DNA of 64,000 nt from the NCBI GenBank assembly GCA_965263295.1, contig OZ253665.1:1600001-1664000 (forward strand). Reading direction: 5' to 3'. Positions 1 through 64,000 of this stretch are shown one piece after another. A program made the translations under genes and the position numbers. How positions within the stretch are numbered: the stretch's first letter is position 1; every line of letters begins with the position of its first letter. Source of the stretch: Spirochaetia bacterium (GTDB lineage: Bacteria; Spirochaetota; Spirochaetia; SP-2023). Below the pieces are notes generated by a model. The model ran no database searches and had not been told where the DNA came from. It saw nothing but the letters and a program-made list of their open reading frames with translations.

Positions 1-374
1 CCCCGCAGCCTCAAGGCATGGCTCAGGAGATCCGGGACAGCGTTTTGCCGCACTGGTATCCCTGCGGGGAAACTCAGTTTCCAGCTACTTACATCTGCGC
101 CGCCAGTATCGCTGCAAAGCTCCAGGCGAGCACCCGCGTCCGCCGCACTGGGTCCATGCTCAATGGCAATGACATGCACATTGGTCACTTGCCAGTCCGG
201 CACCTGCTGCAATAGTTCATTCACAACAAAATCATTACTTAGGCTTTCGCCTGCAGCCGGCTTGCGCCGGCGTTCTTTGAACCTCTGTAAATTCTGCAAA
301 TACAAAAGGATACTCAAAAGCAGCAGAACGCTACCCAAACTGATAATTTTACGCAGATGCCTTTTGTTCGACAT
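1..374 (-). CDS. 5' part of a membrane-anchored protein (probably DUF4340-like) following GldG; runs off the window edge
   Basis: Hand translation from ATG 374 is open to position 1 (MSNKRHLRKIISLGSVLLLLSILLYL...). Single N-terminal TM; purine-rich RBS upstream. DUF4340 label inferred from the usual gene order only. Confidence 0.55.
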   Translation of the reverse strand, partial: MSNKRHLRKIISLGSVLLLLSILLYLQNLQRFKERRRKPAAGESLSNDFVVNELLQQVPDWQVTNVHVIAIEHGPSAADAGARLELCSDTGGADVSSWKLSFPAGIPVRQNAVPDLLSHALRLR

Positions 375-384
375 GCCTAGCCCC

Positions 385-2004
385 CTATAAACGCTTGCGA
401 TGGCGCAAGAAAAGCAAGCCGGCAAGAAAAATCGCGAGCGGTATCAACAACACAAAAATCACGGCCCACCAGACAGCTTGAGCCTGCGATAGGCGCAGCG
501 GCAACATAAGTAGGCTTCTGCTGGGGAAGAGCAGCTGACTCGGAACGCCATCTGCCGCCCCCTGCGCTTGTCCCAGCCAGGAAATAGCGCTGTAAAAGAG
601 TTGTAAATTGCTCGGAGTACTAAATACAGAACGATGGCCGGGCATATCAAAACTAAGCAGCACGGCAGCCCCCGCACGATGACCCCGCTCGTCTTGCCAA
701 ACCGAAAGCCCCAGCAAGGTAAGCGGCCCCGTCAAGTCTCGCTGCAATTGCCGGCCGCTGCTGGGATCGCGCGAGGTGCGCAGCAACGAAGAAGGACTGC
801 TCTCAACCAGGCTGTAAAAGCGGATGCGCCGGGAGTGCGGCAGGCTTTCTTTAAGCGCCATACTTTGCGACCACAAGAGATCACTGACCTTGTTCTCCTG
901 CAAAGGTCGTACGATAGGGTGAAAATCCTCCTTTTCGCCAGGTCGGGGCAATTGGTCAATCGGTGTGACAAACGTAGTATATCCACTGGCCGCCTGAATG
1001 CGCTTGGGGTCGCGCTCCATCACTAAACCTTCAAGAATCTCAATGCCGTAGTCTGCGGCGAGTTCGTAGAATTTTTGCAAGCGCTCGGCCTGAAAATCCA
1101 ACACCAACCACAGGGCTTTGCCCTCTTCCAGATAATTGTGTAGTGCCTCGTATTCGGCATCACTGAGATCTAACTGCGGTTTATAAACTAACAGCACATC
1201 AATCTGCTGCAAGGCGGCCCGCCGCGATTGCAGCAGATTCAAGGGTTCAGCCTCTATGTTGAACTGCTCAAAGTTGGGCTGAATCGTTGCCAAACTTTGC
1301 TCTCGGTGGCCACTCAATATCCCCAAACGAGCAACCCGCACACCATTGACGTAAGTAATGGCAGAACTTATCTGCTGCTCAACCTGAATCCCGGCATTCC
1401 TGGGGCCGAAGCGCTCCATCACATGGAATAGCTCATCATAATGAATGACACGGAAGCGGGGCTTGTCGCCGCGGGTAAACACAATCAGCGAGTTGCGCTG
1501 TGGCGCTTTGTTGGCACCGCGACCCCGCTTGTCGATACCCGTGATAAAGGGCCGAATCAACTCCGGTTGCAATGCGGGGTCGACTTCTTGAACTTGAACA
1601 TAGGAGCTCTTACTCTGGTAGAGTTCCAAGTAACGGTAGACGTCCAACGGCCGAGTGGGACGCTTTCCCGGAGAAAACAAGGCGTAAATAGTCACCGGCT
1701 GCCTCAGTTCGGCCAGGATGGCCTCGCTGGCAGCGCTGAGACTGTAAATCTGGTCATCAGAGGCATCAATGTTAAACTTAGGCGGAAATCGCTGGGCCAA
1801 CAAGTTCAGCAGAGTCCAGGCCGCCAGCAGGCCCCAGAACATTAGGCCGCTATACAAAACCAAAACGCTACGCCTTGCCCGGCTCTGCTCTCGAAGCTCT
1901 GCGCCTGGCTCTCGCCCCGCGTCGGCGTGGCGCGGCCTTTTGAATAATTTAAAATTTTGCAAGAGATTACGCATAACCTTAGCCAAGGGCCTACCTACAG
2001 CCAT
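385..2004 (-). CDS. GldG-like ABC transporter auxiliary component
   Basis: N-terminal TM, motifs D..YSLS, VDP...P, EQQISSAI, GHRE, P..DLS..E, and a C-terminal TM; in an operon with a permease and an ATPase. Confidence 0.8.
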   Translation of the reverse strand: MAVGRPLAKVMRNLLQNFKLFKRPRHADAGREPGAELREQSRARRSVLVLYSGLMFWGLLAAWTLLNLLAQRFPPKFNIDASDDQIYSLSAASEAILAELRQPVTIYALFSPGKRPTRPLDVYRYLELYQSKSSYVQVQEVDPALQPELIRPFITGIDKRGRGANKAPQRNSLIVFTRGDKPRFRVIHYDELFHVMERFGPRNAGIQVEQQISSAITYVNGVRVARLGILSGHREQSLATIQPNFEQFNIEAEPLNLLQSRRAALQQIDVLLVYKPQLDLSDAEYEALHNYLEEGKALWLVLDFQAERLQKFYELAADYGIEILEGLVMERDPKRIQAASGYTTFVTPIDQLPRPGEKEDFHPIVRPLQENKVSDLLWSQSMALKESLPHSRRIRFYSLVESSPSSLLRTSRDPSSGRQLQRDLTGPLTLLGLSVWQDERGHRAGAAVLLSFDMPGHRSVFSTPSNLQLFYSAISWLGQAQGAADGVPSQLLFPSRSLLMLPLRLSQAQAVWWAVIFVLLIPLAIFLAGLLFLRHRKRL

Positions 2005-2855
2005 CGACGCTTCTCCATCTGCAGCGCGCTGAGCAAAATGAAAAACACACTGCTACTCAGGAAGTAAAGCAAATCAGCCAGGCGAATCAGCCCCTGAGTA
2101 AAAGTAGCAAAATGATTCAACGGTGATATAAAGGCCCCAATGCGTCCAGTCAAGCCGGACAAGAAGTCGGGCTCGGCAATGGCCAGGCCGGCCAATAACA
2201 AGACAGCCAGCAGAATAAATATCGACAAGTAAACAGCTTGTAGACCATTACGAAACGCAGTCCACAGGGCCAAAGCGACAATTGCGGCGAGCACAAGCAC
2301 CTGAGCGCGACTGCCTTGCGGCAGCCGCGGCAATAACATACCACTGAGCAAAAGAAGCAGGAAACAAAGTAACGTCAACACAGCGGCACTGGACTGACTA
2401 CTGCTCAACGAAGAGACCCAGACTCCGATACTGCAATACAGCGCCACGAACAACATCAAGCCCAGGTATGCACTGACAATATTGCTCCAGTTGACATAAC
2501 TATAATATTCATACACAAACGGATAGATGATGGTAAGAGCGCAGACAAGCCATACCAGACTCAGTATCGCCAGGTACTTGCCCAGTACAATTTCCCACAG
2601 CTCCGTGGCCGAAGTATAAATTAACGGCAAGGTCTGCTGTTCGTCGGCCAGGCTGCGCATAGTCAGTAACGGCAACAGCAACAACAGGAACCAAGGCAAC
2701 ACAGCGAGAGTAGTGGTCTCAAAGTGACTGTCCTGGTTAAAGAGATTGCTCAGAGCTGTCGTCAATCCGGCCAATAGCAGGAAGCTACAAGCAAAAATCA
2801 TGCCGTGTGGATTGACAATAAACGAATACAGTTCTTTGCGGTACGAGGCCATCAT
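1995..2855 (-). CDS. GldF-like ABC-2 permease
   Basis: Hydrophobic 286 aa; KELYSF, PLLTMRSLADE, EIVLGKYL motifs. Confidence 0.85.
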   Translation of the reverse strand: MMASYRKELYSFIVNPHGMIFACSFLLLAGLTTALSNLFNQDSHFETTTLAVLPWFLLLLLPLLTMRSLADEQQTLPLIYTSATELWEIVLGKYLAILSLVWLVCALTIIYPFVYEYYSYVNWSNIVSAYLGLMLFVALYCSIGVWVSSLSSSQSSAAVLTLLCFLLLLLSGMLLPRLPQGSRAQVLVLAAIVALALWTAFRNGLQAVYLSIFILLAVLLLAGLAIAEPDFLSGLTGRIGAFISPLNHFATFTQGLIRLADLLYFLSSSVFFILLSALQMEKRRWL

Positions 2856-4003
2856 ACTTGCCGTCCTCCTCCTGCGTCTCGGCCTCTGCCTTCCGTGCTA
2901 TCGCGATTGTTCCGCGCGCTTGGCAGCGCCGGCGGGCCTGGAGCCTCCCGTCCACCCGCGAGCCCTTTAAGCCCTGGGTGCGCCGGTAGCCCCTGTTCCT
3001 GAGCCGGAGTTGTCAAATCCAGGAAAATATCTTCCAGGCTACGGCGGCGCGGTTTCAAGGCTATAATCGCAAAACCCCGCTCGGTCAGAGCCTGACTGAG
3101 CCTGCGGCGAGGCTCAATAAATAAAGGATCCAACGGTTCTGCGCTCGCGCTGCCAGGCAACTGAAAATCGAGGCGCACAAGCTCGTCCTCACTGCGACAA
3201 CGGAACTCGGTGACACCTTGAGAAGCCAATAACGCAGCCAGGATATCATATTGTGAACTCGCGACCTGCCGCGCAGCCCCAGGCCCAGGCCCATGAGGCA
3301 AAAGTATTTCTAATTCCAGCTGACAAAATCCCGCATTAATTTTACGGCTCAGGGTTTCGGTTCGGTCATCGGCTATCAGTTGCCCCCGGTTTAAAATGAT
3401 GACACGCTGGCAGACAGCCTCAATTTCCGAAAGAATGTGCGAACTGAGCAGAATGGTATGTTCGTGGCTGAGCTGACGCAGCAATTTGCGAAACTCCTGA
3501 ATCTGTTGGGGGTCCAGGCCGGCAGTCGGTTCATCGAGAATCAATAGAGGCGGGTTCCCCACCAGAGCCTGAGCTAGCCCCACCCGCTGGCGATAGCCCT
3601 TGGACAGATGGGCAATCCTGCGCTGGACGACATCCCAGAGGCCACACATCGCCAAGACACGCTCCAACTCCGCCTTCCAGGCCTTACGAGGTAGTTTTTT
3701 CAGACCACAAACATGGTGCAGGTACTCGCGCACGGTCAATTCCGTATACAACGGTGGTTGCTCGGGCAAATAACCGACGCAAGCTCGCGCTTCACGGGCC
3801 TGTGCAAAAATGTCAAAGCCATTAATGCGCACATTGCCTTCGCTCAAAGACAGAAATCCGGCAAGGATATTCATAGTCGTGGACTTGCCGGCCCCATTCG
3901 GACCCAAAAAACCGAGCACTTCGCCCCTGCCAATGGAAAAACTCAGTCCGTCCAGAGCCCGGTGCGCACCATAGTACTTGCTCAAACTTTCCGCTTCAAC
4001 CAT
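2852..4003 (-). CDS. GldA-like ABC transporter ATP-binding protein
   Basis: Walker A GPNGAGKST, LSKGYRQR signature, ILDEPT Walker B, SSH. Probable ATG at 4003 (ORF track extends to 4036). Confidence 0.9.
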   Translation of the reverse strand: MVEAESLSKYYGAHRALDGLSFSIGRGEVLGFLGPNGAGKSTTMNILAGFLSLSEGNVRINGFDIFAQAREARACVGYLPEQPPLYTELTVREYLHHVCGLKKLPRKAWKAELERVLAMCGLWDVVQRRIAHLSKGYRQRVGLAQALVGNPPLLILDEPTAGLDPQQIQEFRKLLRQLSHEHTILLSSHILSEIEAVCQRVIILNRGQLIADDRTETLSRKINAGFCQLELEILLPHGPGPGAARQVASSQYDILAALLASQGVTEFRCRSEDELVRLDFQLPGSASAEPLDPLFIEPRRRLSQALTERGFAIIALKPRRRSLEDIFLDLTTPAQEQGLPAHPGLKGLAGGREAPGPPALPSARNNRDSTEGRGRDAGGGRQV

Positions 4004-4261
4004 CGCGACCCTCGCCTCCGCGACAAGCTTGTTCAAAATGACTCATGTGAAGATACCGTAAATATAAATAGGACCTCTCTACAGTTAGCAGCTGCAGGAG
4101 TGCCTGAGCCCAATCCATTTTTCGCGCATTTCCCCACATTGCTCCCGCACCTCCCCCAAACGGCAAGGCGACCAAAAACAACGAAGGCAACAAGGCAAAT
4201 TCCACCATCTGACTCCGTCCGATGGCCGGCTTGCCTGCGGCCGAAAAGCTACAGCGCAGAT

Positions 4262-6988
4262 TCACAATTGAGCCAGGAAAGCCCGGTTGCGCGCCAAAGA
4301 AGCTTGAAAATCAGTCCGTTTCTGCCTTTCTTCAGCGACAAGCTCCAGTGGTGCTCGCTCCAAAAAATTGGCATTGCCCAACTTGCCCTCAATAGCTACA
4401 AGCAATTTTTCTTCCTTGACAATTAACTTTTCCAGGCGCTGGCGTTCTTTTCCCACATCAATTAACGAGCGGACATACAGCAAAACCTCGCCTTCTTGCA
4501 AGGCGTTGCCAATGGCTCGCTCGCGCTGCAAATCGGCTCCCGCTTCCGACAAATTTGCCATACACAAAGTCTCAATCCAGGCTTTCTGGCTCTGCAAAAA
4601 GCCGGCAAATTCCAAGTTGCCAGCATAAACAATATCAATGCGCTGGGCGGGTTGCAAGCAGAACTCACTGCGCAAGGTGCGCACGCTCGTTACCAGCTCC
4701 TGGAGCTGGGCGAAATACCGCAGTTCCCGCGCCGTGGCTCGCCATTTGCGCGAAGCGACGGAACTCTCAGAGTTGTTCGCCCGCATTTCGCAACTCTGCG
4801 GATACGGTGCCACAATTAGACACGGACTGCGGTAACTGCGCGGCAGGCAGGCATAAAGTTTTTCTGTGATGAAAGAGACAAACGGATGCAACAAGCGCAG
4901 GCTGGCTTCAATAATTTCCATCAACTTTGCGGCCGCCGCCAGCTTGCCGGCATTGCCACTGCCCGCTTCACCGTCACTCAGCTCCAGCTTGGCGGCTTCC
5001 AGATACCAGTCGCAAAAGTCATTCCAGAAAAACTCATAGCAAGCCCGGCTCATCTCGTCGAAACGGTAGGCGGCCCGCGCCTGTTCAACCGCAGACACGG
5101 CGGCGGCAAAGCGCTGCCAGATCCACAGGTCCGCAACTTTGTACTGCAAATTGGCAAGCTCTTGCAGAGGCGGCAAGGTCTCGATATCCACATTTAATAA
5201 CAGGAAGCGAAACGCGTTCCAAATTTTATTGCAGAAGCGTGAACCCAGCTTAAAGCTTTCCATATCCAGCCGCAGGTCCTGGCCCAGGGTCGAAAGATAG
5301 GCAATGGTAAACTTCATGGCATCGGCGCCGTACTGGGCAATCACATCCAGAGGATCAATGCCGTTGCCAAGCGACTTGGACATCTTGCGGCCTTGCTTGT
5401 CGCGCACAAGCGGCGTGATGTAAATGTCGCGAAAGGGCACCCGACCTGTGAAATGCAGCCCAGCCATGACCATGCGCGCCACCCAGAAAAAAATAATATC
5501 GTAGCCGGTTACCAGTGTGCTGGTAGGGTAAAAACGCGCGAGATCCGCTGTTTGCCGCGGCCAGCCCATGGTGGCAAACGGCCACAACCAGGAGCTAAAC
5601 CAGGTGTCCAGTACGTCCGGATCCTGCCGAATATTGGTGCTGCCACATCGTCCGCACCGACTCAAGTCTTGGCGGCTGACGTTGAGCTCACCGCAATCGG
5701 CGCAGTACCAGGCCGGTATACGGTGCCCCCACCAGAGCTGGCGCGAAATGCACCAGTCGCGAATATTGCTCATCCAGTGGCGGTAAGTATTGCTCCAGCG
5801 CTCGGGATAGAAACGAATATCGCCGCGCTCGAGCGCGGCCAAAGCCGGCTCGGCCAAAGGCTGCATTTTGACAAACCACTGCTCCGACAGATAAGGCTCT
5901 ATCACGCCGCCACAACGGTAACAATGCCCGACTTGGTGGCGATGATGTTTTGACCTCAGCAACAAACCCTCTCGCTGCAAAGCCGCTAAGACGGCTTTGC
6001 GTGCCTCGCGGCAGCTCAGGCCGCGAAATTCCTGCGGCACATTTTCATTCAGGGTGGCATCAGAATTCAGGATGTTGCGCAGCTCCAGCTCGTGGCGCTG
6101 AGCTACCTGATAGTCATTCGGATCGTGAGCCGGAGTAATTTTCACGGCACCCGAACCAAACTCCATATCGCAAAAAGTATCGGTAATGATGGGAATTTTG
6201 CGGCCACTGAGCGGCAAATAAACTTCTTGGCCAAGCAAATGGGCATAACGTGGGTCATCGGGATGGACAGCCACAGCCTCGTCGCCAAACATGGTCTCTG
6301 GGCGTGTGGTGGCCACCGCGATACCTTTGAGACTTTCCGTGCCCAGCTGCAAAGTAATCCTTTCATCCACAAAAGGATAGAGCAGATCATACAAGCCGCC
6401 GTTTTCTTCTCTGTACTCGACTTCGTCATCGGCGAGAGCCGTGGCACAGGAGGGACACCAATTCACCAGGTACTTGCCGCGATAAATCAGGCCCTCTTCG
6501 TAAAGCCGTACAAAGACCTCGCGCACCGCGCTCGAAAGCCCCTCGTCCATCGTGAAGCGCTCGCGACTCCAGTCGACGGAAGCTCCCAAGCGCTGGAATT
6601 GCTCGCTGATGATTGCGTGGTGCTCCCGCTTCACCTTCCAGGTCTCAGCCAAAAAGGCTGCGCGGCCCAGGTCGTGACGGGTGCGGCCTCGTTCTCGCAG
6701 TCGCCGCTCCACCACGTGCTGAGTGGCAATTCCCGCATGATCAGTCCCCGGCAGCCACAAGGTTCCCTTGCCGCGCATACGTTCATAACGGGCCAAGATA
6801 TCCTGTAATATGCCGTTGAGGCCGTGCCCCAAATGCAGCATGCCAGTTACATTTGGCGGCGGGATGACAATACTGAAACATTCCGCAGCTTCGGCCTTTG
6901 GCGCAAAGGCTGCATCCCTGAGCCAAGCTCGGTAGATGTCCTGCTCAAAATCAGCGGGGTTATAATTTTTGGCCAGTTCGCTGTCCAT
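4262..6988 (-). CDS. valS: valine--tRNA ligase
   Basis: PPPNVTG.LHLGH, DHAGIATQ, DWCISRQLWWGH, KMSKS, C-terminal coiled coil. ATG 6988 with GAGG RBS. Confidence 0.97.
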   Translation of the reverse strand: MDSELAKNYNPADFEQDIYRAWLRDAAFAPKAEAAECFSIVIPPPNVTGMLHLGHGLNGILQDILARYERMRGKGTLWLPGTDHAGIATQHVVERRLRERGRTRHDLGRAAFLAETWKVKREHHAIISEQFQRLGASVDWSRERFTMDEGLSSAVREVFVRLYEEGLIYRGKYLVNWCPSCATALADDEVEYREENGGLYDLLYPFVDERITLQLGTESLKGIAVATTRPETMFGDEAVAVHPDDPRYAHLLGQEVYLPLSGRKIPIITDTFCDMEFGSGAVKITPAHDPNDYQVAQRHELELRNILNSDATLNENVPQEFRGLSCREARKAVLAALQREGLLLRSKHHRHQVGHCYRCGGVIEPYLSEQWFVKMQPLAEPALAALERGDIRFYPERWSNTYRHWMSNIRDWCISRQLWWGHRIPAWYCADCGELNVSRQDLSRCGRCGSTNIRQDPDVLDTWFSSWLWPFATMGWPRQTADLARFYPTSTLVTGYDIIFFWVARMVMAGLHFTGRVPFRDIYITPLVRDKQGRKMSKSLGNGIDPLDVIAQYGADAMKFTIAYLSTLGQDLRLDMESFKLGSRFCNKIWNAFRFLLLNVDIETLPPLQELANLQYKVADLWIWQRFAAAVSAVEQARAAYRFDEMSRACYEFFWNDFCDWYLEAAKLELSDGEAGSGNAGKLAAAAKLMEIIEASLRLLHPFVSFITEKLYACLPRSYRSPCLIVAPYPQSCEMRANNSESSVASRKWRATARELRYFAQLQELVTSVRTLRSEFCLQPAQRIDIVYAGNLEFAGFLQSQKAWIETLCMANLSEAGADLQRERAIGNALQEGEVLLYVRSLIDVGKERQRLEKLIVKEEKLLVAIEGKLGNANFLERAPLELVAEERQKRTDFQASLARNRAFLAQL

Positions 6989-7126
6989 ATGCAGTAACCT
7001 CAAAAAATAAAAGTAAAAACAGTTTCAGCGGTGAAAAGAGAAGCCAAACTATAGTGAAAATACTTGCAATTGACCATATCGCTCAATGCCCGATCCAGAG
7101 CAAAGATCACAGCGCTTTGATAGTTG

Positions 7127-8023
7127 TCATTTGGGGTTCTGGCCCGCCGGCAAGCACAACTCAATCAGAAATATCGCCAGCAGCAGCAAAATAAAACCCC
7201 AGAGCGTATTGAAAGTCATTAATTCACCGTAAAACAACACTGAGAACAAGGCACCAAATACAGCTTCCAGAGACAGGATAACCGCCGCCTTGCTCGGCGA
7301 AACTTCGCGCTGGGCGAAATTCTGCAAAAAGAAACACAACAAAGTAGAGAAGAGCCCCAGATAGACGACGACAGTAGCCGCGGCCCAATGCCTCAGCAAC
7401 TGCGGCAAGACAAGATTTTCCATCGACAACGCCATGGACAGAGCAATGGGCCAGGACAGGATGGCGGCCGCGGCAAACTGTAGCAAAACAAAGCTGTCCA
7501 GTTCCAGCTGGCGCGTCTTTAGGAAATGCCCGGCAAAGTAGATGTGCAGAGCAAAAAACAAGGCACAGATCAGGGTTAGAACATCGCCAGTATTGCGCAG
7601 TAGCCAGGACTCACCGTCATAGTTCAGCATGCCGATGCCCAACAAAGCGAGCAGAGCCCCCAATAAGGTCTGTAGCTTAACGGCCTTACGACTGAATATC
7701 ATATAAATAAACGGGGTTATGATAACATTCGTCGCCGTCAGGAAGGCATTTTTGGCCGGAGTGGTGTAGTTCAGTGCAATAGTTTGCAAAATAAAACCCA
7801 GGGCCAAAAAACTGCCGACCAGCAAACCGGGCAGCAGGCCAGTACGGAGTTCCTTCAAACTGCACGGGCGCAAAATGGCGAAGAGCAACGCCGCGAGACT
7901 GAAGCGCAAAGCCGTAATAAAAATGGGGGGCCAATAGTCTACGGCTATGTCAGTGGCAATAAAGCCAAAGCCCCAAACGATGGCCACCAGCAATAAGATC
8001 AGATCATAAGTTACTTTGCTCAT
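7127..8023 (-). CDS. DMT/EamA family transporter
   Basis: About 10 TM segments; WG.GF, LQTIAL.YT, LQNFAQ, LEAVFG motifs. Confidence 0.9.
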   Translation of the reverse strand: MSKVTYDLILLLVAIVWGFGFIATDIAVDYWPPIFITALRFSLAALLFAILRPCSLKELRTGLLPGLLVGSFLALGFILQTIALNYTTPAKNAFLTATNVIITPFIYMIFSRKAVKLQTLLGALLALLGIGMLNYDGESWLLRNTGDVLTLICALFFALHIYFAGHFLKTRQLELDSFVLLQFAAAAILSWPIALSMALSMENLVLPQLLRHWAAATVVVYLGLFSTLLCFFLQNFAQREVSPSKAAVILSLEAVFGALFSVLFYGELMTFNTLWGFILLLLAIFLIELCLPAGQNPK

Positions 8024-8201
8024 AGCGCGGCAATATAATTGGAGAGACTCAAGGTGGCAATCTTCGCCGTGCGGCCTGGGTATAAATATTAGCTAATTAA
8101 CAGCAGTCCCAGGAACAAGACCAGGGACAAGATTTAATTCTACCAAAAGATACTATAATAATCAAAAAAATTAAGATTACTTACTTTTCTTGGCAGAAGC
8201 A

Positions 8202-8229
8202 TTGACAAAAAAAATGACTTGCGTAAACT
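8202..8229 (+). promoter_or_regulatory. sigma70-type promoter of the thi operon
   Basis: TTGACA(8202)-16 nt-TAAACT(8224) immediately 5' of the riboswitch. Confidence 0.6.
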
Positions 8230-8236
8230 GCAGCCA

Positions 8237-8310
8237 ATCCTTGGGGTGGTTTACGACCTGAGAGCAAACCCATTGAACCTGATCTGGATCGTACTGGCGT
8301 AGGGAAGGAT
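8237..8310 (+). promoter_or_regulatory. TPP riboswitch (THI box)
   Basis: P1 ATCCTT/AAGGAT enclosing GGGGTG..CTGAGA..ACCC..TGAACCTGATCTGGAT..TAC..GCGTAGGGAA; upstream of thiamine-precursor transport genes. Confidence 0.95.
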
Positions 8311-8406
8311 AAAAAGCCGCTGAACAAGTTCTGTGCCAACAGAAAAAGATTTGAAGTGCGGTTAAATATCATCTATCAGCCTGTTTTTGCTTCGTTCGGT
8401 TTCGCG

Positions 8407-8442
8407 AAAACTCCAAGGTAATTTATTCCTCGGAGTTTTTTT
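8407..8442 (+). terminator. riboswitch expression platform: terminator-like hairpin that also occludes the RBS
   Basis: AAAACTCC-AAGG...CCT-C-GGAGTTTT followed by a T run directly abutting ATG 8443; the GGAG RBS lies in the stem. Confidence 0.75.
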
Positions 8443-8787
8443 ATGTACCGGGACGACAGAACCCAGAATGCCGAATGCAATATCAGCTTTAGTATTAATC
8501 CTCAATTGGCCCATTATCAACGTCTTGAGTCTTGGCGCATCATTGACTGTGTCCTCGAATACATTCAGAGTACAGGCATAAAATACTTCACCGGCCCTTC
8601 TGAAACGACCTTAGAAGGCGATCTGGATGAATTGCTGGCCGTCATCGCTCACTGCCAACGCCTGTGCGTCGCCGAAGGTGCCCTCAACACTATTTCCAAT
8701 CTGAAAATTTTCTACAGCCCCGACAGTCGCCTAAACTTTGCCGAGCGCTTGGCGCGCACCGAAGATCACCGCCACCACTCTTTGTAA
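8443..8787 (+). CDS. thiamine/HMP-binding protein (YkoF / MTH1187-like)
   Basis: IID..LEYIQSTG.KY..GPSETTLEGD motif; first gene after the TPP riboswitch. Confidence 0.8.
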   Translation: MYRDDRTQNAECNISFSINPQLAHYQRLESWRIIDCVLEYIQSTGIKYFTGPSETTLEGDLDELLAVIAHCQRLCVAEGALNTISNLKIFYSPDSRLNFAERLARTEDHRHHSL

Positions 8788-8802
8788 GAGTCAGAAAATA
8801 AA

Positions 8803-9591
8803 ATGCCCAGAGCCATTTTCAAGCTTTTCCAGGCGATTTTACAGCGCTTCGGGGCATCTTTTGCCCTACTATTGTTGCTGTTTGTCGTTTGGGAGGCCGC
8901 CGTTCACCTGTGGCAGATTCCGCGCTACATTCTGCCCAGTCCCAGCGCCATTTTTAGCTTACTTGGAGATGAGGCGATATGCAATCTGCTTTGGAAGCAC
9001 ACACAAATAACCTTGCAGGAGACGGCCTGGGGCCTTCTCAGCTCGGTGCTACTGGCCATCTCTCTCGGCCTGCTGATGGAACGTTTTGTATTCCTGCACC
9101 GCAGTATCTTCCCCTTGCTGGTTTTGTCCCAGAGCCTGCCGAGCATTGTCATCGCCCCCTTATTGATGATTGTCCTCGGCTTTGGCATGGCCACCAAGAT
9201 TACGGTCATCACGCTCTACTGCTTTTTCCCGATCGCAACTAGTTTCAGCAGTGGCTTGCGCAGCCTGGATCAGGACTACCGCCACTTGCTGCACAGCTTC
9301 GGAGCCAATTTTTGGCAGATTGTCGCCAAGGTGCAGTTTCGCTGGGCCTTGCCCAGCTTCTTTGCCGGCTTAAAAATTGCCGCCACCTACAGCGTTTCAG
9401 GTGCTGTCCTTTCGGAATTTTTTGGTTCTAGCAAGGGCCTGGGCATTTACATGCGCAATGCTTTCTCCAGTTCGCGCACCGATGTCTTGTTTTTAATCGC
9501 TTTTATTATTGTCTTCAGTAGCATTGCCCTGGTGGCCATGGTCATTCTCGGTGAACGCCTGCTTTGCCGCCATCAACTCGATATCAAATAG
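8803..9591 (+). CDS. thiX: ABC permease, ThiX/SsuC-like
   Basis: ILPSPS, SQSLP.IVIAPL, EAA-like loop, LP.FFAGLK motifs; riboswitch context. Confidence 0.8.
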   Translation: MPRAIFKLFQAILQRFGASFALLLLLFVVWEAAVHLWQIPRYILPSPSAIFSLLGDEAICNLLWKHTQITLQETAWGLLSSVLLAISLGLLMERFVFLHRSIFPLLVLSQSLPSIVIAPLLMIVLGFGMATKITVITLYCFFPIATSFSSGLRSLDQDYRHLLHSFGANFWQIVAKVQFRWALPSFFAGLKIAATYSVSGAVLSEFFGSSKGLGIYMRNAFSSSRTDVLFLIAFIIVFSSIALVAMVILGERLLCRHQLDIK

Positions 9592-9599
9592 GGAAAAAT

Positions 9600-10679
9600 A
9601 TGGGACACAAAGAAAATTCTAATCAGAAAAATTTTAATCGGGAACTAATTCGAAAACGCAATATTCTCTATTTAATTAGCCTTGCTTCTCTTGTATTGCT
9701 TGCATTGCTTGCCTGTAACCGAAGACAAGCCTCTGCCGGCGCCAAACAAAACGAAGCCCAATCTGCCCCAAGCACAGAAAAACTTGTCTTTGCCCTGGAC
9801 TGGACCCCCAACACAAACCACACGGGCTTGTACGTGGCCCAGAAACGCGGCTATTTTAGAGAGGCGGGGTTAGAGGTTGAGATACGCATGCCGCAGACAA
9901 GCGTAACCCAATTGATTGCCAGCGGCCGCATTCCTTTTGGCATTGGATTTCAAGAATTTGGCACCAGTTCCATGGCCAATGAAGATATCCCGATTATCTC
10001 TGTGGCTGCTGTTTTGCAACACAATACTTCCGGTTTCACTTCCATGACAGACCGCAATATTCTACGGCCGCGCGATTTTGGCGGCAAGCTTTTTGCAAGC
10101 TGGGGAAACCCTTTTGAGATTAGCTTGGTGAAACACTTAATCGCCGCCGATGGCGGCGATCCCAATGACTTTGACAGCGTCAATATTGGAGAAGCCAGCC
10201 TAGCCGGACTGCTGCAGAACAAAGTGGACTACGTAAATACCTTCTATGCCTGGGAAAACATTGGCTTTGATCTCCAGGGCTTAGAAACTAACTTCATCCC
10301 AATAAAGGATCTAGATCCCGTCTTTGACTACTACACGCCAATCATTATCGCCAACCTCAGCTATATTAAGCAGAACCAGGATATATCACAGCGTTTTATC
10401 CAGACAGTAGCTAGAGGCTATGAATATGCCGCCCAAAATCCGGACCAAGCAGCTGAGATCTTACTTGAATATGCTCCCGAACTGGAACGCGAATTAGTGA
10501 TGCGCTCTCAGCGCTATCTCAGCCGCTACTACCTCGATGAAAATGGAGAGTGGGGTCTGCAAAATCCTGAAGTTTGGGATCGCCTGAGTCAATGGATGTT
10601 CGACAATCAACTCATCGATAAAATAGTGCCGACAGACAAGGCCATGACAAACGAATTATTGCGGCCGCAAGCCCAATAA
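9600..10679 (+). CDS. thiY: ThiY/NMT1(THI5)-like substrate-binding lipoprotein
   Basis: Lipobox LLALLAC; LDWTPNTNHTGLYVA, DYYTP motifs. ATG at 9600. Confidence 0.88.
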   Translation: MGHKENSNQKNFNRELIRKRNILYLISLASLVLLALLACNRRQASAGAKQNEAQSAPSTEKLVFALDWTPNTNHTGLYVAQKRGYFREAGLEVEIRMPQTSVTQLIASGRIPFGIGFQEFGTSSMANEDIPIISVAAVLQHNTSGFTSMTDRNILRPRDFGGKLFASWGNPFEISLVKHLIAADGGDPNDFDSVNIGEASLAGLLQNKVDYVNTFYAWENIGFDLQGLETNFIPIKDLDPVFDYYTPIIIANLSYIKQNQDISQRFIQTVARGYEYAAQNPDQAAEILLEYAPELERELVMRSQRYLSRYYLDENGEWGLQNPEVWDRLSQWMFDNQLIDKIVPTDKAMTNELLRPQAQ

Positions 10680-10681
10680 AT

Positions 10682-11443
10682 ATGGCCGATGCTCCAGTGT
10701 CGCAAGGTCGCGCCGCCCTGGAAATCCAGGATCTGAGCAAGAGTTTTGGCCAACTGCAAGTTATTCAGAACTTAAGCTTCAGCTTGCCCTCGCATCAGAC
10801 ATTAGCACTCATCGGGCCTTCCGGCTGCGGTAAATCTAGCTTGCTAAACCTGATCAGCGGTCTCGACTGCGATTACAGTGGCCGGATTTGGCTTGCAGGT
10901 CGCGAACTGCAGCGAACAGAAAAACGTAGAGCCAGTAATGACATCGCGACTCAAGTGGGCTACATGCTTCAAAAAGATTTGTTGTTACCTTGGCGCAATA
11001 TTGAACAAAACGTTTTTTTGCCACAGGAGCTGCATCACTTGAACACATATTCGCGCGCAGAAGTCGACGAACTCTTTGCTCTCTTTGGTCTAGAAGGCTT
11101 CCGCAGGGCCTATCCACGGGAACTCAGTGGCGGAATGCGGCAACGCGCCAATCTACTGCGCACTTACACGCTAAAGAGCGACCTGCTACTACTCGACGAA
11201 CCATTTGGCGCTCTCGACGCTCTAACCAAGCAATCCTTGCAATATTGGTTTCTCGAAATGAGTAAGCTACAACCACGCAGTATTTTGTTGGTAACACACG
11301 ATATTCGTGAAGCCATCTTGCTTGCAGATCAAGTGTTAGCCTTATCAATGCGGCCTTGCCGCAGCTTGGCGCATTTTGACGTCAAAGGAACTATGTACGA
11401 CAAAGAGCTGGAACGAAATATATTCTCGTATCTGCGCAGTTAA
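10682..11443 (+). CDS. thiZ: ABC ATP-binding protein, ThiZ/SsuB-like
   Basis: GPSGCGKS, YMLQKDLLLPW, LSGGMRQR, LLDEPFGALD. Confidence 0.88.
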   Translation: MADAPVSQGRAALEIQDLSKSFGQLQVIQNLSFSLPSHQTLALIGPSGCGKSSLLNLISGLDCDYSGRIWLAGRELQRTEKRRASNDIATQVGYMLQKDLLLPWRNIEQNVFLPQELHHLNTYSRAEVDELFALFGLEGFRRAYPRELSGGMRQRANLLRTYTLKSDLLLLDEPFGALDALTKQSLQYWFLEMSKLQPRSILLVTHDIREAILLADQVLALSMRPCRSLAHFDVKGTMYDKELERNIFSYLRS

Positions 11444-11552
11444 TTGAGGGAGCCTGGTCTCACCGCCGGCGAGTATAGCGCAGGCTGCCTAAATTTCTTC
11501 CCCCAATTTTTCTACAATTGATTTCTCCTGGCTTTTACGCATCGTGCGGCGC

Positions 11553-11730
11553 ACACCATGCTGTCGCAGCGAGCTTGAACCCACGCGCAGGCTATAACAA
11601 GGCTTAAATCACCGAAATGAAGCAGCTAACGCACAATAATATCAACCGGGCCAAGGAATGTGCCGAAGCCTCTACCTAGCAAGCCGAGGTGTTGGCGAGT
11701 TAATTCAGCATCCTGAGACAAAGAACTGAA
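11553..11730 (-). ncRNA. ssrS: probable 6S RNA
   Basis: Minus strand folds as a rod. Closing stem TTGTC-T-CAGGATGCTGAATT pairs with GGTTCAAGCTCGCTGCGACAG, followed by a central bubble and inner stems GGCT/AGCC, AGGCTT/AAGCCT, GCACA/TGTGC. The 3' segment CCTGCG..GGGTTCAA..GCTGC.AC.GCA resembles known 6S 3' arms. Ends approximate. Confidence 0.7.
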
Positions 11731-11747
11731 GAAATAAAATCAGATCA

Positions 11748-11784
11748 GGAGGGTTATGGTGAGTAGCGCCCCATGAACCCCTCC
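11748..11784 (-). terminator. hairpin after rny (terminator or processing signal)
   Basis: GGAGGGGTTCATGG/CCATAACCCTCC stem about 20 nt after the rny stop; only a weak U-tract follows. Confidence 0.45.
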
Positions 11785-11805
11785 ATGTCCTATATTCAAA
11801 CTTTT

Positions 11806-13347
11806 CTATTTGGCATATTCAATTGCGCGAGTTTCGCGAATGATAGTCACGCGAATGTGCCCAGGATACTGCATCTCGGTCTCAATGCGCCGAACAATAA
11901 CCTTTGCCAACTCCCTAGCCGCCATATCCGAAACACTTTCATGGTTGACCATAATTCGCAACTCGCGTCCGGCCTGAACAGCATAGACTTTATCCACGCC
12001 ATCGTAGCTAAGCGCAATATTTTCGAGGTTTTCCAAACGCTTGATATAATTTTCCACGGACTCGCGCCGAGCGCCGGGACGAGCTGCCGACAAAGCATCG
12101 GCCAACTTGACTACAACCAGTTCGGGATGCGAGGCATCGGCATCGCCATGGTGGTCAGAAATGGCTTCAAGAACCAGTTCGTGTTCGCCCAGACGCCTAG
12201 TCAGCTCTTCACCGGCATGCGCGTGGTCCAAATCTGGATTATCTACCAACCCCTTGCCCACATCGTGCAATAGACCGCCACGCTTGCAGATTTCCGGATC
12301 CAGTCCCAGTTCCGCGCCAATCATGGCCGCGATCTTGGCGACCTCACAAGAATGGTGGAGAATATTCTGCCCATAGCTGGTACGAAAGTACAAACGCCCC
12401 AGGGCGCGCACGCCTTCGGGCTTCATATTGTGGATATTCAACTCGTAAAGAACCTTTTCAGCCTCTCTGCGCATCAACTGATTCAGTTCCTTGCTAACTT
12501 TATTAACGGTCTCTTCAATGCGCACCGGATGTATGCGACCGTCGACCACCAGGCGCTCCAGTGCGGTCTTGGCAATAGCCCTGCGCACCGGATCAAAACA
12601 AGAAATGACGACAGCTTCGGGGGTATCGTCGATAATGATGTCGACACCTGTGAGCGTTTCCAAAGAACGAATATTCCGCCCTTCCTTGCCGATAATGCGA
12701 CCTTTCATTTCTTCACTCGGCAGCGATACCGCTGTGACTGACTGCTCGGCCGCGACTTCGGTTCCAATACGCTGCATCGTAGTAATCAGAATATCGCGTG
12801 CGCGTAGTTCTGCATTCTCGCGAGCCTCTTCTTCAATCACCTGCAGGCGTTCATAAGCGTCATGATGCGCTTCTTTTTCCATAGCCTCAATAATTTGGCG
12901 CTTGGCCTCTTCGCGGTTCATGCCCGCAGTCAGCTCCAGCTTGCTGACTAATTCAGCCTTTTGCCCTTGGATTTCTTCTTCTTCTGTCACTAGCCGTTCT
13001 TTGGTTTGCTTTAGTTGGCTCTCCAGCGCATGTATTTCTTCCATCTTGCGCTCAAGATTGTCTTCTTTTCGCTCTAAGCGATTTTCACGCTTCTGCAAAT
13101 CACGATTCCGGTTTTCTGCAAGCTTCTCTGTGCGCTTTTGCTCCTTGAGTATCAACTGTTCCACTTCCAAAAGTCGATCTTTTTTGAGCTGTGCTGCGTC
13201 CCGCTCGGCCTCCTGCAGCGTGTTTTGTGCTGTACGCTCAATAGAGCTCGCATTGCTGCGAGCCATAACGAATCTTGCTATCCAGCCTAGAATAAAACCA
13301 ATAACGGGAAACAGAAAAAGGTATATTGTGTTTATATTCATTTTCAC
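11806..13347 (-). CDS. rny: ribonuclease Y
   Basis: N-terminal TM, coiled coil, KH domain (MKGRIIGKEGRNIR), HD domain (LLHDVGK, ADALSAARPGAR). Confidence 0.97.
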   Translation of the reverse strand: MKMNINTIYLFLFPVIGFILGWIARFVMARSNASSIERTAQNTLQEAERDAAQLKKDRLLEVEQLILKEQKRTEKLAENRNRDLQKRENRLERKEDNLERKMEEIHALESQLKQTKERLVTEEEEIQGQKAELVSKLELTAGMNREEAKRQIIEAMEKEAHHDAYERLQVIEEEARENAELRARDILITTMQRIGTEVAAEQSVTAVSLPSEEMKGRIIGKEGRNIRSLETLTGVDIIIDDTPEAVVISCFDPVRRAIAKTALERLVVDGRIHPVRIEETVNKVSKELNQLMRREAEKVLYELNIHNMKPEGVRALGRLYFRTSYGQNILHHSCEVAKIAAMIGAELGLDPEICKRGGLLHDVGKGLVDNPDLDHAHAGEELTRRLGEHELVLEAISDHHGDADASHPELVVVKLADALSAARPGARRESVENYIKRLENLENIALSYDGVDKVYAVQAGRELRIMVNHESVSDMAARELAKVIVRRIETEMQYPGHIRVTIIRETRAIEYAK

Positions 13348-13646
13348 TCTCCCTAACTGTATTTCACGAATTTAAATTGCACAACAATATACAAATGCAG
13401 AACCCGAATATTGAAGGCAATTATCAAATTTACTAATGTAGTTAAGTGAACGGTTCGGGGCAAGCTACCGAGGCGACGCAACGACAGGTAAAACGATGCA
13501 CTTGTCATTCTATATGCCAAGCATTGCAGTCAACTTAGCCACATACACACAGAACTGCAATTTTTTTTACAAACGTGAAAGAAAGGAGAAATTTTTATTT
13601 TATTATAAAATTCAAAACTAGTTAGAACCCAAACAAGTTCTGAATA

Positions 13647-13719
13647 TCGGGCTGGGCGGATTCGAACCGCCGACCACAAGTCCCCCAGACTTGTACGCTA
13701 ACCTCTGCGCTACAGCCCG
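13647..13719 (-). tRNA. tRNA-Pro(GGG)
   Basis: CGGGCTGTAGCGCAG...CT-GGG-GG...GGTTCGAATCC...CAGCCCGA cloverleaf; CCA not encoded. Confidence 0.93.
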
Positions 13720-13836
13720 TGCATATCAATTAGGATTTTATCATTCACAGAAGTCTTCTCAGGGTCAAGTGCCCGACGAGTTCCCCAAACAGATTCGGCA
13801 CAATTATTAGAAAAATTGTTTCTGTCAAAAATAAAT

Positions 13837-14676
13837 CTAGAGTTTTTCCCCCGGACGGTAAGCCCGCAACAGGACATGAGCCATCCAGCTGGCAGGCAGC
13901 CTCCGCACCAAGTGGTAGACTAGAGAACCGCACAAGCCAACTGTGATAATCTCCTTTCTTTTCGCAATCCCGTGCAAAATACCCCGGGATATTCTCTCTG
14001 GAGGAGCGATAAGCAGGGCTTCAAGCCCAGAAAACTGCTTGTGTAAGCCACTTTGATAATACATATTCGTAGCCATGCCTCCGATCAGCGAAATACTCAG
14101 CAGGCCGCGCGTGGCAGCAAAACCGCAATCAGCCCGCTGCTCTTGCGCCACAGCCTGCACAAAAGACAATAGCGCAGCCTTGCTGGCTGAATATATCGCC
14201 TGATAAGGCAGCGGAAAAATGCAAGCATAACTGCCGGCCACATGTAAAAAGCCACCGCGCTGCCGAAAATACGGCAATAAATCTAGAACTAGGCGCATTA
14301 CGTTCACCAGGTTCACCTGCAACAACTCCTGATAAGCACGCCAGGTCTCAGCGATATCCCCTCCAATAAAGTCCTGATAACAAGTTTTACCCGTAGCTAC
14401 AATCATGCCATCCACGGCGGCCTGCCGGATTCGCTCGGCAAATGCGGCCATATCCTCGCCGGCAACAGTCCAGGCTTCCAGTCCAGCCCTTGGCCCGGCA
14501 CCTGGCGCCTGCAAATTCTCAGACAGGTTCTCCAGCTTATCCGCGTTGCGGCCGGCCAACACCAAGCCAGCCGCCTGATCGCGCAGTTCACGACACAAAG
14601 CCTCTCCCAAGCCTCCCGTGGCGCCATAGACAAGCACTTTTTTCCCGCGATAAAAATTACGCTGCTTTTTGTTCAT
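13837..14676 (-). CDS. short-chain dehydrogenase/reductase
   Basis: YGATGGLG Rossmann motif and YSASK catalytic motif; ATG 14676 with AGGAG RBS. Confidence 0.88.
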   Translation of the reverse strand: MNKKQRNFYRGKKVLVYGATGGLGEALCRELRDQAAGLVLAGRNADKLENLSENLQAPGAGPRAGLEAWTVAGEDMAAFAERIRQAAVDGMIVATGKTCYQDFIGGDIAETWRAYQELLQVNLVNVMRLVLDLLPYFRQRGGFLHVAGSYACIFPLPYQAIYSASKAALLSFVQAVAQEQRADCGFAATRGLLSISLIGGMATNMYYQSGLHKQFSGLEALLIAPPERISRGILHGIAKRKEIITVGLCGSLVYHLVRRLPASWMAHVLLRAYRPGEKL

Positions 14677-14888
14677 GACTGGAACTCCTACCAAATCGCC
14701 AAATCAATTAGTCAATTAATCATTCAACCGGAGAGCCGACCCGTAAAATCGGATTCTTGCGGCCCAGATTTTCCCTCCCTCCAGAAGACAGCAGCTTTAT
14801 ATCAGCCGGCCAACTCCACCGGCGCCATATTTTCGCAGTGGCAAGTCCCTGCCGCAGCCACAAAACGAATGACCCGGCAGTGAAGCTT

Positions 14889-15947
14889 CTAACGCAGGCG
14901 CTTGCGCCGCCACTTGTAGTCCACCTTGACCTGCAGGTCAAGCTGCACAGGGCAGCCAAATTCGCGGCGCACCGCTCGACTGCTGCGCTTGCAGATTTCA
15001 CGGATGCGAGTTCCCCCCTTGCCGACCAGTATGCCTTTCTGCGACTCGCGTTCGACCTGTAAAAATGCCCGCACCCACAAGCCCCTCTCCGGCCAGTCCG
15101 CGCGGGCAAGCCCCTGCAGCTGAGCCGCCGCCCCATCAATTTGGGCCAACGGGCGGCTTTCCAAGTCCGCGACATGCACATACAGAGCATATGGCAGCTC
15201 GCGGCCACAGAAAGGCAGCGCCTGCTCCCGAATCAATTCCTGAATGCGAAACTGTGGCTCCTGGTCGGTATAGACATCGGCCTCGTAAAGTGGCTCACCT
15301 GCGGGCAATTGCCGCCCCAGGAACTGCAACATGGCTTCGAGTCCGTGGCCCTTACTGGCCGAAATCTCAAAACACTGTTCACGGGATAGCTGCGGAAAAT
15401 AATGGCGCAGCAATTCCAGATATTGCGCAAACCTCTGCGCACGCAGGCTCTTGTCGGCCAGCAGATCGGTCTTATTCAAGGCGATGACCAGGGGAAATGA
15501 AGCGCAAGCTTCCTGCCCGATAACTCCCCGCAACAAAGCCAGCAACCCAGGCTCTTCTCCGCCAGCTGGCTGCGAAGCATCAAAGGCGCAACCATCTGTA
15601 AAAGCTTGCGACCTTGATCTAGGCACAGACTTCGGCGGGCGACTGAGATCCAGCAGATACAACACAGCTTCGGCCTCCCGCACAGCGCGGGAGAGCTCCT
15701 CGCGCAATTGCCCAGCCAGAAAGTCTTCAGTTTCAGTAAAACCGGGAGTATCGAGAAATACCACTTGGCTAGCCGGCCGATTGACGATGCCGCGAATCAC
15801 ATTGCGCGTGGTTTGCGGCTTGGGAGAAGTAATCGCCACTTTCTGGCCGCACAACGCATTCAACAGCGTGGACTTACCCGAAGAAGGTCGCCCCACCAGG
15901 GCGACAAAACCCGCGCGAAAGGTTTCGCTTCGCTCATCTTTGATCAT
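14889..15947 (-). CDS. era: GTPase Era (with extra insertions)
   Basis: GRPSSGKST, PQTTR, DTPG, NKTD, ISA; KH domain SQKGILVGKGG. Confidence 0.93.
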   Translation of the reverse strand: MIKDERSETFRAGFVALVGRPSSGKSTLLNALCGQKVAITSPKPQTTRNVIRGIVNRPASQVVFLDTPGFTETEDFLAGQLREELSRAVREAEAVLYLLDLSRPPKSVPRSRSQAFTDGCAFDASQPAGGEEPGLLALLRGVIGQEACASFPLVIALNKTDLLADKSLRAQRFAQYLELLRHYFPQLSREQCFEISASKGHGLEAMLQFLGRQLPAGEPLYEADVYTDQEPQFRIQELIREQALPFCGRELPYALYVHVADLESRPLAQIDGAAAQLQGLARADWPERGLWVRAFLQVERESQKGILVGKGGTRIREICKRSSRAVRREFGCPVQLDLQVKVDYKWRRKRLR

Positions 15948-15965
15948 GCACTACTCCATTCCGAC

Positions 15966-17375
15966 TCAAAGAAAGTGCTGTATCAGGTCGGGGAACTCTG
16001 GCTGCAGGGCCTGGAGCAGGTCATGATACTGGGAACTGCGCCCATCTTCACGGTCGCCATACAGCTTCGCCAGCCAATATAGGCTGGCACAATGCCCAGT
16101 ATCGCGCTGCAAGACTTCGAGAAAACTGCGTTCCGCTTCGGCATAATCACCCTCCAGATACCGACTCACCCCGTGATAATACGGCAACTGCCATTTCAGC
16201 GGGGCCCGCCAGCCCAATTCGCGCGCGCGGGACAGGGCCTTGCTCGCGCTGCGCCCCGGCTTCGCCGCGCCAGCCGCGTCTCCCTCCGCTGTCGCGGTCT
16301 CAGCTGCCAGGTCGCGCAGGCTCGCCACATCGCTGCCATAGAGCAAGCAGAGTCCGCGCAGATACCAGAGTGGCCCACTCTGCGGATGCTCTCGCAGCAA
16401 CTCATCCAGATCAGCCAGTGGCGTCAACCACAGGGCGGCCTTAAGCCCGGCTGTCGCCTCGGTGCCATAGATGTCGAGGAATTCACGCAGCGCCTCCGTT
16501 TTCAGACCGGTGTTGTCTGGGCTGCCATCGCTCTGTCCTCCTCCGGCCTCATACAGCTTGTCCGCCTGCAGAGCCCGCTGCAAATCATTGTACATTGTCG
16601 CCCAACGCAGCTGCAGAGCCTTGGCCGCCTCGTCATTGCCCTGCATCTGCTCACAAATGCCCAGACTTTGCAGGTAACTATGGCATTTGCCCCACAGCGG
16701 GTTCTCAGGCGACAACGCCAACTGCTGGGCAGAGATAAAAGCCTCGTAGGCAGCCGGAAAATTCCAGCACTGCAGGTAATAATATCCCAACTGATAATAG
16801 CAGCGGGCGTCCATGCTGTCGCTCTGTAAGAGCTGCTTGTAGACCAAAGACGCCCGTTCCCAGGCATCTCTGCAGTCGGCGAAGCGTTGCTCCTGCAGGG
16901 CCTGCTCTGCTTCCTGTTCATAAAGGTAACTCAACTCCAGCAATGGCCAATTGGCAGACGGCAGGAGGAAAAGCAAAATACCTACGGTATCGCGAGCATT
17001 TTGCCATAGTTTTTGCGCATACTGATCGCGCAAACGATCCTGTAAAATATGCGGCAACTCCGGCTCCAGCGCCAGCAGAAAGTCCTTGTAATAACTGCAG
17101 TGCTCATGCTTCGGCTCGTACAAGGCGATATACAAGATGCCATCCACGATGCCATCCCAATCCAAGGCCGCAGTATCCGTTTCTACTTCAGCCGCCGCTT
17201 GGCGCAGAATATACGGCAGGGGAATCGCTGGATCAATTTGCGAGACAAAACTCAGACCCCCTGCGTTTTCCATATTTTCTACGTTTTCAGCGCCACTTTC
17301 ACTCGGCTCTTCGTCTGTATGCTGCAGACGCTCACGTATCGCCTCGCGGTCCAACTGAATATATAATAGTTCCAT
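15966..17375 (-). CDS. TPR-repeat protein
   Basis: Helical repeats such as YYQLGYYY..AYEAF, WYLRGLC, YYHGVSRYLEGDY.EAE..F. Confidence 0.7.
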   Translation of the reverse strand: MELLYIQLDREAIRERLQHTDEEPSESGAENVENMENAGGLSFVSQIDPAIPLPYILRQAAAEVETDTAALDWDGIVDGILYIALYEPKHEHCSYYKDFLLALEPELPHILQDRLRDQYAQKLWQNARDTVGILLFLLPSANWPLLELSYLYEQEAEQALQEQRFADCRDAWERASLVYKQLLQSDSMDARCYYQLGYYYLQCWNFPAAYEAFISAQQLALSPENPLWGKCHSYLQSLGICEQMQGNDEAAKALQLRWATMYNDLQRALQADKLYEAGGGQSDGSPDNTGLKTEALREFLDIYGTEATAGLKAALWLTPLADLDELLREHPQSGPLWYLRGLCLLYGSDVASLRDLAAETATAEGDAAGAAKPGRSASKALSRARELGWRAPLKWQLPYYHGVSRYLEGDYAEAERSFLEVLQRDTGHCASLYWLAKLYGDREDGRSSQYHDLLQALQPEFPDLIQHFL

Positions 17376-17497
17376 GCTCTGAAAAAATCCTTACAAACCC
17401 GATCTTAGACAAAAAAACATCTTATTCTTAACATTCGCTCCAGATAATGTCAAAACAAACTCAAACTGCTAGGGAAGCAGCCGAGGCGGGACAAACT

Positions 17498-18820
17498 TCA
17501 AATTTTCCTCTGGGCGTGAATATTGAGCACCAGCCCCAGTGACGACATGGCTGTTATCAACGCAGAGCCCCCATAAGATACCAATAGCAAAGGTATTCCA
17601 GTAATAGGTACCAAGTGGATAGTCATTCCCACATTCTGAATAAAATGAAAAAAGAACATACCCGAAACGCCAATTACAATTGAACGCAGCACGAGATCCT
17701 GGCAGGCGCGCGCAATTAAAATCATGCGTAAAATCAACATAAAATAAATCACAAAAACCAGTGAAGCGACAAAAAAACCGCCTTCCTCGCCAATGATGGC
17801 AAACAAAAAGTCAGTACTTTGGCTCTGCTCCGGCAAATACCCATAATGGGCAATCAGTCCCTGCAGATAACCCTTGCCCCACATGCCGCCGGAACCAATA
17901 GCCCGCAGCGACTGCGTCAAGTTCCAGCCTGAAGCCAGCTTATCGAGATCCGGATTCAAAAAGCTGACGATGCGGTCTTTCATGTAGGGCTTCATCCAGG
18001 AGTTGAAGAACCAGGTAATCATGGAAGCACTGAGCAAAAGTAGATTGACGCTGATCGCGACACGGTAGAACGGCAATTTCAAATACAGCAGGCCCACTAC
18101 AGAGAAGAGCAGCAAGAGCCCCAAACCACCTAAATAAATCATAAAAGTTTGAGGTACGCTAAAGACATGAGCCAGGTTCCAGATGAAGCTGCCAATCTCG
18201 GCATAGGGCTCCCAAATTTGCAAAAACAGCAGGAATACGAACAAGAGCCCAAACAAAAACAGGTGGTTGAGCCAGACAAAATTGCCACCCATCACATAGA
18301 GACTGATAAACCAGATCGGCGCAAATACCGAGGCTGTGCCGATATCCCCCTGAAAAATAACCAGAGCCATCGGCAAAATCGTGATGCCCAGGCTGACCAA
18401 AAACGTCACGATGCCCGCACGCTTTTCTTCGCTGCGCGAGCCCAAATATTTTCCCAAAAAGATAATGTAACAAAATTTAGCGAACTCTGAAGGTTGAATG
18501 CCCAGACCGAAAAGCCCCAGCCAGGCCCTAGTCCCATAACGGCTAGTCGCCAGCAAACCAGTCAGCAACAGCACGACCATGACGCCAAAGTAAAGCTGGC
18601 TGCTGTAGCCCAGCAAAAAGTCCAGCTTGATACGGCTCAATAGCAACAGCATCAAAGTCCCGACGATAATCCACACCAGCTGACGTAAAAACTGATAGCT
18701 CTCAATTTCGCCTTCCGCAGATAAACTACTGGAAAATATATATAACTCACCCAATATTAAAAGCGCTGCCGTACAGGCAATTAAGATAAGATCAATGGGA
18801 TCTTCTTGTAAGTTACGCAA
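17498..18820 (-). CDS. rodA: rod shape-determining SEDS protein RodA
   Basis: IQPSEFAK, Q.DIGTA, AIGSGG.WGKG, TDFLFA.IGEEGG, P.TGIPL..SYGGS. Confidence 0.95.
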   Translation of the reverse strand: MRNLQEDPIDLILIACTAALLILGELYIFSSSLSAEGEIESYQFLRQLVWIIVGTLMLLLLSRIKLDFLLGYSSQLYFGVMVVLLLTGLLATSRYGTRAWLGLFGLGIQPSEFAKFCYIIFLGKYLGSRSEEKRAGIVTFLVSLGITILPMALVIFQGDIGTASVFAPIWFISLYVMGGNFVWLNHLFLFGLLFVFLLFLQIWEPYAEIGSFIWNLAHVFSVPQTFMIYLGGLGLLLLFSVVGLLYLKLPFYRVAISVNLLLLSASMITWFFNSWMKPYMKDRIVSFLNPDLDKLASGWNLTQSLRAIGSGGMWGKGYLQGLIAHYGYLPEQSQSTDFLFAIIGEEGGFFVASLVFVIYFMLILRMILIARACQDLVLRSIVIGVSGMFFFHFIQNVGMTIHLVPITGIPLLLVSYGGSALITAMSSLGLVLNIHAQRKI

Positions 18821-18852
18821 TATTAAAAACCCTCCAGCGGAATCAATGTAGC

Positions 18853-20769
18853 CTACTGTGCCAGCGACTGTCGCGACGCCGGTTTTCCTTCAACTTGCTT
18901 ATATTTTTCAGGGACCTTCATCAAATAATGGAACCAGACTCGCCGCTTTTTATAGTTTTCCCAGACTTCTTCGTAAGTCTCGTTGGCAAAAACTCCCCGG
19001 TAAATGATGTCGGCAGCACGAGGTGCCCACCAGTCGTAGCTTTCTCCCGGAGCACTGGGGTCTGCTTCCACATGAGTGACGACAACCAACCGTTCTAGCG
19101 GATCGTCGGTTTCGTAAGGGCCATAGGACGCAAACCAGGAGTCCCAGCTATCAGAGAGACCCATCTGCGCCGTTCCCGTCTTCGCGGCGATGTCTACAAC
19201 ACCGTTGTAGACGCTGCCGCGCGCGGTACCACGCAATACTACCTGGCGCATGCCATATTTGATTTGCCGGAAAACGCTGCTTTCTAGCTGCATGTCGTAT
19301 AATATCTCTGGTCTCGACACACTCTCTTCTGAGCCATCTTTACGATATTGATTGTGAATTTTCTGCAACAATGAAGGTTTATAGGCCACCCCATCGTTGA
19401 CAATGGCCGAAGTATATACAGCCACCTGCAATGGAGTCACCAACATAAAACCTTGTCCAATAGAAATATTCAGAGTGTCGCCCTGAGTCCACACCTGATT
19501 GTACTTCTGGTACTTCCACTCCGCGCTGGGCACCAAACCGGGCTTCTCGCCAGGCAAATCAACCTCCGTCAGTTGTCCAAAACCATACTTACGCGCATAT
19601 TTGGTAATATTGGCCTCGCCGACGTAGCGCACGCCGACCACACCAAAATATACATTGTTTGAATCAGCAATCGCATCAATCAAGTTTTCATTGCCATGCC
19701 CCCCCCGCAACCAAGAATGAAAAAGGCGATTACCGAGCTGCCAATAGCCGGGATCGAAAATATACTCTTTGGGAGAAAAACTGTGTTCGGCCAACATAGC
19801 CGTAGCTACTACCAACTTGAAGCTCGAAGCTGGCGGATATTCCGACTGAATGGCACGGTTAAGCAACGGCCTGCGCGGGTCATTGACGATGTCCTGGAAG
19901 CGCCTACTACTGCTGAAATCCGCAAGCTGGAACCAAGGTTTAGATACCATCGCCAGGATTTCGCCCGTTGCCGGACGCATCACGACCACACTGCCGACAT
20001 GATCGCCCAGGGCTTGCTCCGCAAGTTTCTGGATGCGACGATCAATAGATAAGGTAAGTGAAGAACCGGTTTTCGGCGGATCAATGCGCTCATCCAGCAT
20101 ATTTCCCTTCGCATCCACCACCTGAATACGGCTGCCGTCATAACCGCGCAATATCGTATCGTAATACTGCTCAATGCCAGTTTTACCAATACGAGTGTTT
20201 TTTTGGTACTGATCGTTGTACAAGACCTCCAGCTCGCGATCGGAAATCTCCCCCACGTAGCCGACAACGTGAATGATTGAACCATCATCAATCAGATTGC
20301 GCTCAGGACGACTCGTGTAACTGACGCCCAATAAACGATCACGGCGCTCGGCAATCTGCTTGATCACATCTATATGAACGTCGCGCTTGAGCTGAATAGG
20401 TTGCGGCAAGTTTCTACTCCCACTGACTTCGACCTCCAGCTTGCTGCGGTCAATATCAAGCACTTGTGCCAGCAAATCCAACTCATCGGCAAGCTGGGCA
20501 GAAGGTACATGGGCAGGTGTTAGGTAGACCGTAAAAACATCAATGTTGTCGACTATTGGAGTCTGATCATCATTGTAATAAATCAGGCCGCGCTTGGCAC
20601 TCAGCCGTTCTGGACGTTCTGTTATCTGCACGGCCTCCGAAGCGTAGGTATCGCCTTCAAAAATCTGCAAACTGAATAACTTAACAAACCATATAATAAA
20701 AAATAAAGCTATAATCGCTATATATATCAAATAACGAAGTTCAGCAATATCCAACTTAGACTGAGCCAT
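18853..20769 (-). CDS. mrdA: penicillin-binding protein 2
   Basis: N-terminal TM, RG.IY, GKTGIE, SxxK (SSFK), SxN (SNN), KTGT; follows mreBCD. Confidence 0.93.
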   Translation of the reverse strand: MAQSKLDIAELRYLIYIAIIALFFIIWFVKLFSLQIFEGDTYASEAVQITERPERLSAKRGLIYYNDDQTPIVDNIDVFTVYLTPAHVPSAQLADELDLLAQVLDIDRSKLEVEVSGSRNLPQPIQLKRDVHIDVIKQIAERRDRLLGVSYTSRPERNLIDDGSIIHVVGYVGEISDRELEVLYNDQYQKNTRIGKTGIEQYYDTILRGYDGSRIQVVDAKGNMLDERIDPPKTGSSLTLSIDRRIQKLAEQALGDHVGSVVVMRPATGEILAMVSKPWFQLADFSSSRRFQDIVNDPRRPLLNRAIQSEYPPASSFKLVVATAMLAEHSFSPKEYIFDPGYWQLGNRLFHSWLRGGHGNENLIDAIADSNNVYFGVVGVRYVGEANITKYARKYGFGQLTEVDLPGEKPGLVPSAEWKYQKYNQVWTQGDTLNISIGQGFMLVTPLQVAVYTSAIVNDGVAYKPSLLQKIHNQYRKDGSEESVSRPEILYDMQLESSVFRQIKYGMRQVVLRGTARGSVYNGVVDIAAKTGTAQMGLSDSWDSWFASYGPYETDDPLERLVVVTHVEADPSAPGESYDWWAPRAADIIYRGVFANETYEEVWENYKKRRVWFHYLMKVPEKYKQVEGKPASRQSLAQ

Positions 20770-21268
20770 GCCACTCCCAGCGACTGAGAAGTTTACGCAA
20801 TAAAGGATTCATTAAAAAACACAACAAGGCCGAGTAAATGGTACTTAAAAAGATCTGTAAAAATTCCAGCAAACTAGGTAGATAGGCATTTACAAATACC
20901 AGTTTCAAAGCAACGCTGCCCAGGCCCCACAGGAGTGTGGCAATTGCCGTGCAAATTACGAGCAGTAAAGTGCTGGGTGCTTTGAAGCGATCGTAAAACA
21001 GACGCCCCATGACAAAAGCCATACAACAAAGTAGTATGGGATATACGCCTTGAGGCAATCCAGTATCAATTTCTGTAACCCCCCAAACAATTCCGACAAA
21101 GAAACCCAAACCTTCAGCTAATACAGAGCCGGTCGCTGTGGCCAAGATAAGCAATGTAATGATGGGCAACAGAGGTTCGCCAATCAGGTAGCTGCCCAGA
21201 GGGACCATGAACAACTGCTGTAATATCACGCTGCTAAACAAAATCGGGAAATACCACAAACGGTGCAT
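20756..21268 (-). CDS. mreD: rod shape-determining protein MreD
   Basis: Small, very hydrophobic ORF between mreC and mrdA. Confidence 0.75.
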   Translation of the reverse strand: MHRLWYFPILFSSVILQQLFMVPLGSYLIGEPLLPIITLLILATATGSVLAEGLGFFVGIVWGVTEIDTGLPQGVYPILLCCMAFVMGRLFYDRFKAPSTLLLVICTAIATLLWGLGSVALKLVFVNAYLPSLLEFLQIFLSTIYSALLCFLMNPLLRKLLSRWEWHGSV

Positions 21269-21269
21269 T

Positions 21270-22307
21270 CTAATCGACTTTCGCGGCATTGCGCAAAGTG
21301 CTTGCCTGATTGTCTGCCCGCTGATCCGTCCGGCTGTTTATCAAATGATTCGCTGCACTATTTATCCTGCTATTAACTAGGCTAATTGTATCAATTGGGG
21401 TATTCAGATCGCTCAGTTCACCAGCTTGAGGTGACGCCACACTGATTTCGTCCCCCTGAATCAACACCGCCACATACTCTATCTGGCTGAGTTCAACCAC
21501 AGGGTTAACTATTAAACTCAAGGAAGCGTTGTACTCCAGTTCCTCAACCTGTTGCACATAACCAATCGGAATACCACGCGGATACAGCGACTCCCTAGAA
21601 CCTGCACTGACAATCAGTTCTCCACTCTGGATACTATTGAGCGCCTGGCGATTGATAAAATCGAGACGATACTGGCGTCCGCTATTACTCAATATACCTT
21701 GAAAGCGAGAATCAGCCAACATCGCCGTGACCCCTAGTTGATAGTAACGATTTCCCAGACTAACCACGACAGACTGGCCTCTACCAACCGTCTGGATTTT
21801 GCCGATCAGGCCGTATTTGCCATTTGCAAAACCAATCACCGGAGCATCGCGATAAACTCCTTGTTCACGACCGACATCTATAGAAATTGAATCCTGCAGG
21901 GTGCTGCCCGAACGCGCGATAATCTCAGCGTTGACATGATGCCACTCAATGCTCTGACTCAACCCTAAAAGCTGACGTAAGCGCCGGTTTTCTCCAGCCT
22001 TACGCTTCAATTCGGCAAGTTGAGACTTTAATTGCCGGCGTTGAGTTTCGGCCTCACGATACATGTTTTCCCAGGAATTGAGACGGAAAGCCGTCTGCAC
22101 GGTAGCCAAGACTCTTTGGTTGCCCTCACGAAAAAACTGCAAGATCTTATCCATTGACAAACCGCCATATAATTCGAATGAGCGCCCGTAAGACTTCATG
22201 GCCGCCGGCGGCAACAGCAGGGCCGAAAACAAAATATAGCAAACAAATGGCACAATTGTCTTACGCTCTGTCTGCCCGACTGTGGTCCTCGACTGCAACT
22301 TATTCAT
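21270..22307 (-). CDS. mreC: rod shape-determining protein MreC
   Basis: TM, coiled coil EN.RLRQLL, IDVG..QGV, GLIGKI, YPRGIPIG. Confidence 0.9.
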   Translation of the reverse strand: MNKLQSRTTVGQTERKTIVPFVCYILFSALLLPPAAMKSYGRSFELYGGLSMDKILQFFREGNQRVLATVQTAFRLNSWENMYREAETQRRQLKSQLAELKRKAGENRRLRQLLGLSQSIEWHHVNAEIIARSGSTLQDSISIDVGREQGVYRDAPVIGFANGKYGLIGKIQTVGRGQSVVVSLGNRYYQLGVTAMLADSRFQGILSNSGRQYRLDFINRQALNSIQSGELIVSAGSRESLYPRGIPIGYVQQVEELEYNASLSLIVNPVVELSQIEYVAVLIQGDEISVASPQAGELSDLNTPIDTISLVNSRINSAANHLINSRTDQRADNQASTLRNAAKVD

Positions 22308-22530
22308 TCGTGCTTACCCAGAAATAAAAAAGAATACCTATCAATTCTAACAATAGCCAATGGACCGGGCTTGGGAGAAAAACTACGCAAATGCCAAGCC
22401 CAGCAATGGCCCCAAATTCTCAAGACGCCCATTTACCGCACTCTGTCAACGGCGGACAAGAAATATCAGGAGAATTATTACTAGGGCAACCCAATGGCAT
22501 TGCCCACCAAATCCGAGACCTTATCCCGAA

Positions 22531-23535
22531 CTAATAGCCCTTCTTCTGGTTAATCTCATGGTAGCGCCCGGCCCCGATAGCCACACAAAGCAGGGGCTCG
22601 TTAGCCAACAATACGGGAACCCCGGTTTCCTTGGCGATCAAACGCGACAAACCTTTGAGCATCGCCCCTCCGCCGGTCAAGACAATACCGCGATCAATGA
22701 TGTCCGCCCCCAACTCTGGCGGCGTGTCCGAAAATGTGCGTTTGATCCACTCGACAATAATGTTGACCGGGTCCTTAATCGCCTCACGAATTTCTACAGA
22801 ATCAACTTCAAGACGACGCGGCAAACCAGTAATGGCATCCGTACCCTTAATCTCCATTTTCTCAATGGTGCTCTCAAGAAAAGCATTGCCAATCTTAATC
22901 TTTAGGGCTTCCGCCGTCTGCTCACCAATAGTGAGGTTATGAACGCTCCGGATGTGTTTTACAATGGCTTCGTCAAACTCGTCGCCGCCGATGCGGATAG
23001 CGTTGCTGACAACCAGATCGCCCAGCGATACGACAGAAACTTCGGTAGTCCCGCCACCGATGTCACAAACCATATGCCCAGCTGGTTCATTGATCGGAAT
23101 ATCCGCGCCAATAGCTGCGCACAAAGACTCATACACACATTCAACCTTGCTGACACCGGCGCGAGTGGCACTATCTTCTACCGCTTTGCGTTCCACTTCA
23201 GTAATACAGTAGGGAACACCGATCACCACGCGAGGCTGGACCAATCGGCGCGAAGAAATGGTGCGATCAAGAAAATACTTAATCATGACTTCAGTCAAGT
23301 CAAGCTTGGCAATCACACCATCACGCAGTGGGCGAATTGCCTGGATTTTACTGGGGGTACGTCCCAGAATACGTTTGGCTTCTTCTCCAACCGCCACCAC
23401 TTGATTCGTGCCCCGTTCAACGGCCACCACGGATGGTTCGGCGCAAACTATACCACGACCACGAACATAAATCAAGGTATTACATGTACCTAAGTCAATA
23501 CCAATATCAATCGACAAATTGCTAAACAGCCCCAC
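22531..23535 (-). CDS. mreB: actin-like protein MreB
   Basis: IGIDLGT.NT, EPSVVA, RPLRDGVIA, DIGGGTTE, GIVLTGGGA. Confidence 0.97.
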   Translation of the reverse strand: MGLFSNLSIDIGIDLGTCNTLIYVRGRGIVCAEPSVVAVERGTNQVVAVGEEAKRILGRTPSKIQAIRPLRDGVIAKLDLTEVMIKYFLDRTISSRRLVQPRVVIGVPYCITEVERKAVEDSATRAGVSKVECVYESLCAAIGADIPINEPAGHMVCDIGGGTTEVSVVSLGDLVVSNAIRIGGDEFDEAIVKHIRSVHNLTIGEQTAEALKIKIGNAFLESTIEKMEIKGTDAITGLPRRLEVDSVEIREAIKDPVNIIVEWIKRTFSDTPPELGADIIDRGIVLTGGGAMLKGLSRLIAKETGVPVLLANEPLLCVAIGAGRYHEINQKKGY

Positions 23536-23544
23536 TCTCTACTC

Positions 23545-24447
23545 CTATTCCTGCAAGCGCTGGTATGCCGCTCTATATTGATCGTCCAACTCCAGAGTCA
23601 GCCGCCATTCCTTGCGTGCCTGCACAGGGTTATTCAAAGCCCGGTACACTTCACCCAAAAGGAAATGCGCATCGGCCGACTCTTTTTTTTCCAGAGCTTC
23701 ATCAAGAGACAGCTTGGCATCCAGCCAGCGCCCCATATTGTAGTAAACTTGTGCCAATTGCAAAAGAATATCTGCGACAAGTAGCTGATTTTGAGTATTT
23801 TTTTGTGCGTTTTTCAACATTATTTCAGCTTGCAGGTTTTCCCCCGCGCCAATCAGGCTCGTCCCGTAAGTCAAAAGAAAACGTCCCGAATTTTTGCCTG
23901 CCTGGTATAAACTCTGGAAATATTCAAGGCTTTGCTTGTCCTGTCCCAACTGATGATAAGCATCTGCGAGAAATTCAAAACTATCCTTGGCACTATAGCC
24001 TAACTCTACAGACTTCTGCAGGTATACCAATGACAAAGACATTGTAGAAAATCCCTGATAAAAGTAGCTTTTACCCAAAATATAATCTATTTCAGCTATT
24101 ACATTTTTATTAGGGTGACCAGCGACCAAGGCTTTGCGCAGATAACGAACCGCCAGCCTCAGCTTCAGCTGACGTTCGTGCTCATCAACCTGAGCTAAAG
24201 CCAGATAAAAATAAGTATAACCACTATAACGTAGCAGTTGAAAATTCAGTGAATCTTTGCGCAATTTTTCAAGCGTAATTTGAATGATCTTGTCTAGCTC
24301 GCCTCGCTCCCACAAGGCTTCAATTTCCGCGCCTTCAGCCTGATTCACTTCCTGAAACATATTATAGTAACCCCAAGCCAAAGCCACAAAACCAGAAAAT
24401 GCCAGAATCAAGAACATGATCAGAAATGTCTCGCGCGCGTTATTCAC
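23545..24447 (-). CDS. membrane-anchored TPR protein
   Basis: N-terminal TM plus TPR-like helices (YILGKSYF, AHFLLGEVY); typical spirochete position upstream of mreB. Confidence 0.78.
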   Translation of the reverse strand: MNNARETFLIMFLILAFSGFVALAWGYYNMFQEVNQAEGAEIEALWERGELDKIIQITLEKLRKDSLNFQLLRYSGYTYFYLALAQVDEHERQLKLRLAVRYLRKALVAGHPNKNVIAEIDYILGKSYFYQGFSTMSLSLVYLQKSVELGYSAKDSFEFLADAYHQLGQDKQSLEYFQSLYQAGKNSGRFLLTYGTSLIGAGENLQAEIMLKNAQKNTQNQLLVADILLQLAQVYYNMGRWLDAKLSLDEALEKKESADAHFLLGEVYRALNNPVQARKEWRLTLELDDQYRAAYQRLQE

Positions 24448-24569
24448 TGAACATTTCCTAGTCTAACTTGTACAAGTCCTGTGTTAAGACTTCTTGAATG
24501 TTTATGACTGGTCATAACCTTCTGGCAATTGAGAAGCTTGTTAAAGCAACTCCCGTGTAAAAAATAAAA

Positions 24570-24949
24570 GGGCAGCCCCATAAGCCGGATTCTGTTCTAT
24601 CCTATCATTTATCTAGCCTGACTGTCGCCAGCCAGATCGAGCAATCTACCCATAATGGTAACAGACGAGAAGCCCCATTATTGCTTGATTTTGCTTCAGA
24701 TGAGGTTTACCCTGCCCCGACCCTGTCGCCAAGGGGGCGGTGCGCTCTTACCGCACCATTTCACCCTTACCTGACGCTTCAGTTTACTCCGCAAACTCAA
24801 TCGCCAGGCGGTATATTTTCTGTGGCACTTTCTCTCAAAGCCGCCGGCAGAACCGGCACAGCCCCGTCTGGGAACTACCCAGCATCTCTCTCTGCGAAGC
24901 CCGGACTTTCCTCTGTATCAATTAATACAGCGATAGGTCGGACTGCCCC
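24570..24949 (-). ncRNA. rnpB: RNase P RNA (class A)
   Basis: GAGGAAAGTCCGGGC, GAAAGTGCCACAGAAA, GGGTGAAA..GGTAAGAGC, GGTAAAC, AACAGAATCCGGCTTA; terminal GGGCAG/CTGCCC helix. Confidence 0.97.
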
Positions 24950-24970
24950 AAATTTTTAAATTCTCAACCC

Positions 24971-25792
24971 TCAATCAAAATCAGCGAAATCGCTGTCATC
25001 GACCAAGTCCGCCAGACCCTCCACATCATCTTGGCAACTACTATCGTAATCAAGTACGCCCGTGCCCACTTTTTCACCTGCGGCAACAGCCTCATCATAG
25101 AAGAGGATACGGCTACAGTATGGGCAGAAATGCACATCTTCGCTAGAACGCACATCGTTCATAAACTGGCGCGGCAGGATCATGAAGCAGCCACTACAGA
25201 TGCCCTGTGAGATCGGCACAATGCCCTGACCACCCTTACTGCGCAAAATACGGTCAAACTTGTATAACATTTCCTGATCCATATCGGGCGCAATATTCTT
25301 CTCCTTATTTTCCAAAACCGCAATTTCTTTAAGCTTTTCTTCCATCATGTTTTCGATACGCAATTTCTCATCGGCCACTTCCGCTTCCTGTAGATTGATG
25401 ATATCTTCTTCCGACTTGAGCTGCTCCCTCAGCTCTTGCCCTTTACCCTCAAGGCTTTGGATGCGGCGGCGCAATGTCAACTCCTGCGCACTATATTCGA
25501 CAATTTCTTTATCTAGGGCTTCATACTCGCGCTGAGTCTTAATTTGATCCATGCGCTGCTCGGCTTCTAGGCGCAACTGCTCAATGTGGCCAAAATCATT
25601 GCGCAACTGGGCAATCTCGTGCTGATTCGCCTCGTAATCACGATTTGAGTCGATAAACTTCTTCTTCTGGCGACTAAGCATCTCTTCCCTCATTTTCAGG
25701 CTGCGGGGAATATCCTCTAGTTCATTTTCCAGTTGGTATTTACTGGACAAAACATTTTGCAGTTCCTGCAGTGTGACAAATACTTCCTTCAT
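24971..25792 (-). CDS. coiled-coil protein with C4 zinc ribbon (DUF164/CdsZ-like)
   Basis: Long coiled coil then CSGC...CPYCSRIL; between rpoD and rnpB. Confidence 0.88.
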   Translation of the reverse strand: MKEVFVTLQELQNVLSSKYQLENELEDIPRSLKMREEMLSRQKKKFIDSNRDYEANQHEIAQLRNDFGHIEQLRLEAEQRMDQIKTQREYEALDKEIVEYSAQELTLRRRIQSLEGKGQELREQLKSEEDIINLQEAEVADEKLRIENMMEEKLKEIAVLENKEKNIAPDMDQEMLYKFDRILRSKGGQGIVPISQGICSGCFMILPRQFMNDVRSSEDVHFCPYCSRILFYDEAVAAGEKVGTGVLDYDSSCQDDVEGLADLVDDSDFADFD

Positions 25793-25859
25793 TTGGCAAG
25801 TTCTCCTAATTTGTAGCTCTGCTGCGATACGCAAATTTAAAGCGGCTACATATTATACA

Positions 25860-27878
25860 CTATTCTTCCAAATAATCAAAGAGCCGGCGAGAACGCCGTT
25901 TAGCCCTCAAGCGCTTGAGGCTTTTCGCCTCAATCTGACGAATACGTTCACGCGTCACTTTAAACATCAAACCCACTTCTTCCAAGGTCAAGGCATAACC
26001 ATCCTTCAGGCCAAAACGCATCTTGATCACCTCACGTTCGCGCTCTGGCAAAGTTTTCAAGGTATCATCCAGTTGCTCTTTTAGGGCCTGATAGGCCGTC
26101 TCGGCAGACGGATTTACAATCGACTTGTCTTCAATGAAGTCTCCCAAGTTTGAATCTTCATCGTCGCCAATCGGTGTCTCCAGTGAAATGGGCTCTCGGG
26201 CCACGCTCTTGACGCTCTTTACGCGCTTGACTTGCCAGCCCAGGCGTTCGGCAATTTCTTCATCTGTCGGTTCGCAGCCCTTAATCTGTAGCAGCTGTCG
26301 AGACTCACGCACCACTTTGTTAATCTGCTCAATCATATGTACGGGCACGCGGATGGTGCGAGCCTGATCGGAGATAGAACGGGTGATGGCCTGGCGAATC
26401 CACCAGGTGGCGTAGGTAGAAAACTTGAAACCCTTAGAATATTCAAATTTTTCCACCGCTTTAATCAGACCGATATTCCCCTCTTGTACCAGGTCAAAAA
26501 AGTGTAGGCCACGGTTGGTATACTTTTTGGCAATGCTGACCACCAAGCGCAGGTTCGCGCGAATCAAGTGGTCTTTGGCACTTCTCATCATGCGTGAGCC
26601 ATCATTGACCTCATCGGCCATCTCAAGTATTTCCGTCGTCCTGCTCTCCAGTTCAATTTCAATATAGCGCAAATTCTGATCCGTAATCTGCACCTGGCGG
26701 ATCAAATCTTTTATCTGATTCGCATCCAGCTCCAACTCTTTCTCCAGGACACGACACCGGCTGCCATTGGCCAAACGTCGGCCCAGCTGTCTCAGTTCAT
26801 CGCGATTGCAGATCTGCAGCCGTTGCTCAATCTTGCGCCGCTCCACACGGTACTTCTCAATACGCCGCGCCGAGCTGACAAACTTTTCGGCAAAATAGAT
26901 GATTTCTTCCTGATGGATATCCATTTGCATTATGGGCTTGAGGAGCTGAGCGCGTTTTACCTTCAGCCTTTCGTCGCTAAAAATATCGCCGCCCTCACGA
27001 ATAATGGACATCTTGAGTTCCATGTAACTCTTGAGTTGGCCGGCAATAGTTCGCAACGGCTCCTTGTAATACTGGTTGAGGCGGCGCTTTTCCGTAAAAA
27101 ACTCCGAATTACTGCCATCCTTGTCGCTCTCAAGGTTTTCTTCCTCAATATGGCTCTTCTTGGCAAAGGCCTTCTGCGCCAGGCTGTAAAACTCAGGGAT
27201 AATCATGCCCGAACGTTTGAGCACATTCTTGATAATATTTTCACCTTCCTCCATCTTCTTGGAAAGTTCTACTTCCTGCTCGGCACGCAGCAGAGGCACC
27301 TTGCCGATCTCGCGCAAATACAAACGGATTGGATCGTCGACATTGCCTTCACCGCGATTGTCAATCAGGCGCTGGACGACGTTATTTGCCTGGCCATCTC
27401 CTTCCTCCTCGCTCTCAGCTGCGTCATCGGCATCGTTTTCGCCTTCATCCTCATCAATTTCAGGATCTTCGTAATCGTAAAATTTTTCGGACTTGATATC
27501 ATGGCTGAGTCGATCGGCATACTCCACCGTAACCTCCTCATCCCCCTCCAAAGAAGGCCCGAGCGAAGGCCCATGAGAAGCAAAAGGCAAAGAATTATCG
27601 TCATCCAGATCATCTTCTAGGTCGTTGTCAAGGTCGGCTTCCAGGTCGATCTCATGGTCCTCAAACTCTTCCAGCTGCAACAGTTCCTCGCCCCCTTCGA
27701 CTTCGACATTGATGCCCTTCTTTTCCAAAAAGGTCAATAAGTCTTCCATGCGCTCACTGTCAAAGTCATCTGGCAACACGGCTTCCAGTTCGCCATACGT
27801 CAAATGGCCAGACTCAATGCCCTTCTCAAGCAGAGCAGCCAAATTAGGGATTTTCAAAAGCTCTTCTTCTGTCATCAT
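25860..27878 (-). CDS. rpoD: RNA polymerase primary sigma factor
   Basis: Region 1.1, [47 protein letters not shown]. Confidence 0.97.
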
Positions 27879-28295
27879 TGCACCTTAATCAAATATTTTG
27901 CTTGTCGATATTTGCGATACGGACAAGCCTCCGAAGTCACCCCGGCAAATATTGGCAAACATCAGCAAACATCGGCAAATACAGGCATTGCCAGACATAG
28001 ACCACGGTCCGCAAGCTAATTCTAATTTCACAAATTTTTTGCATACTCATGCGGCGCGGACGACAAGGTCACCAAAGTTCTTCACAATAGTCAATTTGAG
28101 TTGGGAAAATGCTCGGTATTCTTTTTCAATACGAAACTTAATTTTGCATGTAAAAAACGCGGAAACGGAAATTTTGATCTCTTCGTCTTTTACCAATTTT
28201 TCCAGAGAGGTGTTCCAAAGCTTATTCACTGGCTCAAATAATAATGAAATAAAAAATTAAACCCAAGGTCGTTCAAGATAATTTCTTTAACAGTT

Positions 28296-30329
28296 TCATA
28301 ACTTCGGCATCTGGCCAGAACGACTTGAGCGCTGAATTTCCCGCTGTAGCTTTTGCATCGCCTCACGAAGCTGTAGCAGCTGCCGATCTAGTCCTTGCAT
28401 TTCCCCCAGCAGTTCAAACTGCAGGCCGGGCCGGGAACCCTCGCGCTCCAAGGCTTGAATATGCCGAACGAGATTCTGGCGCCGTTGGCGCAGCCGGAAC
28501 TCCTGCAAACCACAGAATTTGTGCTGTAAAATAGCCCGGCGGTATGAGGCAAGTTCATACCCCTCGGGGTCCTCCACATTGCCGTAAAGCAAGGGCTCTA
28601 GTTTTTTTTGCAGCAGCCACTCGCCCAGTTCGGGCGCCCGACGACTGACGCGATCACAGAGGGTTTCAAAATTAAAGTCTTGCTCCGTGCAAGCTTGATC
28701 CAGGAGTTGCTTGATCAGAAGGGCCTCCTCGCTTACCCAGTCCCATTGCGACTCGGCAAGTTTCCGCTGCCATTCTGGATAGAGGTCGGCCTGGAGCAAC
28801 AAGCTGGCCCAAAACTCAAGTTCAGCTTGGAGGCTTTGCTGTTCTGCGCTCAACGCCCCGCCGGCGGCCCCCGTTTTCCAGCGTTGGCGGGGCTGCCGGC
28901 CGGAGGGCACATCCCCCGCCTCAGAAGGGCTATTTTTGCGTTCCGCCTCATTTTTTATTTTCGTTTTGCCATCTTTGATTGCCACTTCAGACTTGGCATG
29001 GTTTAATTTCTGGGGCCGATACCGCCAAGCCTCATCAGCGGCCAGGACTTCTTGCTTGAGGCCAAAAATTTTGGCGAATTGGGCAATATAGAGCTCTCGG
29101 CGCAGCCCCTCCCTCATTTGGGACATAAAGGGCGCCAAGAATCGCAAGGCGGCGCTGACTCCGGTCAGTTCGTCCAAGGCAAACCGCTGCTCCAGGTCCT
29201 GGGCCAGGAAGCTAAAGAAATCCAGTGGAGACTGCGCCAAACTGCGCAAATCCGCGCCCCCCTCCCGTTGAAGTATATCGGCTGGATCGCGGCCCGGAGC
29301 CAAAGGGATGACCTGAGTGCTAATCTGTTCTTGCTCCAGCAGGAAGGCCGCCTTATAAATGGCTTTCTGCCCGGCGGCGTCACCGTCAAACGCCAAAATT
29401 ACGCGATCGCAGGCGTAACGCTTGAGTAATTTCGCCTGCCCGGCCGTGAATGCCGTGCCCAAAGGCGCGGCAGCATTGCCGATGCCCGCCTGATGCCAGG
29501 CGAGGACGTCCAGGTTGCCTTCGCAAAGGATCAAGCTGCGCGTGCGACGTAAAGTTTTCAAAGATTGAAACAGGCCAAAGAGGGATTCACTTTTGCGGTA
29601 AGCCGCAGATTCACGAGAATTGATATACTTAGGGACCGAATGTGGAATCTCGGTCGCCAGCTGGCGACCGCTAAAAGCGAGCACCCGTCCCTCGTGATCA
29701 AAGACGGGGAACATCAAACGCTGCCAGAACAGACACGCTTCTTCATTGCGCGTCGAAAATAAACCACTCTCGCGCAATATTTCGGCACTGTAGTTCTGGC
29801 GCCGCAGCCAGTGGTAAATGGCCTTTGAATCCTCTAGCGCATAACCCAGTTCAAACTGTTCGGCCATTTCGGGGCTGACGCCACGCCGCTCTAAATAATT
29901 GCGGGCGCTTTGCCCGCACTCGCTGCGCAAATTCTGGCGGAAACTTTTGTGAACTTGGGCGTAAAGACTATATAAAGCTTCAAGTTTTTTGCGCCCAGCC
30001 TGTCGCGCCTCGGCCTCGGCCGCGGTTTCCGCGCGCTCTGGCAAGGCAAATCCGCTGCGCTGCGCCAACTTGCGCAGGGCTTCGGGAAAACTCAAGGAAT
30101 CCAGTTTCATTACCAGGTTAATAGCATTGCCCTTTTCTTGGCAACCGAAACAATAAAAGCTTTTACGGTCAAGATTGATCGTAAAGGACGGCGTCTTTTC
30201 ATTGTGGAAGGGGCAACAGGCCCACCAGCGCCCGGCGCGGTTTTCCAGCCCGTCTACATAGTTGCGGACCAAGTCGAGCATATCGACGCGGTCGAGCAAT
30301 TGGCTAATAGTTTCGGGCGAATAACGCAT
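28296..30329 (-). CDS. dnaG: DNA primase
   Basis: CHC2 zinc finger CPFH.EKTPSF..CFGC, KYINS, EG..DV, TOPRIM FDGD.AG, DP.D. Probable ATG 30329. Confidence 0.95.
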   Translation of the reverse strand: MRYSPETISQLLDRVDMLDLVRNYVDGLENRAGRWWACCPFHNEKTPSFTINLDRKSFYCFGCQEKGNAINLVMKLDSLSFPEALRKLAQRSGFALPERAETAAEAEARQAGRKKLEALYSLYAQVHKSFRQNLRSECGQSARNYLERRGVSPEMAEQFELGYALEDSKAIYHWLRRQNYSAEILRESGLFSTRNEEACLFWQRLMFPVFDHEGRVLAFSGRQLATEIPHSVPKYINSRESAAYRKSESLFGLFQSLKTLRRTRSLILCEGNLDVLAWHQAGIGNAAAPLGTAFTAGQAKLLKRYACDRVILAFDGDAAGQKAIYKAAFLLEQEQISTQVIPLAPGRDPADILQREGGADLRSLAQSPLDFFSFLAQDLEQRFALDELTGVSAALRFLAPFMSQMREGLRRELYIAQFAKIFGLKQEVLAADEAWRYRPQKLNHAKSEVAIKDGKTKIKNEAERKNSPSEAGDVPSGRQPRQRWKTGAAGGALSAEQQSLQAELEFWASLLLQADLYPEWQRKLAESQWDWVSEEALLIKQLLDQACTEQDFNFETLCDRVSRRAPELGEWLLQKKLEPLLYGNVEDPEGYELASYRRAILQHKFCGLQEFRLRQRRQNLVRHIQALEREGSRPGLQFELLGEMQGLDRQLLQLREAMQKLQREIQRSSRSGQMPKL

Positions 30330-30683
30330 ACTCTCTATAAATACAAAGTTTGAGAATTTTGGCAATAGAATTTTGTCAATACAGTTTTAACAATTTAAAA
30401 GATTTTGCAAAAAGTATTTTCGCGGTGCATGCCCGGCGAGCGGGCTTTGCAACTAGCACCGCAGCTCGTGGCCACCAGTAATGCGGCTCAAATTTATGCG
30501 TATTTGCATATTTTCATACTTACATATTCTAACGGCGCGTATTTTGACGGCTTTTAATAAAATGCAGCTAGCTCTTTTTATTTGTAATTGCCGCCTGTGA
30601 ATAATTCCAGTATCCTGAGCGCCGGAGAAGCGGGCGGGAATCTCCTCGCGACGAGAACAGCTAGATATGACAGGAGCACCGGT

Positions 30684-32090
30684 ATGGCAGGACAAAGCCT
30701 CTACGACAAAGTGTGGCAGGAACATGAGATTGAAAAGCGCCCCGACGGCACTAGCCTGCTTTACATCGACCGCATGATTGTGCATGAGGTCACTTCGCCG
30801 CAGGCTTTTGAAGGCCTGCGGCTCAAAGGCCGCAAAGTGCGCAACAAGCACAAGCTGCTGGCCGTTGCCGACCACAACACCCCCACCCTGGATATTGCGA
30901 ATATCGCAGATGAGGCGGCCCGTATTCAACTCGATACCCTGGAGCGCAATACGAGAGAAGCTGGCGTGGAATATTATCCGTTGGGACACAAGTACAACGG
31001 AGTCTGCCACGTCACCGCGCCGCAGCGCGGCTTTGTGCTGCCAGGTTGCACCTTAGTGTGTGGGGACTCGCACACGGCAACCCACGGTGCCTTTGGCAGC
31101 ATTTCATTTGGTATCGGCACTTCGGAAGTCGAACAAGTCATGGCCAGCCAATGTCTGTTGCAACGAAAGATGAAGAACATGCGCATCCGCGTCGACGGGA
31201 AACTGGCCGACTATGTCCGCCCCAAGGACCTTATTCTCTACATCATTGGCCAGATTGGTACCGCCGGCGGCACAGGCCACGCCATTGAATTTTGCGGCAG
31301 CGCGTTTGAAAATATGGACATGGCCGGCCGCATGACGGCTTGCAATATGGGCATTGAGGCCGGCGCCCGCGTAGCGATGATTGCCCCAGACGAAACGACA
31401 TTCCAGTTTATTCAGGATCGCGACATGGCTCCCAAAGGCCAGGTCTGGGAACGCGCCAAGGCCCACTGGCTGAACTTGCGGAGCGACGCAGATGCCGTGT
31501 TTGAGCGCGAACTGCAATTTGATGCCGCCGATATTGACCCCCAGATCACCTGGGGCACCTCGCCGGAGGACGTGCTGCGCGTCGACAGTGTCGTGCCGCA
31601 GGCCGTCAACGCCACCAAGCAGCGCGCCCTGGAATACATTGGCCTGCGACCCGGCACCAAGCTGACGGACGTAACGATTGACAAAGTCTTTATCGGTTCG
31701 TGCACCAACGGTCGCATCGAAGACATCCGCGAGGCCGCCGAAGTCCTGAAAAAGGCGGCCGCCAAAGGCAAGGCAAGAATCGCGGCCAACATAAAACAGG
31801 CCCTCGTCGTTCCCGGTTCCATGCTGGTGCGCCAGATCGCCGAACGAGAAGGTCTGGATAAAATATTCATCCATGCCGGGTTCGAATGGCGCATGCCCGG
31901 TTGCTCGATGTGCCTGGCCATGAACGGCGACCAACTACAGCCCGGCGAGCGCTGTGCTTCAACTTCGAACCGCAACTTTGAAGGGCGCCAGGGCCGCGGC
32001 GGTCGCACCCACTTGATGAGCCCGGCCATGGTGGCGGCCGCGGCCATCAGCGGCAAAATCTGCGACGTGCGTGAACTGGTCAAAGGCTAG
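30684..32090 (+). CDS. leuC: 3-isopropylmalate dehydratase large subunit
   Basis: [52 protein letters not shown] 30684 with AGGAG RBS. Confidence 0.95.
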
Positions 32091-32096
32091 GAGAAA

Positions 32097-32696
32097 ATGG
32101 AAAAATTCACTGTGCTAAAAGGTGTGGCCGCGCCGCTGTACATCGACAATATCGACACGGACATGCTGATCCCCAAGGGCTTCTTGAAAACCGTGAAACG
32201 CACGGGCCTGGGCGTCAATCTGTTTCAGGAAATGCGCTACGACAGCGACGGCAAGGAAATTGATGATTTCGTGCTCAACCGCGAGCCTTATCGTCAGGCC
32301 AAAATACTGCTGGCAGGAAAAAACTTCGGATGTGGTTCTTCGCGCGAACATGCGCCCTGGGCCCTGGCCGACTTCGGAATTCGCGTGATTTTGGCCGAAA
32401 GTTTCGCCGACATTTTTTTTAATAACACGGCCAAAAACGGCATTTTGGCCCTGGCGCTGGAACCCGAACTGATCGCCGAGTTGCGTTCGTTTGCCGAGGC
32501 GGGCGAAGAATTTAGCGTTGATCTGCTAGCGCAAGAAATTGTCGTCGCCGCAAAAGTCTATCCTTTTGAAGTCGACGGTTTCAAGCGCCAATGCCTACTT
32601 GAGGGCCTCGACGATATCGACCTAATCCTCTCCAGCGAGGCGGCCATCCAGGCCCACGAAGACAAATTGCGCCAGAGCCGCCCGTGGTTGGCTTGA
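32097..32696 (+). CDS. leuD: 3-isopropylmalate dehydratase small subunit
   Basis: [28 protein letters not shown]. Confidence 0.95.
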
Positions 32697-32886
32697 GTAG
32701 ACTGGCTTAATTAAAGCCGGCTTGAGCACAAACTCCGCTGCCGCAGATTGCCTCTGAGCCGACCCTGGAGTTGCCCCTCTGAACAGTGGCCTTGGACTCA
32801 GCTTGAACTAACCTTGGCCAACCTTGGAACTGACTTTGGATGCCCCGCCTAAACAAGCCGATAAAAGAGAAAGCAAGAATAAGCAA

Positions 32887-35301
32887 ATGAAAAAACGTCT
32901 GATTACTTCGGCCTTGCCGTATGTCAATAATATCCCCCACCTGGGCAACATTATCCAGGTGCTTTCCGCCGATGTCTTTGCCCGTTTTTGCCGCCAACGA
33001 GGTTATGAAACCCTTTATATATGCGGTTCGGACGAATACGGCACGGCCACCGAAACCCGGGCCATGCAAGAGAAAATCAGCCCTAGAGAACTTTGCGATC
33101 GCTTCTACAAAGTCCACAAGGAAATTTATGAGTGGTTCGGCATTGAATTTGACCACTTTGGACGCACATCCTGCCCGCAACAAACAGAAATTGTGCGGCA
33201 AATTTATCGCGAAGTCGAAGCCGCGGGGTTTATCCAAAAGCGAGAGACAGAACAGACCTTCTGCAAGAGCTGCGATCGTTTTCTGGCCGACCGCTATGTC
33301 TACGGCAACTGCCCGCACTGTGGCAGCGTCAATGCCCGTGGCGACCAGTGTGAAGACTGCGGCGCCATGCTCGACCCCACAGAGCTCCTGGAGCCGCGCT
33401 GCGGCATCTGCGGCGACACGCCCGAACGGCGCAGCACTGAGCATTTATTCATCGATCTGCCCAACCTGAAAGGACAACTTGGGGCCTGGATTGACGAGGC
33501 CAGCGCGCGCGGCCGCTGGTCCAAAAACGCTTTGCAGATGACCAAGAGCTGGATCCGCGACGGCTTAAAGCAGCGCTGTATTACCCGCGACCTGAGCTGG
33601 GGTGTGCCTGTTCCCCAGATGCCGGGCAAAGTTTTCTACGTCTGGTTTGATGCTCCGATTGGCTATATTTCAATCACCGCCGAACTGCTACAGCAACGTG
33701 GCGGCGACGCGCAAAGCTGGCGCGAATGGTGGCAAAACCCCGACGAAGTCGAACTGTTCCAGTTCATCGGCAAAGACAACATCCCATTCCACACCGTGCT
33801 GTTCCCCAGCAGCCTGCTCGCTTCCCAGAAAGGAGCGCCAGAGCGCCGCTGGACCATGCTGCACCACATGTCATCCACCGAATATCTGAACTACGAAAGC
33901 GGTAAATTCTCCAAAACTCGCGGCGTGGGAATCTTTGGCAACGACTGCCAAGACACAGGAATCCCCGCCGACTGCTGGCGCTTCTTTTTGTACTACAACC
34001 GCCCAGAAAAGAGCGATTACGAATTCAATTGGACTGAATTCCAGCAGCTTTTAAAGCGCGAGCTGATCGGCAATCTGGGCAACCTGGTCAATCGCACTTT
34101 GAGCTTTTTACAGCGTTTCTTTGGCGGCAAATTACGGCCTTTCGCCGAGATGAGCTCGTCACAGCGGCCCGGCGAAGTTAGCGCATTTTTTGCCGAATTG
34201 CGCCGCCAGCAGGCAGAAATTAGCGCACAACTGGAATGGAGCCAACTCAAGGATGCCCTCCACCGCATCATGGACATGGCCAGCTACGGCAATAAGGTGT
34301 TTCAAGATAAAGAACCATGGGCTCTAGTCAAAAATGACGCCGACTGTGCCCACGCCTGGCTGACGGCCCTGGTCTACCTGATTCATGACCTGAGCATCTG
34401 TTTGCGTCCCTACCTGCCTGAAACAGCGGGCAAGATCGCCAGTTTTCTGGGCCTTGCGGACGAGGCGGCCAGTTTTTCCTGGTCGCAGCTGGGCAATTAT
34501 TCGAGGCTTTACAGCGACAATCCCAAACTGCCTGAGCCTAAAATCCTGTTTCAGCCACTGCGGGATGAGCGCGTCGCCGCGCTGCGGGCGCGCTTTGCCG
34601 GCAGCCAGAATGAGCGCGTGGCGGCCGAGCGCCAACGAGCCGAAAATTCAAATATAAATTCAAATAAATCTGGCGAGGATGCCCAGCTCCGGTACCGCGA
34701 AGCAGGAGAACAAGCCAGTGCCGAAACCTGGGCCAGAGGCATTGAGCTGCGTGTCGGCCGCATTGTCGAGATCGAGCGGCATCCCGATGCCGAACGGCTC
34801 TTTGTCGAGAAGATTGACTGTGGGGAAGAGGCGCCTCGCACCATTGTCTCCGGCCTGGCCGAGCATTACGAGCCAGAGCAACTTTTGGGCCAAACGGTAG
34901 CGGTCGTCGCGAACCTGAAACCGGCCAAATTGCGCGGTGTCAAAAGCATGGGCATGATCCTGGCCGCAAGTCCGTTCAAGGGCGAGGAAGAGGCGGCCCG
35001 CGCCGCGGGCCTGCGCACGGTTGAGGTTCTACATCCACAGGGCGAGCCAGGAGAACGCATTGTGGTTCAAGGGTTTGAAGGCGCCCCATTGCCGGCCTCG
35101 CCAGCTAGGCCAGCCCGGCCGGCCAGTATTGACGATTTCCGGGCCGTACCTTTGTTTCTCGATAACTACCAGGCTAAACTACAGGACACAAGTCAGGCGC
35201 AAGGCATAGGTTTATGTCTGAAAGTACAGCGAAGTTCCGCCAGCGCCGGCTGCGGCCTGGTCCTCGGCAGCCGCGGGTTGCAGCGTGGCGAAATCGGCTG
35301 A
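32887..35301 (+). CDS. metG: methionine--tRNA ligase with C-terminal tRNA-binding domain
   Basis: TSALPYVN..PHLGN, two CxxC knuckles, YVWFDA, FIGKDN, KFSK, OB-fold NLKPAKLRG. ATG 32887. Confidence 0.97.
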   Translation: MKKRLITSALPYVNNIPHLGNIIQVLSADVFARFCRQRGYETLYICGSDEYGTATETRAMQEKISPRELCDRFYKVHKEIYEWFGIEFDHFGRTSCPQQTEIVRQIYREVEAAGFIQKRETEQTFCKSCDRFLADRYVYGNCPHCGSVNARGDQCEDCGAMLDPTELLEPRCGICGDTPERRSTEHLFIDLPNLKGQLGAWIDEASARGRWSKNALQMTKSWIRDGLKQRCITRDLSWGVPVPQMPGKVFYVWFDAPIGYISITAELLQQRGGDAQSWREWWQNPDEVELFQFIGKDNIPFHTVLFPSSLLASQKGAPERRWTMLHHMSSTEYLNYESGKFSKTRGVGIFGNDCQDTGIPADCWRFFLYYNRPEKSDYEFNWTEFQQLLKRELIGNLGNLVNRTLSFLQRFFGGKLRPFAEMSSSQRPGEVSAFFAELRRQQAEISAQLEWSQLKDALHRIMDMASYGNKVFQDKEPWALVKNDADCAHAWLTALVYLIHDLSICLRPYLPETAGKIASFLGLADEAASFSWSQLGNYSRLYSDNPKLPEPKILFQPLRDERVAALRARFAGSQNERVAAERQRAENSNINSNKSGEDAQLRYREAGEQASAETWARGIELRVGRIVEIERHPDAERLFVEKIDCGEEAPRTIVSGLAEHYEPEQLLGQTVAVVANLKPAKLRGVKSMGMILAASPFKGEEEAARAAGLRTVEVLHPQGEPGERIVVQGFEGAPLPASPARPARPASIDDFRAVPLFLDNYQAKLQDTSQAQGIGLCLKVQRSSASAGCGLVLGSRGLQRGEIG

Positions 35302-35302
35302 C

Positions 35303-36691
35303 ATGGAGGCGCAAACGCTGGCAAAGGCCCGTCCAGACGCCAGCTCCGGCTGCGTCTTGGTCTTTGGCAGCTTTGACCTCTTACACAAAGGACACCGCTA
35401 CTTCCTGCGGCACAGTCGGCAGCCAGGTCGGCGCCTGGTGGCCGTACTGGCCCGCGACGAGGAAATTTATCGTTTCAAACAGCGCCAACCGGCCTGGAAC
35501 TATGAGAAGCGCAAGTCCGCCCTGTTGCGCAGTGGACTGGTGGATGAAGTAATCAGCTCCGACGAGCGCCATGGGACTTTTTATGTACTGCAGAGACAAG
35601 ACTGTCCGGTGGCTCAAGTCACCCTGGGAGACGGGCAGGAAGCTCTAAAGATGGCACTGGAAGAATTTTTCTGCCGTCGGGAAGGGCTTCGCTGCCCCAT
35701 CCACTTTGTGGCCCCGCACAAACGCAACTGGTTGAGCAGCACGCGCCTGCATCAATGGCACCAAGCTGCAGCCTATTTTTGCCTTTTGCTTGCCATGCTA
35801 TCGGGCTCCTCTGTTTGGGTAATTGGCAGGTTTGTCGCCTCTTCAGGTCTGGCAGCACCGCTGGCGGCGACCCTGCGCCTGAGCATGCTGGCGATTCTTT
35901 TCTTTATTTGGCAAATTGCACTCAGCATACGCCAGGCAGTGACAGATAAAAAAAACAGCATATGGCAACAGCTGAATGCCAATTTGAAATTGGACATCGC
36001 AAACCTGTGGCAGCCACTGTACTCTGGACTGGGCTTTGCGGTTTACAATCTGTGTTTTTTTTTCGGCTTAGAAGCCATATTTGCGAGTCAGGGAGGAGTT
36101 CTGACCTCTGTATTAATTGTTCTTTTCTCATCCGTTATCTACAGTGTAAGCCATAAAGCAAAACTACAGCAGGCACAAGTATTGGGCTTATTTTTCGGAA
36201 TACTTAGCAGTCTGGTCCTTATGGGTGGGGCAACTTATCTGCAAGGTCTGCTTGCTTATGGACCCCATCCGACGCCTCATTGGCAGATTAGCCTGTTTAT
36301 TGGCACGGCTCTCTCATGGAGCCTCATAAGCCACCTAAGCAGCCAGGTCCCCAAAAGCGACAGCCTGCAGAGATACTCGTTCTACACTCATCTGTTCGGC
36401 GCTCTGTGGACGAGTTGGGGCTGGCTGTGGTACGAGGGGGGCGTGCATTGGCTCTCAATTATGGGCTTGGTGTTTGTCGGCAGCATCCTGTTTACCCCGC
36501 TATACCTTTTGTCCTTAAGGTTCTTGCGCCCCTGCCATGTCGCCGGTTTTTTGTTGCTGAACCCGGTATTTATCCTGGTCATGAGCTGGCTCTTCCTCGC
36601 TGAGCCCTGGACTTGGGACTTGAACCTAGGCACGGCCCTGGCCGTGCTGGCGATCGTGTTGCTCAATCGCAGCCCGACCTGTAAGTCTTAG
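35303..36691 (+). CDS. fusion of an HxGH cytidylyltransferase-superfamily domain (RibL/FAD synthetase-like) and a DMT/EamA transporter
   Basis: N-terminal ~155 aa: FGSFDLLHKGH, VAVLARDE, K.RQP, LVDEV, LGDGQ, LSST. C-terminal ~300 aa: about 10 TM with DMT-like motifs (YNLCFFFGL, LLNPVF..MSWLFLAEP). One uninterrupted ORF. Confidence 0.8.
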   Translation: MEAQTLAKARPDASSGCVLVFGSFDLLHKGHRYFLRHSRQPGRRLVAVLARDEEIYRFKQRQPAWNYEKRKSALLRSGLVDEVISSDERHGTFYVLQRQDCPVAQVTLGDGQEALKMALEEFFCRREGLRCPIHFVAPHKRNWLSSTRLHQWHQAAAYFCLLLAMLSGSSVWVIGRFVASSGLAAPLAATLRLSMLAILFFIWQIALSIRQAVTDKKNSIWQQLNANLKLDIANLWQPLYSGLGFAVYNLCFFFGLEAIFASQGGVLTSVLIVLFSSVIYSVSHKAKLQQAQVLGLFFGILSSLVLMGGATYLQGLLAYGPHPTPHWQISLFIGTALSWSLISHLSSQVPKSDSLQRYSFYTHLFGALWTSWGWLWYEGGVHWLSIMGLVFVGSILFTPLYLLSLRFLRPCHVAGFLLLNPVFILVMSWLFLAEPWTWDLNLGTALAVLAIVLLNRSPTCKS

Positions 36692-36961
36692 CCATTGGCA
36701 AATGGGGTCCAGTCCCACCCACCCGGTTAAGACGCCTCGGCTCTCATTGGGACTTCTGTCCCAGGGCATATCGCACTTGCGCTGAAATCCCGGCACAACT
36801 TTTGGTGAAAAATTACTGCAACTGTTATAAATCCGGCGACACTTTATTTGGCTAAAGGTCAAATCTCGTTAAAATGCAAGTCTCCCCCAAACAGTGGGAT
36901 TGCGATAATTGAGCTCTTTTCGGTTAAGAGCCGAGCATGTATTCCACTCCCGACAAAACGG

Positions 36962-39034
36962 ATGAACCTTTCTAATCGCGTAATTACAATTTATACGATC
37001 GTGGCCATATTGATGGCCATAGCTGTAATGGGCAAATTTGCCCAGCTGATGTTGGGCGGCGAAGGACCTGGTCGCACGAAAATTGAACACAAGCCACAGG
37101 TGGTACGCGGTTCAATTTTCGACCGCAATGGCAAATTGTTGGCCAATCAGATCAAGCGCCGTTCACTGGATGTCTGGCTGCCCAGCGTGCGCGACCTGCG
37201 TCTCAGTTCCGATCTGATTGCCCCCATACTCAAAATGGATCCCGATCAGCTCTATCAGAAACTGCTGAGCAGCCAACGCAATTACATGTGGATCAAGCGT
37301 TTTCTCAGCGAAAGTGAAGCGGACAAAATTGACAAACATATCGCTCTGGGCGAACTGCCTGGTTTTAAACTGCACGAAGAATACAAGCGCTACTATCCAC
37401 TGGGAGAGCTCGCCTCGCACCTGCTCGGCTTCACGAACATCGACAGCGTTGGCCTGGACGGCGTCGAGCGCAGCATGGAAAGCTGGCTAAACCCCAAAGA
37501 TAGCCAAATTCCCCTCAGCTCCAGCAACTCACGCCACAATATCTTTTATGGCAATAAAGTTTATTTATCCATAGACATTGATACCCAGTACATCATTGAT
37601 AAAATTGCCCGCAAGGCCATGATTGCGACCCAGGCCGACAATGTAGTCGCCATGCTAATGGATGCGCGCACCGGCGCCTTGCTCGCCTTTGTCAGTTTGC
37701 CTGAGTACGACCCCAACCTTTTCAATCACTACTCCAACAAAGTGCTCAGTAACCAAGCCATCAGCGCCACTTACGAGCCTGGCTCGGTATTTAAAATCTA
37801 CACAATGGCCTTGCTGCTGGACGAAAAGGTCATCGACATCAACCAGATTTTTGATATCGGCACAGTCTACAACCCGCAGATTTTCAAGCGCAACAAAATT
37901 TATCCCATTCACGACGTCACTCCGCACAAAGCCCTTTCGGCCACTGAAATTCTAATCTATTCCAGCAACGTCGGAATGTCGACGGCATCCGAAGGCATCA
38001 GCGACCAACGATTCTACGAAAAACTACACCAATTGGGTTTTGGCAGGACCACAGGCATACAACTCCCCGGCGAATCCAACGGCATCCTCAGGCACCCTTC
38101 AAAATGGTCAGTCCGCTCCAAACCCACCATCTCTTTCGGACAGGAGCTCGGCGTCTCGGCCATTCAGATGCTGCGGGCCGCGACTGTGTTTACCAATGGC
38201 GGCATGCTGCTGGCTCCTATTATAATTGACCGAATTGAAGAACCGGACGGCAATGTGCGCCTGCAGAACAACCGCCGACCAGAATACGAAGTCATATCGC
38301 CGATCACAGCCCAAAACATGCTCTTGATGATGGAACAAGTCGTGGCTTCAGATCTAGGTACCATGCGCGGCTCGCGTGTCGCCGGTTTGCGCATCTCGGG
38401 CAAATCGGGGACAGGTCAAGTTTTTGATCCCCAGACGGGGCAATATTATCCGGAGCGGGTCAACAGCTCGGCCATTGTCATCTTCCCGACGGACGACCCG
38501 AATTTCATCTTCTACGTCAACATTTTTAATCCCAAAAGTAGTTTGCGCTGGGGCGGTCGTTTAATTTCGCCAATGGTTACCGAAGCCATCGCCGAACTGA
38601 CCAACCGCTACAACCTGCCGCTTAAAGGTAACCGCATTGCTTATTTGAACGAAGACGTGCAGACCCTGATTGAAGAGCTCCAATCCGAGGATAAAAAAAG
38701 GGAGTTACCGCACAATCTGAGCGAGCTTCCCGACCTGCGTGGTTTGCCAAAGCGCAAGTTGTTGCCACTGCTACGCGTTCCCGGCTTAATAGTCGAAATT
38801 ATTGGCGAAGGGCACGTCACAGGCCAAAGCCTGCCCGCCGGCACAGAAATTCCACAGGCAGAAGCCCTGGCGCCTCCAGTTTCTCCCACAGTGTCTAACG
38901 CAGCGGGCACACGGACAAGCCCAAATGCGCAAGAAATCCCAGAGGCTCCCACAGAGGCCGATAAATTGCAAGAACCCGCAAAAATACATCGCGACATGCC
39001 TAGTCCACTGCTCCTAAAAGTCTGGCTGCAGTAA
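36962..39034 (+). CDS. ftsI: class B penicillin-binding protein, FtsI/PBP3-like
   Basis: TM, RGSIFDRNG, RYYP.G, YEPGSVFK, SSN, SFGQ, GKSGT; degenerate PASTA-like tail. ATG 36962. Confidence 0.82.
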   Translation: MNLSNRVITIYTIVAILMAIAVMGKFAQLMLGGEGPGRTKIEHKPQVVRGSIFDRNGKLLANQIKRRSLDVWLPSVRDLRLSSDLIAPILKMDPDQLYQKLLSSQRNYMWIKRFLSESEADKIDKHIALGELPGFKLHEEYKRYYPLGELASHLLGFTNIDSVGLDGVERSMESWLNPKDSQIPLSSSNSRHNIFYGNKVYLSIDIDTQYIIDKIARKAMIATQADNVVAMLMDARTGALLAFVSLPEYDPNLFNHYSNKVLSNQAISATYEPGSVFKIYTMALLLDEKVIDINQIFDIGTVYNPQIFKRNKIYPIHDVTPHKALSATEILIYSSNVGMSTASEGISDQRFYEKLHQLGFGRTTGIQLPGESNGILRHPSKWSVRSKPTISFGQELGVSAIQMLRAATVFTNGGMLLAPIIIDRIEEPDGNVRLQNNRRPEYEVISPITAQNMLLMMEQVVASDLGTMRGSRVAGLRISGKSGTGQVFDPQTGQYYPERVNSSAIVIFPTDDPNFIFYVNIFNPKSSLRWGGRLISPMVTEAIAELTNRYNLPLKGNRIAYLNEDVQTLIEELQSEDKKRELPHNLSELPDLRGLPKRKLLPLLRVPGLIVEIIGEGHVTGQSLPAGTEIPQAEALAPPVSPTVSNAAGTRTSPNAQEIPEAPTEADKLQEPAKIHRDMPSPLLLKVWLQ

Positions 39035-39067
39035 AGCCATTCAATTTAATTTCCGAAAATTCTTACT

Positions 39068-41212
39068 ATGCCCACTGCAAAAGCTCCTCCCCCACAGTCC
39101 CAAACGAAACAGTCCGAAGCGAACAAGACTCAGGCCGTGCCGGCTCTTCAGAAATCCGTGCACGCTGGGCAGCCCGGACAGCCTGAACAAGCTCAAGGCA
39201 GCTCCAGCCCTTCAACAGTCTGGAATTGGCAAGGGAGAGAGAGCCTGGCCAATTTTCGTCGCAACTGTGATATTTTGCGGCCTCGCGCTCGCGATCTAGT
39301 ACGACAGCTGGAAGCCTGCCCATTTCCTGCCCAACCCGAATCTCCTGCCCAATCCGAATCGGCCATTCTGCCCGCAAACAATGACAGCAATGCCAAGCCA
39401 CTCAATTTGCCCCGCAGCCGTCCCCAAGAACTTATGGCGGCTGAAGCGGCCGCGATCAACGTCCAGAAGAGCCGCGACGGCAATTGGGTTCTGGTTTTTC
39501 GGGGCAAGCCACTGTATTCCCGCTACAAACCCTTGGAAGAGTGTAAAAAATGGATTGCAAAGGACTTGCGCAAAGAGACCAACAGCGCCATCTTCGCGGG
39601 TTTTGGACTCGGCTACCAAATAGAAGAACTATTAAGTCATCGTTCGCGGGCCTTGATCTTGGTCGTCGAATCGAGCTACGCACTTTTTAAAGCGGCTCTG
39701 TGCCTGCGTGATCTCGGCCATCTGCTGAGCAACCCCAAGTTCTTTTGCTCGGTTGGGCCGACAGCCAACCTCGAACTGTATTTGCATCATTTTTCAGAAC
39801 GCAGCTTTCAGTTTTACCAGCTGCAAGCCCTATACAACTGTCAACACAGCTTCTACCAACCACTGCAACGCCGTATCCTCAGCCTCCTCAGTCGGTTTCG
39901 CATCAACGCAAACACCCTAAACCGCTTTGGTCCGCTATGGATTAAAAACATAGCGATGAACCTGTGCGAACTGGCTAGTGCATCTGACGCCGCAGTATTC
40001 TATCAGCGCTTTGAGGGACTTTCCTTTTTGTTGATCGCCGCCGGGCCCTCACTGGAAAGCCTTTTACCACAGCTACCCAAGCTGCGGCAGCGCTTTGTGC
40101 TCTTAGCCGTGGACACGGCCCTGGGCCTCTTACAGCAGCAAGGCATTGAACCCGATTTCGTAATCAGCGTCGACCCACAGTTATTAAATGCGCGTCACTT
40201 TGATTTCTGTGAGGCTCCGCGTTCCATCCTAGTTTCTGAATCTTGCATTTACCCTTCAATTTTCCAGCGCCGCTGGCGTTTCCGTGCCTTGTTCCATTCG
40301 AGCATCCCGCTGATGGAACAATTTGAACGGCAAATCGGCGGCGTGAACAACAACCCGCAGTTCGGCCAGGTCAAGAGTGGCGGCTCTGTCGCCACTGCCG
40401 CCTGGGATTTTGCCCGTAAATGCAAGGCTTCCCGCCTCTATGTCGCGGGCCTTGACCTCTCCTACCCCACCCTGCACTCCCACTGCCGCGGCACAATGTC
40501 TCAGCGCAACAGCCTGATTCGCGGCAACCGTCTCAAACCGGTGGAACACCAGAACTGGCGCGTTACCATATCCGCAGGTGCCCAGCGAGTAAACTCCTGG
40601 CAAGGGCCTACGCTAAAAGTTCTCAGCGATAAACGCATGAATGTCTACCGCAGCTGGCTCGAAGAAAGCCTAAAAAAAACGGATAACTGGCCTAATTATG
40701 TCATTGATGGCTCAGGTGGACGCGCAGCAAGCATTGAAGGGATGGAATTAATCCAGCTAGAAACGGCTCTGCGAGAACCCGAACGCCGCGAAGAAATTGA
40801 ACAGCGCCTAGACTTAATCCTGGGCGAAGCCCGGCAGCCAGCCATGAGCCGGCACGACAAGCTCTTGCATGCCATTGACAAGCTGCTACAGGAAATGGGC
40901 ACAATCTATCGCTGGAGTGAAGAATTACTGGCCCTGCTCTCTTACCGGCGGCGCAACAGCAGTCAGGAAAAACGCCTGCGCGAGTTGCACAGCAAGATAT
41001 CCCGGTCTCACAGCTGCCATATTGTGAGCTTCTTTTTTACCGACAAACTATCACAGATGCTCGGACGCAGTCCAGAACAGGTGCAGGAAGAACAGCTAGA
41101 ACGCGACCGGCTAAAAATCTATCAACGCTTCTACCTGTCGGTCAAATTCCACCTGTATTGGCTGCATACCGCCCAATGCCAGCTACAAGCGCAAAGCGAA
41201 GCGAAGCTTTGA
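39068..41212 (+). CDS. motility associated factor (Maf/DUF115) flagellin glycosyltransferase-like protein
   Basis: LYSRYKP..E, GFGLGY, IAAGPSL, AVDTA, PDFVISVDPQ, GGSVA, GLDLSY. Confidence 0.85.
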   Translation: MPTAKAPPPQSQTKQSEANKTQAVPALQKSVHAGQPGQPEQAQGSSSPSTVWNWQGRESLANFRRNCDILRPRARDLVRQLEACPFPAQPESPAQSESAILPANNDSNAKPLNLPRSRPQELMAAEAAAINVQKSRDGNWVLVFRGKPLYSRYKPLEECKKWIAKDLRKETNSAIFAGFGLGYQIEELLSHRSRALILVVESSYALFKAALCLRDLGHLLSNPKFFCSVGPTANLELYLHHFSERSFQFYQLQALYNCQHSFYQPLQRRILSLLSRFRINANTLNRFGPLWIKNIAMNLCELASASDAAVFYQRFEGLSFLLIAAGPSLESLLPQLPKLRQRFVLLAVDTALGLLQQQGIEPDFVISVDPQLLNARHFDFCEAPRSILVSESCIYPSIFQRRWRFRALFHSSIPLMEQFERQIGGVNNNPQFGQVKSGGSVATAAWDFARKCKASRLYVAGLDLSYPTLHSHCRGTMSQRNSLIRGNRLKPVEHQNWRVTISAGAQRVNSWQGPTLKVLSDKRMNVYRSWLEESLKKTDNWPNYVIDGSGGRAASIEGMELIQLETALREPERREEIEQRLDLILGEARQPAMSRHDKLLHAIDKLLQEMGTIYRWSEELLALLSYRRRNSSQEKRLRELHSKISRSHSCHIVSFFFTDKLSQMLGRSPEQVQEEQLERDRLKIYQRFYLSVKFHLYWLHTAQCQLQAQSEAKL

Positions 41213-41411
41213 TACTTTGACTTATATTTATTAATGACATTGGCGTTCATTTTGTCAGCGGTGGCAACCTTTGATGCTGGGAAACTTGCAATCGTAAACT
41301 TGCAGTTGTTGCATCAATGAAATAATATTTTCTATATTTTACAAGAATACTTTTTAGAATAAACTTTAGCTGTAGAAAAATTCTAGATGGTATGGCGGAT
41401 TATCGCTTGGC

Positions 41412-42227
41412 TCAAAGCCAGTTCAGGGCCCAGTAATAATGGATTCCGGATTCGGGGCACGAGAACTGCCCTTCGGCCGAACCGGCGGGCTTGAAATCTT
41501 GCGCACGCGCTAGAAGACCAGTCCCTTCTAACTTGCTCAATGCCTCGTAGCGACACCAAAGCTGGAAAAAATATTGTTCTGCGATATCTTCTTTTTCTTG
41601 TTGTAGCCGCTGCAATTCCTCTTGTTCTTGCGTAGAAAATAAAATCGGGGCGATGCCCCGAATATTGGGGCGCCGTTTTCGTGTCCGTTCAATATCCAGA
41701 CCTACTTTTTGCTCGCAGCTCAAGGCCAGCGCGACGTAGTCACCCGCATGGGAGAGGTTAAAATAAGGTAAAAAAGAGCTTGCTGCCGGACCGCGGAGGT
41801 AGGGTTTTCCCTGCGCTGGTGCGGCCACTTGCCAGGCGCTTGGGCTGATGAACTTTCGCCGGCGAGGGTTTAGTTGAGCGTCCAGCTGACTGAGGCGGCA
41901 GCGCAGTAACAGCCGTGCTGCGATAAAACGCTGCCGGTCGGCGCGGAACTTGAACTTGTCGGCTCGACTGATTTCTTCTGCGGGCAGGTAGGCCCCCAGT
42001 TCGGACCGAGAGTCGGCGTCGATTTGGAAAAGTGCCAGCAGCTTGGCATAGGGGGCAATGGATAACTCAATTCCGGCGGGCAGCACAGCCGCATCGGGTT
42101 GGAGGCGGAAGTCCACCCTTGACAGCACCCTTGACAGCACCCTTGGCAACACAATTGGCAACACAATTGACAAGACACTTGGCAGCGGCCAGGCGCCATG
42201 AACATCTGCAGAATTCGTATTTGTCAT
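41412..42227 (-). CDS. Sfp-type 4'-phosphopantetheinyl transferase
   Basis: DR.RF..AR.LLR, GKPYL, FNLSHAG, VGLDIE, FF.LW.R.EAL.K..GTGL. Start uncertain (ORF track extends to 42293). Confidence 0.85.
   Translation of the reverse strand: MTNTNSADVHGAWPLPSVLSIVLPIVLPRVLSRVLSRVDFRLQPDAAVLPAGIELSIAPYAKLLALFQIDADSRSELGAYLPAEEISRADKFKFRADRQRFIAARLLLRCRLSQLDAQLNPRRRKFISPSAWQVAAPAQGKPYLRGPAASSFLPYFNLSHAGDYVALALSCEQKVGLDIERTRKRRPNIRGIAPILFSTQEQEELQRLQQEKEDIAEQYFFQLWCRYEALSKLEGTGLLARAQDFKPAGSAEGQFSCPESGIHYYWALNWL
42114..42185. repeat. 6 x 12-bp degenerate tandem repeat in the PPTase N-terminus
   Basis: CACCCTTGACAG x2, CACCCTTGGCAA, CACAATTGGCAA, CACAATTGACAA, GACACTTGGCAG; encodes VLSI-VLPI-VLPR-VLSR-VLSR. 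Confidence 0.85.
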
Positions 42228-42363
42228 ATCGGATATTATATCGGAGTCATACTGGGCATTCACCTTGTTTGAATTTCGGACCCAGGGCGGCAAAATACAA
42301 CCTGTTTTTTTAACTAAGCCCAGAAACAGGCTGCCGGGGCAATGTCCCTTTTAAAAATTTTTC

Positions 42364-42393
42364 TTGACGCTAGACCTGACTTCTGTCTATATT
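42364..42393 (+). promoter_or_regulatory. sigma70-type promoter of groES
   Basis: TTGACG(42364)-18 nt-TATATT(42388); no CIRCE element seen. Confidence 0.5.
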
Positions 42394-42441
42394 TACAGCG
42401 CATAACAAACCAACCCAATTTCAAAAGCGAGGGAGAAATTT

Positions 42442-42705
42442 ATGGCAATTAAACCTCTTGGCAGCCGTGTGCTGATCAAAATCCAGGAAGCTGAAAGCAA
42501 GACGGCTTCCGGGCTCTACATTCCGGATACGGCTCAGGAAAAAACCCAGACCGGTACTGTGGTAGCTGTCGGTGAAGATAAAGATATCGTGGTCCAGGCG
42601 GGACAAAAGGTAATGTACGATAAGTATGCTGGCTCTTCTGTCAAGATTGATGGCACAGAACACTTGATTGTCAAGAACGACGATATCATTGCCATCATCG
42701 ATTGA
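42442..42705 (+). CDS. groES: co-chaperonin GroES (no adjacent groEL)
   Basis: [34 protein letters not shown]. Confidence 0.96.
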
Positions 42706-42754
42706 GACTCACAGTCTTGTCCGCATGATCTGCGGTGATGCGCCGATCTGTATC

Positions 42755-42790
42755 AGGCCCGCTATTTTGTCGTAGCGGGCCTTGTTTTTT
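42755..42790 (+). terminator. rho-independent terminator after groES
   Basis: AGGCCCGCTA-8 nt-TAGCGGGCCT followed by TGTTTTTT. Confidence 0.8.
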
Positions 42791-42843
42791 ATCTGTAGCT
42801 GCGCAATTGCCATTTTCGCTGCAAGCCCATATACTGCCAGCTG

Positions 42844-45111
42844 ATGAAGCAACACAGTGGTAAAGCAGCAAGCGGCAATTCTGGGCCAGTCAACGATCAC
42901 TCGCCTCATGTCCAATTGCCTCAGATTCATTTGCCCTACGTTCACTTGGCTTTTATCAATGCCGTCCAGCTAAGTTCTTACGCCTTGAAACCTTTAGAAA
43001 CTCAAGGCCATGAACAAAAAAATGGCCGCAGTGCCTGGGATCTAAGTCTCCAGCAATTGACTTGTCTACCCCATCGCCAGTTGCCTGAGCCGGTAATTGC
43101 CGGTGGCGGGTTGCCCGCCATCTGTCTGCTGCCTCCGGTTGGGGCCAAGCTGGAGGAAACTGTAGCCGAAGTTTTGCAGCCACAGCGTCTGCGCGAGCGG
43201 GGCCTTTATCCGATACATCTTGATAATTATTCCGAAAGTGCCTTACTTCGTGCTGTACAAAAGGGCATTGAAATTTTTTATCCGTATGCATTCCGTCCCG
43301 ATCCAGTGGCCAGGGCGCTGCAAAAGTACCTGGAATACCTAGAAAATCCCGACGGGGAGACAGGGCGCAGTTCCGTTGCCCAAGCTAAAACAGCTCAGGC
43401 GGTTTTGAGGGCTGTGGATGAAATTCCCAATGAAGGTTTCGATGAAGATGTGGGTCTGCCTTTGGCCATGCGTTTTCAAAAATCACATCTCAATGGGGAA
43501 CAACTTTTACTTTCTGATAATTTGACCTCCCGCCAGATCCATTTTTACTGGTTGGATGCAGATGCGCCATTGTTGTCTCTAGAATTGAGCCGTCAACTCT
43601 ACGACAGGCACCATCGCTATGCCGCTGAGCTGAGTTTTTCAGATATTTATCCGCGGGGTTTAGTGCCTGTGCTTTTTCAGGCGGCGGCGTTGGGGCGCCT
43701 GTGGCGTCTAAAACAAGACCCTGCCTCGCAACCGGACCCCGTGTCGTCAGCTCCTTTTGCACCGGCACACCGAGTTTTAGATTTGCCAGCCATTGCCGAG
43801 CGCGATTTCAATCTCTTTGCCGCAGAACCTCTGCCAGCGGACAAGGATTACCGTCTGTTGCGGCTGGAACTGCGGGCCGGCAATAAACGCCAGTTTCTGA
43901 TTTTGCAAAGTTTATGCCACAGCTTGGGCTTGCAGGCAGAATCGCCTGTTGCTTCTGTTGCGCCTGTTGCTTCTGTTGCGCCTGTTACAATGGGTTCGCC
44001 TGAATCCGCGACGGAGCGATCAGGACGCTATTTAGATATTTTGTCCTGGTTGGAAAATTCACCGCAGAGCCAGCGCAGTTTGCCGCGCTATTTTCCGATC
44101 CAGATCTCTGCTTTCTGTGCCCAGCGCTGTATTTTTTGTCCGTATCCTAAAATTATGAGCTCGGATTTTTTTCCGCCGCAGAGTCAGAGACTGCGGCAGG
44201 AGTTGCAAGGTTGTAGTCAGGCGGCTTTCATGCCGCGCACACTATGGCGCGATTTGCTGTCCGCCATCGCCGACTTTGCTGACGATGCTGTGATAAATCT
44301 TTCGCCCCTGGGTGAGCCCATGTTGCACCCGGAATTCGTCGGTCTAGTCGAAGATTTATTGCAGGGTCCGCAGAACCGGCAAAATACCAGGCTGCAGCTA
44401 CTTATTGAAACCAGCGGAGTTGAGTGGCAAGCCGAAGAGATTCTACACTTGCTGCAACTGGATCGTGAGCAGGGGCGGATCACCTGGATAATTAGTCTCG
44501 ATGCTTTGGATCCTGAATTATACCGGCAACTGCGAGCTCCCGACCAGGAGCTTTCGCCGCTGACGGGGATGACGCCGAGCCAAAAGAAAGCCCATGACAT
44601 GGTGGGATTGTTGCTAAGTTCCAGGCATAGTCAGCCACAACAGGTTTATGTGCAGGCGGTGCGCATGAAAGACAACGAGTCCGATCTGGAGGCATTTTAC
44701 CGTTACTGGGCCGAAGATCTCAAGCCGAGCAATGGTCGTGCGGCACTAGCTCTGCATCATGCCCCCGCCAGGCCTCCGTCGCAAAGGCCCCAGGTCATTG
44801 TGCAGAAGTACAATTCCTATGCGGGTTTGCTGCCGGAGCGTCAGTTGCTGCGACTGGATCCGGTCGAACGTTTCCCCTGTCGTCGTCTAGCTCGTGAGAT
44901 GGTATTTGGGATTGACGGGCAGGTTTATTTGTGCGTGCAGGATTTGCAGCAGGAACTGGCCGGGGAGCTGAAGCAGAACCTGGGCTGCTTTCCCAAACAA
45001 GGCCTAGAAGAACTTTGGCAGCATGGGCACAGTCTGTATCAGCAACATATCAAAGGTCGTTATCCCGGTATTTGCTCTAAATGTGATGAATATTACATTC
45101 ATAATTTCTAA
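42844..45111 (+). CDS. spiro-SPASM protein (radical SAM + SPASM with long N-terminal domain)
   Basis: CAQRCIFC (CxxxCxxC), GEP.LHP, IETSG, C-terminal C..L...C.QD...CSKCDEYY; N-terminal DAPLL and YP.GL.P segments fit the spirochete-specific family. Confidence 0.8.
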   Translation: MKQHSGKAASGNSGPVNDHSPHVQLPQIHLPYVHLAFINAVQLSSYALKPLETQGHEQKNGRSAWDLSLQQLTCLPHRQLPEPVIAGGGLPAICLLPPVGAKLEETVAEVLQPQRLRERGLYPIHLDNYSESALLRAVQKGIEIFYPYAFRPDPVARALQKYLEYLENPDGETGRSSVAQAKTAQAVLRAVDEIPNEGFDEDVGLPLAMRFQKSHLNGEQLLLSDNLTSRQIHFYWLDADAPLLSLELSRQLYDRHHRYAAELSFSDIYPRGLVPVLFQAAALGRLWRLKQDPASQPDPVSSAPFAPAHRVLDLPAIAERDFNLFAAEPLPADKDYRLLRLELRAGNKRQFLILQSLCHSLGLQAESPVASVAPVASVAPVTMGSPESATERSGRYLDILSWLENSPQSQRSLPRYFPIQISAFCAQRCIFCPYPKIMSSDFFPPQSQRLRQELQGCSQAAFMPRTLWRDLLSAIADFADDAVINLSPLGEPMLHPEFVGLVEDLLQGPQNRQNTRLQLLIETSGVEWQAEEILHLLQLDREQGRITWIISLDALDPELYRQLRAPDQELSPLTGMTPSQKKAHDMVGLLLSSRHSQPQQVYVQAVRMKDNESDLEAFYRYWAEDLKPSNGRAALALHHAPARPPSQRPQVIVQKYNSYAGLLPERQLLRLDPVERFPCRRLAREMVFGIDGQVYLCVQDLQQELAGELKQNLGCFPKQGLEELWQHGHSLYQQHIKGRYPGICSKCDEYYIHNF

Positions 45112-45120
45112 GGACGACGC

Positions 45121-45165
45121 GTGGGACACATGGCACACATGGCACACATGGCACAGATGGGACAC
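45121..45165. repeat. 5 x 9-bp tandem repeat between spiro-SPASM and uvrC
   Basis: GTGGGACAC ATGGCACAC ATGGCACAC ATGGCACAG ATGGGACAC. Confidence 0.85.
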
Positions 45166-45173
45166 TTGAAAAC

Positions 45174-47168
45174 ATGGGGCGTGTGAGTATAGCGGTCGAC
45201 ACTTGGGCGGGATTGCCTGAAGGGCTGCAACGCGATTTGACGGAGCTGCCGGAGCGGACTGGGGTCTATTTGATGCACAGCCACAATTCGCAAATTCTTT
45301 ACATTGGCAAGGCCGTGAACCTGCGTCACCGTGTGCGCTCCTACTTTACAGGTAACAAGGATTTAAAGACTGAGCTGTTGCGCCGCAAGGTGGCCCATGT
45401 CGAAGTCTTGCTCTGCGCCAACAACTACGAAGCCCTGATCCTTGAAAACAATCTGATCAAAAAGCACAAGCCGCGGTATAATATTCATCTCAAAGATGAT
45501 AAAAGTTATCCACTCATTTGCATCAGTCGCGAAGATTTCCCGCGTATTTTTAAGACGCGACAAGTGCGGCGCGATGGTTCACAGTATTTTGGGCCATATC
45601 CGGACAATGTGCAATTGGAAACCACATTGCAACTTCTCAGTGAGCTGTTCCCGCTGCGGCGTTGTAAAGGTGCCCTGCGGCAACGCTCCAGCCCCTGCCT
45701 GTATTACCACATGAAGCAATGCCTGGGTCCCTGTATCGGTGCAATCGACAAAGAGGGCTACCGGCGTCAGGTGCAGCGGGCCAAGCATTTGTTGCAGGGG
45801 ACAAGCAAGACTTTGCAGCAGGATTTGGAGCGTGATATGCGCCGGGCTGCCGAGTCATTGCGCTTTGAAGAGGCCGCGCGCTTGCGCGATCAGCTCCGCA
45901 GTCTACAAGGTTTGCAGCAGGATCAGGGCATGGAGCTGCAGGAGCGCCCAGAAGTCGGGCGCGATTACCTGGCCATGCTGCAGCTGGAGGATTACTACTT
46001 TTTTACGGTGTTGATCTTACGCGAAGGTAAGATCCTGGGGCACCATCATTACTCCAGCCGTTATTTGCTGGATGCCAGTGGCGCAGGTGAAGGAACGGAG
46101 CCAAAGGGAGAAGCCGCTCCGCCTTCGCTGCTAGGTGCTGCTTTGCAGCGAAAGCAGGCCTGGACTCAGGCCTTGCTGGAGTTTCTTTGCCAGTACTATT
46201 TGGAAAGTGGTCATGATCTCCCAGACGAGCTGTACCTGCCAGAGCTCGATTGGGACTGGGATGAACTTAAATTGTTCCTACAATTACTGGAACAGCAACG
46301 CGGTCGGCATTTTGTGTTACAGCCTTTCTCCCGCGAGCGCGAAGCGGCTAACAATCGCCTCCTCTTGTTGCGCGCGCGCGAGAACGCAATCCGCGAGCAG
46401 CAGCTTTGGCTGCGCTATCAGGGACGCGACCTGATGCTAGAGGAGTTGCGGGCCGCTCTCAAGCTGGAAGAGTTGCCCGAACACATTGAAGCTTTTGACA
46501 TCTCGCATATGGCCGGTCAGGATGCCGTCGCCTCGCTGATTGTCTTTCGTTCTGGGCGGCCAGCCAAGGAGCAGTACCGCAGTTTTAACTTGCGCAGCAC
46601 CGAGGGATGCATTGACGATTTCGCCTCAATTCAGGAGGCCGTGTCGCGACGCTACACGCGTTTGCTCAACGAGGGCGCCGAGTTGCCTGATTTGATTGTG
46701 ATTGATGGCGGCCAGGGGCAAGTCAATGCTGCCGCGCAAGTGCTGCGCGCCCTGGACTTGGGCATCCCGCTGGTAGGCTTGGCCAAACGCGAAGAAATAT
46801 TATTTTTTCCGGGTATCCCTCGCGAAGACGGCAAGCCGGATCCCGCTGTGGATACTTATTCTGAGCGCCGCGCTCCGCTCAATTTGCCCCTGAGCCACCC
46901 AGGGCTTAAACTGCTACAGCAGCTGCGTGACGAGGCCCATCGCTGGGCCCATGGGAAAAATCGCAAGCGTTATGAGAAACGCCTGACTGGGGGGCTGTTA
47001 GAAAATGTGCCCGGCGTGGGTAAAAAGCGCAGTGCGACACTTTTGCAACACTATGGCTCGCTGCCGGCGATGGCTGAGGCTAGCGTTGCCGACTTGGCCA
47101 AGGTCGGTGGCATGGGCGTGAGTGTCGCCGAGACTCTAGCCGAGTATTTGGCACGACGAAAATTGTAA
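45174..47168 (+). CDS. uvrC: excinuclease ABC subunit C
   Basis: GIY-YIG (GVY...YIGKA.NLR.RV.SYF), UVR domain, FDISH, DGG.GQ, LRDEAH, HhH tail. Confidence 0.96.
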   Translation: MGRVSIAVDTWAGLPEGLQRDLTELPERTGVYLMHSHNSQILYIGKAVNLRHRVRSYFTGNKDLKTELLRRKVAHVEVLLCANNYEALILENNLIKKHKPRYNIHLKDDKSYPLICISREDFPRIFKTRQVRRDGSQYFGPYPDNVQLETTLQLLSELFPLRRCKGALRQRSSPCLYYHMKQCLGPCIGAIDKEGYRRQVQRAKHLLQGTSKTLQQDLERDMRRAAESLRFEEAARLRDQLRSLQGLQQDQGMELQERPEVGRDYLAMLQLEDYYFFTVLILREGKILGHHHYSSRYLLDASGAGEGTEPKGEAAPPSLLGAALQRKQAWTQALLEFLCQYYLESGHDLPDELYLPELDWDWDELKLFLQLLEQQRGRHFVLQPFSREREAANNRLLLLRARENAIREQQLWLRYQGRDLMLEELRAALKLEELPEHIEAFDISHMAGQDAVASLIVFRSGRPAKEQYRSFNLRSTEGCIDDFASIQEAVSRRYTRLLNEGAELPDLIVIDGGQGQVNAAAQVLRALDLGIPLVGLAKREEILFFPGIPREDGKPDPAVDTYSERRAPLNLPLSHPGLKLLQQLRDEAHRWAHGKNRKRYEKRLTGGLLENVPGVGKKRSATLLQHYGSLPAMAEASVADLAKVGGMGVSVAETLAEYLARRKL

Positions 47169-47210
47169 GAGCCAGAAAACTGAAAACAAAGGGAGAACAG
47201 AGACAACATT

Positions 47211-48005
47211 ATGGATGGAATTATCATAGTTGGCTATGGCCGCATGGGCAAAGAAATCGAGATCCAAGCTGTCGCAATGGGTGTGGAAGTTTGTGCCGTG
47301 GCGAACAGCCATGCGGAGTTGCAAGCTCTCGGCCAGAATGGCGAGCTACATGCGGGGCGCATCGCCATTGAATTTACCGGCGGCCGTGCCGCCACAGCCA
47401 ACCTGCATTACTTGTTGCAGCACGATGTACCCGTCGTCTGTGGTTCGACACCCTGGACTGCGGAAACGCGTGATGCCATACTGGATTTGCTGAAACAACG
47501 CAGCGGTTATCTGATGTTCAGCAGCAATTACAGTCTTGGCGTAAATATTTTCTGGCGCGTGGTGCGCGAGGCCAGCCGCCTGATGAACCATTTTGAGCAT
47601 TATGACCTGGGCATTTGCGAGCGGCACCATGAGAGAAAGGTGGACTCGCCTTCGGGTACGGCACTGAGCACGGCACAGATTGTACTCCGAGAAGTAGAGC
47701 GTAAAACTCGCTTGCTCTGTGGCAATCCGCAAAACCCGGATGGCAGCGATCGCCCGATTGCCCCAGAAGAACTGCAGCTCAGTTCGCAGCGTGTGGGATA
47801 TGTCGCGGGAATGCACCAGCTGCTCTGTGACAGTCCTGAGGATAGTATCTGTATCTCGCACAATGCCCGTAACCGTGCGGGCTTTGCCCGCGGCGCCATC
47901 GCGGCATCTCGGTTCCTGCAAGAGCAAGTCCAGGCAAAACGCACTGGTTTTTTCAGTATGGATGACTTGATGAACTATTTTTTAACGAAGCGACAGAACC
48001 CTTGA
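47211..48005 (+). CDS. dapB: 4-hydroxy-tetrahydrodipicolinate reductase
   Basis: VGYGRMG, SNYSLGVN, E.HH..K.DSPSGTA, H.A..RAGFA.GA. Confidence 0.93.
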   Translation: MDGIIIVGYGRMGKEIEIQAVAMGVEVCAVANSHAELQALGQNGELHAGRIAIEFTGGRAATANLHYLLQHDVPVVCGSTPWTAETRDAILDLLKQRSGYLMFSSNYSLGVNIFWRVVREASRLMNHFEHYDLGICERHHERKVDSPSGTALSTAQIVLREVERKTRLLCGNPQNPDGSDRPIAPEELQLSSQRVGYVAGMHQLLCDSPEDSICISHNARNRAGFARGAIAASRFLQEQVQAKRTGFFSMDDLMNYFLTKRQNP

Positions 48006-48197
48006 GAAAAACAGGACTGAGACCTCTCTGCCAGACCATCTTGTAAAAATTTAGGCGTTATTAAAATTATATTTTAAAATGTTTCCAGGCCCTTCATTTC
48101 CAGAATTTCTAAACGTTATCGCTTCTGAAATATCGCCATGGGGTTTGAACTCCGAGACCTCTCTAGGCAAAAAAATCATAAGGAGTTGGCAAGCCTC

Positions 48198-48983
48198 CTA
48201 AAAATGTATGTGAAACAATACTGAAATCACTCTTCCAAGCATAACAAATCCCGCAATAAGAATGAGTATCCCAATTTGTCTGTAAATCTGTTCCGACTCG
48301 GATTTTTTGATCCACAGAGTCCCCAAATAAGCGCCTAGAGCTGTTGGCGGTGCGATAATCAACAACATCAAGAAATCTATCTTGCCCAGCCCAACGGCAC
48401 TGAGACTGGCACAGATTCCCGTGAGAGAGCCGATAAGCATGTTCGTTGCGCTAGCCTTCGCCACAGAAACTTTTAGAAACCTTATCATGAAAGGGAGTCT
48501 GATACTTCCAAGCATGATCCCCGTAATGCCCGAAGCGAGACCGAGTCCAAAGCCTGTGAGGGCAAAAGGCACTATCCCCCTCTCTCTTTCTCGCGCAACG
48601 GCATCCATATTCTTTAATTTTGCCCTAAAGTACATCTCCAAACCACACAAAATGATGATTATAGATACGATACCTTCAAGATAGGATGGATTCAGACCAG
48701 TCCCGATTCTAAAGCTAAGAATACCTCCTGCGGCCGAAGGAATGCCTATTTTGGCCAGCAGGGGGATATCAACCAGCTTCATCCTCATGCAATTCACGCT
48801 ACCGGTGAGACTTCCTAACGCCGAAATCGCCAGGTTCGTTGCGATACCGCAAATGGGGTTAGGCGAGAAATAAATCAGCAACGGCAGCCTTAATTGCCCC
48901 AGCATGATGCCAGCTCTGGCACCATACAGACTTAAAATAAAAGATAATATGGCTACTATACTATAATTTATAATGGTATTCAT
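48198..48983 (-). CDS. TauE/SafE (TSUP) family permease
   Basis: Hydrophobic 261 aa with two internal halves (G..LG..RLP twice; IATNL / SATNM); visibly AT-richer than flanking genes. Confidence 0.8.
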   Translation of the reverse strand: MNTIINYSIVAILSFILSLYGARAGIMLGQLRLPLLIYFSPNPICGIATNLAISALGSLTGSVNCMRMKLVDIPLLAKIGIPSAAGGILSFRIGTGLNPSYLEGIVSIIIILCGLEMYFRAKLKNMDAVARERERGIVPFALTGFGLGLASGITGIMLGSIRLPFMIRFLKVSVAKASATNMLIGSLTGICASLSAVGLGKIDFLMLLIIAPPTALGAYLGTLWIKKSESEQIYRQIGILILIAGFVMLGRVISVLFHIHF

Positions 48984-49001
48984 ACCAATTTTTCCTAAAG
49001 A

Positions 49002-49046
49002 ATTATAGCGAATAAACTAAATATTGATCAAGTCTTGCCCCCCCCC
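49002..49046 (-). promoter_or_regulatory. sigma70-type promoter with upstream G9 tract
   Basis: Minus strand: GGGGGGGGG (49046-49038), TTGATC (49031-49026), 18 nt, TATAAT (49007-49002), then AGGA and ATG 48983. Confidence 0.6.
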
Positions 49047-49059
49047 AGAGTCCCTGGCC

Positions 49060-49508
49060 GAGTAACCACGAAATACACCAAAAAATACGAAACGACACCA
49101 AAAATTCTAAAACACCGCGCCTGCTGCCTGGACGCCCCCCGCGGCTCCCGTCCTCCATCCGGCCCCTTTTTTTCTGTCACCCACAGCCCCCCATTTGCCA
49201 CCCACAGCTCCCCAGCCTAGATTTCGTGCCCTTTCGCCGTCTTTCGTGCAATTCGTGGTTACGGGCCAAGTAACCACGAAGAACACCAAAAAGTACGAAC
49301 GACACGAAAAATTCTAAAATTCTAAAGCGCCTGCTGCCTGGACGCACCCCGCGGCTCACGTCGTCCATCCGGCCCCTTTTTTTCTGTCACCCACAGCCCC
49401 CCATTTGCCACCCACAGCTCCCCAGCCTAGATTTCGTGCCCTTTCGCTGTCTTCGTGCCCTTTCGTGGTTCCTCTTTCGCAACCTTTCGTGTACTTTCGT
49501 GGTTACTC
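49060..49508. mobile_element. two tandem ~200-bp palindromic MITE/REP-like elements
   Basis: Copy 1 49062-49262 and copy 2 49270-49506 share a near-identical GC-rich core. Each is bounded by GTAACCACGAA...TTCGTGGTT(AC) inverted repeats with iterated ACGAA/TTCGT units. No transposase in the window. Confidence 0.7.
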
Positions 49509-49518
49509 TTTCGGATCC

Positions 49519-51711
49519 TTACTCCACCACCGTAAGTTCTAGCTCATCGTCGATCGTAAATTCTAGCTCAGCCATAGGGCCTGAAAAATAGGAAAAATAG
49601 GAATGAGACTCATGAGAAGCAGAGTAAAAATCTGTGTCCCCAAGTTTGTGATAATTAATCTCCTGACCATTATGATATTCAGTGTGGTAAGATTCATAGT
49701 CATGCTCACTTTTAGGGCAGAATATCATCGCATATGATGTTCGGAACTTATAACGACCGAGAGGAAAGGCGTTGCGGATAACAGTACTAAATAAAAAGCT
49801 ATGACCACCAAACCTTTCGTTGTAAATATAATTTTTGTCGTTGTAAATATAATTTTTGCTGTAAAGATCCAGCTCCCCTTCTATTCTAAGACCAGAAGGC
49901 AGATTGTCTCCTATCAATTCCGAGAAAATAGCCGTGAAATAAAGAGCCGGTACATGAAAATTATATGACCGCGTGCGTCTTAAATAAGTTCCCTCTTCAT
50001 ATGTTATCTGCTGAGGTTTGGGCGGCAGTGCCTGAACCCAGAACGTACGCTTTACCGAATCACTCTGACCACCAGCGCTAACTGTTGCCACGACTTCAAC
50101 CTTGGCAATATCATCCCACACATCATCCATCTTCACAATCTCTTCGGCTTTGGTCTCTTTACCCTTAAAGGGCGAGTAGACAGCTTCAATCTGATCCTCT
50201 GTCTTGCCCTTTAGGGGTGAATACAAGACCAGCTCAACTTCGCCCGTATTCTTCATCTCAATGTCCGTAAACTCCGGAGTCTCACCATTGACCGTCCAGC
50301 TGTAGCTCAAGGCATCGCCGTCTGGGTCTGAAGCACGCGCAATGAATTTCTGCGGCTCGGTGCCCGTATCCCAGTTGAGAACCGGTAGCCATAGATTTTC
50401 TTTTGGGGAAACAATAAACTCAATCGTCGGTGCTCCGTTGGCCAGCAAGCTCAAGCTGTAAATCGCCACGGCACTGCCGCCCTGCTGATCCGTGACCGTC
50501 ACCCGCACCCGGTAGGGCTGCTCGGCATTTGCTTCCAAACCCTGCGTTTTCAGCGTAAATTTCTCTGTACCTGCGCCCTTCGCGGCCCCAGGCGTCCAGT
50601 CCGCATCTCCGGGCGCCTGATAATCCCACTCGTATGTGGAGCCGCTCAGATCTTTGTGGCTGTCCACTACAAACTCGACATCCTCGCCCACCGTGGCTTC
50701 GCCAGCGGCCTTGCCAGAACGGCCGCCCGTCGGCTGCGTAAAGAACAGCAATGGCTGTCCATTCAGCCGCACTTCCACGATATTCGCTCCCGCCGACGCC
50801 AGCTCCGCTTCCTGGCCACTGCTGGTCGCCACAACCTTTACCTCGTAAATGCCCTCTGGGCGCGTCACAAAATTATATTTTAGACTTGCTTCCTCTCCTA
50901 TTTCTTCCCAATCAGACCAGCTGCCATCGTCCTTTTTCATATGCAGAAACCAGGCATAAGTCAGTCCCGGATTATCCGCCTTGGCGAGAAAATCCATGAT
51001 CGGGGAGTCCCCATCGTCCATTTGCAAAGTGCTTCGCCGATCCGCCGGCTTGGTGATCCGCAAGCCACCCGGCACCCATTCAAATTCATCAGGCATGGGC
51101 CAGCTTGCCACACTTATAACTCGTCCAACCTCAAGAGGATCGGAAACCTCGGCCACCAATTCCAGTTCGTCGACCGGAATGGCCTGCAATTGATCAAGCA
51201 ATTCAGAAGGCAAAGTTTCTTTCAATTTTTGCAGATTGAGGACCAGGAACGACTTATCCTCTTCTGGAGTCGTAATTAAATATTCAGTTGAATATTCAGA
51301 GGCATCAATGCCATCGTTATAATTGGCACTTCGTTGTAGCCAAAAAATTTCAGAAATTTCGCCCAGAGTTTCAGGAGAGCTTTCCTCGCCCCCTTCATTT
51401 TCTTCACCTTCGGCGGCTTCATCTGTCGCCACCTGCTGGCGCAGGCCCCAACGCACCGCCACGCCAGACCAGAAATCGGCAAACTTATCATCGGCAAGTT
51501 CGCCATCTTCGATGATAACGTAATCGTCTTTAATAAAGGAATCAATAGAAAACTTCAATTCCCCCGTATCCTCAAGTTTTTCGTCGCTCAACATCATAGA
51601 GGTTTTGGGCCCGGAGTCCGAATCGGATGAATCCTCACAACCCCAAACAAACAGGGCCAAAAGCGCGAAGCTGACGGCAAAGAGCCGTTTAAAAATTAGA
51701 CCAGATGACAT
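49519..51711 (-). CDS. large surface lipoprotein with Ig/PKD-like beta modules
   Basis: AAGGAGG RBS; signal peptide ending LFVWG-C; repeated Y.W and V.V.VTD..G motifs, NGAPTI, ASDPDGDALSYSW. Confidence 0.75.
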   Translation of the reverse strand: MSSGLIFKRLFAVSFALLALFVWGCEDSSDSDSGPKTSMMLSDEKLEDTGELKFSIDSFIKDDYVIIEDGELADDKFADFWSGVAVRWGLRQQVATDEAAEGEENEGGEESSPETLGEISEIFWLQRSANYNDGIDASEYSTEYLITTPEEDKSFLVLNLQKLKETLPSELLDQLQAIPVDELELVAEVSDPLEVGRVISVASWPMPDEFEWVPGGLRITKPADRRSTLQMDDGDSPIMDFLAKADNPGLTYAWFLHMKKDDGSWSDWEEIGEEASLKYNFVTRPEGIYEVKVVATSSGQEAELASAGANIVEVRLNGQPLLFFTQPTGGRSGKAAGEATVGEDVEFVVDSHKDLSGSTYEWDYQAPGDADWTPGAAKGAGTEKFTLKTQGLEANAEQPYRVRVTVTDQQGGSAVAIYSLSLLANGAPTIEFIVSPKENLWLPVLNWDTGTEPQKFIARASDPDGDALSYSWTVNGETPEFTDIEMKNTGEVELVLYSPLKGKTEDQIEAVYSPFKGKETKAEEIVKMDDVWDDIAKVEVVATVSAGGQSDSVKRTFWVQALPPKPQQITYEEGTYLRRTRSYNFHVPALYFTAIFSELIGDNLPSGLRIEGELDLYSKNYIYNDKNYIYNERFGGHSFLFSTVIRNAFPLGRYKFRTSYAMIFCPKSEHDYESYHTEYHNGQEINYHKLGDTDFYSASHESHSYFSYFSGPMAELEFTIDDELELTVVE

Positions 51712-51993
51712 ATCTGTATCCTCCTTATGAATGAATGTGGGCTACAAATTTTAAATGAGGAACGATATGAAATAGAAAATAATAATAATAATGGTTCGCA
51801 GGCACGGGCAAAATTGCCAATAGAAGCGCCTAGAACATTTCTAGTATATTGCCCAAAACCAACTTTTACAAGTATTTTAAAATATTTTACAAAATATTTT
51901 CGCCTAAATTTTCAGCGCTGGACTTTCAAGCTCTCGGTAAGCCATGGCCTTCAGTCTGTTATTATAATTATTTTTTATATAAATAATTATAAT

Positions 51994-52067
51994 CGCACCC
52001 TAGAGGATTCGAACCTCTGACCCACAGCTTAGAAGGCTGTTGCTCTATCCAACTGAGCTAAGGGTGC
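51994..52067 (-). tRNA. tRNA-Arg(TCT)
   Basis: GCACCCTTAGCTCAGTTGGATAGAGC...CT-TCT-AA...GGTTCGAATCC..AGGGTGCG; CCA not encoded. Confidence 0.95.
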
Positions 52068-52174
52068 CAAAATATTTGCAGTATTTTAGCGGACTTTTTT
52101 ACTCGGGACAAGAAGCTTATTTTGCCAACTGCCCAGAGCTTTTCAAACAATCAGTCTGGCGCTAAACTGGCCCA

Positions 52175-53677
52175 ATGCTTTTCCCCAGCACGTACCTAGA
52201 CTTCCCAGAAGAGCTTGCAGGGCATTTTTACCTTCCCTGTGCTCCCGGTAAGACTGCCAAGCTAGAGCGGCTATGCTGGAACACCGAGCTGGCGACAAAA
52301 TTTGGATTGGATGCCGGCGCGCCCACGGCAGAGCTTCTGGCCAGTCTAACAGGGCAGAGCCCTTTGCCAGAAGCCAAGCCTTTAGCTTTAGCTTACGCAG
52401 GACATCAGTTCGGATACTTTGTGGCTCAACTCGGCGATGGTCGCGCGATATTGCTCGGCGAACTGGAAGACCGGACAAACACAAGCGGCAAGCGCTACGA
52501 TCTACAGATCAAAGGCTCAGGCCCCACACCCTTCTCACGCGGTGGCGACGGTTACTTACCACTTGCCGCCGCGCTGCGAGAACACCTAGTGAGTCAAGCC
52601 CTGGCAAAACTCAAGATCCCGACAACGCGCAGCCTGGCAGTACTGCTCACCGGCCGGCAAATCTTTCGTCCCGTGCCTCCTCCCGCCGCCATGCACCAAG
52701 CGGCAATATTGCTGCGCGTCGCCGCCAGTCACATTCGCGTCGGCAGTTTTGAATATCTGGCCGTGCGCAAAGAACACCAAGCCCTGCGCCTGCTCGCAGA
52801 TTACGCCATGTGGCGCCACTATCCGCAATTGGCCAAAGGCGATTACGCAGGCTTTTTCCGCGCCGTAGTGCAGTCTCAGGCCGAGCTGGTGGCCGCCTGG
52901 CTCAGCATCGGTTTTGTGCACGGCGTGCTGAATACCGACAATACGGCAATCTCAGGGGAAACCATAGACTACGGGCCCTGCGCCTTTTTAGATATATACG
53001 AGGCGAACGCAGTCTTCAGCTCCATTGATAACTCCGGGCGCTATGCCTACAAACGGCAAGCTGCCATTTTGCAGTGGAATCTCAGCTCCCTGGGCAACTG
53101 TCTCGCACCGCTGCTACACGAATGCCAAGACACAGCCCGCAAAATAGTCCAAGACCTGCTCGCGGAATACGAAGCCAGCTTTGCGACCGCCTGGCTTGAG
53201 CGCATGCGGCGCAAGCTTGGGTTGAGCGACAGCCAAGGCAGTCAGGACCAAAACCTCATAGAAGAATTCCTGCAAATCCTCGAAAAAGAGCAACTGGATT
53301 TTACCGCCAGCTTCCGCTCCCTGGCAGACCACAGCGCCGCAGCGGAAAGCTCATTGCCCCAGGCAGATTCACTTTCTACCCCTCCAGCCATGAGGTCTTG
53401 GCTCAAGCGCTGGCGCCAGCGCCTGGATGCCGAACCAACGAGCCCCAGCAAATTAAAACAGCGCCTTGAAGCGGAAAACCCCGCCATTATTCCGCGCAAT
53501 GGCTGGTTGGAAAAGGCGTTAGACGAAGCACAGCTCGGCCAAATGCAGCTATTTGAAAAACTCTTTGCCGCCGTGTCGCAGCCCTTTGAAAATTCAGAGC
53601 ACTTTGCGGAATTTGCTATGCCACCGGCCGCAGGGCAGAGCCGGCAACAGCGCTACACCACTTATTGCGGGACCTAA
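52175..53677 (+). CDS. selO: protein adenylyltransferase SelO/YdiU
   Basis: YAGHQFG, LGDGRA, KGSG.TPFSR.GDG, SHIRVGSF, GFVHGVLNTDN, TIDYGP, NP..IPRN, C-terminal YCGT. Confidence 0.93.
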   Translation: MLFPSTYLDFPEELAGHFYLPCAPGKTAKLERLCWNTELATKFGLDAGAPTAELLASLTGQSPLPEAKPLALAYAGHQFGYFVAQLGDGRAILLGELEDRTNTSGKRYDLQIKGSGPTPFSRGGDGYLPLAAALREHLVSQALAKLKIPTTRSLAVLLTGRQIFRPVPPPAAMHQAAILLRVAASHIRVGSFEYLAVRKEHQALRLLADYAMWRHYPQLAKGDYAGFFRAVVQSQAELVAAWLSIGFVHGVLNTDNTAISGETIDYGPCAFLDIYEANAVFSSIDNSGRYAYKRQAAILQWNLSSLGNCLAPLLHECQDTARKIVQDLLAEYEASFATAWLERMRRKLGLSDSQGSQDQNLIEEFLQILEKEQLDFTASFRSLADHSAAAESSLPQADSLSTPPAMRSWLKRWRQRLDAEPTSPSKLKQRLEAENPAIIPRNGWLEKALDEAQLGQMQLFEKLFAAVSQPFENSEHFAEFAMPPAAGQSRQQRYTTYCGT

Positions 53678-53739
53678 AACCGGCATATTCCAGCCCAGCA
53701 TGGAGCAAAATGGCTACCGGTTTTTACAGCACACGAATA

Positions 53740-55011
53740 TCATTGATTTTCATCACTTATCATGTTCCACGCCAACGCGCTGCCGTAGGGCACATCACAA
53801 CACAGGCGAGCTCCGAAAAGACTTTCCAGCTCCTGCGGCGCAACGATGCACCCGCCCTGCGGGAAGGGTCGCAAAACCGCGACATCTTCGGACCGTAAAA
53901 CATCTCCCGCCCTCAAATCTCGCAGCACGTAGATCGCCCGCCCAAAGCGCCTGGATGCCCGTTTTTTGTCATTCAAGCTGTAATCAATTTGGCCTAAGGC
54001 CTGCTCTGCAATGCGGATCTGCCCCGCCATCTGGGCAAACTCAGCGGGCTCCATTGAGAAGCTGGCGTCGGGACCGCCCAAGTCGCGCGACAGAATAAAG
54101 TGCTTTTCAATTAATTCCGCGCCCAAGGCCACGGCGGCGACCGCCACAGTCGAGCCCAAGGTATGATCCGAAAGCCCGACGCGGCAACCAAAAGTCGATT
54201 TGAGATGCGGCAACATGGCCAGGTTGGCCTCGGCAGGAGAGGCCGGATAGGCAGACGTACACTGCAACAAAGTAATATCGCGGTTGCCTTCCTTCTCGCA
54301 AGCCTGCAGAAAGAGCTCAATATCGTGAAAATTGGCAATGCCCAGCGAGGCGATAATCGGCTTTTTAGTCGCGGCCACCCGTCGCACCAGCTCTAGATAC
54401 CCAATTTCAAATGAAGCGATCTTATAACAGGGGCTCTCCAGTTCTTCCAGAAAATCTACCCCGCGCAAACAAAAAGGTGTTGAAAAAATCGCCATACCGA
54501 GCTGGCCCGCAAGTTTGTACAACGGCTTGTGCCAGGCCCAAGGCATGGCGGCCTCTTCGTATAGCGAATACAGCGAACGCCCATCCCAGGGACTGGGACA
54601 AGCCGTGTCACTTTCGATAATAAAGGGTGCTTGATGTAGCGGTAGAGTCAAACTCTGGGCGTCGTAAGACTGCAATTTGACCGCATCGGCGCCCGCCTCT
54701 GCCATAGCGCGCAATGTGCGAAAGGCCAGATCAAGGTCCTGATTGTGGTTGGCTGATAGCTCAGCCACGATGTCGACCCGGCGCGACGGCAAGGGCCCGG
54801 CTGCTGCCAGCATCGCGTGCTCTTTTTTATTATCGCGCCGCGACTCAGCTTCAGGTGCGACCACGGTCGGCACAGCCTCGACTTTGGATGAAGCGGCCTC
54901 TGCAGAAGACGGTGCACGTGCTCCGCCCGCGCCTAGATTCTGGTCCGGCGCCTGCGCCTGAGCTCCGCGTAGCGGGCGACGCCCCCGCAGGTTCTGATAA
55001 GCTTCCGTCAT
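53740..55011 (-). CDS. pseI: pseudaminic acid synthase
   Basis: AELSANHN, GADAVKLQ, WDG.SLY.LY, KIASFE, CTSAYP, GLSDHT, IEKHF, DA.FS; SAF tail; long N-terminal extension. Confidence 0.9.
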   Translation of the reverse strand: MTEAYQNLRGRRPLRGAQAQAPDQNLGAGGARAPSSAEAASSKVEAVPTVVAPEAESRRDNKKEHAMLAAAGPLPSRRVDIVAELSANHNQDLDLAFRTLRAMAEAGADAVKLQSYDAQSLTLPLHQAPFIIESDTACPSPWDGRSLYSLYEEAAMPWAWHKPLYKLAGQLGMAIFSTPFCLRGVDFLEELESPCYKIASFEIGYLELVRRVAATKKPIIASLGIANFHDIELFLQACEKEGNRDITLLQCTSAYPASPAEANLAMLPHLKSTFGCRVGLSDHTLGSTVAVAAVALGAELIEKHFILSRDLGGPDASFSMEPAEFAQMAGQIRIAEQALGQIDYSLNDKKRASRRFGRAIYVLRDLRAGDVLRSEDVAVLRPFPQGGCIVAPQELESLFGARLCCDVPYGSALAWNMISDENQ

Positions 55012-55015
55012 TTAC

Positions 55016-55942
55016 CTATTTACCTACCCGCCTGCCGGCCGTTAAGCCCAGCGACTGCGCCTCTTTTTGTAATTCCGCCAAGTCGGCAAACATGGGCTCT
55101 TGCAGAAGCTTCTTGCTGCTGGGCAAATAGCGCTGATAACTGAGCAGCTCCCCGCGACTATCTAAAACTTGCTTTGAGCCGTTGCCATGGCGGGCACGCC
55201 CATTCGTGCTCTGAGGCAAGAAACCCAAGTTCCGAGCCAGCTTCTGCACCGGCAGGTTCTGGCTGTAACATTCCATGAAAACCTCGCGCAAGCCCAGTTC
55301 ACTGGCCCGCAACATAGCCGCAAACAGCAGGGTACGACCAAGTTTAATGTGTGGATAATGATACAGATTTTTATACAAGCCCAAGAGGGGCCGCTCAGGC
55401 AGACGCATATCGACACTGACCATACCGATTATCGGGCGCAGCACCTTTAAACTACTGCCGGCATCATTGATCCGCGTGCTCTGGGCACCGGCATGAACAG
55501 ACGCCGCCGCCGAAGTCTCTTTGAGCAAACGTATCGCGTCGCAATATAAAGCGCAGCAGTCGAACAGAGGTCGGCGCCGCTTGAGTTCGCGCAAATAATC
55601 TTGGTGGGCCGCATAGCTGATGATGTTCTGATTGTGTGACATCGCGCAGACATCCGGATGATTGCGCAAAATCAAGATTCGGTCCTGCAGGTCCTCTTCC
55701 AGCTCGGTAATGGGCAACAAACACGAATGCTGCCAGATGCGTAGAGCGGTGGCTACCGCCGGCAGCGCGGACCTAGTCTCTGGCGTCGTCTTTGTGCCCA
55801 GCCTCCCCGTGCTCAGCCTCTCCGTGCCCAGCCTCCCTATGCCCGGCTTAGCTGCGCCCGGCTTCCCTAGCTCTGTCCCATTTGGAACTGGCCTAGCTGA
55901 AGAAAGTCGACTGCTCCCGGTTTTGTGCTTTCTCATAATCAA
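55016..55942 (-). CDS. pseH: PseH-like GNAT N-acetyltransferase
   Basis: IL.LRNHP.V...H..Y, IGMVS, GLYKN, N..VQKL...LGF; sits between pseG and pseI. Confidence 0.7.
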   Translation of the reverse strand: MIMRKHKTGSSRLSSARPVPNGTELGKPGAAKPGIGRLGTERLSTGRLGTKTTPETRSALPAVATALRIWQHSCLLPITELEEDLQDRILILRNHPDVCAMSHNQNIISYAAHQDYLRELKRRRPLFDCCALYCDAIRLLKETSAAASVHAGAQSTRINDAGSSLKVLRPIIGMVSVDMRLPERPLLGLYKNLYHYPHIKLGRTLLFAAMLRASELGLREVFMECYSQNLPVQKLARNLGFLPQSTNGRARHGNGSKQVLDSRGELLSYQRYLPSSKKLLQEPMFADLAELQKEAQSLGLTAGRRVGK

Positions 55943-57177
55943 GCATTATTGTCACAGGGAGCCGCGCTCTGCGCAAGGGCTGCAACGCCTATTTTCTCTA
56001 GAATGCGCTGCAGGGCCAGGCCGTCGCCGAGCTGGCGCAATTCGCATTGGAGGCTGGCGCTCGCAACATTTGGCTCGGATTCAGCCGCGATAGCTGCATA
56101 ACCCAACCCTGCGGCTTTTCGAATCCTCGCTAAGCCCGTGCGCAAACAATTACACAGCAATTCAGCACTAGCCGATTGCAGAGCCCCTCGCAAATCAAGC
56201 CGCCTCAACCAGGCTTGTGAATCCAGTTGACTGGAGGCGCGCAGTATATCAAGCAGTGGAACTTGATTTTCAGCAGTCAGCAGAGCGAAAATGGCGGGCA
56301 TTTTGCGCATGCCCTCGCGCGCTGGAATCTGGGTCTTTACCGCCAAAGCCTCCAAAAGACTTTGGCTAGCCGCGCAGAAGATTTCGCCAGCCCCGGCATA
56401 GAGGTGGCGCAGTTGGGCCGCGTCCAATCCCCAGAGGAAAAGCGGCCCGGCCATCCTGTCCGCAGGAAAATCTTCGACCTGGCGCGGCGAGAGCAAAACG
56501 GCCAAGTGCCATTTGCCTCGCTCCTGGTCCTGAACATCAATTGTCGGAGGCTCCTCTGCCAGGCAGGCGGCAGCAAGTTCAACCTGGGCGAAAGAGAAGG
56601 CGCTGCCAGGTACGAAGAGTCGGTAACGCGTTTGCAATTCCTCGTGCGCAAACTCCGTTTCGCCGCAAAAACTGACCCCAAATTCCGGGCGCAATATTTG
56701 ATACGCGAGTCCACGCAAGTAGCGATCAGGCAAATCAGCCTGTGCTGGCATGCCGGCCTGAAGTACAAAAAACTTTGACGGATAACCGCCAGAGCTGGCA
56801 AAACGTTCAAAATCGTCAATGGCCAGCAAACGGCTCAGGGGAAAATTACGGGCACAAGCCGAATAGAAGTCCCAAGGCAGCTGATAGGAATCAATCAGCA
56901 GTAAGTCGGGTATTTTTGGTTCCGCAGTCATGAATGGAAGACCTTGTAAGCTGCGTGAACTGCGTAGTTCGTCCAAACTCAGCTGGTAACGGCGATGTCC
57001 AGGCGCATTCTGCGGCAAAGCCGCAAGACTCAGTTCAAACAGCTCGGTTCTCCAACCCAAAGCCGCAAACTGGGCGGCAAAAGCCTGGCAACGCAACAAA
57101 TGGCCTTGTCCAATATAAACCTGCTGATCCCCATCCCAGCCGGAATCACAGAGCATCCAGGCAACGGCCGCGCTCAC
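55939..57177 (-). CDS. pseG: PseG-like UDP-sugar hydrolase (divergent)
   Basis: IGQGHL.RC, LLIDSY, AIDDF, Y.ILRPEF, AENQ. GTG 57177 overlaps the pseC stop (GTGA). Confidence 0.75.
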   Translation of the reverse strand: MSAAVAWMLCDSGWDGDQQVYIGQGHLLRCQAFAAQFAALGWRTELFELSLAALPQNAPGHRRYQLSLDELRSSRSLQGLPFMTAEPKIPDLLLIDSYQLPWDFYSACARNFPLSRLLAIDDFERFASSGGYPSKFFVLQAGMPAQADLPDRYLRGLAYQILRPEFGVSFCGETEFAHEELQTRYRLFVPGSAFSFAQVELAAACLAEEPPTIDVQDQERGKWHLAVLLSPRQVEDFPADRMAGPLFLWGLDAAQLRHLYAGAGEIFCAASQSLLEALAVKTQIPAREGMRKMPAIFALLTAENQVPLLDILRASSQLDSQAWLRRLDLRGALQSASAELLCNCLRTGLARIRKAAGLGYAAIAAESEPNVASASLQCELRQLGDGLALQRILEKIGVAALAQSAAPCDNNA

Positions 57178-58634
57178 GGCGCGGCCAGGCGATAGATAGC
57201 CTGGACGACCTGGTCCTGATCGCGCGGCTTCATTCCCGCAAACAAAGGCAGGGACAAGGCCTGCCGATAGTAATTCCGGCAATTTTCCAGGCCGTCCATG
57301 CCATAACCCAAATGACGATAAAAAGGCTGCATTGGCAAGGGGATGTAATGAACTTGGCTGCCAATTCCTTGTGACTCTAGCTCGCGCATCACCTGGTTGC
57401 GACTCATGCGCAGGTAGCCAAAATCCATTTGTACGACATACAGATGGGGACAAGTCGTGCTGGCTATCTGGGGCGTGCGCAGCCAACTCAAGTTTCGGAA
57501 GGCTTCATTATAACGAACTGCAAGCTGACGGCGTTGCCCGGCAAAATTAGCGAGGCGCCGCAACTGTTCGACACCTAAGGCAGCGTGCACATCGCTAAGC
57601 CGGGCGTTGTGCCCTAAAACGTGCATTTCGTAGTACCACAGTGGCGGCTCGCCCTGCCCCACCCCGCTCAAATCAGCGTTTTCGCAATTGTCACTAGCAT
57701 TCAGCCACAGCTCTGGGCTTCGGTTAATACCGTGACTGCGCAGAAGAAGCAGCAACTCGTGGAGCTCAGGATCACGGCAAGTTATGGCTCCGCCTTCGGC
57801 CGTGGTCACGGTCTTCACCGGATGGAAGGAGAAACAACAGGCATCGCTATATTGGCAGGAACCTACAGCATTTTGACTGGAGGACTCTGCCAATTCACCG
57901 CCCTCTCCGTAGTAGGAACCCAAGGCATGCGCGGCATCTTCAATAATGGGCAGACGTGGCAGACGCCCTTGATTGTCCTCCTGTTTTTTTTCTTCTGGCT
58001 CAGCTGCGACATGGCTTGCAGCCATATTTTTTCGGCTGTCAACAACTTGATCGCCGGCAGCTTGTGTGTCAAATTCCATTTTTCCGGCAGATATTGTCGC
58101 CGCATATTTGTGGGCTAAGCGCCAAAGTTCCGGCATATCAACTGGTTCTCCGGCAAAATGCACCGGCAATAATAATTCAATCGGCGGCCAGCCCGACTCA
58201 CGAAAGCCACTTTGTTCTATACTTGCGCTGTCTTCCTGGCCGTTATGGCTCTCTAGCAAGCGCTGAACTTCGCGCAAACTCAAGTTATAAGTACCGGCAG
58301 AAATATCGCAGAACAGGGGCTTTAACTGGTTGTACAGCAGGGCATTGCTGCTGGCGACAAAGGTGTTTGGCGTAGTCAGGGCCAGGGCTGCGTCCTTCAA
58401 GCCGTACAATAATTTGACAGCGCGTACCGCCAAGTCCAAAGCTGCCGTACCATTTGCCACGGCCACGGCAAAAGGGGCCCCCGTAACCTCACGCAAAGCC
58501 TGCTCAAATTTTTCGACACAGGGTCCCTGCGTCAAGTAGCGACTTTTAAGCACACGCCGCACAGCGCGATACTCTGGCCCAGCCAGAAACTGCCGCCCAT
58601 AAGGCAGGAATTTACTACGTTTGCCAGCCGGCAT
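57174..58634 (-). CDS. pseC: PLP-dependent DegT-family aminotransferase PseC
   Basis: LPYGRQ, LTQGP, NGTAAL, PVHFAG, IEDAAHALG, FSFHPVK, VHYIP. Confidence 0.9.
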   Translation of the reverse strand: MPAGKRSKFLPYGRQFLAGPEYRAVRRVLKSRYLTQGPCVEKFEQALREVTGAPFAVAVANGTAALDLAVRAVKLLYGLKDAALALTTPNTFVASSNALLYNQLKPLFCDISAGTYNLSLREVQRLLESHNGQEDSASIEQSGFRESGWPPIELLLPVHFAGEPVDMPELWRLAHKYAATISAGKMEFDTQAAGDQVVDSRKNMAASHVAAEPEEKKQEDNQGRLPRLPIIEDAAHALGSYYGEGGELAESSSQNAVGSCQYSDACCFSFHPVKTVTTAEGGAITCRDPELHELLLLLRSHGINRSPELWLNASDNCENADLSGVGQGEPPLWYYEMHVLGHNARLSDVHAALGVEQLRRLANFAGQRRQLAVRYNEAFRNLSWLRTPQIASTTCPHLYVVQMDFGYLRMSRNQVMRELESQGIGSQVHYIPLPMQPFYRHLGYGMDGLENCRNYYRQALSLPLFAGMKPRDQDQVVQAIYRLAAP

Positions 58635-58692
58635 ACGGCCCCCTTATTTATTTGTAGAAATTGACTATGCCTATTTTCCTTTTACTTCTATC

Positions 58693-59727
58693 TCAGTCAT
58701 TCTCGATAATAGCCTTGTCCTGTATTGCCGTCAAACGCTCGCGAATCTGTTCAATGCTCAGCCAATCGGAATTGCTCTCAGATGAATAACAAAAACCTGC
58801 AGCCACTTTACGTCCCTGCATCTTGCGTGGGGCGCTCCACCACTTGTGCGCCGGATAAATTACATAGTGTCTATCACACTCATAAGTATAAGGCGCATCG
58901 TCCTCGGTAAACATTACTTCGTGGAGTTTCTCGCCCTCGCGGATACCCACAATTTCGATACTGCCGCCCTCGGACGCCGGGCTCATGGCCTCGGCCAAAT
59001 CCGTCAGCTTTAACGACGGAATCTTGGCGATGTAGGTCTCACCGCCCTCAGCCTGTTCTAAAGCCAGCAATACCAATTCCACCGCCTCCTCGGTTGAAAT
59101 CCAGAAACGCGTCATGCGTGTGTCGGTGATGGGGAGGCACTTGCACCCTTCAGACAATAGTTTACTAAACAGCGGCAGTACCGAACCGCGGCTGCCAAAA
59201 ACATTGCCATAGCGCACCACGGCAAAACGGGTCGGGCGGACAGCACCGACGTAGGAGTTGGCCGCAATAAACAGGCGATCGGAGACCATCTTTGTCGCGC
59301 CGTAGAGGTTTACCGGATTGACGGCCTTATCGGTCGACAAAGCGACAACCTTTTCAATGCCATGATCGAGAGCCGCCTCAATAACATTTTGGGCTCCATT
59401 AATGTTATTCTTTACCGCCTCACAGGGATTATATTCGCAAGCCGGCACCTGCTTCATCGCGGCCGCGTGGACAATGTAGTTGACTCCGCCTTCCAGAGCC
59501 CGCGAGAGGCGTTCTTTGTCGCGCACATCGCCAATAAAAAAACGCAGTTTGTGAAAATGCTGTGGCATCTCGGCACGAAAGTTTTGATTCATGTGAAATT
59601 GTTTATATTCATCGCGCGAGTAAATAATAATTTTAGCTGGATTGTAGCGCTGTAGGACATATTGGCTAAAAAACTTACCAAAAGTGCCCGTGCCCCCAGT
59701 CAGCAATATCGTTTTTGCATCCAGCAT
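58693..59727 (-). CDS. pseB: UDP-GlcNAc 4,6-dehydratase (inverting) PseB
   Basis: TGGTG.FG, SRDE.KQ, HAAA.KQVP.CEYNP, LSTDKA..P.NLYGATK, RYGNV.GSRGSV, MTRFWI. ATG 59727. Confidence 0.93.
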   Translation of the reverse strand: MLDAKTILLTGGTGTFGKFFSQYVLQRYNPAKIIIYSRDEYKQFHMNQNFRAEMPQHFHKLRFFIGDVRDKERLSRALEGGVNYIVHAAAMKQVPACEYNPCEAVKNNINGAQNVIEAALDHGIEKVVALSTDKAVNPVNLYGATKMVSDRLFIAANSYVGAVRPTRFAVVRYGNVFGSRGSVLPLFSKLLSEGCKCLPITDTRMTRFWISTEEAVELVLLALEQAEGGETYIAKIPSLKLTDLAEAMSPASEGGSIEIVGIREGEKLHEVMFTEDDAPYTYECDRHYVIYPAHKWWSAPRKMQGRKVAAGFCYSSESNSDWLSIEQIRERLTAIQDKAIIEND

Positions 59728-59827
59728 ATCTTTTTCCCCTAAAAGAAATCTTTGAAAATCTTTGATTTTATTACAAATAGTACAAACAAGGCCAGCCGTA
59801 AGGCTCGTCAAAGCTTCACGACAATGT

Positions 59828-59858
59828 AAAAAAATAACCCCAACGCAAGTCGGGGTTA
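59828..59858 (-). terminator. rho-independent terminator after tRNA-Ile
   Basis: TAACCCCGAC-TTGC-GTTGGGGTTA followed by T7 on the minus strand. Confidence 0.85.
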
Positions 59859-59866
59859 GGTTAACA

Positions 59867-59940
<74 letters not shown>

Positions 59941-59958
59941 GCAATGAATTGTTGCGCC

Positions 59959-59986
59959 AGCATAAGGATTTCAGCGAGATTGTCAA
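59959..59986 (-). promoter_or_regulatory. promoter of tRNA-Ile
   Basis: TTGACA-16 nt-TATGCT followed by a GC-rich discriminator GGCGC. Confidence 0.7.
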
Positions 59987-60084
59987 GCGAGGCACAGAAA
60001 TTTTCACCGTGCCGATTGCAGGCCTCAAAACGACTATGCGCAAGGACAAGACTTGTCGATACGCAAAAAACCAGGCAGCTCACG

Positions 60085-61233
60085 CTAGGCTTTATAGCTT
60101 TCTTTAAGCTCAAACTCCCACTGCGGGTAGGGATCCACTCCGCCGTACAGCGCTCTGCCGTCGGCCTCGCGCAGCTTGGCAATATTGATTGTAGGCGGTT
60201 CGGCCCAAAAGTCACTCTCTGCCCACGGCAACCGGTAAGTACGCAGGGCATTGCCGTAACTCAGGGCAGCCAGCCGCTCACGTGAAAGACCCAGGCCTTT
60301 GAGTAAAAAGTAAAGCAGGTAAATACCACTGAGTCCGGGAATGCCGGAGGCGATGGCCGAGTCATTATACCGAGGCAATTTCTCTTCAGGCGCATGCGGG
60401 GCGTGATCACTTTCAAGCCAGTCAATTTTGCCGGCGAGCAGTTGCCGCCAGAGACGGCCGCGCCGGGCTTCATCGCGGAGCGGAGGGTTGACCTTAAGTA
60501 AATTTCCCCGTCCTCGCTCCTGCGCTTCCAGCTTTTCTTGCCAGCGCAAGCTCAGCAAACAGTGCTGCGGCGTCGCGCCACAACTGACGCGGCGCCCCAA
60601 CCTGCGTGCCGCCGCAACCACTTCCACGCCTTCAGGCGTGGAAATATGGGCAATGTGCAAGTGACCGCGAAAATCGACCGCTTCGGCCAACGCCAACTGC
60701 TGCTCAATTGAACGCAGCTCGGCGTCAGCCGGACGTGCAAGGCTGTGACTCTGTGGCTCTGCCGGATCAAAGAGGCGATTATCAATCAATTCTTCAGCCT
60801 CACAGTGCACAACCAAAACACCATCATAGTTTTCCTCGGCAATGGCGGCATAAACCTGGTGTTGCGCTGAACCCGCAACGATGCCCATCTGACCCGTGGA
60901 TTGACCGGCATACATTTTCAGGCCGGCAATGACTGGAAAAAATTCGCGTTGCAAAGCCACCGCTTCACGAACTTGCCCAGAATTGCGTGCCAAACCAATA
61001 TGCATGGCATAGTATGGCGGCCGAGCACCTTCAGTGCGCAAACGATCCGCGGCGACACTCGCTAGCTCCACGCGCTGTTCGACGGTTTCGCGAGCCGTCA
61101 GCGGCGGGCTGGTATTAGGCATTTCGATAAGACCGCCAATGCCGAGCTGGCTCGACAACCCAAAAGCGTGGTAAATCGTTTCCTTGTGGGCCTGTTGCCA
61201 ATCGCGCAGGTGAACGTGGGGGTCAAGGATCAT
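60085..61233 (-). CDS. pyrC: dihydroorotase-family amidohydrolase
   Basis: DPHVHLR, EMPNT.PP, LKMY, VHCE, HIAHIST, KVNPPLR, SDHAPH, SGIPG. Confidence 0.8.
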   Translation of the reverse strand: MILDPHVHLRDWQQAHKETIYHAFGLSSQLGIGGLIEMPNTSPPLTARETVEQRVELASVAADRLRTEGARPPYYAMHIGLARNSGQVREAVALQREFFPVIAGLKMYAGQSTGQMGIVAGSAQHQVYAAIAEENYDGVLVVHCEAEELIDNRLFDPAEPQSHSLARPADAELRSIEQQLALAEAVDFRGHLHIAHISTPEGVEVVAAARRLGRRVSCGATPQHCLLSLRWQEKLEAQERGRGNLLKVNPPLRDEARRGRLWRQLLAGKIDWLESDHAPHAPEEKLPRYNDSAIASGIPGLSGIYLLYFLLKGLGLSRERLAALSYGNALRTYRLPWAESDFWAEPPTINIAKLREADGRALYGGVDPYPQWEFELKESYKA

Positions 61234-61253
61234 CTGGACTCCGAAAGATCAAC

Positions 61254-61760
61254 TTATTCCGCGCTAATTTCCGCTTGCAGCGCAGCTCGCGCGCCTTTGT
61301 CTTGTCCCTCGTCTTGTCCTTCGCTTTGTTGCAAAATGGCTTCCAGGGCGCGCCAGATCAACGTAGCACACTTTACACGCATGGGATACTCATTGAGACT
61401 CTGAAATATTTGCAATTTGCGTGGCAATGCCATCAGGACCTTCTGCTGCTGTTCTTCATTTTCAGCCAGTAGCAAGCCCAAAAAATCATCCTTGATTTTA
61501 CTGGCTTCCGCCAAAGTCTTACCTTTTACCAACTCGCTCATAATCGACGAGCTAGCCTTGGAAATGGCACAGCCTTCACCAAAAAAGCCAATATCGACAA
61601 TCTCGTCACCCTCAATCTGGGCAAATAGCTGATAGGTGTCACCGCAAAGCGGATTTCGCCCTATCGTGCTGTGGGTATAGCGCTCCAACTTATGGAAGTT
61701 TCGCGGACTACGGTTGTGTGATAGAATCGTATCCTGGTATAACTGCTCGACATTTACCAT
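61254..61760 (-). CDS. sufU: SufU-type sulfur transfer protein
   Basis: LY...IL.H...P.N, NPLCGD, GCAISKAS, RVKCATL.W. Confidence 0.9.
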   Translation of the reverse strand: MVNVEQLYQDTILSHNRSPRNFHKLERYTHSTIGRNPLCGDTYQLFAQIEGDEIVDIGFFGEGCAISKASSSIMSELVKGKTLAEASKIKDDFLGLLLAENEEQQQKVLMALPRKLQIFQSLNEYPMRVKCATLIWRALEAILQQSEGQDEGQDKGARAALQAEISAE

Positions 61761-61802
61761 GATTTTTCCCCAATCCTTTCCCTGCTGAGCCGGTGTGTTT
61801 TG

Positions 61803-63080
61803 CTAGCCGCGCATCAAACGGATAACTTTTTCTAGGCCTTCACAAAGCTTCTCTACGTCATTTACATTATTATAAACAGCAAAAGATGCACGCGTAGTCG
61901 CCGCCAGACCAAGCTGGGCCATCAACGGTTGCGCACAGTGATGGCCAGCGCGTACAGCAACGTCTGCGCTGTCGAGTATACTGCTAATGTCGTGCGGATG
62001 CACCCCGTCAATGACGAAGGAAAGCACTCCCACTTTGCGCCCCAAGTCTGCCTCGTCACCGATAATTCGGATTTTCTCCAGGCTCGGTCTGTTGCGCAGG
62101 GCCTCTGTGGCCAGACGCAAAAGCTCTGCTTCGTGGGCACACAGCAGTTCCAATGGCAAAGCCTGAAAATACTCAAGGGCCACGCCGAGGCCCACCACCG
62201 CAGAAACGGGCATAGTCCCCGCCTCAAAACGCTGCGGTGGCGGAGCAAAAGTGGTTTCTGCAACTGAGACAAACTCAATCATATCCCCGCCTGTCTGGTA
62301 AGGCGGCATTGTCTCTAGCAAGTCCCTGCGGCCATACAAAACACCGACACCGTCTGGCCCGTAGACCTTGTGCCCAGAAAACACATAAAAGTCACAGCCC
62401 AGTTCACGGACATCCACGGCAGCATGTAATACCGCCTGAGCCCCGTCGAGCAAGACAGGAATGCCCTTGAGCCGCGCCATCTGGCATAATTCCACAACTG
62501 GGTTGACTTGCCCCAATACATTGGAAGTGTGATTCAAAGCCAGGATGCGCGTGCGCTGATCCAGAAGTGTCTCGGCGGCTTCCCAATCCAGGCGTACCTG
62601 CAGATGCTTGCGAAAGGCGCCTTCAACTTCGCCAAACTTTAGTGGAATAATGCGCAATTCGGCGCCGAACTTTTGGCACAATTGCTGCCAAGGTACAAAG
62701 TTGGCATGGTGTTCCAGAGCACTGATAACAATATTATCTCCGGCCTTTAGACGGGGGGCCACGAAACTGTGGGCCAACAGATTGACGGCCTCAGTGGCGC
62801 CGCGAGTAAAAACGATTTCCGCAGCGTGTTCCGCACCGATAAAGCGCGCGGCAATTTTACGCACATTTTCATACATCTGAGTGACCTGAGCACTCAAGCG
62901 ATACACCCCCCGGTGCAGCGGCGCGTTCTGATGAATCCAAAACTGTTGCAAAAAATCTATTAACTGGCGCGGCTTTTGAGTCGTAGCAGCGCTGTCGAGA
63001 TAAGCTAAGTCTGGGTAAAAAGCAAAAATCGGGAATTCGTTACGCCGTTCAGCCGCAAAATTTTGCAATCGGCTATCCAT
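61803..63080 (-). CDS. sufS: SufS cysteine desulfurase
   Basis: YLDSAATTQKP, EHHAN.VPW, DGAQ, FSGHK, FEAGT, RAGHHCAQP. Confidence 0.95.
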   Translation of the reverse strand: MDSRLQNFAAERRNEFPIFAFYPDLAYLDSAATTQKPRQLIDFLQQFWIHQNAPLHRGVYRLSAQVTQMYENVRKIAARFIGAEHAAEIVFTRGATEAVNLLAHSFVAPRLKAGDNIVISALEHHANFVPWQQLCQKFGAELRIIPLKFGEVEGAFRKHLQVRLDWEAAETLLDQRTRILALNHTSNVLGQVNPVVELCQMARLKGIPVLLDGAQAVLHAAVDVRELGCDFYVFSGHKVYGPDGVGVLYGRRDLLETMPPYQTGGDMIEFVSVAETTFAPPPQRFEAGTMPVSAVVGLGVALEYFQALPLELLCAHEAELLRLATEALRNRPSLEKIRIIGDEADLGRKVGVLSFVIDGVHPHDISSILDSADVAVRAGHHCAQPLMAQLGLAATTRASFAVYNNVNDVEKLCEGLEKVIRLMRG

Positions 63081-63180
63081 AGAGTATTTCCTTCTTCATG
63101 TTTGTTTTGCACCCGTTTAAAGTTCGATTATTGTTTACTGCCGTTCTCAGAAACAACTCAAAAAGGCAAAAGCATCCGAC

Positions 63181-64000
63181 TCATGAATTGCGTTCCCCCA
63201 GCAGATTCTGCAAGCACCCCGGAATATTCAGGACATGGAGCAGCTCATCGGCAAAATAAGTACTAACCTCTTCGACGAAGCCAACCACCGCCATCCGCAT
63301 GGCCAAAGGTTGGCTCAGACCACGCGAGCGCATGTAAAACAGCTCTTCGGCGTCAATACTGCCCGTCGAAGAGCCGTGACTGCACTTCAAGTCGTCAATC
63401 TCAATTTCCAGCTGCGGCCGGGCAATGGCGCGAGCATTATCGGCAAGCAAGAGGTTCTGGTTGTTCTGCGAGGCATTTGTGCCGACGGCATTGTTGTCGG
63501 CATGAATAATACCGTAAAATTCACTAGTAGCTTGATCAAACAAGACATTTTTATAGAGGCACTGGGAGCTGGAATTCGGAGCCAAATGCTGACTCTCACA
63601 GCGCAGATGATAGCGCGAACTGTTCTCCCCAAAGCAGATACTGCACATCTGGACATCCGCACCCTCGCCGCAAATGGCTAGACGTGCGTCGTGAACAGCG
63701 AGATCCATGCCCCAATAAAACAGTGCCGCATTCACTCTACCCCGCGCAGCCACCTGCGCGCGCAAAGTTACGCTGCGCACATGGGTCTTGTTTGCCCCGG
63801 AAACGTTGTGGGCGTCATGGGAAATATATTCACCCAAGCCAGGGCCGCGTTCCAACAAGGTTAGCCGGGCACCCTCACCCACATGGAAGTGGAAATATGG
63901 ATTCCAGTAAACCCGATTGCCGAGCGCACGCGTGTCCAACAATACACAAACATCAGATCCCGCAGGCACCGCGAAATATAGACGTGGAGCCTGGTAGCTT
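63181..64000 (-). CDS. sufD: SufD, 3' part (5' end beyond the window)
   Basis: Beta-helix with Q.N.NLLL...A...PQLEI..DD.KCSHG, LFYMRSRG; upstream of sufS. Confidence 0.88.
   Translation of the reverse strand, partial: SYQAPRLYFAVPAGSDVCVLLDTRALGNRVYWNPYFHFHVGEGARLTLLERGPGLGEYISHDAHNVSGANKTHVRSVTLRAQVAARGRVNAALFYWGMDLAVHDARLAICGEGADVQMCSICFGENSSRYHLRCESQHLAPNSSSQCLYKNVLFDQATSEFYGIIHADNNAVGTNASQNNQNLLLADNARAIARPQLEIEIDDLKCSHGSSTGSIDAEELFYMRSRGLSQPLAMRMAVVGFVEEVSTYFADELLHVLNIPGCLQNLLGERNS

Follow-up and report, generated by a model that had tools for sequence, protein, structure and literature searches.

The window analysed here, the whole 64,000-nucleotide stretch of the genome of a Spirochaetia bacterium (G000), harbors a gene coding for a 462-residue protein (P0001) in which a nucleotidyltransferase is joined to a membrane transporter (Table 1). 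The open reading frame starts with an ATG, ends with a TAG (36689-36691) and is separated from the TGA of metG by a single base. The ORF, Pfam and a structural model all agree with the preliminary description, which had read here one frame with an HxGH domain and about ten membrane helices, 1 nt behind metG. An alternative in-frame GTG start at 35285 would lengthen the protein by 6 residues. In all three remaining genomes of the genus, metG likewise lies directly 5' of the fused gene, and the two genes are probably co-transcribed; promoter and terminator counts are not above those of shuffled sequence. Elsewhere in the window, a TPP riboswitch is found upstream of an ABC transporter cluster and a second, unrelated DMT gene is transcribed in the opposite direction. 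Moreover, a phosphopantetheinyl transferase ORF contains short peptide repeats close to the start predicted for it, and a 755-residue radical SAM/SPASM protein has a long N-terminal part without assignment.

Table 1. Position of the fused gene, its parts and other features in the window
Feature	Position	Strand	Evidence
Fused gene P0001, 462 aa: RibL-like nucleotidyltransferase + EamA/DMT transporter	35303..36691	+	ORF, Pfam, homologues, contigs, model
Nucleotidyltransferase domain, residues 17-150, cytoplasmic; probable FMN adenylyltransferase (FAD synthase)	35351..35752	+	PF01467, 3glv match, clade, RibF exclusion
HxGH motif H28-K29-G30-H31	35384..35395	+	H28, G30, H31 invariant in 102/102 aligned family members
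LGDGQ loop, residues 108-112; lineage-specific variant of family G[YHF]DQ	35624..35638	+	Alignment
EamA/DMT domain (residues 153-455) with ten membrane helices predicted and its N and C termini inside	35759..36667	+	Pfam, model, Foldseek, basic residues
metG (methionyl-tRNA synthetase), ends 1 nt upstream of fused gene	32824..35301	+	
Second, unrelated DMT gene	7130..8023	-	
TPP riboswitch	8232..8322	+	
ABC transporter cluster	8803..11440	+	
RNase P RNA	24565..24949	-	
Maf/MptE-like glycosyltransferase	39068..41212	+	
Phosphopantetheinyl transferase ORF	41412..42293	-	
Radical SAM/SPASM protein	42844..45111	+	
Three tRNA genes	13647..13719, 51994..52067, 59867..59940 (-)		

Pfam recognizes each half of the protein, as expected from the earlier reading: PF01467 matches residues 20-101 with 28 bits (cut-off 21) and PF00892 matches in two stretches with 56.3 bits (cut-off 28.2). 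All the motifs previously listed for the enzyme half are present, namely FGSFDLLHKGH (20-31), VLARDE (47-54 region), K59-x-R61-x-P63, LVD (79-81), LGDGQ (108-112) and SST (145-147), but the pattern LG.DQ proposed along with them is not matched, as the loop reads G-D-G-Q. An AlphaFold2 model built from 24 fused homologues (pLDDT 89, pTM 0.82) predicts a five-stranded Rossmann-like domain and, after it, ten helices of membrane length; a long helix (146-179), the last of the enzyme domain, runs straight into membrane helix 1. Lys and Arg residues in the loops and termini of the transporter half number 12 in five alternate segments and 0 in the other five, indicating a cytoplasmic location for the enzyme domain and for the two ends of the chain.

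The fusion is real, and the gene codes for a single intact two-domain protein. Near homologues are fused in 7/7 cases; the six others share 41-58% identity with P0001, and the nearest named one comes from Candidatus Haliotispira prima. The fusion is present in all four genomes of the source genus, and contigs from three studies (runs X3, X4 and X7, of which X3 may be the source of the present assembly) span the domain junction without a gap. An assembly or frameshift artefact hiding two separate genes, a concern raised in the preliminary description, is ruled out by these observations. Strain differences within the fused ORF concern few sites (n = 14): seven are synonymous, seven non-synonymous, and none introduces a stop.

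The enzyme half is a single-domain HxGH nucleotidyltransferase fold without a kinase. It scores far below the cut-off of all NCBIfam equivalogs, including TIGR01518 for TagD (38-41 bits against 165) and TIGR02199 for HldC/HldE (36-38 bits against 181.5). The fused protein reaches 17.3 bits with PF06574 (cut-off 27), the family of RibF-type FMN adenylyltransferases (FMNAT), and shows no PF01687 flavokinase domain. When the enzyme domain is searched as a single sequence against the PDB, cytidylyltransferases rank first (3elb, 1coz and 2b7l). With a 12-row profile, the best single-domain match is 3glv from T. volcanium (95 bits over the full length); TagD obtains 62-63 bits over the first 97 positions only, and the two-domain 3elb a total of 101 bits with 56 for its best domain. 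The structure 3glv was deposited as an LPS core protein; we take it to be RibL, an assumption supported by a haloarchaeal protein annotated as FAD synthase, whose top PDB match is 3glv (122 bits). In addition, an Atlas search gave, as a lead, a cluster named FAD synthase family at 0.88.

In a careful tree of 35 of the 121 rows used for a quick one (long-branch phosphonate and G019 rows were removed), the enzyme domain groups with Woesearchaeota and CPR proteins and with two haloarchaeal FAD synthases, so labelled by annotation and not by assay (support 97/88), whereas TagD and HldC/E form separate clades. The AU test rejects a grouping with Hld (p 0.038) and leaves one with TagD-like enzymes compatible (p 0.16). 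Structure comparison gives a tie between 3glv (Z 16.8, rmsd 2.1, 122 aligned residues) and TagD 1coz (Z 16.1, rmsd 2.1, 125 aligned), and Foldseek retrieves 2b7l, 3glv and 1coz for the soluble part of the model. Profile and tree agree with the earlier preference for RibL over TagD or HldC, but the AU test does not reject the TagD grouping. Both identities are disfavoured by profile scores, by the separate clades and by the lack of a matching pathway context, to which are added partial TagF-like matches only in the case of TagD and the AU rejection in that of HldC/HldE.

The loop reads G-D-G-Q in all seven proteins of the clade of P0001, and G-[YHF]-D-Q in 97 of the 102 family members, the latter being a consensus measured in the present alignment and not a published definition. 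In this lineage, the Asp conserved within G[YH]DQ is thus displaced (7/7 clade members), so we class the enzyme as one that works like RibL rather than as a strict member. The HxGH motif, D52, K59, P63, R70, G109 and Q112 are retained, and in all six pairwise comparisons conservation is higher in the enzyme half (50-72%) than in the transporter half (40-56%).

Among 301 Spirochaetia genomes, the RibL-like clade is present in 38 (profile scores of 156-197 bits, next match 64) and PF06574 in 205. The two co-occur in only two genomes against 25.9 expected, these two being 12% and 6% contaminated, and 36 of the 38 carriers are without PF06574; the associated Fisher p (3e-18) overstates the exclusion, since related genomes are not independent. 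The carriers fall in eight family codes, and family f50 includes one genome of each FMNAT type. In the three RibF-type loci read, a ribF-like gene lies between truB and rpsO, a slot from which it is gone in carriers G040 and G014, where rpsO directly follows truB; in G000, G002 and G086, the operon is interrupted downstream of truB.

The genome of the window harbors ribD, ribE, ribBA, ribH, apbE and two FMN-binding targets, and therefore must make FAD, whereas no match to PF06574, PF01687 or PF01982 was found in its single contig (92.6% complete). Of the two genes singled out in the preliminary description, ribF is thus missing and apbE present. The other HxGH-type matches in this genome are a CoaD-like protein and two phosphonate-pathway cytidylyltransferases, as judged from their sequences. 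The latter are both fusions (G000:C1:112312-113799 (-) and G000:C1:1968231-1969526 (+)), one with a PEP mutase-like domain and the other with an aminotransferase-like domain, the last of which adjoins a decarboxylase-like gene. Taking the tree, the genome distribution and the fusions together, the enzyme half is very probably the FAD synthase of the cell, and the distribution across genomes is stronger evidence for this than profile, tree or structure.

Many of the sampled Spirochaetia are riboflavin prototrophs, and the origin of FMN is a gap in those, such as G000, that show no riboflavin kinase of a known type. A kinase of either known type, bacterial or archaeal, was not found in any of five genomes tested, and the bacterial domain PF01687 is present in only 26 of the 301 genomes. 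Neither FMNAT type is present in 60 genomes, 31 of family f28 and 29 others (for example G038, G062, G065, G087 and G122), which hints at a third route or at flavin salvage. RibL-like relatives were collected by a HMMER search of representatives. Among 36 longer representatives of RibL-like proteins, two carry a fused flavokinase domain and are called FAD synthetase by their sources; these RibF-like chimeras are P0119 and P0135, the second from a Parcubacteria record. Database annotators already label some bacterial RibL-like members as FAD synthase. Many CPR-type loci (L063, L069, L090, L096 and others) share the gene order greA-lysS-(RibL-like)-serS. Finally, in a Paceibacterota locus (L100:3055-3981 (+)), an EamA gene lies directly 5' of the RibL-like gene; this is 1 of 79 loci parsed and may be due to chance.

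The transporter half has two EamA repeats, ten helices and the DMT fold, which place it in the EamA/DMT superfamily. It scores below every NCBIfam equivalog cut-off, and NCBIfam and the Atlas return generic EamA labels only. Foldseek retrieves, for the membrane part, the DMT structures 5i20, LicB (7paf) and nucleotide-sugar carriers, and LicB matches this half weakly in sequence (E 9e-4). A 17-row profile identifies the subfamily in 39 of the 301 genomes (at least 196 bits, next match 123). Among the 38 enzyme carriers, the two genes are fused in 12 (two in the source genus and ten in genera g64 and g87), adjacent in five and unlinked in five, and the DMT subfamily is absent from 16. Both genes are therefore present in 22 genomes and linked in 17 of these, across two families. 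The adjacent genes overlap in the loci read, which include the Oceanispirochaeta records L095 and L127. The DMT subfamily is also present without the enzyme in 17 genomes, where 14 stand-alone loci show no constant neighbour, and was not found in five of the ten genomes of genus g38.

The trees (26 of 75 rows in the careful DMT tree) leave their deep nodes and the order of events in the history of the fusion without resolution. Neither a single clade for the fused DMTs (p 0.41) nor one for the linked DMTs (p 0.275) is rejected, so that convergence is not shown. The DMT half of the fusion is strongly diverged in L050 and L076 (G259). A 151-residue stand-alone enzyme from an Olavius symbiont (L086) nests among fused proteins, which suggests a secondary loss of the DMT. 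RibL-like domains are also found fused to non-DMT families (n = 17), 13 times to domains unrelated to flavin (RNase T, Ham1, NUDIX, PAP2 and others); because this domain fuses so often to unrelated partners, fusion alone is weak evidence for a shared substrate. A complex prediction for the unfused enzyme and DMT of G040 gave no answer (score 0.00).

That the cargo of the DMT is a flavin is less likely than not. The riboflavin transporters RibN and ImpX are DMT proteins. RibN is reported to take up riboflavin and FMN, and many RibN genes lack an FMN riboswitch (PMC4418817). FMN riboswitches were found in 43 of 57 genomes, none of them at the DMT gene, and none was detected at the 20 DMT loci scanned. 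Riboflavin synthase is absent in eight of the 12 fused genomes; its gene ribE is present in 4/12 fused, 5/5 adjacent and 9/17 DMT-only genomes, and these counts show no clean pattern by which the DMT would track riboflavin auxotrophy. All four of the eight fused auxotrophs that we examined have an RfuA-like importer, with 46-47% identity in G086 and G187 and under an FMN riboswitch in G149 and G265; G000 and G002, both riboflavin prototrophs, have no close RfuA match. ApbE is encoded by 37/38 enzyme carriers whether the DMT is present or not, and an association of the DMT with it is thus uninformative.

An alternative flavin exporter is widespread in the class. In Listeria, EetB (PF07456) is described as the subunit that binds FAD for export (PMC9973259). 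It is present in 252 of the 301 genomes and in all 17 genomes with a linked pair, including G000, a distribution that rejects the DMT as a replacement for this exporter. In G000, a 493-residue EetB with an extra membrane region is encoded behind a NusG-II gene (G000:C1:308597-310552 (-), L201). Its C-terminal part may be ECF-T-like, but CbiQ reached only E 0.3 in one of five rows and there was no PDB match. In family f50, the RibL-like domain is itself fused to EetB (L202:1444-2466 (-) in G158; L077, L079, L084; P0031), and the gene after it encodes a homologue (E 8e-10) of the C-terminal half of the long EetB of G000. This second fusion is a better-grounded candidate for a make-and-export protein than the DMT fusion.

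Several explanations were weighed. The one that we favor, to which we would give an even chance, combines a RibL-type FAD synthase with an accessory DMT exporter working independently. The N-terminal domain would transfer AMP from ATP to FMN in the cytoplasm, as archaeal RibL does, having taken over from a RibF-type enzyme, the gene for which other spirochaetes retain in the truB-rpsO interval. The DMT, an intact secondary carrier, would have begun as the next gene downstream of the enzyme, which it still overlaps in some relatives, and loss of the intervening stop codon would have created the fusion; the adjacency is observed, and the direction of change is what we infer. Fusion would fix co-expression and tether the synthase to the cytoplasmic side of the membrane. 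The DMT would most likely be an EamA-type exporter of small metabolites with no obligatory flavin hand-over, and FAD for periplasmic ApbE would exit via EetB. Independence of the DMT is consistent with its absence from 16 carriers, its unlinked position in five and its occurrence in 17 genomes without the enzyme, as well as with the constant presence of EetB in linked genomes and the flavin-unrelated partners in 13 of 17 other fusions. Conversely, the linkage of 17 of 22 pairs, fused or side by side, in two families and the EetB fusion in another lineage argue against it, while the compatible TagD grouping, the tie between 3glv and 1coz and the displaced Asp weigh against the identity assigned to the enzyme. 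The same linkage and the parallel EetB fusion would instead follow from an FAD synthase coupled to a flavin-carrying DMT, either exporting FAD or FMN made at the mouth of the transporter or importing FMN for the synthase. We regard this possibility, which is the coupling advanced in the preliminary description, as less likely than not. It agrees with an enzyme domain that faces the cytoplasm and continues directly into helix 1, with the uptake of flavins by RibN, with the missing riboflavin synthase in eight of the 12 fused genomes and with the missing kinase, which FMN import would partly offset. However, the kinase gap is class-wide (275/301 genomes without PF01687) and does not track the DMT. 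This coupling is partly weakened by the universal EetB in linked genomes, the RfuA-like importers of the fused auxotrophs and the near-constant ApbE, and also by the riboswitch-free DMT loci, the patchy DMT in genus g38 and a possible single origin of the fusion. Its full form, a single-chain FAD synthase-DMT that exports FAD or FMN or imports FMN by the same logic as the EetB fusion, with FMN supplied by a route other than the two known riboflavin kinases, likewise seems less likely than not.

Two further readings question the enzyme itself. The GDGQ lineage may have drifted to another phosphorylated substrate, or work poorly, FAD then coming from a third enzyme that is not recognized. The Asp displacement in every clade member fits such a drift, as do the 29 genomes outside f28 with neither FMNAT type, in which an unrecognized FAD route may exist; it is nevertheless improbable, given that the enzyme half is the better conserved one in every comparison, that it retains HxGH and the other residues listed above and that G000 offers no HxGH-type match beyond the CoaD-like protein and the two cytidylyltransferases of the phosphonate pathway. 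The other reading, also proposed earlier by analogy with licBC, would have the DMT take up a small alcohol, free or phosphorylated, for the enzyme to convert into a CDP-alcohol destined for a surface polymer. The cytidylyltransferases heading the single-sequence searches, the weak LicB match, the AU result for TagD and the phosphonate biosynthesis genes of G000 point in this direction. It loses ground because none of 14 fused genomes shows LicD, the TagF-like matches seen in six of the 14 are no more than partial and the exclusion of RibF is left unexplained; moreover, the TIGR01518 score is low and the 72 neighbours scanned include no glycopolymer genes. We consider it very improbable.

Compared with known systems, the enzyme of P0001 resembles archaeal RibL (M. 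jannaschii, Entamoeba EhFADS, 3glv) as a small monofunctional HxGH nucleotidyltransferase with VARD and a terminal SS, in the same tree clade, without a kinase domain and present where the RibF-type FMNAT is missing. It differs by being bacterial, by its fusion to a ten-helix transporter and by GDGQ in place of G[YH]DQ, and the archaeal partner kinase RibK was not found alongside it in the five genomes tested. According to PMC5397151, Bacteria have no RibL orthologs. The RibL-type EhFADS of Entamoeba has been characterized and is active although it lacks the two cysteines to which the air sensitivity of archaeal RibL is linked (PMC11423594). A kinase-less FADS-type II is described in Treponema in part of PMC2972280; bacterial RibF and this spirochaete enzyme belong to the same HxGH superfamily and probably catalyze the same reaction, but P0001 is below the PF06574 cut-off, has no flavokinase module, lies at a different locus and shows a nearly exclusive distribution with respect to them in the 301 genomes. 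TagD and HldC/HldE share the fold and the Pfam family, TagD even tying with 3glv by structure, yet P0001 is separated from them by scores, clades and pathway context. The transporter half has the two EamA repeats and ten helices of carriers such as the YddG-type (5i20), LicB, RibN and ImpX, with fold matches to 5i20 and 7paf, and unlike them is attached to an enzyme domain, has no FMN riboswitch and falls below the equivalog cut-offs. The EetB-FmnA ECF exporter of Listeria, as presented in part of PMC9973259, is a precedent for FAD export to ApbE; the DMT of P0001 is of a different transporter class, and the EetB homologue of G000 lies elsewhere, beside the NusG-II gene.

Both halves of P0001 belong to known kinds, and their joined architecture is an undescribed variant. 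As the preliminary description had supposed, no account of the fusion was found in the open literature, nor was one of RibL replacing RibF in spirochaetes; Data Set S1 of PMC9973259 may list the enzyme-EetB fusion. Parcubacteria are stated, in a passage of PMC4508563, to lack ribKL/ribF. At the scale of whole genomes, the present data are evidence for the displacement of RibF by an archaeal-type FAD synthase in several lineages of bacteria, and the fusion offers a small and cheap test of whether a DMT tethered to an FAD-making enzyme carries FMN or FAD.
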